From contig NC_079169.1 of assembly GCF_947568905.1 (NCBI RefSeq), positions 88,846,001-88,910,000 on the forward strand: a stretch of DNA of 64,000 nucleotides, read 5' to 3'. The stretch's first letter is position 1; every line of letters begins with the position of its first letter. The notes under the pieces are model-generated. The model was given only the letters and a program-made list of their open reading frames with translations. It was not told where the DNA came from and did no database searches. Both the position numbers and the translations under genes were made by a program. Positions 1 to 64,000 of the stretch are shown piece after piece. This DNA is from Ostrea edulis (lineage: Eukaryota).

Positions 1-953
1 AAATAAATGTGAAGGAAAATATTCTTCAAGTTAATGGGAAACACAAACCGGAGTTATTTACCGGAGGTTTTGAGATTGAAGACAGGAAGTTAGAAGTTTG
101 AAATGGATAACATATAATCATTAAACATTTTCTACCAGTATGATTTATAATATTTCCCAACAAGAGCGTGTTAAATAACCTAGAGTTGTCTTCCCTGTAA
201 TGTCCTCCAGTTTCATGTGGCAGGTCTCACTAAATTTCATTAAATGGCCAATTTACTTCCAAATGCTTCAGTATCAATGGAGAAAGTATAGCATCTGATG
301 ATTTTCAAGGTCATTTACATGAAGGTCCAGATCATTTTATATTTTATGCACTTAGTTTAGCTGGGGGGAAGGGGGGGGGGGGGTGTAGTTATTGTATGGA
401 AATATTTTTATTAGATTTCCAGCAACCCACTTTATTCATTGCAGTAATTTGTACAGAAAGTTCAATGTGTTTTATATATATATATATATATATTGCAGTA
501 ATTTGTACAGAAAGTTCAATGTGTTTTATATATATATATATATACATGTATTAATGGTACAGCAATTTTACACATAAAATCAACATTATCATAATTTACA
601 GTTCTCTGAGCAAACAATTCTTCCCGAAATAAAGCATTGGTGATATTTTTATTAACAAGTCGAGGAGATACGAAATATCATTCTTGAGTCTAGCTGTATT
701 CAGTTTATGAAAAATGGAAGATTGTATTTTTAAGAATGTTTGCCATTTGAAAAGTTAGATTATGGAATCTGTTGTCATCTCCAGTACATAATACCTTAGG
801 GAGGCCATATTTTAAATCTTGATTGTTGAATATTTTATTTACAAATATGTACATATACACTCAATGGTAAATATCATGCATTTTTTCATGACAAATTCAA
901 CACTAGAAATTGGACGGATCAAAATAATTTGTGTAACAGTTCGTGACACTGAA

Positions 954-13178
<12,225 letters not shown>

Positions 13179-13317
13179 CGTTTCCGCTTTTGTTGCTTAA
13201 AATTGATAGTTTCTTACAGTTTGTTGTGTTGCTATGCTAAAACAGCCATACACAAATGGCGTATGAAACACTTCCGGTAAAAATAAACTAGGCACTTCCT
13301 TTTCCTGTACAGCCAAC
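13179..13317. promoter_or_regulatory. Compact divergent promoter shared by DRC1 and RPL11
   Basis: Only 139 bp separate the two start codons. Contains an RFX X-box-like GTTGCTATG (13228), a YY1-like AAATGGCG (~13254), an ETS-like CACTTCCGGT (~13269) and a TCT/TOP tract. Confidence 0.75.
13295..13306 (+). promoter_or_regulatory. TCT initiator / 5'TOP pyrimidine tract of RPL11
   Basis: CTTCCTTTTCCT lies 12 nt before the ATG, the canonical ribosomal-protein gene start. Confidence 0.85.
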
Positions 13318-16300
13318 ATGGCGGTTAGTGTCTTGTGTTCTTCATGCCGTAAAAAATCGAGTAACATCCAGTAAACTCTCTACCATTACTTGTGTAAAAC
13401 AATCACACTTTATTGCATAAACACTAGGCAAATTAGAAAGGAGAAATAATCGATCCAGAGATCGTCAGTATTCTAAATAAACCATAATTGACCTCATGAC
13501 AGAAGACAACAGCTTCATCTCGATAATGTATTTTCATTTTGTGAATAGATGTTGATAGTTTTTGTAACTGTACCTATCAGCAACTAAAGTAATAGCAAAT
13601 AATTTACTTCTTGAATAGATATTAAGCATTGCACAGACTACGTCAGTGGTATGTATCATGTAGTTGAGACCAATGCTGGCAATAGTACTCTCCTCTTGAG
13701 GTGTTGACATCGTGTATTGTCCACGATATCCGCCGTCTGATCAATTTGAAGTAATTGTCTTATATTAGTGTGTTGTATAATTCTGACATGTAAGATATAT
13801 TTTGCAGGATAAAACTAAGAAGAAAGAGAAGAAGCAGAATGTTATGCGAGAGCTGAGAATTCAGAAACTGTGCCTCAACATTTGTGTTGGCGAGTCTGGT
13901 GACAGACTGACACGAGCCTCTAAGGTGTTGGAACAGTTAACTGGCCAACAGCCTGTCTTCTCTAAAGGTAACTGTCGAAAATTATTTAGAGTTTGGAACG
14001 GAGTCAAAGCCATATTTTGTGAATGATTCATGGAACACTTCTAGTATACAGGTCCCCAAAATATGGCGCTAGAATAACTGCTCATGCACAGTAGCTGCTG
14101 CTGGGGGTATACTAGACATTTCCCTGATTCATATGTGTAAACACTAAACAGTGATTCAGATTGGAATGCAATTTGATAGGACAGGGCCTAAATGATCAGT
14201 CTATGCGAAAGATGTCGGACCTGACTGATGTGCAGTGCCTCAGGTCAATTCGTCACTTTGTACACCGGACCAGAATGTCCAATGTCTCAGTGTCCGATTT
14301 TGAGCTTTACTATTTTGACGCGGCATCATTTAAATGATTGTTATAAGTAAAAAATATCACACAAATCCAAAATATGTAAATAAATGTGATTAAAACCGCA
14401 TGGACCGTCTAAAAGTATTATACGGGAGGGATCCCTGGTATAGTATTACTAGTATAATAAATATGATTTCCTTGGTTTTGCATTTTCACGTGTTTCACTT
14501 TTTTACATTATGTTTTTTGGCCTGACAAAATTTGATTCAGTCCTTTGTGTTCATTGATTACATAGGACCAAATGTACTGTGTGGTCCAAAAAACTTTCGC
14601 ATAGACTGAATGATACAAAAATTATCGGCCATTTTGGCCCAACTCCATGAAAACTTTAGGTCCTAAATACATGTGAAGCAATGCTGCAAAGTAAACTCAA
14701 AACTTTAAATTTAAACTGACTTTATTTTTCAATTCTTTAGTTTAATTATCATGACTGCAGTCAACTGTTTCGGAATTCTTTTCTGTTGTTCCTGGGTTGC
14801 AATGTGTTGTTTGATTGTTTTTCATTCCATCGATTGAGACGTCACCAGTTGTAACTCAGGGCCATAGCAGTGAGGGCTCTTGCGTGCCAACACCTGCCGC
14901 AACACAGTACTCCGTTTTTAAGGTCGCATCTGAAAGACCTGTGATTCTCACTTCTAAATCTAGTAAATGACGAGTGTTTGGCGAAGGATTAGTGATGTAC
15001 CGATTATCGCTGACTTTCGATTGTCGGTCGCTATAACTGAAACGATGTGAATAATCGATTGCCATTTTGAAAATCAAAAATCGTCGACGTCAGTAATTTT
15101 TAAAAAAAATAATACAAATATTTCTGCTGCAACTTAACTAAAATCCAAAATGGCTGACGAAGCTGAATCATCCGATAAAATTGAATATTGTTTTAATGTC
15201 CCTCTTGAGAATCTTTCACTCATATGGAGACATCACCATTGCCAGTGAAGGGCTGCAAAATGTAGGCCTATGCTCGGCGCTTACAGTCTTTGAGCAGGGA
15301 GGGATCTTTATCGAGCCACACCTGATGTGACACGGCCTGGGACCTCGGATTTTGCCTCTTACAACAAACAAGGGGTATTGAGGCTCTATTCTATACCGGA
15401 TCCCATAAGAACAACAACAAAAGTCGAGAGATCTATCCCTATTCCGGGAAAACAAAATCGAAAGTATGGGATTATTAACTTTAAATTTCTTATGAGTTTA
15501 GACGTCTCAATATGAGTGAAAAATTCCTGAGAGAGATGTTAAACAAGATACAATCAATCAAATGATTTTATTCTAATTAACTTAATATATAGGGTAAAAA
15601 ATAAGTAAATTTAATACATTTATGCCATAAATTTGAAATGAATAAAATTCGATTATTTTTCGATTAATCAACCGAAAAGGTGCATCCGATTAATCCGATC
15701 ATCGATTAATAATTTTTCCCGATTGCCCACCACTACTAACCATGTTTACTTCTTAGGTTTGATGCCCCTATGGCACAAGCGGGACTTGAAGTCACGACCT
15801 CCTAGTTACGAAGCACTGAGCTACCGCAACCAGCAAATCTAATGTTTAATAGGGATTGTTGCCAATCATGATCATCAGACCAGACTCTTCTTTGAAGCCA
15901 TTTTTTTTCAATACTGGTTCCCGGTTGATTGTTGCAAACACAAGCGAGATCAACAGGGGCACCAATTTATTTTTTTTCTCAAAGTAATTTTGATTGGATG
16001 GGAAGTTTTTCAAAAACCAATCAAAATCTTCTTTACAAACGTTCGATTGAGTACTTGTTTTAAGACAAACCATTATTCCTGTGGCCGATAAACACTAAAA
16101 ATGAAAGGCCGTACTGACCGAAAAAAGAAAATTAAATAGGCCATGTTGGCCTTTCTGGAGAATTTTAGTCGGCCATTTTCAATATTTATCGGTCATTTGC
16201 CAATGGCCGACGCCAATCTGAATCACTGTTTAAAGGAGTTCCTTATGTACTCTCATAGGCAAGAAACAATCCTTCTGATGCAGCTGATTGAAACTATTTT

Positions 16301-19300
16301 TTTTTTTTGGTTTAGTGAAATTCAAATGGAATTGCACTAAACACAAGTAAAAGTGAAATCAACCCTAAGTTATAAGTATTTATCCGAGGCCCGTTATTTA
16401 TGTCATTGGACGACTTGTTCAGTACCTTCATTGATGACACTTGGAAGTCTGTGTATTGGATCGTCCATTCTGTATTAAAGGGGCTGATTCACGATTTTCC
16501 CCCAAATTTTGTTTTTCACTGTTTATGATCAAAATCTACTGTCTAATGTGTTCTTCATGCCGTAAAAAATCAAGGTTAGACATGATCACAGAAGCTCATT
16601 TTAGAGAGTTCTGTATTTGTTTTGTAAACAAAGATTGCGGTACATGTATGTATTGTTTACGAAATTTTCAAAAGAAATGGATATCGATCTAAGTTTATTA
16701 TATCTTTCACATTTCAAGCATTCTTCGGGTAAAATGGGTCATCTAAAACTTAAAATTTGTGACTGCAAAATCAAGATGCTTTATATTACAAAATTAATAT
16801 TTCACTTGTTTGTTTGTATTACTTAAAAAGACTCGAGTCTTTATTTACATAACACAGATTTAAGGCTAAATTATTGCTTTTATTCTTGCATTCAGAAGGT
16901 GAAAATTTTGACTGTCAACATTAAATAAGTTATATTTTTAATGTTTAACATCAAAAATGAAAAATATTTTGTTTGAAAATCGTGAACCAGTCCCTTTAAG
17001 ATCACTACCAGGCACCCGTTAACTATCAAATGATAGGTATCGGACGTTGTGTTTCTCAGTTCGCTTGTTAAAAGTGAGGTATTGTGGGAAAGTTCACCAA
17101 GGAAAAATAAAAAATTAAAATTTGTAGATTACTATCTTCTCTTGAACTCTCTGCTACTAAATGACATAGTTAATTCAGTAAAAATAAAAAAGGTTTTATT
17201 TGCAGTAAGGATCATCAGAAAATGCATGCTAATAGTAGCATTAACGATAGAAATTATTGTTGAATTGACCTACAATTGAAGGTGTCGATTTTCCACATCT
17301 TTCTGCTGAGGCATACTGTTTCTTTTAATGAAGATTTACACAGAGAGAACGATCTCCATGTTGCAGTTGTGCACTTTTAAAAAATCGAAAAATAAATTGC
17401 TGGCAGTAATTATTTTGTACATGACATATGAATATAAAGATTTATTTCTTATTGATATTAAGTTAACTATATTTTAAAAAGTGGTTATTACTTAACATCA
17501 GATTCTTGTAGGTGTTTGGTTTTGTATCTTTCAGCCCGCTACACTGTCAGATCTTTTGGTATCAGAAGAAACGAAAAGATTGCTGTACATTGCACTGTGA
17601 GAGGAGCTAAAGCAGAGGAAATTCTGGAGAGAGGACTCAAAGTAAGTTGCAAGCAACAGTGTTATAAAAGTAGGTCAAGACTGCAGCTTACTTCGGCCTC
17701 GTGTCCATAAGGTTCTGTGCCTTGACTAGTGATGAAACGATTGTCACCAATGGTCGATTGTCAGTCGTTCAGAACTTCAGAGACCTACGATGCTACTAAT
17801 CGATTTCAAAGTAAAAGTCGCCGACATCATTGACTTAACAAAATCCGGAAATCACTTAACTTTGTTCGAATTTTATTTTATGGATCTCAAACCCGATCAA
17901 AGATAAGCAAACAAAATGGCGGGAGATATGATTGACGGTAACAACAATGACATTCAACAGTCAAATAAAGGAGCCTATCTCTGATATCTTTGATACATTG
18001 AGATAATGAATATAAATTTCATTACTTGATATATTGGAATTCTGATTTATTTACTTGTGAACAAATGAAGCAAAGAAGAATTCAAATGTTTCCATACATT
18101 TCATGATTCTGTTACATCTAATTTGAGGGGGAAACACTTAAATGCCAATTCTGATTATAATCGTTTACATGTGGCCGATTATTACCGATAATCGATTGTG
18201 GTTTTTGGTCCGATTGCCCATCACTAGGCCCTTGACTTACAATGACTTGCACATGTTGCTGGTAGACCAATTGTTTTCACCAACTTTCAATTCCTCATGT
18301 AGATAGTGTGCATTAGTTATTTGAGACATTCACGAATCACTGAACTTTTCATAAGGTGCAAATTCGAACCCTAGGGTGAAAGTCATGTGATTGACTTAAA
18401 TGGTCACTGAATTAAGGGTAGAACACAGAGCTCGGATAAAATGAAAACTGACTGCTGGCCATGTTAGGATGTGTTCATCTTCTGTTAACTCTTCACATTT
18501 TCCAGAACCACGAGGCCAATCTAGTGTACAAGTTAACATTTTTCTAGTCATGGACATGGCTTTATATGAGGCCACATGTAGGAATATCAACTTTATATAT
18601 TCTTTAAAAATTGGGTGTGATCTTCTGTTGAATATATTCCTAAATGCGTCACAATTTAAAGATTGTATTATTTATTGAACATTGTTTCTTCAGTCTGAGT
18701 TGTAAAATTTCGGTGATTATTTTACAGGTGCGGGAATACGAGTTGAAAAAGAACAACTTTTCATGCACCGGAAACTTTGGGTTCGGTATCCAGGAACACA
18801 TTGATTTGGGAATCAAATACGACCCCTCCATTGGGATTTACGGAATGGACTTCTATGTCGTGCTAAGTCGACCAGGTATATTTATATTTTGGTATATGTG
18901 GTATGCAATAAAATCTTCATATTCTCTTAGACTCGGTCAGTTTTCTTGGATCTGATGGAGGTTTCCTTGACTGCAATAATTTTTGTAATGCAGATATTTG
19001 AGCTAATTTTGTCCCTGAAATCACATCCTACCAAACCAAATAAAAGAGTAGTTCTAGGAACCAAAATTAATTTACATGGATTTACAAGAATTTTTAATTT
19101 TATATATGACAATATTTAGTTCACACTAGTTTCTGTACAAACAGGGTTCGGCACTAACTTTTTTAGGCATTAGTCCTGCCGGACTAGTGCCTGATTACTT
19201 TTACTAGTTCGCAGGAAATTTTATTAGTCTGTCATAAATAGGGAAATAAATGTGCAATTTAAAAAAAAAAAAATGTATAATTTGATACAATGTACTTATA

Positions 19301-22300
19301 ATAGTAATACTTTTCTACCTTTCGATTTTTAATACTCTCGCAGAGCTCCAGATAATTCGTGGCATAGTGGTTAGAGCATCGCGCTCAAAATCACAAGGCT
19401 TCTCACCTCTGCTCGGCGCGGGTTCGAATCCCACTCGCGCTGGTAAGTGAGAAAGTTTCCCAGTTTACTTGCGGAAGGTTGGTGGTCTCTTCCCAGGTAC
19501 ATCGTATCTGGGTTCTCTCTTCCACCAATAATAACTGGGCACCACCAGATAACTCAAAAATTGTTGAGTGTGGCGGAAAATCAATCAATCAACTACCTTT
19601 TTAAGAAAGTATAACAATTAGTCTGTTACATAATACATTTGTTTTGAGTTATCTATAAGCCATCTTTCAAAATTGTCATTGTCATCTAAACGTTTTCGTA
19701 GCGATTATATCATGTAAGAACAAGTTCTGAGCTAACCTCAATTTATACGAATAGATAATTCGTACTTAGAGTATTGTATCACACATATGCATTACTTTAG
19801 GATTGTAAAGCAAATTTACATTCGCTAATGCGTAATTGTACGTCTGATTTTCAACTTTATGCGTATTTGGTAAAAATTAATGAGTATTTACGCTCATATG
19901 CACCTTATCTGGAGCTCTGCTCTCAGTATCTGCTTTGAAAAGATCCCGATAGCTTATTCTGTTTTTCCATTGCGGCATGTGTCGAACTCGTCATGATCAC
20001 TGAAACGTTTCACTTACATGTATCTCAGATTATATTCCAAGTAAGCGTTGACTTGACTAGAAATTACGTGACTACCTGCCATAGTTAGCTAAAAATACGT
20101 TCGGGGTTTTCCAGTCAATTGTCGACAATCGTTAGTAATTATGAACAAACCACCACGAATTTAACAAGTTATCCATATTTCATTAGTAACCGTAAACAAA
20201 CCACCACGAAGTTAATGATGAGATCCATATTTCATATCTATGGAAAACCATAGACAACCACAAATTTAGCTATGAGTCATCCCTCTTTCATATCTATGAG
20301 GTTCTGGTATTTTATGAGAATTGGTTATATATATATAAATATATCTTGGAAAAGTTCAGTTACAGTATATCTGATATTTTGTGATAAAGAATTCCATGTT
20401 ACTGTTGAAAAAGTCAGTGTTTATGATAAATGGAGGATATTCAACATTCTGTAGATATATGTGGAATTTCTAAAGTGGAACAAATGTTTAGTTTTTCAAA
20501 ATTTTGATTGTTTGACAGGTTTCAACATTGCATACAGGCGGCAAAGAAAGAGTAAGATAGGTGTACAACATAAGATTTCAAAGGAGGAAGCCATGAAATG
20601 GTTCCAGCAGAAGGTATGACCCTGTATATGAATATTCATACTGACCCTTTAGCAGCGTGCTTGCCTTGCCAAGCATATTGCTGGCAATTACGATAGGAAA
20701 ATGCAAACATCAAGAGGGAAAAAACTTTGACTACGGTAAAAAACAATGAATCATTGTTCAATATTTTTGAGATGCATCATGAAGGGCCATCTGATTGTCC
20801 AAAACACTGCAAAACTACAATATTATGTTGGCCAAATAAATCGCATTCCAATAACACGGAGCCATATGAAGTTCAGGGCAGTATTTCTGTTGGTGATTTA
20901 GCCAGATTTGAAATGAAATATTTAGAGTTTATTTGTGAACTGGACATTGACCCTACATTAGAGGCAGGGTTGTTAGTGGCAGCTAAATCAGCGACCAAAA
21001 AGCTGTAGATGCCTTCCAGGTTTTAATGTTGAAAGGACGAACGTTTCCAAATTAAGGGGGAAAAAAATGTCAGGTAGCTTTTGCATAACTATGTCAGTGT
21101 AATATGCATCTCTCAAAATAGTTTTACATGTACACAATATGCTTTAATCCTGATATAAAATTTCATATTGTCAAAGTTGAATTTTAAACAATAAAATGTT
21201 GAAATAAAATAAAATGTTTTCCCTACCTACCCTATATTTTTTCAAGCTGGAATAGGAAACACACTATTTATTTATCTTGGCCTAATGACCCTGTATATAA
21301 ATATTTATACTGACCTTGTATATAAATATTCATAATGACCCTGGATATAAGTATTCATACTGCTTGTTAGGGACATCATCAGATATCTATGTTTGATAAA
21401 ACAAGAACTTTCCCCATTTTATCATGTACATTTTCAGTGGACAGACTTTTAGAAATAGTTATCAACACATTGGAGATGCACAGATGATTTTTGAGAGAAG
21501 GGACAGTTTATGTGACATGACATAAAGGGTTTTGTTGAAGCATTTTAACAGGGCTCGAAATTACCATATGCCCATCAGTCTGTGACTGGTTAAAAGTCTG
21601 GCGGACTGACTGACATTTGTTTTAGTCAGTCCGATGGAACTGGTTAATTTTCCAAAGCATCATTTTGGAAAATATACTTTATGAAATTTTATACACATTT
21701 GGCATCTGTAGAAATCTGATTCGTAAATTTTATATAAATCCCACATTTAAGTGTTACAATATTATCTGAGGCATATCGAGTTAAATTTCATTTTAATAAC
21801 GTAAGCGAAATATGTTTAATTATTTCTGGAAAACTCTTTTGGACTGGTAATTTTTTCTGCAGACTGGTGACATATAAAGTTAGCTTCTAGCCCTGTTTAA
21901 AGCACATTAATTAACAATTTCTGGGTGGGTCCTTAGTCCTGGATTTTTGGGGTTTAGGGAGCATTTTTTTGTTTGCAATCAGTAGATTAACATTCAGAGT
22001 AATGAGAAAAGGTAAATTAGTTAAGGATTTCCATATTTATTTTCATTACAGACACTACTGAAGTAGTGTACCCCTATGTAGATTTTTATGAAATTCATTG
22101 GAAACAGTTATCTGTTGTTATTTTAAAATAAAAAAAATAATTTAAATTGCATTTATTTATCAGGAAACATGTCAATAACTAAAACACATGTTATTTTCAA
22201 TATGTTCATCAAGTTTTAGTACAATAAGTGCAAAATTATTGAATTAACCTTATTCTCCAAAATGTTAAAAAACAAACAAATATAGACACAATTTTCTTAT

Positions 22301-24762
22301 AGCATGGTTTACATATCATTTTTTCTGTTTATATTAGGGCTATTCCAGAAATAAATACATGGGGGGGTCGGGAGGCACCTTTTGTATATACCAAGCACCC
22401 ATAAAAAAAAATAAAAAATTACCCCATGACCCATCAAATTAATAAACTCATTTTACAATGACCCATCTAATAAAAAAAAAAACTAACCAGACCCACCACA
22501 AAAATATTTTTAAAAATGAAAACTGTACAAATCTCGCGAGGTTTTCGGGACAAACATTCTAGTCAATGACGTGGTAATGCCTGTGCGACATTGTATCACA
22601 GTAGTTCTGAAGAAACGATGTCACATCAACAATCAAAGGCATCTATGGCGGGAATGTTGGAAAGATTGGGAGTCCAAACGATGCTATTATCATGAAATGG
22701 GTGTGGATATGTTTTTCCACGAATCGTTCGTCTTCTAATGGAGCCCGCGCCCGGAGGCCTCTATATCACCATCACACCGACTGATAAATATAACGCATCG
22801 GTACCCTCGTATAAATCAACTAAGGTTTGCCTATTTTTATTAGAAAACGGAATACCTATTGGTTTCAAAATATTCCCAAAATCGATGCACTGTAAACTGT
22901 AATAATCTACAGAACAGAGTTCGCCGCCATCACGTCCAAAGGGACCCTATTAAACGCGCCTCTAATTTGAAGAGTGCCGTAATGGAAAGTTATGTGCTGC
23001 AAAGAGCGACAACTCGAATAGTTCTATGTTACTTTCGATTTCGAAAGCAGCATTTCGAAAGCACGTTTTCAATTTTCCCTCCGACGTTTTGTAACCAACA
23101 CGACAAGAGCGACAATAAAAATATTCTGAAAACTCAACACCCACGTAGCACAAAATAAAACAATAGAAACTACCCACTACCCATAATAAATATTTTATTA
23201 ACAATCCCACCACGGACCAATTAAAATATAAAAAAAATACGACCACTCACACAAAAAAATATCGTTTGCCGCCCGACCCCCCCATTTGATCATTTCTGGA
23301 ACAGTCCTTAGTAGATGTACATCTGTTATAGTTATTTATGGGAAAAAATCCATACCTTTCCTTAATAATTTTAAATCTGTAGCTTCCAGAGTATGTATAC
23401 CCCCATAAAAACCCTAAGTCTGGGACCATACAACTGAGCTATTCAAAAACCACTCATGGATTAAAATTTTATGTAATTTCATGAAAAGACACAGATAATA
23501 ATTCCTTATCACCTTGGTAAAATGTTTGTGAAAAATATAGGAAATCTATTGCATAATGGACTTGATAAATAATTTAATGAAAACAGAGTTATTGTCCTTG
23601 GATTCAATATTTTGAAACACATAATTGACTATTCAAATATAACTAAGACTTTTTAAATATTTTATGGCTAACAATTTTTTTTACAATAACTATTGAAAAA
23701 GACTCCAACAAAATTTATGTTCCAGTCATTAAATTATTGACTTTGCAAAATCTTATGACGTCACAGGAGTGTGGAACTACGTTCAGGTGACTAAACATGC
23801 ACACAACACGTGCAGCAAAACATATCAGTTTTCTAAACATGCATACAACACATGCAGCAAACCATGTCAGTTTTCTTAACATGCATACAACATTTGCAGC
23901 AAACTGTGTCAGTTTTCTAAACGGACATACAACAGTACAACAAACCATGTCAGTTTTCTAGGTCAACAAGTTAAAGGCTCCATCACACCCTGATTAGAAG
24001 ACACATTTTTGATAACATTTAAATTGAACTAATGTCTTCATCCGATATGTCACGTACAGAAAAGTTCACACTAGTCATTTTTGACAGAAAGCAGCTTGGA
24101 AAGCATTGACCCTTTTTACAAATAATATGAATATTAAGATGAAAATTTGAAAACATTGTAAAAGATTGGTATTCTCTTATAATTTGCTGCTCGTATACCA
24201 TAAAAGCAGAATTTTTAGTGAGGGTTTTGAGATTGGAAAATTGAATATCGCTAACAATTTCGTATGGTTGGTGATGGATATAATTCTTGGGAGTTATAAA
24301 ATAGCTTAAAGTAACTCTTGCTAAATTCACTAAATTTTTGTCTCGGTGAAAATTCCACTTGTACAGTGTTTCTTAATGAGCAAAGCTAAGAACAGTTCAC
24401 ATGATGTACGGCGAACACTCATATAATGAATTCTTGCTTACAATGAAGTGGTTTTTAAAAGCACATGAACTTATTGGATGTAACGAATGACAAAACATAT
24501 CAAAATTGTTTGTTGTAGGTGCTTCATTGTAAGCATGTTTTGCTGTATATTAATGGGTGTTAAAACTTTCATTCTTACTGCGACCTAGTGGACTCGCTTG
24601 AATATTAGACAAAACAACAAAAACATATTGAAGATGTTTGTGTAGAGGACCATGGCTTTAATTTTACAACAGTTCTAGCGTATTCTTGTGAATTTGAAAT
24701 CTGTAATGACATTATTATTTTTTCTTTTTCAGTATGATGGTATCATTCTTCCTGGAAAGTAA
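13318..24762 (+). CDS. RPL11: 60S ribosomal protein L11 (uL5), 6 exons, 181 aa
   Basis: Exons 13318-13323, 13808-13967, 17535-17641, 18728-18875, 20519-20613, 24733-24762; GT-AG, 546 nt. Motifs [65 protein letters not shown] and [25 protein letters not shown]; ends YDGIILPGK*. Confidence 0.98.
14197..14608. mobile_element. MITE with TIR CAGTCTATGCGAAAG
   Basis: Perfect TIRs; AATGAT duplicated on both sides; a paralog lies inverted at 62348-63773. Confidence 0.85.
14812..15835 (-). mobile_element. tRNA-headed SINE (family A), split by a hAT-like MITE
   Basis: Head near 15835 (GCGGTAGCTCAGTG...GTCGTGACTTCAAGTCCCGC) and AAAC-type tail near 14812; body matches the copies at 28640-29680. Confidence 0.65.
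14990..15735. mobile_element. hAT-like MITE (TAGTGATG...CACCACTA) containing SINE fragments
   Basis: Termini related to 17727-18226; contains a family-B SINE-like segment at about 15200-15400. Confidence 0.65.
16479..16995. mobile_element. Kolobok-like MITE with TTAA TSD
   Basis: TTAA|AGGGGCTGATTCACGATTT ... AAATCGTGAACCAGTCCCT|TTAA. Superfamily inferred from purine termini plus TTAA. Confidence 0.75.
17727..18226. mobile_element. hAT-like MITE
   Basis: TAGTGATG...CATCACTA termini with a near-8-bp TSD (GCCTTGAC / CCCTTGAC). Confidence 0.7.
19341..19919. mobile_element. TIR element CAGAGCTCCAGATAA with nested SINE
   Basis: 15-bp perfect TIRs; flanks CTCTCG and CTCTCA (6-bp TSD, one mismatch). 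Confidence 0.75.
19359..19593 (+). mobile_element. tRNA-derived SINE
   Basis: A box GTGGCATAGTGGTTAG and B box GGTTCGAATCC, then a non-tRNA body and an AATC-repeat tail. Confidence 0.8.
21549..21895. mobile_element. CAGGG-terminal MITE with 5-bp TSD (hAT5-like)
   Basis: CAGGGCTCGAAATT...TTCTAGCCCTG with TTTAA on both sides. Confidence 0.75.
22337..23308. mobile_element. TA-flanked TIR element
   Basis: GGGCTATTCCAGAAATAAATACATGGGGG versus reverse complement AGGACTGTTCCAGAAATGATCAAATGGGGG; TA at both ends. Confidence 0.6.
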
Positions 24763-24779
24763 AGACTGTATAAATTAAA

Positions 24780-24785
24780 AATAAA
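24780..24785 (+). terminator. Polyadenylation signal of RPL11
   Basis: AATAAA about 18 nt after the stop codon. Confidence 0.7.
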
Positions 24786-24952
24786 CCCTGGTCGAAGGAC
24801 AGACTCTTGTTATTTAAAGAATACACGTCCAGGTTGTGTGTATTATGAGAGTATAAAGGCACTGGAAGCGAGGAGTAACTTGTATCTGCAGTAATACAAT
24901 ACAGTGAACAAACTGATATTTATTACTGACAAAACATCTGTGAATGTATATA

Positions 24953-25097
24953 CAGTTGATCTTCAGTATCTCGAATACTATAGATGTGTCAAAGTGATTC
25001 GAAGTCCCAACTACTTAATCTTTAAGTATTTTATCCTCAGTTATCTCAAAGGTTTTTTTCTGGGTCCTGTCGAGTTCTTGATAACAAGGTTTGACTG
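24953..25097. mobile_element. Tc1/mariner-pogo-type MITE
   Basis: TA|CAGTTGA...TTGACTG|TA termini. Confidence 0.55.
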
Positions 25098-25311
25098 TAT
25101 ATTGAAATTCACTTGTCCATCAATTTCTGGTTAAAGGATGTTTTGTTCTGAAGTCCATTGATTCATCAAATCCTTGTCACACAGGATTAGTTCTTATGTC
25201 TGGAACTCTGTTTTCCATCAAATCCAAGTCAAAGAACCAGTTCTGTTGAATTCATTAAATCCAAATATATAGTGCCTGTCTGTCACAAAATCTTGTGAAC
25301 ATTTCTCCTGA

Positions 25312-25590
25312 ATATGGCTTATCAGATAGACTGTAGACTGAATATGGCTTATCAGATAGACTGTAGACTGAATATGGCTCATCAGATAGACTGTAGACTG
25401 AATATGGCTTATCAGATAGACTGTAGACTGAATATGGCTCATCAGATAGACTGTAGACTGAATATGGCTTATCAGATAGACTGTAGACTTAATATAGCTC
25501 ATCAGATAGACTGTAGACTGAATATGGCTCATCAGATAGACTGTAGACTGAATATGGCTTATCAAATAGACTAGACTGAATATGGCTTAT
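25312..25590. repeat. 30-bp minisatellite
   Basis: GAATATGGCTTATCAGATAGACTGTAGACT, about 9 copies. It explains ORFs 25218-25565 and 25314-25574 and continues into sequence similar to 35630-35810. Confidence 0.9.
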
Positions 25591-25739
25591 CAGGAAGATG
25601 AAACTTTTTGCAATGCTCCATTGTCATTTGTAGATGTGCATACTGTTGGGACAGGAAGATCCAATTGTTTTTCTAAACGTTATAGTGGATCTAAGAGGGG
25701 TGGAGAATGTAGAATGGCTTATGAACATGTCTCTTATAT

Positions 25740-25995
25740 GATTGATTGATAGTGTATTGTTTAATGTCTCTCTTGAGAATTTTTCATTTGTATGGAGATG
25801 AACCATAGCCGATGAAGGGCTGCAAATTTTTGGCCTATGCTCGGCGCTTACAGCCTTCTAGCAATGAAGGATCTTTATCGTGCCACACCTGCTGTGACAT
25901 GGGGCCTCGGTTTTTGCGGTCTCGTCAGAAGGATCGACCATTTACGACAAGGAAGGGGTATTGAGGACCTAGTTTAGTCTGGATCTCCATGTGAT
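25740..25995 (-). mobile_element. SINE-like dispersed repeat (family B)
   Basis: GAAGGGCTGCAAATTTTTGGCCTATGCTCGGCGCTTAC...GGGGTATTGAGGACCT; similar copies at 15200, 27745, 33008 and 36270. Confidence 0.75.
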
Positions 25996-26487
25996 CGTCG
26001 GCTCGTACTTGTGGGGCGCCATATTAACATAAAATCAATTGCTGAAGTTTGATCTCAATCCATTTAATGGTGCTAAATGTACAATTCGGTAAAATTTTGA
26101 AATGACATCTTCAATTCTGAATTGTGTGCACAGTGCTTTAATTGAATTATTAATGGCATTAATTATTCTGCTAAATGCATTGATATGCTAAATAATTGAA
26201 TTTTTGCTCTCTTATTAATGATAAAATAATGATAATTCCAATGTTATGTATTAAAATTGTTTTGATAGGACAAAAATAAATCTAAACGAGAATTTGCACA
26301 TCAATAAATCCAAAAACGCTATGCATACATGCGCGCCTGAAAACAATTTATAACATATAGTGCGGGGAAACTTCAAATTATTGAAACTGATAATACAGGG
26401 AACGAATTGGAATTGCAAGAATTAAACATTCTTTTTGAAGAATTTATCGATGTGTAAACTGGACATTTTACTCACAAACTTAACTAA

Positions 26488-27093
26488 AGCCCCGTTCACA
26501 TGCGCTGATTTACTCACGGGGTGCAAATTTTGCATATATGCTAAAATTGCACCCGTGTGTAAAAGTATATTTGCTATGCGTTCACATGGTACTTAACAAA
26601 TTGGGGTCAAATGGCAATGATTCTCAGTTTGATAAAGATGGCGGATTATTTTCGATTGAGAAGGAGGATTTCCCCTTGCTGTGTAGGCTTTGGTGACAAA
26701 TTTGATTGACCAAGATATGTCTACGACACTCTATGCAATATGATGTTTGCAGATATACGGTGTATTTATGAGAAAAGCGATATCATATTCGGTGATACAG
26801 CGTTTGCTCCTCTTCGGAGCCGATCCCTCGTGATCCACAGTGACGACTCCTCGAGTGTGACGTTGTATACGGTGTGTGCGTTCACATGACGAAAAGTACA
26901 CTAGGAGTAAATATACACATATGTAAAAGTAAATTTGCAACTGGTCTGAGTAGGTGCAGATTTACACCCGGGTGTATATTTGCACATATGCATATTTACT
27001 TTTGCATATATGCAATTGCGTTCACACGCTCAAATTTACACCCGGGTGCAGAATTTGCATCCCGTGAGTAAATCTGAGCATGTGAACGGGGCT
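26488..27093. mobile_element. PIF/Harbinger-like MITE inside a fold-back structure
   Basis: TIR AGCCCCGTTCACATG; left flank TAA. Outer inverted arms at 26421-26480 and 27119-27178. Confidence 0.65.
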
Positions 27094-27744
27094 GTAGAAG
27101 TGCTTCGCACTTTTATTCAGTTTGTGAGTAAAATGTCCAGAGTTTACACATCGATAAATTCTTCAAAAAGAGTTTAATCCTATAATATCAACAATTGATG
27201 TGCTTTACAATTCATTTGAAGAGAGAATTAATTCCATGCACAGATCAATTAATGCGCAATAATTGAATTTTTGCTCTTTGAATTAATGATATCAAAATTC
27301 AAATAATGTTCTCTTTAATTGGTTTACGAGCAATATTTCCTCCACATGGATGCGAGCATCAATGGAATTGACGAGAGCAATAATTGATTTGATGTGTGCA
27401 TCAATTCAGTTATTTTGTGCAATATTTGCAGAACAAGCTAGGATATAGTACATATTGTGGTCTACATTCTGATGACTGGACATTGTCAGGATCTTCGTCT
27501 TCGCGTGGACATTGTCAGGATCTTCGTCTTCGCGTGGACATTGTCAGGATCTTCGTCTTCGCTCAATACACGTTGAATGGTTGATATATTGGGTATCGTC
27601 ATGTTTTAAATTTGGCGCTCCATACTTACTATGTTCAAAGGTTAATTGTGACCGCATTTGAGCCGTGGTCAAGGTCAATGTATATATAACTTTAGCCGTG
27701 GTCAAGGTCAATATACATACATATTGCCAACTTTTGTTCATGAT

Positions 27745-27998
27745 TGATTGAATATTGTTTCACGTCCCTCGCGAGAATATTTCACTCATATGGAGACTGC
27801 CGGTGAAGGGCTGCAAAAATTTCGGCCTATGCTTGGCGCTTATGGCCATTGAGCAGGGAAGGATCTTTATCGTGCCACATCTGCTGTGACACGAGACCTC
27901 GGTTTTTACGGTCTCATTCGAAGGACCGCCCCATTTAGCCTTCTCTTACAACAAGCAAGGGGTACTGAAGACCTATTCTAACCCGGATCCCCACGGGA
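27745..27998 (-). mobile_element. SINE-like dispersed repeat (family B)
   Basis: Near-complete copy whose 5' end reads CCCGTGGGGATCCGGGTTAGAATAGG on the minus strand. Confidence 0.8.
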
Positions 27999-28639
27999 TA
28001 ACGAATTTGGACAATAAAGCAGGGGTGGCATTAAAAAGAGTTCACCATTACAAACAATTCACTGAGCAGTCAAAGAAAATTGGTGTGGGTAATTGGCATT
28101 ATTATCCAGGGTAAACCCTATAAAATTTGACCATTTGTTTGTGAAAATCAGTGGCATATGGCATTATTCTGGGTTTGCATAATAATGGGGACGTTAACAT
28201 GGGAAATCTGTTCTTTATGATTTTCAGGCAATAAGCAGGGGTGGCATTTTAACGGGGAACAATATATCGAGGGAGCACTGTATATAATTTTTAATTACCA
28301 GAAGTTCCTTGCGGCTGGAATCCGTAGAATTTGTAACTAAGGATATCCTGTTCACGCGAAGATGCGCACTTGCAATATCTACACTAATGCAAGAAGCTGT
28401 GCAATCGCATATTCTCGGGCCTTTCTGCGGCAAGCGGAACCCGAACTTGCCGGAAAGATCCGAGAAATTGCGAATCTCAATATGAAGACACTTCAACTAC
28501 ACAGTGATATAAGTGACAGGTGAAGAGGACAAACGTCTGGGTGATAATCATTAATTATACCCCCCCCCCCCCCTCGTGCACTGAATATGAGCGTTTTATT
28601 GAGGATTATGTTCCGCAATATATTTATTTCCAATGACGG

Positions 28640-29935
28640 ATATGTTGGTGAAGAAACACCTCTGCTTAGCGCTCATGGCCGTATCAGTGAGGGTTCTCTA
28701 TCGTGGCGTTGCCAACTCCTGCCGCGACACGGGACTTCCGTTTATCCGAAAGACCCGTGATTCTTACTTTTAACTTAGGTTTGACACGGCCATGGCACGA
28801 GCGGGGATCGAACACACCGTGGCGACCTCCCGGTTACAAAGTGAACGCACTACCACTGATATACCGCGACCGGTTTGTCTTGAAGGAGAGAACATTCAAT
28901 ATTGAGTGTAGTAAGAAATGCAAATGGGTGATATCTCCAATTCGAGTAGGTGGCATCACTATACGAATAAGTGATGTCACCTATTTGAGTAGGTGATACT
29001 AGTCTCACTATTTAAAAAAACGACACCTCATACATGTATGTAAGTGATTAATTAAGATTGCTACATGTGTTTAACCGTTGCGATGGCTGATCTTGTAAGA
29101 TAACGATATTAACCATGCACTATTAAAATTCACTTCTTGAAAAAGTAGTTACGAGTACAACATTGAGTCCTATAATGGTTGTTTGTTTATTTTACATCCC
29201 GTTGAGAATTTTCCACTCATATTGAGACGTCACCAGCTGTAGAAGTATTTATACCTATTCTCCTCATTTTTAAATGTTGTTCGAGAGCGTCTGGCGAACT
29301 AGCAATCGCTACTGATTTTTACGTCATAGCACGAGCGGGGCTCGAACTCACGACCTCCCGGTTATGAAATTAACGCTCTACCACTGAGCTTCCGCGACCG
29401 ATTCTGTTGGTATGTCATTGAATGAAGATGAGTCATCACAATCACAAATGTGTCTAACATAAGTGGTCAAGCGCCCGGCATTAGCTGTAAGTGGTCCCTT
29501 CCACGATAATTTTTCACTCATATTGAGATATTACCAGTTGTAGGTGAAGTACCACAAATTTATAGCTATGCTTAGCGCTCAGGACCATGGCGGTATTGTG
29601 CCGACGCCTGCCGCGACACGGGACCTCCGTTTTAAAGGTCATATCCGAAAGATCCGTGATTCTCACGAAAAGTCACGGGTTTTTCGAAATACATGCATGA
29701 CCTTAGAAACGGAGGTCGTGGCAGGCATGGGCACGTTAAAGAACTCCATTATGACCTGGGGCTTCATGCATATGTCAACTTTTGTAGCACTTGACTAGTC
29801 TGGCGCATGCCTGACCCAATTTCCGCTACGCTACATTGGGTCAGGCATGCGCCAGACTAGCACTTGACCTACAACTGGTGACGCATCTACAGAGTGAAAA
29901 ATTCTCGAAAGGGACGTAAAACAACATATCTAAAC
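28640..29935. mobile_element. Cluster of tRNA-headed SINE (family A) fragments
   Basis: Heads at about 28870 and 29400 (minus strand GGTCGCGGAAGCTCAGTGGTAGAGCG...GAGTTCGAGCCCC); body fragments at 29490-29680 and 29700-29935. Confidence 0.7.
29796..29859. mobile_element. 64-bp hairpin MITE with 9-bp TSD
   Basis: 25-bp perfect TIR TAGTCTGGCGCATGCCTGACCCAAT with a 14-nt loop; GCACTTGAC at 29787-29795 and 29860-29868. Confidence 0.9.
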
Positions 29936-30131
29936 CTAACGTTTGTGTGACTGGGTCGATCTGTCTAAACCTGACGTTTGTGTGACTGGGTCGATCTTAA
30001 ACCTGACGTTTGTGTGGCTGGGTCGATCTGTCTAAACCTGACGTTTGTGTGACTGGGTCGATCTTAAACCTGACGTTTGTGTGGCTGGGTCGATCTGTCT
30101 AAACCTGACGTTTGTGTGACTGGGTCGATCT
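29930..30131. repeat. 31/35-bp alternating minisatellite
   Basis: TAAACCTGACGTTTGTGTGACTGGGTCGATC(TGTC), about 6 copies. Confidence 0.9.
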
Positions 30132-30324
30132 GGAGGTCGTCTACAGTAGTGGGAATCCCCGAAGAAACACTAAACGATTGTGTTACACACATCCAATAAA
30201 TTCAGGAACGGCAAGCGTGCAGTCTTTTCCTAGGTGTGTTTGCTCTTGTTTATGCATTATAATATATAATGTTTAGATATCAAGAATAGTAAAATATACT
30301 ACATTCATTTTATTATAGGGACAG

Positions 30325-30545
30325 TGGCGAAAAGGTGAAGATAACCAACAGTGATCAATCTCATAACTCCTATAATATAAACAATGCAAAATCAAGAGTA
30401 GGATAAACACGGACCCCTGGATATACCAGAAGTAAGATCAGGTACTTAGGAGGAGTAAGCATCCGCCGTCGATCGGTCACATCCGCTGTGAGTCCTATAT
30501 ATCTCGATCTGTTAAACTGGGTAATCAGTGGTCAAAATGAGTGAT
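30325..30545. mobile_element. Dispersed repeat, probable Penelope-like element end fragment
   Basis: GAAAAGGTGAAGATAAC.AACAGTGATCAATCTCATAACTCC...GGAGGAGTAAGCATCC; homologous copies at 33295-33440 (inverted) and 34866-35075. Family assignment is from memory only. Confidence 0.5.
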
Positions 30546-30639
30546 CTCAGTATAATTTGCATATTTTTGTTGGGTTAGATTTTCGTGGTTTGAGAAAGTT
30601 ATGTTTTTGTGGGAATTTGATGATTGTGTTTATTGTACA

Positions 30640-30955
30640 TAGTCCAGTTTCTCTGTTCGTGGTGGATTGTGGGTATATGTAATTCAGTTTCTTCGTTCGT
30701 GGTGGATTGTGGGTAGTTCAGTTTCTCTGTTCGAGGAGGATTGTGGGTAGTTCAGTTTTTCTGTTAGTGGAGGGTTGTGGGTAGTTCAGTTTCTCTGTTC
30801 GGAGAAGATTGTGGGAAGTTCAGTTTCTCCGATCGTGGAGAATTGTGGATAGTTCAGTTTCTCTGTTCGGGGAGGATTGTGGGTAGTTCAGTTTCTCTGT
30901 TCGGGGAGGATTGTGGGTAGTTCCGTTTCTCTGTTCGGGGAGGATTGTGGGTGAG
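30640..30955. repeat. ~31-bp minisatellite
   Basis: AGTTCAGTTTCTCTGTTCGGGGAGGATTGTGGGT-type unit, about 9 copies. Confidence 0.9.
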
Positions 30956-31174
30956 CCCATATCACGAAAACATGCACAAATATTATTGATTTTGAAACAT
31001 TTACAACGCACAGTTGGAGCCGTCTCAGAGTTACGTAGTTCACATAAAAATGATAATGATAAAAATAAATAGATAGACAAATAAACAGCCACTAATTGTT
31101 ATCTGAAATGTCAAACAAATTAAAAGTAGCTCGACGTATTTAGAATTGAACACTTTTCTAACAAAGACGTGTTG

Positions 31175-34125
31175 TTATGTAATTGTTTGGCTCAGTAAGT
31201 GACCAGTGAACTGGGATCGCACGTGCCCGATCAGTCCATTATTATCCCCCATCCACTGGACCCACACTCTGTCGCCATCATCCAGGAAAATGTAGCTCGT
31301 GGCGGAAGCCATTGCTCCGTCCCTGTCGATAAAACGTCCAGATATATGGGCGAAAGGTTGACTGTTTCTGTAGATGGCGGCTCTCACCGCTCGGTTCGTG
31401 GACTCGATGGATGCCGATATCGTGTAGATGCCGCTAGTTGTGGCAGTGAACACGCCTGTCCTCGGGTCGAAGCCCCGTCCCTCGTTCAGCTGGATGTCGT
31501 TGAAAATGATAATATTTCTGGTTGACACTGCAAGGTCTCTGGATAATTTTGCCACAAAGACGACCAGAGTAGGTGTTTGAAGTCCAGTAGGCCCTGAAAA
31601 TTAAAACAAAAATCGAAAAATCACCAGTTGTGTCAGGTTTTAAGCGGTAATATGGCTTCTCCGCAATTTTATGATTCATCACTATGTGATAGTTGAATCG
31701 CCCAGAAATTCTGTGGAAGAAACGTTGCAAAAGGAATGTTTCGAATTTTATCTAAGATTGCCGAGATCGGGGGCGTCACAACATTTTATTGATTCCAATT
31801 TAACTGTAGCGAAGGTCCTTCTGAACAGCCTTGCTTGCTGCTGCTTTAAATGATAGCAGCTTTTCACAGCTACAACGAAAATGGTCTACAATGGAGCAGG
31901 TGCAGGTATTTTGAAATGTTTTCCTTAAACTAATGCATGTGTTTAAGGACACTTGAAACAAACAAATTTCCTTCTTCAACTAATGTGTTTAAGGACACTT
32001 GGAACCAACAATTTTCATTCTTCATCTAATGTATTTAAGGACACTTGGTACGAACAAATTTCCTTCTTCAACTAATGTGTCTAAGGCCATTTGGTACAAA
32101 CCAATTTCCTTTTTCAACTAATGTGTTTAAGGACAATTGGTACAAATTTCCTTCTTCAACTAATGTGTTTAAGGCACTTGGATCAAACAAATTTCCTTTT
32201 TCAGCTAATGAGTTTAGGGACATTTCGTACAAACAAATTTCCTTCTTCAACTAATGTGTTTAATGACACTTGGTACATATTTCCTTTTTCAACTGATGTG
32301 TTTAAGGACACTTGGTACAAACAAATTTCCTTTTTCAGCTAATGAGTTTAAGGACATTTGGTACAAACAAATTTCCTTCTTCAGCTAATGTGTTTAATGA
32401 CACTTGGTACAAATTTCCTTTTTCAACTAATGAGTTTAAGGCACTTGGTACAAACAAATTTCCTTTTTCAGCTAATGAGTTTAGGGACATTTCGTACAAA
32501 CAAATTTCCTTCTTCAACTAATGTGTTTAATGACACTTGGTACATATTTCCTTTTTCAACTGATGTGTTTAAGGACACTTGGTACAAACAAATTTCCTTT
32601 TTCAGCTAATGAGTTTAGGGACATTTCGTACAAACAAATTTCCTTCTTCAACTAATGTGTTTAATGACACTTGGTACATATTTCCTTTTTCAACTGATGT
32701 GTTTAAGGACAATTGGTACAAACAAATTTCCTTTTTCAGCTAATGAGTTTAAGGACATTTGGTACAAACAAATTTCCTTCTTCAACTAATGTGTTTAATG
32801 ACACTTGGTACAAATTTCCTTTTTCAACTAATGAGTTTAAGGCACTTGGTACAAACAAATTTCCTTCTTCAACTAATGTAATTACTGTTACTAGTATTTC
32901 AGTTTATACAGCTACTAGCATTACATTTTCACTAACTTACTAATTAAACAGCTACTAGCATTACATTTTCACTAATTTACTAATTAAACAGCTACTAGTA
33001 GATCAATCCCGTGGGGATCCGGGTAAGAATAGGTCCTCAGTACCCCTTACTTGTTGTAAGAGGTGACTAAATGGGGTGGTCCTTCGGATGAGATATATAA
33101 TTTGTCGCCATATAAGTGAAAAATTCTCGAAAGGGAATCAAACAATATACAATCAATCAATCAATACTAGTAGATCATCTTCACTAGCTGTATAATCAAT
33201 AAGCTAGTGAAGATGAACTATTAGTAGCTGTATAAATACTAGTAACTGTATAAGCTACAAGTATTTATCTCCATTAGCTTATTAATTATTCTGACCGGTC
33301 GACAGGGGATGCTTACTCCTCCTAGGCACCTGATCCCACCTCTGGTATATCCAGGGGTCTGTGTTTGCCCAACTATCTATTTTGTACTCCTTATATGAGT
33401 TATGAGATTGATCGCTGTTCGTTATATTCACCTTTCCTGAAACCGTTCATGTAAATTTGTATTATGAACAAGTTATGAAATCATTACACGAATACATGAA
33501 ACTAATGAATGAGAATACTTGTCTTGTTGATCTGGTTCAGTGTGGACACTATGGTAGACTGGTGGTTGGAAATTTCCAGGAACTTGTTCTCCAGGACAAT
33601 ATCGTTGTTTCTGAGAGAGGCAAAGTTGCGATTGGTCATGTCCGATATACTGGTCACTTCTCCGGTCACGTTGCTGATTCCCGTGGACAACACAGCGGTG
33701 TTATTGTCCAGTTTAACATTAGTCTTGTCCACGGTTTTCACCAGGTCCGAATTCATATTTTGCAAGTCCGAATACTTTGAAGTTTGGTCATTAATTTCGA
33801 TTTTAGTTTGCTGTGTTGCGTTTTCTAGTAGTTGTATCCGCGCTGTTGCCTGCTGGAATTGAATTTTCAGACTGTCATAGTTCTGTTTTAAAACACCGAA
33901 ATTCGTCTGAAAGTTAGTAACAGTAGTTTCCACGAATCGTAGCCGGCTCTCCAGCGTGTTTAGTTCCTTCTGAAGCTCTTTATTAATGTCGGTTTGTTCG
34001 ATATTAGGCACACGTTCAGATCCATTACCAGAATTCGTCGTAGACGAATTTCCAAGCGATTCACCAAAAGAGTAAATCAAATAAGCAGAAAGAACAATTT
34101 TTGCCGACAAATTCATCATGCACAT
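31175..34125 (-). CDS. Secreted C1q domain-containing protein (signal peptide + coiled coil + gC1q), about 341 aa
   Basis: Exon 1 33519-34125 has a hydrophobic leader (KIVLSAYLIYSFGES) and a heptad-rich stretch (LQKELNTLESRLRFVE...). Donor at 33518 and acceptor at 31594 are in phase. Exon 2 31175-31593 encodes gC1q motifs IIFNDIQLNEGRGFDPRTGVFTATTSGIYTIS, LDDGDRVWV and SQFTGHLL. The start ATG could be 34125, 34119 or 34116. Confidence 0.9.
31930..32880. repeat. 42/46-bp composite minisatellite in the C1q gene intron
   Basis: GGTAC(AAAC)AAATTTCCTTYTTCAACTAATGTGTTTAAGGACACTT, about 21 copies with higher-order periodicity. It explains the ORFs at 32045-32943. Confidence 0.95.
33008..33164 (+). 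mobile_element. Internally deleted family-B SINE-like copy with 13-bp TSD
   Basis: CCCGTGGGGATCCGGG...AATCAATCAA flanked by TACTAGTAGATCA at 32993-33005 and 33165-33177. Confidence 0.8.
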
Positions 34126-36269
34126 GTACACTTCCTAGAAAATACGGAATACTGGACGTACGAGCCGGCGTCTCACTTTGATATACAGTACTTGACCACA
34201 ATGACATGACATTGTTCTGAGTGACTCTTTAATACCGTGGAACTTTTGTCCTCTATATTTCTTATCTTGTAGTATAGGTAGTGTTCAGGTTGTCCGTTTT
34301 CTATTGTCTAGCACAGTGCATGGTCAATGCACGTGGTAGAATGCACACCTGTGCTGCATTTACGTCGTGCAAAGACTCGAAATCGTCATAGATAAGGATT
34401 TTACGGGAATTTAGAGCATTCGAAAGAATCTGTTGTTCAGTGCGCGCATTGAACTAAGGTTAGGTTTAATCGTACTGAGTAGCGTTATACAGCATGCAAA
34501 TTCTGGAATGTTCCTAAAATGTGACTATACTTTTGCAATATCAACGAGACGTAAGTCTAGAAAAAAAAAATACCAGCAGTTCTAAATGTTCAATCCATCA
34601 CAAATTTGATAAAAAGAAAAGAAATAAACATACAAAATCACGTACGTTTATTTTATCAGCACATGGTACAAGTGAATGGAGAAGTTTAGATACAACCAGT
34701 TTTCGTTAGTAACAACATCGCTCAGCATTTCCCTCATTTTAAGCCGAGAAAAAACCTCAGGTGTAGACCAAGAGTATATATGTGAATCGCCTCCGGTGTT
34801 TTACCGACTACGCGGGACAAATGCGACAGAAACTAAAATCTTGCTGTCATTTCTTCTCATCTTTTAGAGATAACGAACAGTGATCAATCTCAATCTATAA
34901 GCAAAACAAAATAGAGAGTTGGGCAAACACGAACCTTTGGATACGTATATCTGAGGTGGGATCAGGTGCTCAGGAGGAGTAAGCATCCTCTGTTGACCGA
35001 TCACACCCGCTGTGAGCTGAAGAGCCCTATATCTTGATCAGGTAAACGGAGTTATCCGTAGTCAAAAACAGTGTGACTAAACAGTGTCAGAACGGCCCAA
35101 ATCCTTTAATATGCTTTATTTTATTTTTAAGTACATAGCATTTTAATGGAATAAAGTGTTTCATTCGAGAAATGGCAGTTTCAAGTTTACGTCCAGCATT
35201 GCATGTAAACAGATGATGGCCACTTTCTAAAACTGTGTAGATATTGGGACTAAAGAAAGACATGGAAATCACTGTCCGTCCGTCCGTTGCTGTCTTAGAC
35301 TCAATGACACGCAGTGATTTGGATTTATTTGAGATTTCCATAGCATATAAAGGTAATGCTCAGATTCCTATAGTAATCACTCTGTCTGTCTGTCCGTCAT
35401 CTACGGCACGCGCCATGATGATTTATTAAATAAGTTTTCCTGTGAATATTTTCATAGATTGCTTGAACTAGGCAGAAGGCCCATTATGTCTCCCCTCTTC
35501 CAGTGGGAGACATACTGTTTTGTACTTTCCGTCCGTCTGTCTGTCACAAAATCTCACAGGCACTTGTTCCATACATGCCCCCACCTCCTTAATGTATGAA
35601 ACAAGTGCCTGTGCAAAATCTAGTGAACGCTTCTACTCCTATATGGCTTATCGGATAGACTTGAAACTTTGTACAGTGCTTCATTGCCATTTGCAGATGT
35701 GCATATTGTTGGGACAGGAGGATCTAATTATTTTCTAAAAGTTATAGTGGATCTGATGGGTGGAGGGTGTAAAATAGTTTACAAACACTTCTCCTATGTG
35801 GCTTATCAGAGTTCATAATGTATATGTTCTTCTCCGTGCTTTCTCCTCCATACCATGCAATACATGTACATTAAGAGGAGCAAGTTTCATTTGGTGCACT
35901 TCCAATTTGGGAAGCTGGGAATACATTTGATTTTCATAAAAACAATCTCTAGTTAACGTTTGTTTCGATTAACCTCTTTCCAGGTGGCGTTTCGCATGCC
36001 GTCAACGCCCCACGTCATAATTTTTAGATTACGTGATATAAGCAATAGTAACGTGTAATCGATGCAGTACCGCAAGGACGCCAGTGAAAACAAATAATAA
36101 ATGGTCTGTTTTGTAAGAAAAACGTGGGTTTATTTACTTTCACATGGAATTCGGTACGCATATATTCATTTGTAGGGAAGCAATTTGTAAATCCGCCATG
36201 TGTCTTATTGTTTTTGGTCTCCTTCAATACCGCGCGCTTATCCATCGATCTTACCGAAAACGCAATCGT

Positions 36270-36555
36270 TATATGATTGATTGTAGAGTGTTTAACGTAC
36301 CGCTCGAGAATATTTCACTCACATGGAGACGCCACCTATGGCTTTCCATAGCCACCACTGCCGGTGAAGGGCTGCAAAATTTCGGCCTATGCTCGGCGCT
36401 TATGACCTTTGAGCAGGGAGGGATCTTTATCGTGCTACACCTGCTGACACGGGACCTCGGTTTTTGCGGTCTCATCCGTAGGACCGCCCCATTTAGTCGC
36501 CTTCTACGACAAGCAAGGGGTACTGAGGACCTATTGTAAGCCGGATCCCCACGGA
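36270..36555 (-). mobile_element. SINE-like dispersed repeat (family B)
   Basis: Full-length-like copy with an ATTG-type tail at 36270 and a CCGTGGGGATCCGG head at 36555. Confidence 0.8.
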
Positions 36556-39500
36556 ATTCAATCGTTATAAAAATAAAAGGCGCAATTAATACGTTGAGAG
36601 CTGATCAAATGTTTTTAACCTTTAGATATGAACTGACCGACATAGCTCCATTTCTTGCGTCGTTACTTGACCCTAGATAGCAGGTCTTATAGTCAACTCC
36701 TCGAAGTCGTCTTTCCTCTGTGGTTGTTGATCAAATAATGTTTCTTAACAAAAAAATGTTGATGGCGGTGACAATCACTTGTTGTACGTATTTAGAATAT
36801 CTCGGTCATTTTAATCGCTTTATTCATTTGTGTTTTTGTTTCTGAAATTAAAGTAAATTCGTGTTATATGTTCTGGTGAAATAAAGTTGAATATTAGATA
36901 GCATTGGGTTTACTCGAGAAAACAATATAATAGCAAATGAGTGTATCAGGGGTTAGCGATTCTATGACCGATTCTGATCCCTACTAGCTAGGCCTAGATA
37001 TTGATTGGTTGCAGGGCAAAGCGAAAAGAGCAAGTGGGAATAACATTTTATTAGCATCAGTGGCGGATCCAGGATTTCCGGGGGAAACATGTGAAAGTCA
37101 AGTTTTAGCCAAAATACTCAACCATTTTGGATGTCAAAAGGGGTTTTATTCGAAAAAAAAGTGGGCGGGGCCCCAGTCCCTCTAAATCCACCATCGAACG
37201 TCGCTTCTTCGGAGAAAGAACTTCATCTGAAATTTAGGGAAGTGCTTTACTGGTGGAATGCTTGCACAAAAGGAAAGAACATACCGATTCTCAAAATTGA
37301 TTTGGTGTCCATCAAAAATATCTTTGATATATAAAATTCCACTTTGTATCCAATTTTCAAAACAGCGTTTTTGATTCATATTGAAAAAGTTTGTTGTTCC
37401 ATATAAACTGACTAAGGAACTCGTCTCTCTTTAGAGTTTTTATGTCCGGTGGCTTTTTGGCTATTAAAAGCTGAGAATATATTTCCACATAAAAAGAGGA
37501 GTGTTAACATTTTGAAAAAGTTTGAATCTATAATGTGGAATTTTATATATTAAAGATATTTTTGATAAACACGGGGAAATGCATACTACAGTATAGTGCA
37601 CTTTACAGATAAATTGAGAGAGAAAAATAACATTTTTTGTGAATATATTTTGCTTAAAAAGGCAATCAAAATTATAAAGAAAAAATTGACTGTAATTATT
37701 CAAAATACATTGGTATAAAATCTGATGTACCTTTCAAATCAGCTAAAAGTGTTAAAAGTAAATTTTACTACTCGGTGTTTATAAATATGAAATTTTAAAA
37801 ACTATTGTATGAAAATAGCTGGAAAAATATCTTTAAATATCAGTTATTCTGGTTGGAAAAATGTATATACATGTATCACAAAAATTAAAGAACTGTGTTA
37901 AAAACGAATATTAGAATTCAACAATAAACTACTTTAAATGGTACTTTGTACAATGTGTATGTAAGTAAAAAGTGTTTGAAATAATTGAATACTGGTGTTA
38001 TTAGTAAAATTCAAATGCATATAATTCACTGAATTCTAATTTTGGTGACAAAATGACAGTTAAAGCCCCTTTAATTTTGTCTACAAAAAAGATGTTCTAG
38101 ACACAGGGAGCCAGCAGCGTTATATCAAACATGATTAGATGAAATAAAAAAATCCTTAAATTAGATAAAGCAGCATTGTGTACTTGAAAAGTTTTACGCC
38201 AGATTTCATTATCAAAATACAATAGGATAGGACGACCCACCAACCAGTGGACTACTCTACCAAACCAATGAGAAACGATTTCTCATTTCCCCATATGCAG
38301 TTTATAACACAACCACAAATAGATGTAGATGTGTCGCGACCAACAATAACGGACACTCCACGTGTAATAATACGTAAAACTTACCCTTATATATATCTTC
38401 AACCAATAGAACAAAGAGTTGTCGTTGATTGGTTGAAGTAATTCCATTCAGAAGTTGGTCATGGCAGTAGAACTATCAGATAAGGAGAGCGACATTGACA
38501 TCATTGCGAATCGTTCCGGAGAATGACAATGTTTTGTCCCGGATTACGATGACGCTCCACGTTTCAAGACACACGGCGGGGCCTCCCAGTTGATACCGTC
38601 ATAGATAAAAACATTTGACAGACTTTATAAAAATTGAATACAAGTGATGGAGCATTGTTCGATAGATAGCATTCTTGTTGATAACTATATAGGTGGTGTG
38701 TGGACGTGTACACAGTTAATCAATCGAACCTGCGATCTTCTCAGAAGCAAAGCGAGCGGTCCAAAAATTCACAATATTTGCTTCCATATCCCAACAGATA
38801 CTGAATTATAGAAGATATGTTAACTTGAAAACTTTTCACCTTTTTGCTCGAGTCAAGCAGAAATTGTCCCCGTCGTTCTAAAGAGTGAAACTGGAAAGTT
38901 TACGACAAATTTTTGAAAAGCTTACTTGATCCCAGGCAAGCTAAAACGCTTCTAAGTTTACGTCACACGACGTTGAAATGACAGTAATGGGACATCCGAG
39001 TGACTTGTGATTTAAAAATAGACAGAGAAATAATCAACTAACTTGGATCTGGTTGAGCTAATATAGACTCTACATTTAGGTTTCTGTCTGCAGTCAACCA
39101 AGAGGGCCGATTTATGGTTGCATTAAAATATGAGCAACTCTATTATTCCATTGCCAACCAAAGTGCTGCCCAAATTGATGAAACACTACATTTGTACCTT
39201 TATATTATTACTATATGATTATTTTGGACTCGCCCTCTAGCTAAAATTCTGGGGTTACGAAACTCACAATTTTGGTAAATTCCGTTCTGCTTTTCCTAAA
39301 GTTTTTATACAGTATCAGCAAAATTATTTCAGAAGATGAACAATAATTCTGGCTCCAAAATTACAATTATGGTAAAGGGTTACCTGTTCCTTCTAGACAT
39401 TCATGTACTTTCAATAAAATTATGACGTCATTTAATTAAATGTTTCACACATTATATACCAACTTTGGCCCTACACTGGGGTCAGAACCTCTACCCCGGG

Positions 39501-39909
39501 GATCATGAAATTTACAATTTTGGTCAAGGTCTGTCTGCTCTACATGATTATGCATGTAATTTTTCTTACGGATGTGCAGTTGTTTGAAAATTAGTCAATT
39601 TTTGCTCCGTCCCTACATCCCTGGTGGGTGCAGTAGTCCTGAAATTTACAATGTACCCCCCCCCCCCCCCCCCCCCCCCATCAATGAGTGACTCAGTTGA
39701 GCTAACAAGAGTCGTTGGACAATGAAATCTAACCTATAAGCATATTATGCACTCTGAATTCATTCGATACCACACACATTCTGAATAGAAAACCTCTAGG
39801 TCATGGTGCACCAATCTATCCGACATGTGAACTGATTATGTATTTCTCTATGTGAACTGATTATGCATTTCTTTAGTAAGAGAGGGGTTGTGACGAAATA
39901 TCAAAAGTC

Positions 39910-39912
<3 letters not shown>

Positions 39913-39946
<34 letters not shown>

Positions 39947-40511
39947 TCACCGTGGCTTATATCTGAAGACTTTCCATATATATTTGCATGCAAAACCTTA
40001 GTCCCTATTATGGCCCCAACCTACCCCTGAAGGCCATGATTTTTGCAAACTTGAATCTACACAATGTCAGAAAGCTTTCATGTAAATGTCAACTTCTTTG
40101 GTCCAATGGTTCTTGAGATTTTCCCTATATATTTGTATGTAAAACTTTGATCCCCCATCCTACCTCCGGGGGCAATGATTTGAACAAACTTAAATCTACA
40201 CTGTCAGAAAGCTTTCCTGTAAATATCAGCTTTTATGGCTCAGTGGATCTTGAGAAGATTTTTCCTATATATTTGTATGTAAAACTTTGATCCCCTTTGT
40301 GGCCCCATCCTACCCCAGGGGGCAATGATTTGAACAATTTAGAACCTGCACTACCTAATAAAGTTCATCTATAAATTTAATCTTTTCTGGCCCAGTGGTT
40401 CTTGAGAAGATTTTTTAATGACCCTACTCTATTTTTACCTTTTCTTGACTATCTCCCCTTGGAAGATGGCCTGGCCCTTTATTTTAAGAATTTAGAATTC
40501 ATTTTACCTAA

Positions 40512-40553
<42 letters not shown>

Positions 40554-40625
40554 TTTGAGAAGAAGTCAAAATGTTAAAAGTTTACAGACGGACGCTGGGT
40601 GATCAGAAAAGCTCACTTGAGCTTA
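39913..40625. mobile_element. Non-autonomous Helitron/Helentron (HINE) carrying ~165-bp satellite-like monomers
   Basis: Starts AACAAGAGGCCCATGGGCCACATCGCTCACCTGAG; internal repeats CCCCATCCTACCCCC...AAACTTGAATCTACA...GAAAGCTTTC; GACG microsatellite and GAAAAGCTCACTTGAGC end. The architecture resembles oyster Cg170-bearing Helitron-N elements. Confidence 0.75.
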
Positions 40626-40754
40626 TGTAACCTACTTTCAGTCCTGAAGTTGGTCATGGAGCACCAATGAAGTTGAAATATGAACTGATTATGCATTTCT
40701 CCAAGAAGCAGGTTGTGACAAAATTTCAGAGCAATTACCTTCACCCGTAATGAA

Positions 40755-41190
40755 AAACTAGAAGTGTTGGAACAACATGAATGCCCCTACCTGCAGTAAA
40801 GTCAAAAGTAGGAAACCCATCGAAGTATAGCATTGAATGTGATATTTGGATCAACGAACCGGAACAAAACTTAAATTTGGTCTGCAACTCAATATACACC
40901 TGCATTAAAAAAATCCGTTCAATATCTCAAGTAGTTTAGAAAAAAAAGTCCTGAAAACTGGTCACAACAGAAATTTTTCTATGTTAAAGGGGCACAATTC
41001 CATCTAAAATTAACAAACCAAAAGAAAATTCAAACTCGATCTGTAACTGATCAATATATAATTGCATGCAAAAAATCAATTCAATATCTTGAGGTGTTTA
41101 GACAAAAAGGCTGGAAAACTTGGATGTCTTGGAAAGAGGGACAAGGGTAAAACTATATGCCCCGACCACTTTGTGGTGGGGGCACAAAAA
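40755..41190. mobile_element. HINE-like element with terminal hairpin
   Basis: Starts AAAAACTAGAAG; ends with hairpin TGCCCCGACCACTTTGTGGTGGGGGCA followed by an A run. Confidence 0.5.
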
Positions 41191-42467
41191 TCTGGAAAAC
41201 TGACCTACTTCTACCCCTTTAGTAAGTCACAGTACACCAATCCAGCTGAAATGCTAACTGAACTTGTATTCCTCCAAGAGGAAGCTTGTTACTAAATTTC
41301 AGTAAAATACTACCTCAGACGGTGGACAGACAACACCATAACATAATACGTCCAAGGACAGGCGTATAAAAATGCAAGAAAGAAGCAACATCTTGATCAC
41401 TTTTACTATTTTTTTTAATTCTCAGTATATAGACATCTACCTGATTGTGACAACTGAATAAATGTCATCCATAAGCCATCCTTTTAGCTGTTACAATGCA
41501 AGAAAAAGCACTGAGAGTCTGCTCTACTTATATGGCCACAGAGGATAGGGATGGTGTACATAATTAATGCATTCATATCTATGCCTGACCGCACAATTCA
41601 ACCATTTTATATTATACTGGAAAAATGGGTGTCCCTACAAACCTAATATTCGGGGGTATATTATCATACAAATCTTGGGATTTATTGCTTATAAGTCATT
41701 CACCATTCATTAATAAAGAATTTAACAAAAACATAACAGTTTTAAATTAAAATTTTGTACAATAATTGGTAAATGAACTAATTACATTCAAATACAATAT
41801 AAGTTTAAAGGGATCAAGAATTAAAATACCTACAAATGTACATAACAAGAAGAAAATGCCAAACACTGTAACAATATATGAATTACATCTTACTTAGCAC
41901 AACTCTAAGTATAAACAATCATCAAATGCAAATTTCAAAGCTATTGGTGGGGTTTGGCAACAGTACAAACTTAAGCTCTGAAAACATGAGACATCAGACA
42001 TGTGCAAATGAAGTGAGTGAGTGAAATTTGAAAAACTAAAACCTGTAAATATCAAAATATAAAAAAAATCCTTTCATAAAGTAAAATGAACATTGAATTA
42101 TTGCTATGTCTATAGCCGTAATAAAATGAGAAAGGTAAGCATGGTATATTTTTTGGTTGTTGAATATCCATCACTTTCATCACATAAAAATTCAGACGTT
42201 TTGTCTTTAGATAAAAGAATTTTCTGTAACGTGGTTCAAATGCCAGAGCATAAAGTAGACTGAAATAAAAACAAATGTGATTTCCCCTCCCCCCTTTAAA
42301 CATTGCATCATATTTTCATGAATGAAGAAAAATAATACGAATAACAAGATTTCCATTAGAAAAGTGAAGACTAAAATCAAAGATGAAAAAACAATCCTTA
42401 ACTGTTCTCAAGCTGAAAGAAGCAACAAATCATTTCCATTGCCCGTTCTACAGTACAGTACAACAAT

Positions 42468-45400
42468 CTAATCCTCGGGCTTCTCATCAGCAACCCTATC
42501 CTGGACGTTGTCGGAATCCTCTCCTTGCTTAAGCCTGTTGGATTTCTCCACTCTCAGCTTGCGGCCGCGAATCTCCAGATTTTGCAGGGCATCCAGGGCT
42601 GACTCCATCTCCTGCATTTCCTGGAACTGGAGTAAGGAGTAACCTTTAGCCCCATTCCAGATCACACGGATTGGGTTGACATCCTTACCACGGATTTCTC
42701 CCTTCAATTCGCTGACTCTGACCGACCTCTGGATACTTCCTACGAACAGTGTTGGGATGGGGGCTCGGGTCCTCGGCCCACGGCGACGTCTCGGGCGATA
42801 ATCCTCGTGTTCCTCATCATCTCCGGTATTCTCTGACTCCTCTCTCCTCCGTGGACGACGCCTTCTCATGTTACGTCGCCTGGGCGGACCGCGGCGACCT
42901 TCTCCCTCGCTTTCACCTTCTTCATGGTCATCATCATGGGACTCTTCATTGTTGTCTCCATCGTCTTGGCGACGAGATCCTCTACGTCTGCGGAAACGAC
43001 GGTTCCTCCTATATCTAAAATTACAAAATCAAGGCTGTAAGTCTCTCAATACAAACATAAACAACAGTGCCTCTTAAATCTAAAAATAGAAAATCAAGGC
43101 TGTAAGTCTGTCAACTCAAACATGTATATTTACATTTCCAATGTTTTTGTTAATAGCCATTTCCTCATGAATGTGATAAATATAGTACAGCTATTTTAAC
43201 AGCTGGGAATTCTCAGACATAAGTAAAAATAGAATGTAAATATAAGAAATAAATCTCATTTTTGAAAATACTTGATGGGTGTAAACAGTAATGCTTCATA
43301 CTGGCCATTAAGCTCTAAAGCGTTGCAGTTTATGTCCTCACGTATTTTTCGAAAATGAAATTTATTTCTTAAATATCTTCCACTAAACTATTATGCTTAC
43401 AGAGTATGAGAATTGAACTATATAAATAATGTTGCAGGGGAAAATGCAGACACTATGAACATGGTCTCAAATCTGAAAGTAGGGCTGAAACAATTAATCG
43501 CGGTTCACTCGAACCGCGATTCACGGCATTCGGTTCAATTTTCGGTTCAACATCTTCAAATTTCGATTCGGTTAATGTTTACATTCTTTTCCGGAAATAA
43601 AGAATTCAACACGGATTTGGTTTTTTACCTTACAATTTATTACAAGAAAAATGGCGGACACTAACTCGGGAATCGTGATTAAAAACCCTCCGGCAATCTA
43701 AGGTCCCTTGTATGGAAGCATTTTGGTTTTAAAGAGAACGGAACTGCGGCAGTATGTAGAATTTGTTTCACAGAAATAAATTACCAATGCTCTTGGATAT
43801 TTTATAGCATCTGATATAATAAAGACCATATTCCGTTGTTGAAAACGATGATTTTCAGGGAGGAAATGAAATAAAAACATGAAAGTTGTGTATTTTTTTA
43901 TTATGGTTTATTAGAGTTTTTGACAACTATTGAATTGAATCGAAAATAATCGAATTGTGGCCTAAGAATCGAAAATTGAACCGAACCGTGAGGTACCTGA
44001 ATCGTTTCAGCCCTATCTGAAAGGGGTCTTCATCTGCCTTATCCAAGTATTCTATATAAAATTTCCCAAGGAAAGTTAAGCTATCATGTGTCACAGAAAG
44101 TGCTGATTGATGGACGGAGAGACAGTGTGATTACTATAGGACACCCTCCTTATGGAGGGGTCCTAATCAAACCACCCACCGCATCACTGACCACTGGGTG
44201 ACTTAACAATGAGAGTGTACATAGGACTTAACACTGAATGTGTACCTAGGACTTACATGTAATACTGAGTGTGTACCTAGGACTTAACACTGAGTGTGTA
44301 CCTAGGACTTAACTGAATGTGTACCTAGGACTTAACACTGAGTGTGTACCTAGGACTTAACACTGAATGTGTACCTAGGACTTAATACTGAATGTGTACC
44401 TAGGACTTAACACTGAATGTGTACCTAGGACTTAATACTGAGTGTGTACCTAGGACTTAATACTGAGTGTGTACCTAGTACTTAACACTGAGTGTGTACC
44501 TAGGACTTAATACTGAGTGTGTACATAGGACTTAACACTGAGTGTGTACCTAGGACTTAACACTGAGTGTGTACCTAGGACTTAATACGGAGTGTGTACC
44601 TAGGACTTAATACTGAATGTGTACATAGGACTTAACATTGAGTGTGTACCTAGGACTTAACACTGAGTGTGTACCTAGGACTTAAAACTGAAAGTGTACC
44701 TAGGACTTAATACTGAGTGTGTACCTAGGACTTAATACTGAATGTGTACCTAGGACTTAACACTGAATGTGTACCTAGGACTTAATACTGAGTGTGTACC
44801 TAGGACTTAATACCGAGTGTGTATCTAGGACTTAATACCGAGTGTGTACCTAGGACTTAACACTGAATGTGTACCTAGGACTTAATACTGAATGTGTAAC
44901 TAGGACTTAACACTGAATGTGTACCTAGGACTTAATACTGAATGTGTACCTAGGACTTAACACTGAATGTGTACCTAGGACGAGGCGGTTTGTCATCTCC
45001 ACCCTCCTCTCCATTCTCAGCATACTCTCCTTGATCTTCTTCTGTCTCTCTCCTCTCCCTGTACGGTCCACCTCCTCTACGGCCGCCACGGAACCTCCTG
45101 AATCTACCCCCTCTTCCACGGAACCTTCAGACAGAAAAACGACTATGAGGCATTCAACACATTGCTACCTTAAAATCAATGTTTATATCGTTGCAAACAT
45201 TTAGTGCTTTGGAAAGTCTAATTGTGGCTTGCTTGAAAAGAATACAACCATATGGTGGCGTTGAAATAATCAATTTTCTGTCAATGAAAACAGTATCTTT
45301 CTATAAAATCACAACACTGTATCCTTATCAGAATGTACTGTAAATGTATTACATTCTGCTGTGTTTTCTATTTAATAGTGCCTTTCACGAAAACCAGCTA

Positions 45401-48400
45401 TCGCTAAATCAAGTACATCACTAAATGTCTTGCGTATTTATATATTTTTTTATAGTACATTTAGAAAGCGCTAAATCAAATCTATGCTAACTTGTTGAAA
45501 GAACAAGTTCCACCAAATATTGTACACGCTAAATGTAATACACAAGTTTGCATTGTGGTGATTGTTAATCAGGTTTTTAGGTATACTTCAAACTCATTTA
45601 TCAGATTTTGTGTGATAATCCGATTGTATCATTCATCATTGCTCTCAATTTGTTCGTGGGGGGTACAATAAGTATCTTCCCCTCTCCCTTTGTCACCCCT
45701 GTAGGAAGCCTAAGACTAAACTCTGGAATAATGCTCTACATAGAATGTTACCAGCACTGTAAAATTAGATGAATGACTAACCTTACAAGACATGCAGTAT
45801 TTTTGCTGCAATGTGCTGAGCACAAGAGGATGACAGAAAAGGTCAGAGTACGAAGGAGAAAAATCGCTAAAACCCATCATGTGGCCGAATTGCAGTTTGG
45901 AAAATTATACATGCTTGCATTCAAGAAGTAAAAACATGCACATACTTAATATAGTTTATAAGTATGAAGCTTTGAATGGCCGCAATAGGTATTTAGTGTG
46001 ATAATGACCTTGACCTTTGGATTTCAACAGTAACATGAATCTTGAATGTCATCAGGATTTGAAGTCTGATAAACATGCACCAGCAAGTACATGAATAAAA
46101 GTTAGAGGCAAGCTCAAATCTACAGTGTATAGTGAAAAAAAAGACCTTGACCTTTGACCTCAAAATAGGAACCTTCCTCTTTTGGCTGTTATCAAAATAT
46201 GCAAGTCTGACAAAGACGCACCAAGTAGTATGAAAGTTAGAAACCGGACAAGCCCAAATCTATGGCAAAGTGACCTTGACTTTCGACCTCAAAATAAATA
46301 GAAACCTTCCTCTTTTGGATGTGATCATGTTATGTAAGTCTCATAAAGATGCACCAAAAAGTATGAAAGTTAGAGACCAGACAAGCTAATTGTGGACATC
46401 GCCCGCCCAACTGAATGCCCATCCTTCGCCAATTTAAAAGCCGAGATTTGCTATGCAACTCGGCTAAAAAAGTATAAATTGAAAAAAATCTAGAATTCTC
46501 ATTATGGTGTGTATTTGATGAAACAATATTGGGAGTGACATTCTTCCTTTATAACAAAACAGTGAGCAAAGTCCTCAATCAGCTGTGCTGATGACAAAGA
46601 ACATTCATTTACCTGGGACGTCCGTAATCCGAATCCATGCGCCTTCTGTCCTCCCTCTCGGGGATGTCCTCTTCTTCACGGCCGTCCTGCAAGGTTACAT
46701 CCTTTCCTGCCTCCTTTTCCTTCTCCCTCAGGTGTTTTAAGATAGGAACCTGGCGAACCTAAAGAAAACATGGCAAACCTACATGTATTTTACACACAAT
46801 TTCTGCTTGAAAATTCCGTTTTTAATTGCGGAAAGAAGCCCCTCTAAATGTTATGATAATTTTTGTAGAAAACTGTACTCTATATCTCTAACCTTCTCTG
46901 GGGTCAGCTTGGACCAGATAATTCCTTTTGGTTTAGCCTTCGTACGGTTACACTTAATGACTTGTGTTTCTGTGATGATATAGTCCACAACAACATCATG
47001 CTCCTCCATGAGGGACTCCGGAATGTCTACTATCTGAGTGTCGTGGACAGTGGTCACAACAATGGTGTCTGGTGTCACTGCTCCCATTGCACACATCATG
47101 GCATACTCCAAGTCAGCAAAACCCTCACCTTTACCAATTCTATATCCTGCCGTACAGATTTATAAACTTTAAATGCATCATCTAGTAAATATCATATCAG
47201 TGTCTGGGTTTTTTTTTAACCAATGGACAATCTTATTTTATTCAAAATAGTGTTTAAGATTTATGCTCCCAAATTGGAGGCGGGGGGCAAACAAAATTGT
47301 TTCTAATCTATCTGTAACTTTAATCATAACTTTGGAACTACACAAAGTGAAGGTCACCAAAACTTCTTTCAAATATCAAAATGTCCAAACGTGATTTTAT
47401 GATTTTTTTATGAAAAAAAAAATGGACGTTATGTAATTATAATTTTTTAATATACATTTTTGGGAGTTACATATGCAGTTGAAATTGCATAAAAGTAATT
47501 TCCATGTTCATAAATGTGCTTTTTTCTTTCTTTTTAATACTTTTTGTGTTTAAAATTTGTACAAATTAGTCTACAGGAGTCTAAATGTATTCATAGCTAA
47601 GTGTCTCTTTATATCTAAATTGTTATGGTGGGTTATGAAATTTATCACCACTTCATTTCTGACAGCTTAAAATAACTATATTTCTAAATTCAATACAAAA
47701 ATAAAACTGTTACGATTAAATTGTTCATTTATCAAAACTTGCCCACAGATTAATGAAGACAATATAACTCATGACTTCATCATGTCAATAATCATAATAA
47801 CTATGTACACACCTATATCATTATAATGTCTACTACTTTCACTCTGAACTATTCATATTCACTGTAATTACATGCTTTTGATATTTTCATGTCTTTAACT
47901 TTTGCAATGTGTATACTTGTAAAAGCAAGCAATACTTTGTCAAATTGAGTGACAGAATCCCAAAGCTGACAATACATTTTCAGTTTAAATATGCTGACAC
48001 ACAATTAGTTAACATGTGAATCCCCCTAAAGAGATGCATGATATAGCAATGCTTAATGTATTCCAACTACATGTAGGTTCTCTTAGTATCAAACTTGGTT
48101 AGCTCTCAATCAATGCGAAATAAAGTACATGTACATGTATATATGACATCTTTGTATTCATCACCATTAAGTTTCCCTTAAAACAGAGGCAAAAATTGCT
48201 TTTCAAAAATTATACATCTTTGTTTCTTCCTTACCTTCATTGGAGACAGCAACTGATCCGATGACAATCAAATCTACCTTGACCTTGGCCTCTAAGCCAA
48301 TGGGGACGCTGTACTCCTTCAAACCCTGAAAGATGGCACTTCTTTAAATTTCTTTCAAGAATTCCTCCTGGCACTAAACAAACTACAAGAGGCCCATGGG

Positions 48401-51400
48401 CCTGAATGGTGACCTGAGTGTGCAGCGTTTTCATTCTCTAGAAACCATTGTGTTACCTGTATGCTTTTTATACTTCTCCATTTCTATACATTGTATTAGA
48501 TGATAGATATGTTGGTATAACTGTCATACACAATTGATAATTCAGAATTCTTATATAGGTGATTAAGTTTCAGTGATTTTCTATTCAAGTTCTAAAAGGG
48601 CAAATAAATTTTTACAGTTTTCAAAAAGGTCTCAATGCTCATTAAAAGTAATCATGCAAACAGTGTGCCTGCTTGATGTCCAGGAGTAAAGATTTTCTAC
48701 AATATATTGCATTTTCAACATATGATCAACTAGGTCCCACCCAGGAACCTGTACTCAAGGGTAGTAAATTTCACACTGCTCATGTTGTCTGCTTGACGTC
48801 CAGCGGTAAAGAAGTTTTTCTAAGTACTGCATTTTTAATACATAGTGTACATACCAATTTAGCCCCATCCTGGTATCTGAACCCTGGAATCATATACATC
48901 ACACTTTTGGCCATGACAATCATGCAAACATTTTGCCTCCTTTATGTCCAGAAGTAAAGAAGATTACTAAGTTATAATGCATTTTCAATGTGACCACTTA
49001 ACCCCATCCTAGGGTTTGAACCCTGAACCCAGGGGTCATGAATTTCAGTTTTGGAGGAGGGCTCAATGCTAATTATAATGATACAAACATTTTGCTTCCA
49101 TGATCAGGGCTCTAAATACTCGCAAAATACGAGTACATTTGAAAAATAGCGAGTAAAAATAGTGGACACTCGAAAATCTTAGCGAGTGGTGATTTACAAA
49201 CTATGATCGTATCGTATCCGTTTTATACAGTGATGCGCTATTCGCTTTTCTTGAACTTGCACTCTGAATCATACAAATGCTTACATTAACGACCGATTTC
49301 AACAACCGTTTCTATCCGGGTTTTTCTTTTATGATTTTTTATGAAACTCGGAGTCAAACAAATGCTTCAGAGGTCGGACATCGGATATCGACATGTGGCA
49401 CGAGTCCTGTTCACCTATAGGGGTGATTAAATTGAATTCCAAGTATGACGTTTTTGTTATTCATTTATCTAAAAAAATATATCGGAGTCTATATTTTACC
49501 AATTCTTCCTGTGGTTATTTTTATCAGAATCATGAGAATGTCCTATCTAAGTTTATTGTCATATTGAGGTTGGGTTATAGTGATGACACGAGTGCATTGC
49601 TCACCGCGTAGACGATTATCTAAAAAGTTCATGGGGCTCGTGATCGTGCTGCTTATAAAACCATGAGTCCGGGATTCGCTTTAAAATATCACTAGTGATA
49701 ACCTTGATGTGGCATGAAATTGGAAGACTGGATCTAGACCTGCGGTAAACAAGTTGTGGATTAGAGGTGCGATAATCAAGAGACCTAAACATTGCACCAT
49801 ATGACTTACGTAACTTAGTGTCTTGTCCAAACGATGCCTGTTGACCCACTAGGCTCAGTAATGATGGGGAAAATCATTGATTTACAAAAATATATAAAAA
49901 AAGAGCACTGCTTCATTATTTTTATTTTAGCTTGTAGTTTTTCATTTTAGCCTGTGGATTTTTTACCCACAGGCTAAAATTAGCCTGTGGTAGAAAAAGT
50001 TAATTTCGACCCCTGATGATGTCCAGAAGTAAAGAAGATTTTCTATGATGTAATGCATTTTTAATATGAGACCAACTTAGCTATACCCTGGGAACATGAA
50101 ACCTTTTCTCACAGTTTTGGCACAGGGCTCATTGCTCATTATAATCATGCTAACAGTTTGACTACTTAATGTCCAAGAAGATTTCTGAAGATTACATTAA
50201 TTTTTATGGTTTTGGCCACACCGCTAATACCAGGGACCAACTTAGCCACACCCCTAAGGCCCCAGGGAGACAGTGTCCACGAGAAGCTGAAAATGTTCAA
50301 AAGTTTACGAATTCTGTACATCAAGCAAATGCATCACAATCATGTGTGAACATACTGCATGCTGAAGATATTTCAACAGGTATATTCAACCTGTCGATTA
50401 TTTTTTTCTGAGCAGGAGTGGAATCAGAATCTCATCTTTCAATAGATGACAGTTCAAATCATTGATACTTTATACCATATATATATCAGTATACCATAGG
50501 TACATTTTATGCGATAGTCGCAAAATTTAAAATTAACAAAATTTATCAATATTTTCATTATATAAGAAACAGTTTGCCCCAAATCACATGTCAAAACACT
50601 CATTCTAGTCTTCAACCTAATTCAATTGTCAACAAACATGCATGAAAATTTCCAAAAGGTTACATAAAAATATATTTACAATTCTGTACTTTAGAAGAGA
50701 ACGACAAAAGAAAGCAATCTATTTACACAGGTATGCATATCGATTTGTTTGCAGCAGAAGATCCAAAGAAAAATAATCAGGTTGAAGAGAGGGTCGAACA
50801 AAATTTGAAAAATCTTCCATAGAAATATGTAATACATTGTGATTATCCTTTGTTTCTACACGATGTGTGATATTTTAGTTTGTCTGTTAACAGGTCACAT
50901 GTATCTTGGCATGGAATAACGAGGGCATAGAATGAGGGAAAAAGAAAGTTGTTGCATGCCAAAGACAGGAGCATCACAATTATCAATCTAATTAACCAGA
51001 CTATATAATTAACTAGACTATCAGCGTAAATGTTAAGAGATCTCATTACCTGAGAGGTGGAGCAGTAGCGGAGAATCTCCTTCCCACATCCTTGAGGAGG
51101 CAACAGTTTGTTGAACAGTCCATGACGCAAACGTGGAGTTGGTACCAACAGCGTCTTCTCAGCCTGGTAAAGAAACACAGAGATCTAGATTCAGCACATT
51201 AAAGAACAGAGAGGACCTAGACTTATCACATTAAAGAAACAGAGAGATCTAGACTCAGCACATTTAAAGAAACAGAGAGACCTAGATTCAGTACATTAAA
51301 GAAACAGAGAGACCTAGACTTATCACATTAAAGAAACAGAGAGATCTAGACTCAGCACATTAAAGAAACAGAGAGACCTAGACGCAGCACATTAGAGAAA

Positions 51401-52829
51401 CAGAGAGACCTAGATTCAGTACATTAAAGAAACAGAGAGACCTAGACTTACATGTAGCAAATCAAAGGAACAGAGAGACCTAGATTCAGCTCATTAAAGA
51501 AACAGAGACCTAGATTCAGTACATTAAAGAAACAGAGACCTCGACTCAGCACATTGAAGAATCACAGAGACCTAGACACCGCATGCTTAAGTTAAATCTA
51601 TGGTTTATTTGGGTTTGCTCTCTTACCTCCATAGTAAGAAATCTAGCATTTTCCTGTGGTTTATCTGGGTTGATTTTAACAGTCTGGGCTCTCTTAAATA
51701 CATCCAGTTCTGTCATCTTCTCAGCAGCTGTGGCAGCTCCCTACAAACATTTAGTATCATTTACCGCCATATTCATTCCAAACGTCTCTAAAATACACGT
51801 ACATTATGTGATAAATCATTTCTGGGACTTTTATAGCATATTTTCATTTATCAAGTATCATTTATTTGAATAGAAATTTTGGTGCTTTCATTTTGTTGTG
51901 AATTTTCCTCATCAGCCAAAAAAAGCAACATTTGAAGTGCCCCTATGTGATACACAAAAACAGAGCCGTGGATACTTTCAACAGAATCAAGCTGTCCCTG
52001 GCTCAGTACTAAAAGACATACAATGAAACCTGTCTAATCCAACATTCACCGGGAGACAAAACTCTGATGTCCCTACATGTACAGTGAAACCTGTCTAATC
52101 CGACATTCACCATGAGACAAATTTAATGTCGAAACGGTGTTGGAATAAACAATGTAAAAATCACAAAAATATGAAATTGAGAATGAAAATAAGGACCGGA
52201 ATGCTCAGTGAAATGGATTCCACAAGAGTTGGATTAGACAGTTTCCACTGTATATGTAAATAAAGGCCTGAGTCAGGCAGACAGCAAATCTCAGTCAAAA
52301 ACCTTTAACTAGAGAAAAGGAAACATACCACAAAGTTTGGAATCCTGTGATGGACAGGGCGGGGGAACTGTACGAGGTCATTATCCTCCAGAAAATTCCA
52401 CACGGACTTACGAATGGCTTCTTTTGTCACTTCTACAACAACAGAAAGTACCAGATATTGTACACTTTACCATAGCTTAACACTGTAGACCAACCTTTAT
52501 TTGTGACATCTTTGACACTTGGCTTGTGAAGATGAAATAAACATACCTTTCCCCATCTCTTGGACAGTTAAAATAAACATACCTTTCCCCATCTCTTGGA
52601 CAGTTAAAATAAACATACCTTTCCCCATCTCTTGGACAGTTAAAATAAACATACCTTTCCCCATCTCTTGGACAGTTAAAATAAACATACCTTTCCCCAT
52701 CTCTTGGACAGTTAAAATAAACATACCTTTCCCCATCTCTTGGACAGTTAAAATAAACATACCTTTCCCCATCTCTTGGACAGATTCGTTTGGGGTTTTG
52801 GTTTGCTTTGGGGGCATTGTGCTCGTCAT
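42468..52829 (-). CDS. MTHFSD: Methenyltetrahydrofolate synthetase domain-containing protein (5-FTHF cyclo-ligase-like domain + C-terminal RRM), 9 coding exons, 528 aa
   Basis: Exons 52763-52829, 52329-52432, 51627-51740, 51050-51163, 48235-48325, 46893-47146, 46613-46758, 44975-45124, 42468-43014; GT-AG, phases consistent, 1587 nt. Motifs [51 protein letters not shown]; RRM LFVGSI...AKGYSLLQF...[11 protein letters not shown]. The start codon and first exon are less certain. Confidence 0.92.
43480..44015 (+). mobile_element. hAT deletion derivative with perfect 8-bp TSD and BED-finger remnant
   Basis: TAGGGCTG...CAGCCCTA; TCTGAAAG duplicated; internal frameshifted reading MADTNSG.../[24 protein letters not shown] (43651-43784). 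Confidence 0.9.
44205..44981. repeat. 25-bp minisatellite containing the MTHFSD exon 8 donor
   Basis: ACTTAACACTGAGTGTGTACCTAGG, about 30 copies; the minus strand of each unit reads TCCTAG|GTACAC. Confidence 0.95.
45990..46472 (-). mobile_element. HINE-like element related to 62594-63610
   Basis: Minus-strand 5' end TTTAGCCGAGTTGCA...CTCGGCT and internal GGTCAAGGTC-type units. Confidence 0.6.
48381..50310. mobile_element. Degenerate HINE (same family as 39913) with nested MITE
   Basis: Starts ACAAGAGGCCCATGGGCC; ~165-bp degenerate monomers; ends near AAAATGTTCAAAAGTTTAC. Confidence 0.65.
49105..50015. mobile_element. CAGGG-terminal TIR element with 5-bp TSD (hAT5-like)
   Basis: ATGAT|CAGGGCTCT...TTTCGACCCCTG|ATGAT. 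Confidence 0.8.
51168..51590. repeat. ~32-bp minisatellite filling MTHFSD intron 3
   Basis: TAAAGAAACAGAGAGACCTAGATTCAGCACAT, about 12 copies, starting at the acceptor polypyrimidine tract. Confidence 0.92.
52082..52250. mobile_element. Tc1/mariner-pogo-type MITE
   Basis: TA|CAGTGAAACCTGTCTAATCC...GGATTAGACAGTTTCCACTG|TA. Confidence 0.75.
52535..52783. repeat. 36-bp perfect tandem repeat spanning the MTHFSD exon 1 donor
   Basis: AAATAAACATACCTTTCCCCATCTCTTGGACAGTTA, about 7 copies; exon-end positions at 52547, 52583, 52619, 52655, 52691, 52727, 52763. Confidence 0.97.
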
Positions 52830-55800
52830 CAAAGCAAAAAGGCGAATCTGTGGCTTGTTCTATCACTCCTTGAGAATTTCTAGACCAGTTTTAGATGATC
52901 ATATCACACTAAAAATAAACACAAACACAGATCAACAATTATTATCTGATTATTAATTCAAAATTCAATTAATAACACACACCAAATTTCACATCAATGC
53001 ATGGTCCCCTAACTATAACACACATTATAACATATTTACCTACTCCACGACATCTACACTGTACTCTACTGAAATCTAACACTCCATACAAGATCTAACA
53101 AGCTTTTTCATTGGCTACTGCATAATGACCAATATGTACTTTCACCGTAACACTTTCCTTGATACAATGTAATGTTTTCTGTGATGAAATTGTTTTCTGT
53201 GATAAAACAAGGCCGAGCGTGTTTATTATAGTTCGTATAACACCTCGCTGTTGATAAACTGCTGTACTATCATCCTACATTGATAAGAAAAATTTCACAT
53301 TATAGGGCAGGTTATAAAAGATAACTGCTATCTCTTCTGACACAACACTTATCTACTGTAAATGAAACATTAATTTTACCCTTTAAACTGTACATTTTTC
53401 AATGTTCAAAAGTTAAAACAGATCTTTCACCAGTCCCTTTCCTTACATTGTGTGTTTCAAGGATGTCTAAGGTAAAAGATATTCTCCAAATTAAGTAGTG
53501 TAGGATTTTTGCAAGTACTATTATATACATGATATATACACCCACTCACTAGCATCAGTTAATAATGAATATATTAACTGTTTAAAAGAGATTATTTTTA
53601 ATACCAGTAATCTGTCTTTCGTTTTGTATTTCAAGAAATCAGACCTCATATCAAAAGATTAAATTTGAAGCAGACAAAAATAAGAATCAATCATTTTCCA
53701 CACATTACATATTATACTAGAAATCTATTGTTTTAAATTGTTTCTAAGAAAAATCATAAATACATACTTCATACAGACTGCAACACAACAGCTGTTCCAG
53801 AAGAACATGATATGAATTTAAATCTACACTGCTTATTAATTTGACATATCTACCCCAAAGGCCTGTGGTTCTTCTAAAGAAGCTTTCCAAATAATTTTAT
53901 TATTACTCGGGGTGTGCAATTGAAATAATTAACTACTAGCCCAGGGGCTAGTGGCAGAAACAAAGTTTTTAGCCCTAGATCTGTCGGTCAATAGCTCCTG
54001 GACTATAGACAGTACATACATGGTAAAAAAAGCCTAAATATGGAGTTAATTATAATACAAGCAAGTTGAATTACAAATATACAAAGAATGGTCAGTTTGA
54101 TACCGTTTCTTATTAATCAATTTGTTTGGAAGCATCTGGCCAAGTGGTGAATAATTCAGCTTCATTACGTCATGTTTAAAAATATTTGTTTCCCCTTCTT
54201 CCGACCCTAAACTTCAGAGGAGGGTAAGTAAGTAGGTAAAAAGGATGTTTTTAGCCAGCAGAATTTTATCAAATATGAAATTTCCCATGACCATTAACAA
54301 AATCTGTACCAAAACATCATAAAGCACATCATTCCATGTTTCCTCGCCAAGTCATTTCTTGCGTATAGTTCTGCTTTGATTTTACAATTAGGGGAAGGTG
54401 TTATTTCGGACAGTACTCCATGCATTTCGGAAATGCTGATTATCTAACCACTGGACATAAGACATATTATAAACGGTTGATTCGTTGAACACTCAAGTTT
54501 CATCGGATTTTTTCCTGCAATTTATGCCACATATAAATATTTAAATGTTGTAACTACGGACAATGCGGTTGTTTATTTTGGACACATGGTGTTTTAACTT
54601 CGGACAGTTTGTAAATTCGGTTGCTGTCTTTTATTTCGTGGTTTACAGGTATTTTTTCATTTTTGCTCATTATGACAATTTATATTTTGAAGTGATTTTG
54701 ATTCTGGATATAATTTTTTAATCATATCGGTAACTTTTACCATAAAACTAGGTTACGACAGGGACTTGACTTTGCTTATGAAACAAAATGGATGCTGGCA
54801 ACTTTTACAGCAGTGTTAGTGAAGGTCATGTATTTAAATAAACCAATCAGAGCTGAGTTACACATGCACATATAACAGATGTTTTCCAGTTTGTAAATAT
54901 ATTAAGTTTGTAAATAAGTTTAAATTGAGAATAAATAACAATAGAAACATAGATATTCTTTCTTATTGACTGTCGGAAGTATCACACCCATCCGAAATAA
55001 CAGCCGAAGAACACCTGCACGCTCTAACACCCTGAAGTCTTGTGTCTCCTCGCTTCTAGTGTAGACGACATTCCTCCATGTTGATGTAGCAGGCCAGTGA
55101 GGCAACCTCTATTCATACTGTTTTTAAAATTTTAAATCGAAACTAACTACAATATAGAAACTTCTGGTCATTATCAAATACTGATCTGTACCGGAAAGGA
55201 CCTTGGAACTTTTCCGGAAATAAAAAAAAAAAAAAACTTGGCCAGAATGACGGAATAAATCTAAAAACTTTTGGGTCGGTGGGACTTTCTCAGACAAATC
55301 AGCATATAAACGATTGCAAGAATATCAAGATTTATATAATGATTATGCAGATATAGAAAATTTTCTGTGCAGATCCATTCCTTATTTAGTCAATGAAAAG
55401 TTTGATTTCATGCAAACTGCAAGGAAACTTGTTTGTCAAATAGTCACGAAGTTGATTGGCATAAAAAAATGTCAATACTAAAAGCCAAGAGATTGGAAAC
55501 AACTATTATATCTAAAGATAATCAAACAATAAACATGCTAAAAATGGAAATCATACACCATAATTATAAAGCTGTACGGAGTGACAGATGGATAAATGAC
55601 AGACGAATACATCCCCACGCATCACTGTGCCTGGTAAGTGACACTCAGTTGGTTATGGAATAAGCAGAAATTGTGTTTAGACTAATACATTTTCATGTTT
55701 CCGAACATATATGAAATAAAAATTACCGTACAGTCCTGAATATGAAATAAAATGTTGACACATAGTAAGGGTTTCATGCACCATAGATATACTTCATCAA

Positions 55801-56467
55801 GTAATAGGTCGATCAACTTTAAAAAGTCATTAACAAGAAAATGATGTATACTACTTTGAATTCATTATGATTTTAACTTCAGACAAACGGACTTTAGTCT
55901 ATGATTTACTAAATGGTTCAAGTACTGACAATGCAGTGAGAAAAGTTTGCAATGATTCAGACCGCATCTAACAATATTACAACACATACACTATTCTATA
56001 TATATTCCCTCGAGTACACTAAATATTCTAGTGTCTTCGGCAAATGTGTAATTTCTACTAATAACAAAAAATGTAATACGACTCGGCATTGCATCAAGTA
56101 ACTCGATATATTGAGGAAAATATAAGATAATAGCTAATTTAGACAATATCAAACTATACAATATAAACAAATAAAATATATTCTACATATCAGCACACTG
56201 TTAAACCATGCAAAAACGTGAAATTTGATGAAAATTGAAGAAGATATTTTCAACGTGGCACATGGAGGCTACCATTTTGCAACTCTGCAACAAAAATTCA
56301 CTGCAAACGACATAGGTATAACAATTTCTAGAAAAATAAAAATATGTTCCAATTTTCTTATTTGAATTCATTAAACATAAAATGTAATTTTAGAGAATTT
56401 TAAACTTTCTGGGAAAAGTTTTGATTTCACTTTCTGCGGACCAAAAATCGATTTCCGGTTATGCAGA

Positions 56468-59400
56468 ATGGCTTCCTGTTTTGGTCGAATGTTTTCATTT
56501 TACAAAATTTGTTTACAACAAGCTAGAAGCTGCTCGACGCACGCAGTATGCAATTTTTTTTTTAAAAAGACATCATTATTTCTTATTTTTCATTAAGGAT
56601 GAATTTTCTCTCCAGCAAAACTCAACATAATGATTGCTCGAAAATGCAAACTTGCATGTGCTTTAATGCAAAGTTTCGAATTTCCTCGTAACATATCCAA
56701 TGTTTTTGTAGAGCACCAGTTTACCAGCGTATGTAAAAATTGTTGAAGTTGGACCAAGAGATGGACTTCAGAATGAAAAGGTTTGTAACTGAAATTGCCC
56801 TTTTGTTACTGTTTTAAAAGATCAGAACTTTTCCTCAGCCTACATCTAGATCGAGTTTATATATTCTCTTTAGAGAAGTCGAGAGGCATAGCCTTCATCG
56901 ACTTTGTAAGCATTCATGTTTTGATTCTGAAAACGTGTAAATGCCGGAGTCGGTGATGGTTTATGCTTCGACCAACCTTTCGACTCAGATGTGCCTGGAT
57001 TTACACAATAGACGAGTTGTTTTCAAACATTTAACAGTAATGCACAAAACTGTCACAAGGAAATCAACACTTACTTGCTTTTAATCCATTTCAACATGTC
57101 CCCTGTACTGGGTTTACGGTAATTGGTCTTGGGAGAAGCGATGTCACAATAGGGGACCAGTTAAGAATTGGCTAACATAATCGAGTTGTAATCTATACCC
57201 AGGACTGGGGACATGTTGAAATGGATTAAAAGCAAGTAAGTGTTGATTTCCTTGCGACAGTTTTGTGCATTACTGTTAAATGTTTGAAAACAACTTGTCT
57301 ACACAGCGGGGTTAAGGTGTCCCGAGTAAAATAACAAGTAATAACAGCATATTCATATAAAAGTAAAATTCTTTTAAGCGTCGCATATTTTTAGTAAAAA
57401 TCGTTTGTCAATATATAAACAAACATCGTATCATGTGGGGAAATCCTTTGCTTAACTATTACGTCGTTATACAAGTGACGTAGAGCTATTTTTATCCGCT
57501 AGACTTTTAGTTGTTTATCACTTCGGTACAAGTGAAAGATGCACTCAAATCATTTGCAGTTTGGGCTTGATATGTCGACATTGATATGGTAAATTTAAAG
57601 AGTGATACGGATCGGTACAATATCCTCTCAAATATAGCAATTTCCATTATCTCAACTCAAATGTTGGGCATTTTCCACATTCACATCCAAATCATATCTA
57701 AAGAAGAAAAAATATTGTACCTTCCGTATCAAAATCACAAATCTGCAATTAGTTACCTTTCTGAATATGCCTTGATCGAAATAAAATATCGTCATCTTTC
57801 ACCTGTATGGAGTCGATATGTACATGTACATGCGTTGGTTTTCTTTATTCCAAATGACTATACACATCGGGGGCAATATCAAGGTCACAAAGTGATGTAA
57901 AGATTACTTTACAGTCTTTCGTGCACATACTTTATATAAAAATATGAGACTTATATATTATCAAAGAAAACTGGGGGAAAAATCATCTGACAAACAGATT
58001 TAAACACATACAGCTTGAACACTAGATAACGGCAATAAATAGCGAGAAAATATTATGACATTTTCCCCGCGATACAACTATAGACCTGTACGTCGTGACA
58101 TACTTTCATATTGTGACGTCACATAGTAGTGCACCGAGGTACATTTTACTAGGGAAACCTTAACCCTGCTGCGTATTGCGTAAATCCAGGCACATCTGAG
58201 TCGGTTGATCGAAGCATAAACCGTCACCAACTCCGGCATTTACACGTTTTCCAGAATCAAAACATGAATACTTGCGAATCGACTTCTCTGAAGAGAATAT
58301 GTCTCTCGACTTCTCTAAAGAGAATAGAGTCTGTATAGTGATCTACTCTTCATCAGCTGAATAAAGATGAATATTACCTGTAATGCTTTTGGAAAAATTT
58401 TCTCAGTCTTATGTGTAAAATTTCCCAAATGCATTAAAAAATTGATTGCACAATGTAAACTTAGGAGGGGGGATCAATAAATAAAGTTAAGAACTGAGTA
58501 AATATACATGTTGAAATTGTTGTTTTTTAGTTTTTAACTTTATTTGGATGGAAAAGACAATAAACTCAATTTTCCCATTTATCAAAAAAACAATGATAAG
58601 ATTCCCAATTGAAGAGGACCTGGTACCTGTACCATAAAGTGCTGTGATGGCCCTGGTTAAAGAATTATTGCCCCATGTCTTCTTGTACAATGTTCATACA
58701 GAGAAAACCATTAATGAGATAAATGTTGCATATCTGAACAGAAATTTGTGCCAACAGAAACCAAAGTGGAATTCATTAACAAGCTGTCTGAAGCCGGACT
58801 GCCTGTGATAGAAGTTACCAGCTTCGTGTCTCCAAAATGGGTTCCACAGGTACGTCATAACTTCTTGTAGGTCAGTACATGGAGTTTATTAACTTGTTAT
58901 AAGTCAATATGGAATTTATTAACTTCTTATTGGTCAGTATGGAATTTATTTACTTCTTATCAGTCAGTATGGAATTTATTGTGAGGATTGTAAAAAAAAA
59001 CAAACAAAAAAACCACAGAACCTGTAAGAAAATATACACTTAGTATAATGCTATGGATTTTTAGATGGCTGACAACTCAGAAGTACTGCAGTCAATTAAG
59101 AGGTCAAAGGGAATCACATACACAGCTTTAACTCCAAATCTGAAGGGCTTCAAAGATGCGGTGAGTGAAAGGACAACCATTTTGTTACTGCGTTCCACTG
59201 GTAGTGGTTGTCCTGGTGATACGAGAATTTTCATCTTTGTGGTTTGTTTGTTTTCAATTTTGCATTATCAGTTAGTATTGATGAAAGTGAAATTTAGGTG
59301 ATTGTAAATGGGTGATTTTTTTTTTTGTATAGTTAACTGTGAATAATTGCAGAGTATGTAAGCATATGATGAATTCAAGTTTAAATGCTTTTATTCTAAC

Positions 59401-62084
59401 TCTGTTGAGGAACTTTCAGATCTAAGGAGAATGACCTAATGCATGTGATTTATTCTTGTCACTTGACTTCCAGTAATTGAGCTCTTTCCACATAAACTTT
59501 AGAGGATTTCAAAAAATTTTGAAACTACAAACAGGGAATATATACAGATGTACCATCAGTACAACTTATTTAGAATTGGGATTAGTAAGAAATCTCTTGC
59601 TGTATGCTGTAACACTTTCCATGCGCTCTGATGTTGTTTCATTGTGTTTATATTCTGCTTGTGTTTTGTGTATTAGGTTTCGTGTGGTGTCAGTGAAGTG
59701 GCAATATTTGGAGCAGCATCAGAGACATTCAGCAAGTAAGTATAGTCATTAGCAAGTACGTATAGTCATTAGCAAGTATGTATAGTCATTAGCAATTACT
59801 TATAGTCATGTAGCGGTCAGCCGAGTTCGATCACGATGGTCAGATAGATCAGTTAGTGGAGCACCTGACTGGGGATTTGGGGAGGCCCAAGTTTGAGTCC
59901 TGATCAGGACCATTGCATTTTCTCCCTTCCTGTTACATTTGGTGCGGTAGACCACTCCTGGATTTGCAGGTGAACAAATGCCTGCCAGGGGTTAAAGATC
60001 CTGGGATGATGTCTTCAAGTGTGAAGACATTTAAGAAGGGAGGAATGTGGGAGTCGGACATGTTTGACCACTGGTGGCCAGGTAGCTCAGTTGGTAGAGC
60101 ACCTGACTAAAGATTCAGGAGGTTCGGGTTTGAATCCTGGTTTTGTCTGTTGTATGTTCTCCCTTCCTGTTATAATCATTAGCAAGTACGTATAGTCATA
60201 AGCAAGTACGTATAGTCATTAGCAAGTACATATAGTCATTAGCAAGTACATTTTTGCCCAAATATGGGAACGACTGAAATTCAAGATGTCGTAAAGATCT
60301 GAGTTGGGAGGCAGCCAGGACAGGCGATTCCGTGAAAAAAACACATTCCAATCTTCTATGGCAGTATCATTTACAGAATCAACAATAGGCAGTGCCGATA
60401 GTCTTCAGAGATCTGTCGGTAACGTCTCCGGCTTGGCCCCCTCTCAGGTAGGGGGGGGCAAGGTCGGGCCATTGCGGCAAATCCAGCAAGCGCCTGAAGA
60501 GGTTCAGAGTGTGTTCTCTCAATGAAAACACCCTGAGAGGAAGAGTATGCGAGGTGGTGGAAACACTTTCTCGCCGAAGAATTGATGTTGGTTGTGTGCA
60601 GGAAACCAGATACAGAGGTGGACATTGTTGCACTTTCAAAAGGGAGTGGTATCAATGACCTCGACGTCAACTTAAGGTAAAGGAGACTCCACTGGTATGG
60701 CCACGTTGTCAGATCCAGCAGTGCAGTCAAGTGCGCTCTCAATATACAAGTTCCTGGTAGGCGTAGAGTTGGTCAGCCAATGCTATCATGGAGAGAGCTG
60801 ACAGAGAAAGATTGAAGAGAATGGAAGCTCTCTACTGCTGACCCTCATGACTGGAAAAAATGGAGATCTGAGGTGAGATCTGCCATGCGTGCAGCAAGTA
60901 TGTTAGCAAGAACGTATAGTCATTAGGAAGTTTGTATAGTCATTAGGAAGTTTGTGTAGTCATTAGCAAGTACGTATAGTCATTAGCAAGTATGTTTAGT
61001 CATTAGCAAGTATATATAGTCATTAGCAAGTACATATGTACGTTTAGTCATCAGCAAGTACATTTAGTCATTAGGAAGTGCATACATAGTCATTGTATAT
61101 ATAGTCATTAGGAATTTGTGAAAAAGAGCATTAAATATTGAACGTAGAACACCAGGCCATCACTCAGTTATATTTGAGTTTCACGATTCTTTAGATTTGC
61201 CCCCCACCCCCTCCTACTGCATTTTAATAAAGAAAAATATGTATAAATTGTGTTTAAAATATAGTGTAGTAGGTGAAATGTAATATAAATGGCAATACTT
61301 TTCAAATTACATGTATGTATTGCAATATTTTGAACCAATAATATAGATTGTAAGTGTACCCATGTATAATGGTATTAACAAATGGGTGGATCTAAGATCT
61401 AAATACGTAATTTTTAGCGAGGATTTAATTTTGACATTATTAGTTAGAGTGATAAGATCACAAAAATTGAATATCGCTAATAATTTATTCCATATCGGAG
61501 GTAATAGTTATCTTTCCTGGAATTATAAAGTTGCTAGAATTAACTTTTGCTAATATAATATATACCCATTTTATAGAAAAATTGCTAAATTTGTGTCTCG
61601 CTAAAAATTCAACTTATACGATATTAATAGATATGAATAAAATAATTGTTGAATACTCTATCAATCAGACTTGGCACTATTACATTTCTTTTTAGAAAGA
61701 ATATAAATTGCAGTATATCTGAGAGTTTACAGAGATTTGAGGAGGTCATGAAAGCAGCCAGAGAACTTCAGATGCCAGTCAGAGGGTGGGTACTCTTGGT
61801 TTTGTTTGAGGTCAGGGTCCATTTTGTGTCCCGCCACAACGCAGAAGGGGACATAAAATACCGATGTTCGTCTATGCGTCCGTTCTCATACTTGACTTTG
61901 TGGACACAACTCCCCGGAAAACGCTAAATGGATTTTGTTCAAATGGCTACGCACAGCAATCTTGTTTAGTTAGAACTGTCAGTGTTATTCATATGAATGA
62001 AATTATTCTTAATGTTTTAGATATGTCTCGTGTGTTTTGGGATGTCCTTACGAAAAAACGGTGTCACCAGAAAAAGTTGCACAG
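56468..62084 (+). CDS. HMGCL: Hydroxymethylglutaryl-CoA lyase, mitochondrial (first 7 exons; gene continues beyond window)
   Basis: Exons 56468-56545, 56712-56780, 58742-58849, 59065-59160, 59677-59735, 61696-61785, 62021-62084; GT-AG, in phase. Motifs [66 protein letters not shown]. The N-terminus is basic and non-acidic, like a mitochondrial targeting peptide. Confidence 0.95.
56847..58345. mobile_element. Long fold-back element (~250-bp arms, ~105-bp spacer) with nested insertion
   Basis: Left arm 56847-57102; right arm split into 57206-57301 and 58174-58345; TAGATC...GATCTA termini. Confidence 0.8.
57302..58173. mobile_element. CAC-terminal TIR element with TA TSD (CMC/EnSpm-like)
   Basis: CACAGCGGGGTTAAGGTGTCCCGAGTAAAAT versus reverse complement CGCAGCAGGGTTAAGGTTTCCCTAGTAAAAT. 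The opposite fold-back arm shows the empty site, giving a 2-bp TA duplication. Confidence 0.75.
59809..60174 (+). mobile_element. TRIM (miniature LTR retrotransposon) with tRNA-like LTRs, Helenus-like
   Basis: Two 129-bp LTRs (59809-59937 TG..CA; 60046-60174 TG..TA), each with A/B-box tRNA-like sequence. PBS-like TGGTGCGGTAGACC follows the 5' LTR and PPT AAGAAGGGAGGAA precedes the 3' LTR. Flanks are GTCA and ATCA. Confidence 0.85.
60251..60899 (+). mobile_element. Internally deleted RTE-clade LINE (5' region + endonuclease start fused to C-terminal end)
   Basis: 60506-60627 reads [39 protein letters not shown] (APE N-terminus). 60651-60899 reads [22 protein letters not shown]...[22 protein letters not shown]...[13 protein letters not shown] (RTE C-terminus). 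Confidence 0.8.
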
Positions 62085-62347
62085 GTACGTACTGGGGTAT
62101 TTCATGTGAAGTTGAAAGGTCAGCGCTTTTATGAAGAAATAAAACACATTGACACAACATATAGGTTTGTTACTGTAAATCTAAATCTTTCCAAAGTATT
62201 GCATGGAGGTGTATAGATATACACAGTGGCAGATTCAGGTTGGGGGGGGGGGGGGGCACATGTGAAAGTCAAGTACATGTATTAGCTAAAATACTCAGCC
62301 ATTTTGGATGCCAAATCTGGAGTTTTCATCCATAGATGCCAGTAATG

Positions 62348-63773
62348 CAGTCTATGTGAAAGTTTTTTGGACCACACAGGACATTCGGTCATCAATGAAC
62401 ACACCGGACCGAACCAAATTTTGTCAGACCGAAAAACCTAATGTTAAAAAGTGAAACCCATGAAAATGTAAAACCAAGAAAATCTTATTTATTATACTAG
62501 TAATACTATACCAGGGATCCTTCCCGCATAATATTTTAGATGGTCCATGCGGTTTAATAACAGTCATTTACGTATTAGGATTTGTGTGATATTTTTAGCC
62601 GAGTTGCAACAAAGTTGAACTCGGCTATTGGTTTGGTGATGCAGGCGGGCGGGCGGTTGGGCGTCAACAATTGGTTACCGGATGATAACTCGAAAAGTTT
62701 ACAATCTAATCAAATGAAACTTGATATATTGTTGGGTACCAGGTAAGGAAGACCCCTATTAATTCTGGAGAAAAATGGTCAAAGGTCAAGGTCACAGTGA
62801 CCGAAAATAAAATGAAAATTTCAGAAAAATTTGGTTTCCGGATGATAACTCAGAAATTTTAAGTCCGAATCAAATGAAACTTTGATATATTGTTGGGTAC
62901 CAGGTAAGAAAGACCCCTATTAATTCTGGAGAAAAGTGGTCAAAGGTCAAGGTCACAGTGACCGAATATAGAATGAAAATTTCAGAAATATTTGGTTTCC
63001 GGATGATAACTCAGAAATTTTAAGTCCGAATCAAATGAAACTTTGATATATTGTTGGGTACCTGGTAAGAAAGACCTCTATTAATTGTGGAGAAAAGTGG
63101 TCAAAGGTCAAGGTCACAGTGACCGAATATAGAATGAAAATTTCAGAAATATTTGGTTTCCAGATGATAACTGAGAAAGTTTAAATCCGAATCAAATGAT
63201 ACTTAAAGATATTGTTATGTATCAGGTAAGGAAGACCCCTATTTATTTTGGAGAAAATAGATCAAAGGTCAAGGTCACTGACCGAAAATAGATTTAAAAT
63301 TCCAAAAAATTTTGGTTTCAAGAGGATAACTCGAAAATTTTTAATTTGAATCAATTGAACTTGGATATATTGTTGGATACCAGCAAAGCAAGGCCCCTAT
63401 TGATTTTGGAAATAAAAGGTCAAAGGTCAAGGTCACAGTGACCGAAAATAGATTGAAAACTTTAGACAAATATGATTTCTGGACAGTAACTCGAAAAGTT
63501 TAAAACTGAAATTAGTTCTTCACAATTATAAATATGCCACATCATTCCTGACTTTACAATGTATCCCATGCAACTTAGCTCATGCACCCCTGGGTGCATA
63601 TATTGATTTTTTACTTATAACAAACATTTAAATGACTCCGCGTCAAAATAATAAAGCTCAAAACCTGACAGTGAGACATCGGACATTCCGGTCCGGTGTA
63701 AAAAATGACACATCGGACCTGAGGAACTGCACATTGGTCAGGTTCGATGGTCCGATGTCTTTCGCATAGACTG
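62348..63773. mobile_element. MITE with TIR CAGTCTATG(C/T)GAAAG (paralog of 14197-14608) with nested HINE
   Basis: AGTAATG duplicated at 62341-62347 and 63774-63780. Confidence 0.85.
62594..63610 (+). mobile_element. Helentron-associated HINE with ~160-bp internal tandem repeats
   Basis: 5' TTTAGCCGAGTTGCAACAAAGTTGAACTCGGCTA subterminal inverted repeat; about 5.5 units of 159-161 bp; 3' hairpin ATGCACCCCTGGGTGCAT; inserted in a T run. Confidence 0.8.
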
Positions 63774-64000
63774 AGTAATGCCTTGTAAAGGAGTATAGCG
63801 CACTTGGTATGCAATTTCGCTTACATAAATACTTTTTTCTTGAATATCATTTTTTACAAATATTCTGCTATACAATGTCAGTTTATACTTGTGTTCACCC
63901 AAATTACTCAATAAAGATATCTATATGTTGATAGTATCTTTATTTGATAGGCATAAACATCACCGTGATTATATAGAGTATATAGTAGATGTAACGTAAT

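What the first reader, a model, noticed from the sequence alone, without database searches (positions are those of the whole stretch)
52535..52829. In-frame 36-bp array gives MTHFSD seven identical splice donors: a VNTR-tunable N-terminus
Each unit holds the last ~22 nt of exon 1 plus the donor GAAAG|GTATGT. The unit is 36 nt and stop-free in the coding frame, so every donor (52763, 52727, 52691, 52655, 52619, 52583, 52547) splices in phase 1 to exon 2 and adds 0-6 copies of [12 protein letters not shown]. The most distal donor leaves a 114-nt intron, which is still spliceable. The copies are identical, so the expansion is recent. Donor choice and allele copy number could set the protein's N-terminal length, adding amphipathic Met-rich repeats to a protein described as stress-granule-associated and RNA-binding (function is inference).
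Basis: partly seen in the sequence, partly recalled or inferred. Interest (0 to 1): 0.8.

Follow-up and report, generated by a model that had tools for sequence, protein, structure and literature searches.

The report
Splice-donor minisatellite in oyster MTHFSD
An oyster gene has the end of its first coding exon plus the splice signal copied head-to-tail seven times, but the RNA data on hand show only the first copy in use, so this is a young example of a known, usually silent repeat type and not a shown dial for protein length.

Summary
Window 52535-52783 is a perfect 36-bp x 6.9 tandem array on the minus strand. It repeats the last 21 nt of the first coding exon of an MTHFSD-like gene plus its donor, giving AAAG|GTATGT seven times, in frame. 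An independent DNA run carries it at about 6-7 copies, so it is not an assembly artefact. A related oyster has the same exon with one donor and no repeat, so the array is derived and young.

The "tunable N-terminus" reading is not supported. In two RNA-like runs the only exon 1-exon 2 joint is 52763 to 52432, the first donor, at the same depth as the flanking exons. No RNA contig lies inside the array. No stored protein of 66-210 residues (the range that search covers) carries the repeat peptide. Contigs cannot exclude rare isoforms, and the genotype of the RNA animals is unknown.

This is a "mirage" or F7-IVS7-type minisatellite, known from human F7, IFI6, CBS, LMNB2 and PDGFA and from amphioxus genes. 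Downstream copies there are mostly or wholly silent. The same gene holds three more tandem repeats that span splice junctions. Earlier notes of this scan report the same repeat type repeatedly elsewhere in this genome. Verdict: a new member of a known kind, of low interest.

The parts
52535..52783 (-). 36-bp x 6.9 perfect tandem array. Each unit holds the last 21 nt of the first coding exon, the donor with 12 nt of intron, and a 3-nt TAA filler.
   Evidence: DNA run X4 cyclic contig at about 5.6x the flank depth
52763..52909 (-). First coding exon. In-frame ATGs at 52829-52827, 52817-52815 and 52772-52770. A 3-codon uORF lies at 52903-52892. The exon ends at the authentic donor (last exon base 52763).
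   Evidence: RNA contigs of X18 and X19 cover 52768-52909. Translation. From the conserved ATG to the donor it is identical to the relative L012.
52433..52762 (-). Intron 1 as spliced in the RNA contigs (330 nt, GT..AG). It contains six pseudo-donors, with last exon-like bases at 52727, 52691, 52655, 52619, 52583 and 52547.
   Evidence: joint 52432-52763 in X18, depth 2954, 29 nt on the exon-1 side reaching unique exon sequence
52329..52432 (-). Exon 2 ([35 protein letters not shown]). It has no in-frame ATG, so translation must start upstream.
   Evidence: joints 52432-52763 and 51739-52328
51627..51740 (-). Exon 3
   Evidence: RNA contigs and joints; sequence
51050..51163 (-). Exon 4
   Evidence: RNA contigs and joint 51162-51626 in X18 and X19; sequence
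46854..47159 (-). Open frame holding the exon that encodes the C-terminal part of the 5-formyltetrahydrofolate cyclo-ligase-like domain
   Evidence: PF01812, E 5.6e-10, 39.9 bits, above the cut-off; single copy in the genome
42471..43014 (-). Last exon: Arg-rich stretch plus an RRM-like domain, then the stop
   Evidence: PF00076, E 7.5e-4, 19.8 bits, just under the cut-off; frame continuity from the RGG exon
44200..44981 (-). Second donor-spanning minisatellite of the same gene: 25 bp x 31. The first unit spans the RGG-exon donor (exon ends at 44975, CCTAG|GTACAC). It holds 26 intact TAG|GTA copies, and the unit length shifts the frame.
51168..51577 (-). 32-bp x 12.7 array that fills intron 3. 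Its last unit runs across the exon-4 acceptor. The copies read ATGT-GCTGAG where the real site reads CCAG|GCTGAG.
42994..43123 (-). 65-bp x 2 tandem duplication of the last intron's acceptor plus the first 21 nt or so of the last exon. Using the upstream copy would run into a stop.

Best explanation
This is a young, lineage-specific minisatellite whose first unit spans the boundary between the first coding exon and intron 1 of the oyster's single-copy MTHFSD-like gene. Such repeats are called 'mirage' or F7-IVS7-type repeats. A 33-nt piece (21 nt of exon plus 12 nt of intron) was duplicated with a 3-nt filler, and the resulting 36-nt unit was then amplified to about 7 copies by slippage or unequal exchange (inferred). 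The spliceosome uses the first, most upstream donor (shown for the RNA contigs on hand). The other six identical donors therefore lie inside a 330-nt intron as silent pseudo-sites and are removed with it. The likely reason is 5'-to-3' oriented selection of the first competent donor after the exon, as shown experimentally for human F7 (inferred by analogy). Because the unit is in frame, occasional use of a later donor would add 12 residues per unit and would not create a premature stop. That would make the array mild and tolerated; nothing here points to selection for it.
For: Array anatomy and perfect identity. The frame is open through the array. The gene is MTHFSD-like and single copy. In RNA-like run X18 a contig joins 52432 to 52763 with 29 nt on the exon-1 side. 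Eight of those lie beyond the repeated part, so it is donor 1 and no other. Its depth is 2954, against 2706-2753 for exon 2 contigs and 2271-3483 for exon 1 contigs. The loose ends in X19 agree. Bins 52491-52703 have depth 0 in both runs. DNA run X4 holds the array at about 5.6x flank depth. The orthologous locus of a related oyster, L012, has the same exon end (AAAG|GT), one donor and no tandem repeat. The pre-mRNA is less structured than its shuffles (z = +3.7), so no fold hides the later donors. Three more junction-spanning repeats lie in the same gene. Two of them, including the other donor-reiterating one, have units that are not multiples of 3, so a reiterated copy used there would break the frame; the gene nevertheless keeps an open frame through the first sites. 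Literature: only the most upstream of 5-9 identical donors is used in F7, and the same holds for LMNB2 and PDGFA (PMC1557585). Amphioxus mirages do not disturb splicing (PMC3087553).
Against: All RNA evidence comes from assembled contigs of two runs of one study, labelled as a different organism code (B) from the DNA runs (A). Contigs drop rare variants. It is not known whether those animals carry the array, since no RNA contig lies on intron 1 at all. In IFI6 and CBS the second and third reiterated donors are used as well (PMC1557585).
Confidence: 0.75

Rival explanations
1. One reading: several of the seven donors are used, so donor choice and VNTR copy number produce MTHFSD isoforms with 0-6 extra [12 protein letters not shown] units at the N-terminus (an IFI6-like multi-donor minisatellite).
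For: All donors are identical, strong (AAG|GTATGT, also the donor type of exon 2) and in phase. No stop occurs in the frame. The shortest intron would be 114 nt. IFI6 and CBS use two pseudo-sites besides the authentic donor (PMC1557585). Contigs cannot exclude minor isoforms.
Against: Only the donor-1 joint is seen, at full exon depth. No array sequence appears in RNA contigs of two runs with exon depths in the thousands. The search with the read-through frame, limited to proteins of 66-210 aa, found no protein carrying the peptide. The other donor-reiterating array in the same gene is out of frame and would be harmful if used. The added peptide is intron-derived with a hydrophobic MFILTV core and shows no sign of selection.
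Confidence: 0.13
2. The array is a functional intronic element: a cluster of seven U1 snRNP binding sites close to the 5' end of the gene that boosts transcription or protects the nascent RNA from premature cleavage. The donors would serve as U1 landing pads, not as splice sites.
For: Seven perfect donor sequences lie within about 360 nt of the transcript's 5' boundary.
Against: No direct evidence. The related species manages with one donor. Similar arrays lie deep in the same gene, far from the promoter. Tandem arrays cover 14% of the window, so a neutral origin suffices. Contig depths cannot rank expression.
Confidence: 0.07
3. The array, or its copy number, is an assembly artefact.
For: Perfect repeats can be mis-sized by assemblers. 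The intron-side contig of X4 stops earlier than a k=31 graph predicts.
Against: An independent DNA run gives a 66-nt cyclic repeat contig at 92x against 15-18x in the flanks, which fits about 6-7 copies. The exon-side contig enters the array by exactly 30 nt, as expected.
Confidence: 0.03

Closest known systems
Human F7 intron 7 37-bp VNTR minisatellite (Borensztajn et al. 2006, PMC1557585)
   Same: The first monomer spans the exon-intron boundary. It has 5-9 strictly identical donors with a unit of about 36 nt. Only the most upstream donor is used, and the later ones are competent but silent pseudo-sites.
   Different: The F7 unit is 37 nt (out of frame), holds only 4 nt of exon and sits at an internal exon. 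F7 polymorphism and silence are shown by experiment. Here silence is seen only in RNA contigs and polymorphism is untested.
Human IFI6 (6-16) intron 2 minisatellite and CBS intron 13 31-bp VNTR (as described in PMC1557585)
   Same: Minisatellites reiterate the splice donor. In these two genes the two pseudo-sites next to the authentic donor are also used.
   Different: No use of later donors is seen here. IFI6 has 25 pseudo-sites and CBS 15-20 repeats.
'Mirage' minisatellites of amphioxus (Adh3, globins; Ebner et al. 2010, PMC3087553)
   Same: Tandem duplications of exon-intron boundaries at either the 5' or 3' side, with units of 10-160 bp and length-unstable arrays. They do not disturb regular splicing and recur in many genes of one invertebrate genome.
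   Different: A different phylum. Here the array is perfect, in frame and at the first coding exon.

Membership tests
Splice-donor ('mirage' / F7-IVS7-type) minisatellite | Tandem array whose first monomer spans an exon-intron boundary | tested here: met
   The array 52535-52783 starts 21 nt inside the exon. The exon-intron junction at 52763|52762 is fixed by an RNA joint.
Splice-donor ('mirage' / F7-IVS7-type) minisatellite | [quoted passage not shown] | tested here: met
   Seven identical AAAG|GTATGT sites at 36-nt spacing.
Splice-donor ('mirage' / F7-IVS7-type) minisatellite | Regular splicing from the most upstream donor, with later copies silent or nearly so | tested here: inconclusive
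   Only the donor-1 joint is seen, at full exon depth, and no array sequence appears in RNA contigs of X18 or X19. These are contigs, the genotype of the RNA animals is unknown, and rare isoforms would be dropped.
Splice-donor ('mirage' / F7-IVS7-type) minisatellite | Copy-number polymorphism (VNTR) | tested here: inconclusive
   The depth ratio in X4 is about 5.6, against 6.1 expected for the reference. This fits 6-7 copies but lies within noise. No second sample could be laid.
IFI6-type multi-donor minisatellite that yields in-frame isoforms | Unit length a multiple of 3 with an open frame | tested here: met
   36 nt, with no stop in the frame.
IFI6-type multi-donor minisatellite that yields in-frame isoforms | Constitutive use of more than one reiterated donor | tested here: not met
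   No joint from donors 2-7 and zero RNA depth inside the array. No protein of 66-210 aa with the repeat peptide. Minor use is not excluded.
MTHFSD (methenyltetrahydrofolate synthetase domain containing) | N-terminal 5-formyltetrahydrofolate cyclo-ligase-like domain | tested here: met
   PF01812, E 5.6e-10, 39.9 bits against a cut-off of 27, on the exon at 46854-47159.
MTHFSD (methenyltetrahydrofolate synthetase domain containing) | C-terminal RNA recognition motif in the same gene | tested here: inconclusive
   PF00076, E 7.5e-4, 19.8 bits against a cut-off of 20.7, on the last exon. The frame is continuous from the preceding exon.

The most novel reading that the evidence does not exclude
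In animals that carry the array, a small share of transcripts uses the second or third donor, as in human IFI6 and CBS. The result would be MTHFSD isoforms with one or two extra 12-residue units, whose share depends on tissue or on array length. That would make this a natural in-frame reporter of 5' splice-site leak in a mollusc.
Probability: 0.15. Interest if true: 0.4.

Novelty: new member of a known kind. Interest (0 to 1): 0.2.

Why it matters
On its own it matters little. It is one more minisatellite that reiterates a splice donor, a repeat type described in human genes and in amphioxus, and the available RNA shows ordinary splicing from the first donor. Its modest value is as a clean natural test case: seven perfectly identical, in-frame donors in a single-copy gene. 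Any leak to later donors would escape nonsense-mediated decay and show up as a 36-nt ladder. It also adds to the picture that such junction-spanning repeats are frequent in this oyster genome. There are four in this one gene, and that recurrence is the more interesting question.

Tried and rejected
1. A word search of the protein collection with the read-through frame of exon 1 plus the array (120 aa) gave 2988 candidates and none significant. No stored protein of 66-210 aa carries the repeat peptide or this N-terminus.
2. Two scans of metagenome contigs gave no match: one for the unit-to-unit junction and one for the conserved exon-1 end.
3. Look-ups of P0001, P0005 and P0006 for their contigs found nothing on record. 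P0004 contigs start inside the relative's intron 1 and were uninformative about exon 1. P0007 gave the useful locus L012.
4. I tested whether RNA secondary structure hides the later donors and rejected it. The 511-nt pre-mRNA piece folds worse than all 100 shuffles (z = +3.7).
5. An alternative 5' sequence leaves exon 1 at 52811 in one X19 contig. It is absent from the window and is a dispersed repeat with at least 45 copies in the genome. It is a chimeric contig or a TE-insertion allele, not an alternative exon of this gene.
6. A paralogue as the source of the RNA contigs is rejected, because the cyclo-ligase exon is single copy.
7. RNA run X20 had no contig on the stretch.
8. The original IFI6 minisatellite paper is not held.
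9. The large representative-protein search, structure prediction and the third word search were not used. The protein's identity was not in question, and those searches could not test donor use.
Exons were handled one by one by reference.

Full report
THE OBSERVATION

Window 52535-52783 is a tandem array of period 36 with 6.9 copies, 100% matches, no indels and TRF score 498. Read on the minus strand, the sequence runs in three parts:
- unique exon sequence ending in ...AACGAAT;
- seven times CTGTCCAAGAGATGGGGAAAG|GTATGTTTATTT, with successive copies joined by TAA;
- unique intron sequence starting CATCTTCAC.

The motif AAAG|GTATGT occurs seven times. The array is 6 x 36 + 33 nt. The 33 nt (21 of exon, 12 of intron) are what the two flanks share. 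The 3-nt TAA linker matches neither the exon flank (AAT) nor the intron flank (CAT), so it looks like filler from the first duplication. The reading frame from the exon's ATGs stays open through all units and gives [12 protein letters not shown] per unit. The stretch occurs once in the 895-Mb genome.

THE GENE

The gene lies on the minus strand, from about 52909 down to 42471. Open-frame pieces carry clear MTHFSD-like sequence.
- The exon at 46854-47159 matches the 5-formyltetrahydrofolate cyclo-ligase family (PF01812, E 5.6e-10).
- The last exon matches an RRM weakly (PF00076, 19.8 bits, just under the cut-off).
- The cyclo-ligase exon is single copy in the genome.
- Exon 2 (52432-52329) has no in-frame ATG, so translation must start in the exon that carries the array's first unit. 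That exon has in-frame ATGs at 52829, 52817 and 52772.

Every search used single exons by reference.

IS THE ARRAY REAL?

Sequencing runs that hold this stretch come from oysters; several are labelled "oyster metagenome". In DNA run X4, from another study, three contigs bear on the array (table 8):
- The exon-side contig enters the array by exactly 30 nt (from 52754), as a k=31 graph predicts.
- The repeat appears as a 66-nt contig. That is the length of a cyclic unitig for a perfect 36-nt period (36+31-1).
- That contig has depth 92.2, against 15.3 and 17.9 in the flanks.

The ratio of about 5.6 compares with 6.1 expected for the reference array, so this sample carries about 6-7 units. The array is not an assembly artefact. 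One oddity remains. The intron-side contig stops at 52545, only 11 nt into the array, which may mean a variant in the last pseudo-donor of that sample.

WHICH DONOR IS USED?

Runs X18 and X19 behave as RNA. Only exons are covered, at depths in the thousands, with canonical GT..AG joints for introns 1, 2 and 3 in X18 and intron 3 in X19 (tables 2 and 5).
- The only joint across intron 1 is 52432 to 52763, skipping 330 nt.
- The X18 contig that carries it has 29 nt on the exon-1 side. This is 8 nt beyond the repeated 21 nt, into sequence that only the first copy has, so it is donor 1.
- Its depth (2954) equals that of the exon 2 contigs (2706-2753) and the exon 1 contigs (2271-3483). The first-donor junction therefore accounts for essentially all of the signal.
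- The loose ends of X19 at 52434 and 52763 fit the same junction.
- Bins 52491-52703, the array interior and the unit-to-unit junctions, have zero RNA depth in both runs.

The limits are real. These are contigs, which drop rare variants. Both runs belong to one study and carry a different organism code from the DNA runs, although the exons are 99-100% identical. No RNA contig covers intron 1, so I cannot show that these animals carry the array. The third RNA run, X20, had nothing on the stretch.

Two further checks bear on this.
- A word search with the read-through frame found no stored protein of 66-210 aa carrying the repeat peptide.
- The pre-mRNA piece from exon 1 to exon 2 is less structured than its shuffles (z = +3.7), so no fold explains the donor choice.

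AGE

A search with the exon 2 frame found genomic ORFs of a related oyster (88% identity). One of its contigs, L012, reaches 1.7 kb upstream. Three observations matter:
- Its first coding exon is identical to the window's from GAGCACAATG... through ...GGGGAAAG|GT.
- After the GT the intron diverges at once (GTGAGTCAGAATTC...).
- There is one donor and no tandem repeat, and intron 1 is about 776 nt.

The array is therefore derived in the window's lineage.

WHAT IT IS

Literature in the held library describes this class exactly. Borensztajn et al. 2006 (PMC1557585) report the following:
- Human F7 intron 7 has a 37-bp VNTR whose first monomer spans the exon 7 boundary. It has 5-9 identical donors, and only the most upstream is used. 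Mutagenesis showed a 5'-to-3' oriented selection in which the pseudo-sites are competent but do not compete.
- LMNB2 and PDGFA also use only the authentic site.
- IFI6 and CBS also use the two next pseudo-sites.

In amphioxus, tandem duplications of exon-intron boundaries are called "mirages". They recur in several genes and do not disturb splicing (PMC3087553). The oyster array meets the structural criteria of this class, and as far as contigs can show it behaves like F7.

CONTEXT IN THE SAME GENE

Tandem arrays cover 14% of the window in 27 arrays. Three more of them span splice junctions of this same gene.
- A 25-bp x 31 array (44200-44981) has a first unit that spans the donor of the Arg/Gly-rich exon (exon ends at 44975, CCTAG|GTACAC). 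It holds 26 intact TAG|GTA copies. Only the first keeps the frame into the last exon, since 25 nt shifts the frame.
- A 32-bp x 12.7 array fills intron 3. Its last unit runs across the exon 4 acceptor, and the copies read ATGT where the real site reads CCAG.
- A 65-bp duplication repeats the last acceptor plus the first 21 nt or so of the last exon. The upstream copy would lead into a stop.

A back-of-envelope estimate of mine, not a tool result, assumes about 16 splice junctions in the gene. Randomly placed arrays would then put about 0.8 array edges within 25 nt of a junction, against the four seen (Poisson p about 0.01).

Earlier notes of this scan report the same repeat type repeatedly elsewhere in this genome and name the species as the European flat oyster. 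I did not verify the species or their genome-wide counts.

MECHANISM AND VERDICT

- Shown: the array, its frame, its presence in an independent sample, its absence in a relative, and a first-donor junction at full depth in RNA contigs.
- Inferred: origin by duplication with filler followed by slippage or unequal exchange; silence of donors 2-7 through oriented first-site selection or exon definition; and tolerance, because any leak is in frame.

The "VNTR-tunable N-terminus" remains a possibility at low level only (about 0.13-0.15). A role as a cluster of U1 binding sites is speculation (about 0.07). This is a new member of a known kind, of low interest by itself. The recurrence of junction-spanning repeats in this genome is the more interesting thread.

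Noticed in passing
window 44200-44981 (minus strand): 25-bp x 31 minisatellite (90% matches) whose first unit spans the donor of the Arg/Gly-rich exon of the same gene (exon ends at 44975, CCTAG|GTACAC). It holds 26 intact TAG|GTA copies. The unit shifts the frame, so only the first donor keeps the open frame into the last exon.
   Followed up: partly
window 51168-51577 (minus strand): 32-bp x 12.7 array that fills nearly all of intron 3. Its last unit continues across the exon-4 acceptor into the first 6 nt of the exon. The copies read ATGT-GCTGAG where the real site reads CCAG|GCTGAG, so they lack the AG.
   Followed up: partly
window 42994-43123 (minus strand): 65-bp tandem duplication of the last intron's branch/polypyrimidine/AG region plus the first 21 nt or so of the last exon. 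It gives two acceptors 65 nt apart, and the upstream one would run into a TGA.
   Followed up: partly
window 52892-52910 and L012 about 845-865: A 3-codon uORF (ATG-ATC-ATC-TAA; ATG-TTC-ATC-TAA in the relative) and a polypyrimidine-AG just upstream of it are conserved between the two oysters. RNA contigs stop at 52909, right after that AG, so a non-coding leader exon further upstream is possible.
   Followed up: no
window 52764-52826 vs L012 about 935-996: The short N-terminal coding exon is identical between the two oyster species from the conserved ATG to the donor (about 55 nt, plus some 10 nt upstream). Exon 2 with its flanks differs by about 15% and the promoter region by about 13-23%. 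This hints at extra constraint on this piece.
   Followed up: no
window 52811 (RNA run X19): One X19 contig leaves exon 1 at 52811 into a sequence that is a dispersed repeat with at least 45 copies in the genome. It is either a chimeric contig or an allele with a transposon insertion in the first coding exon. It would remove the two upstream ATGs and leave the ATG inside the repeated unit.
   Followed up: partly
window 52545-52546 (DNA run X4): The intron-side contig of X4 ends 11 nt into the array, not the 30 nt a k=31 graph predicts. This suggests a variant at the last pseudo-donor, or another array end, in that sample.
   Followed up: no
window 52000-52200: A stretch in intron 2 has DNA contig depth up to about 5000, against about 17 in its surroundings, and many divergent joints in X4. 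It is a high-copy dispersed repeat.
   Followed up: no
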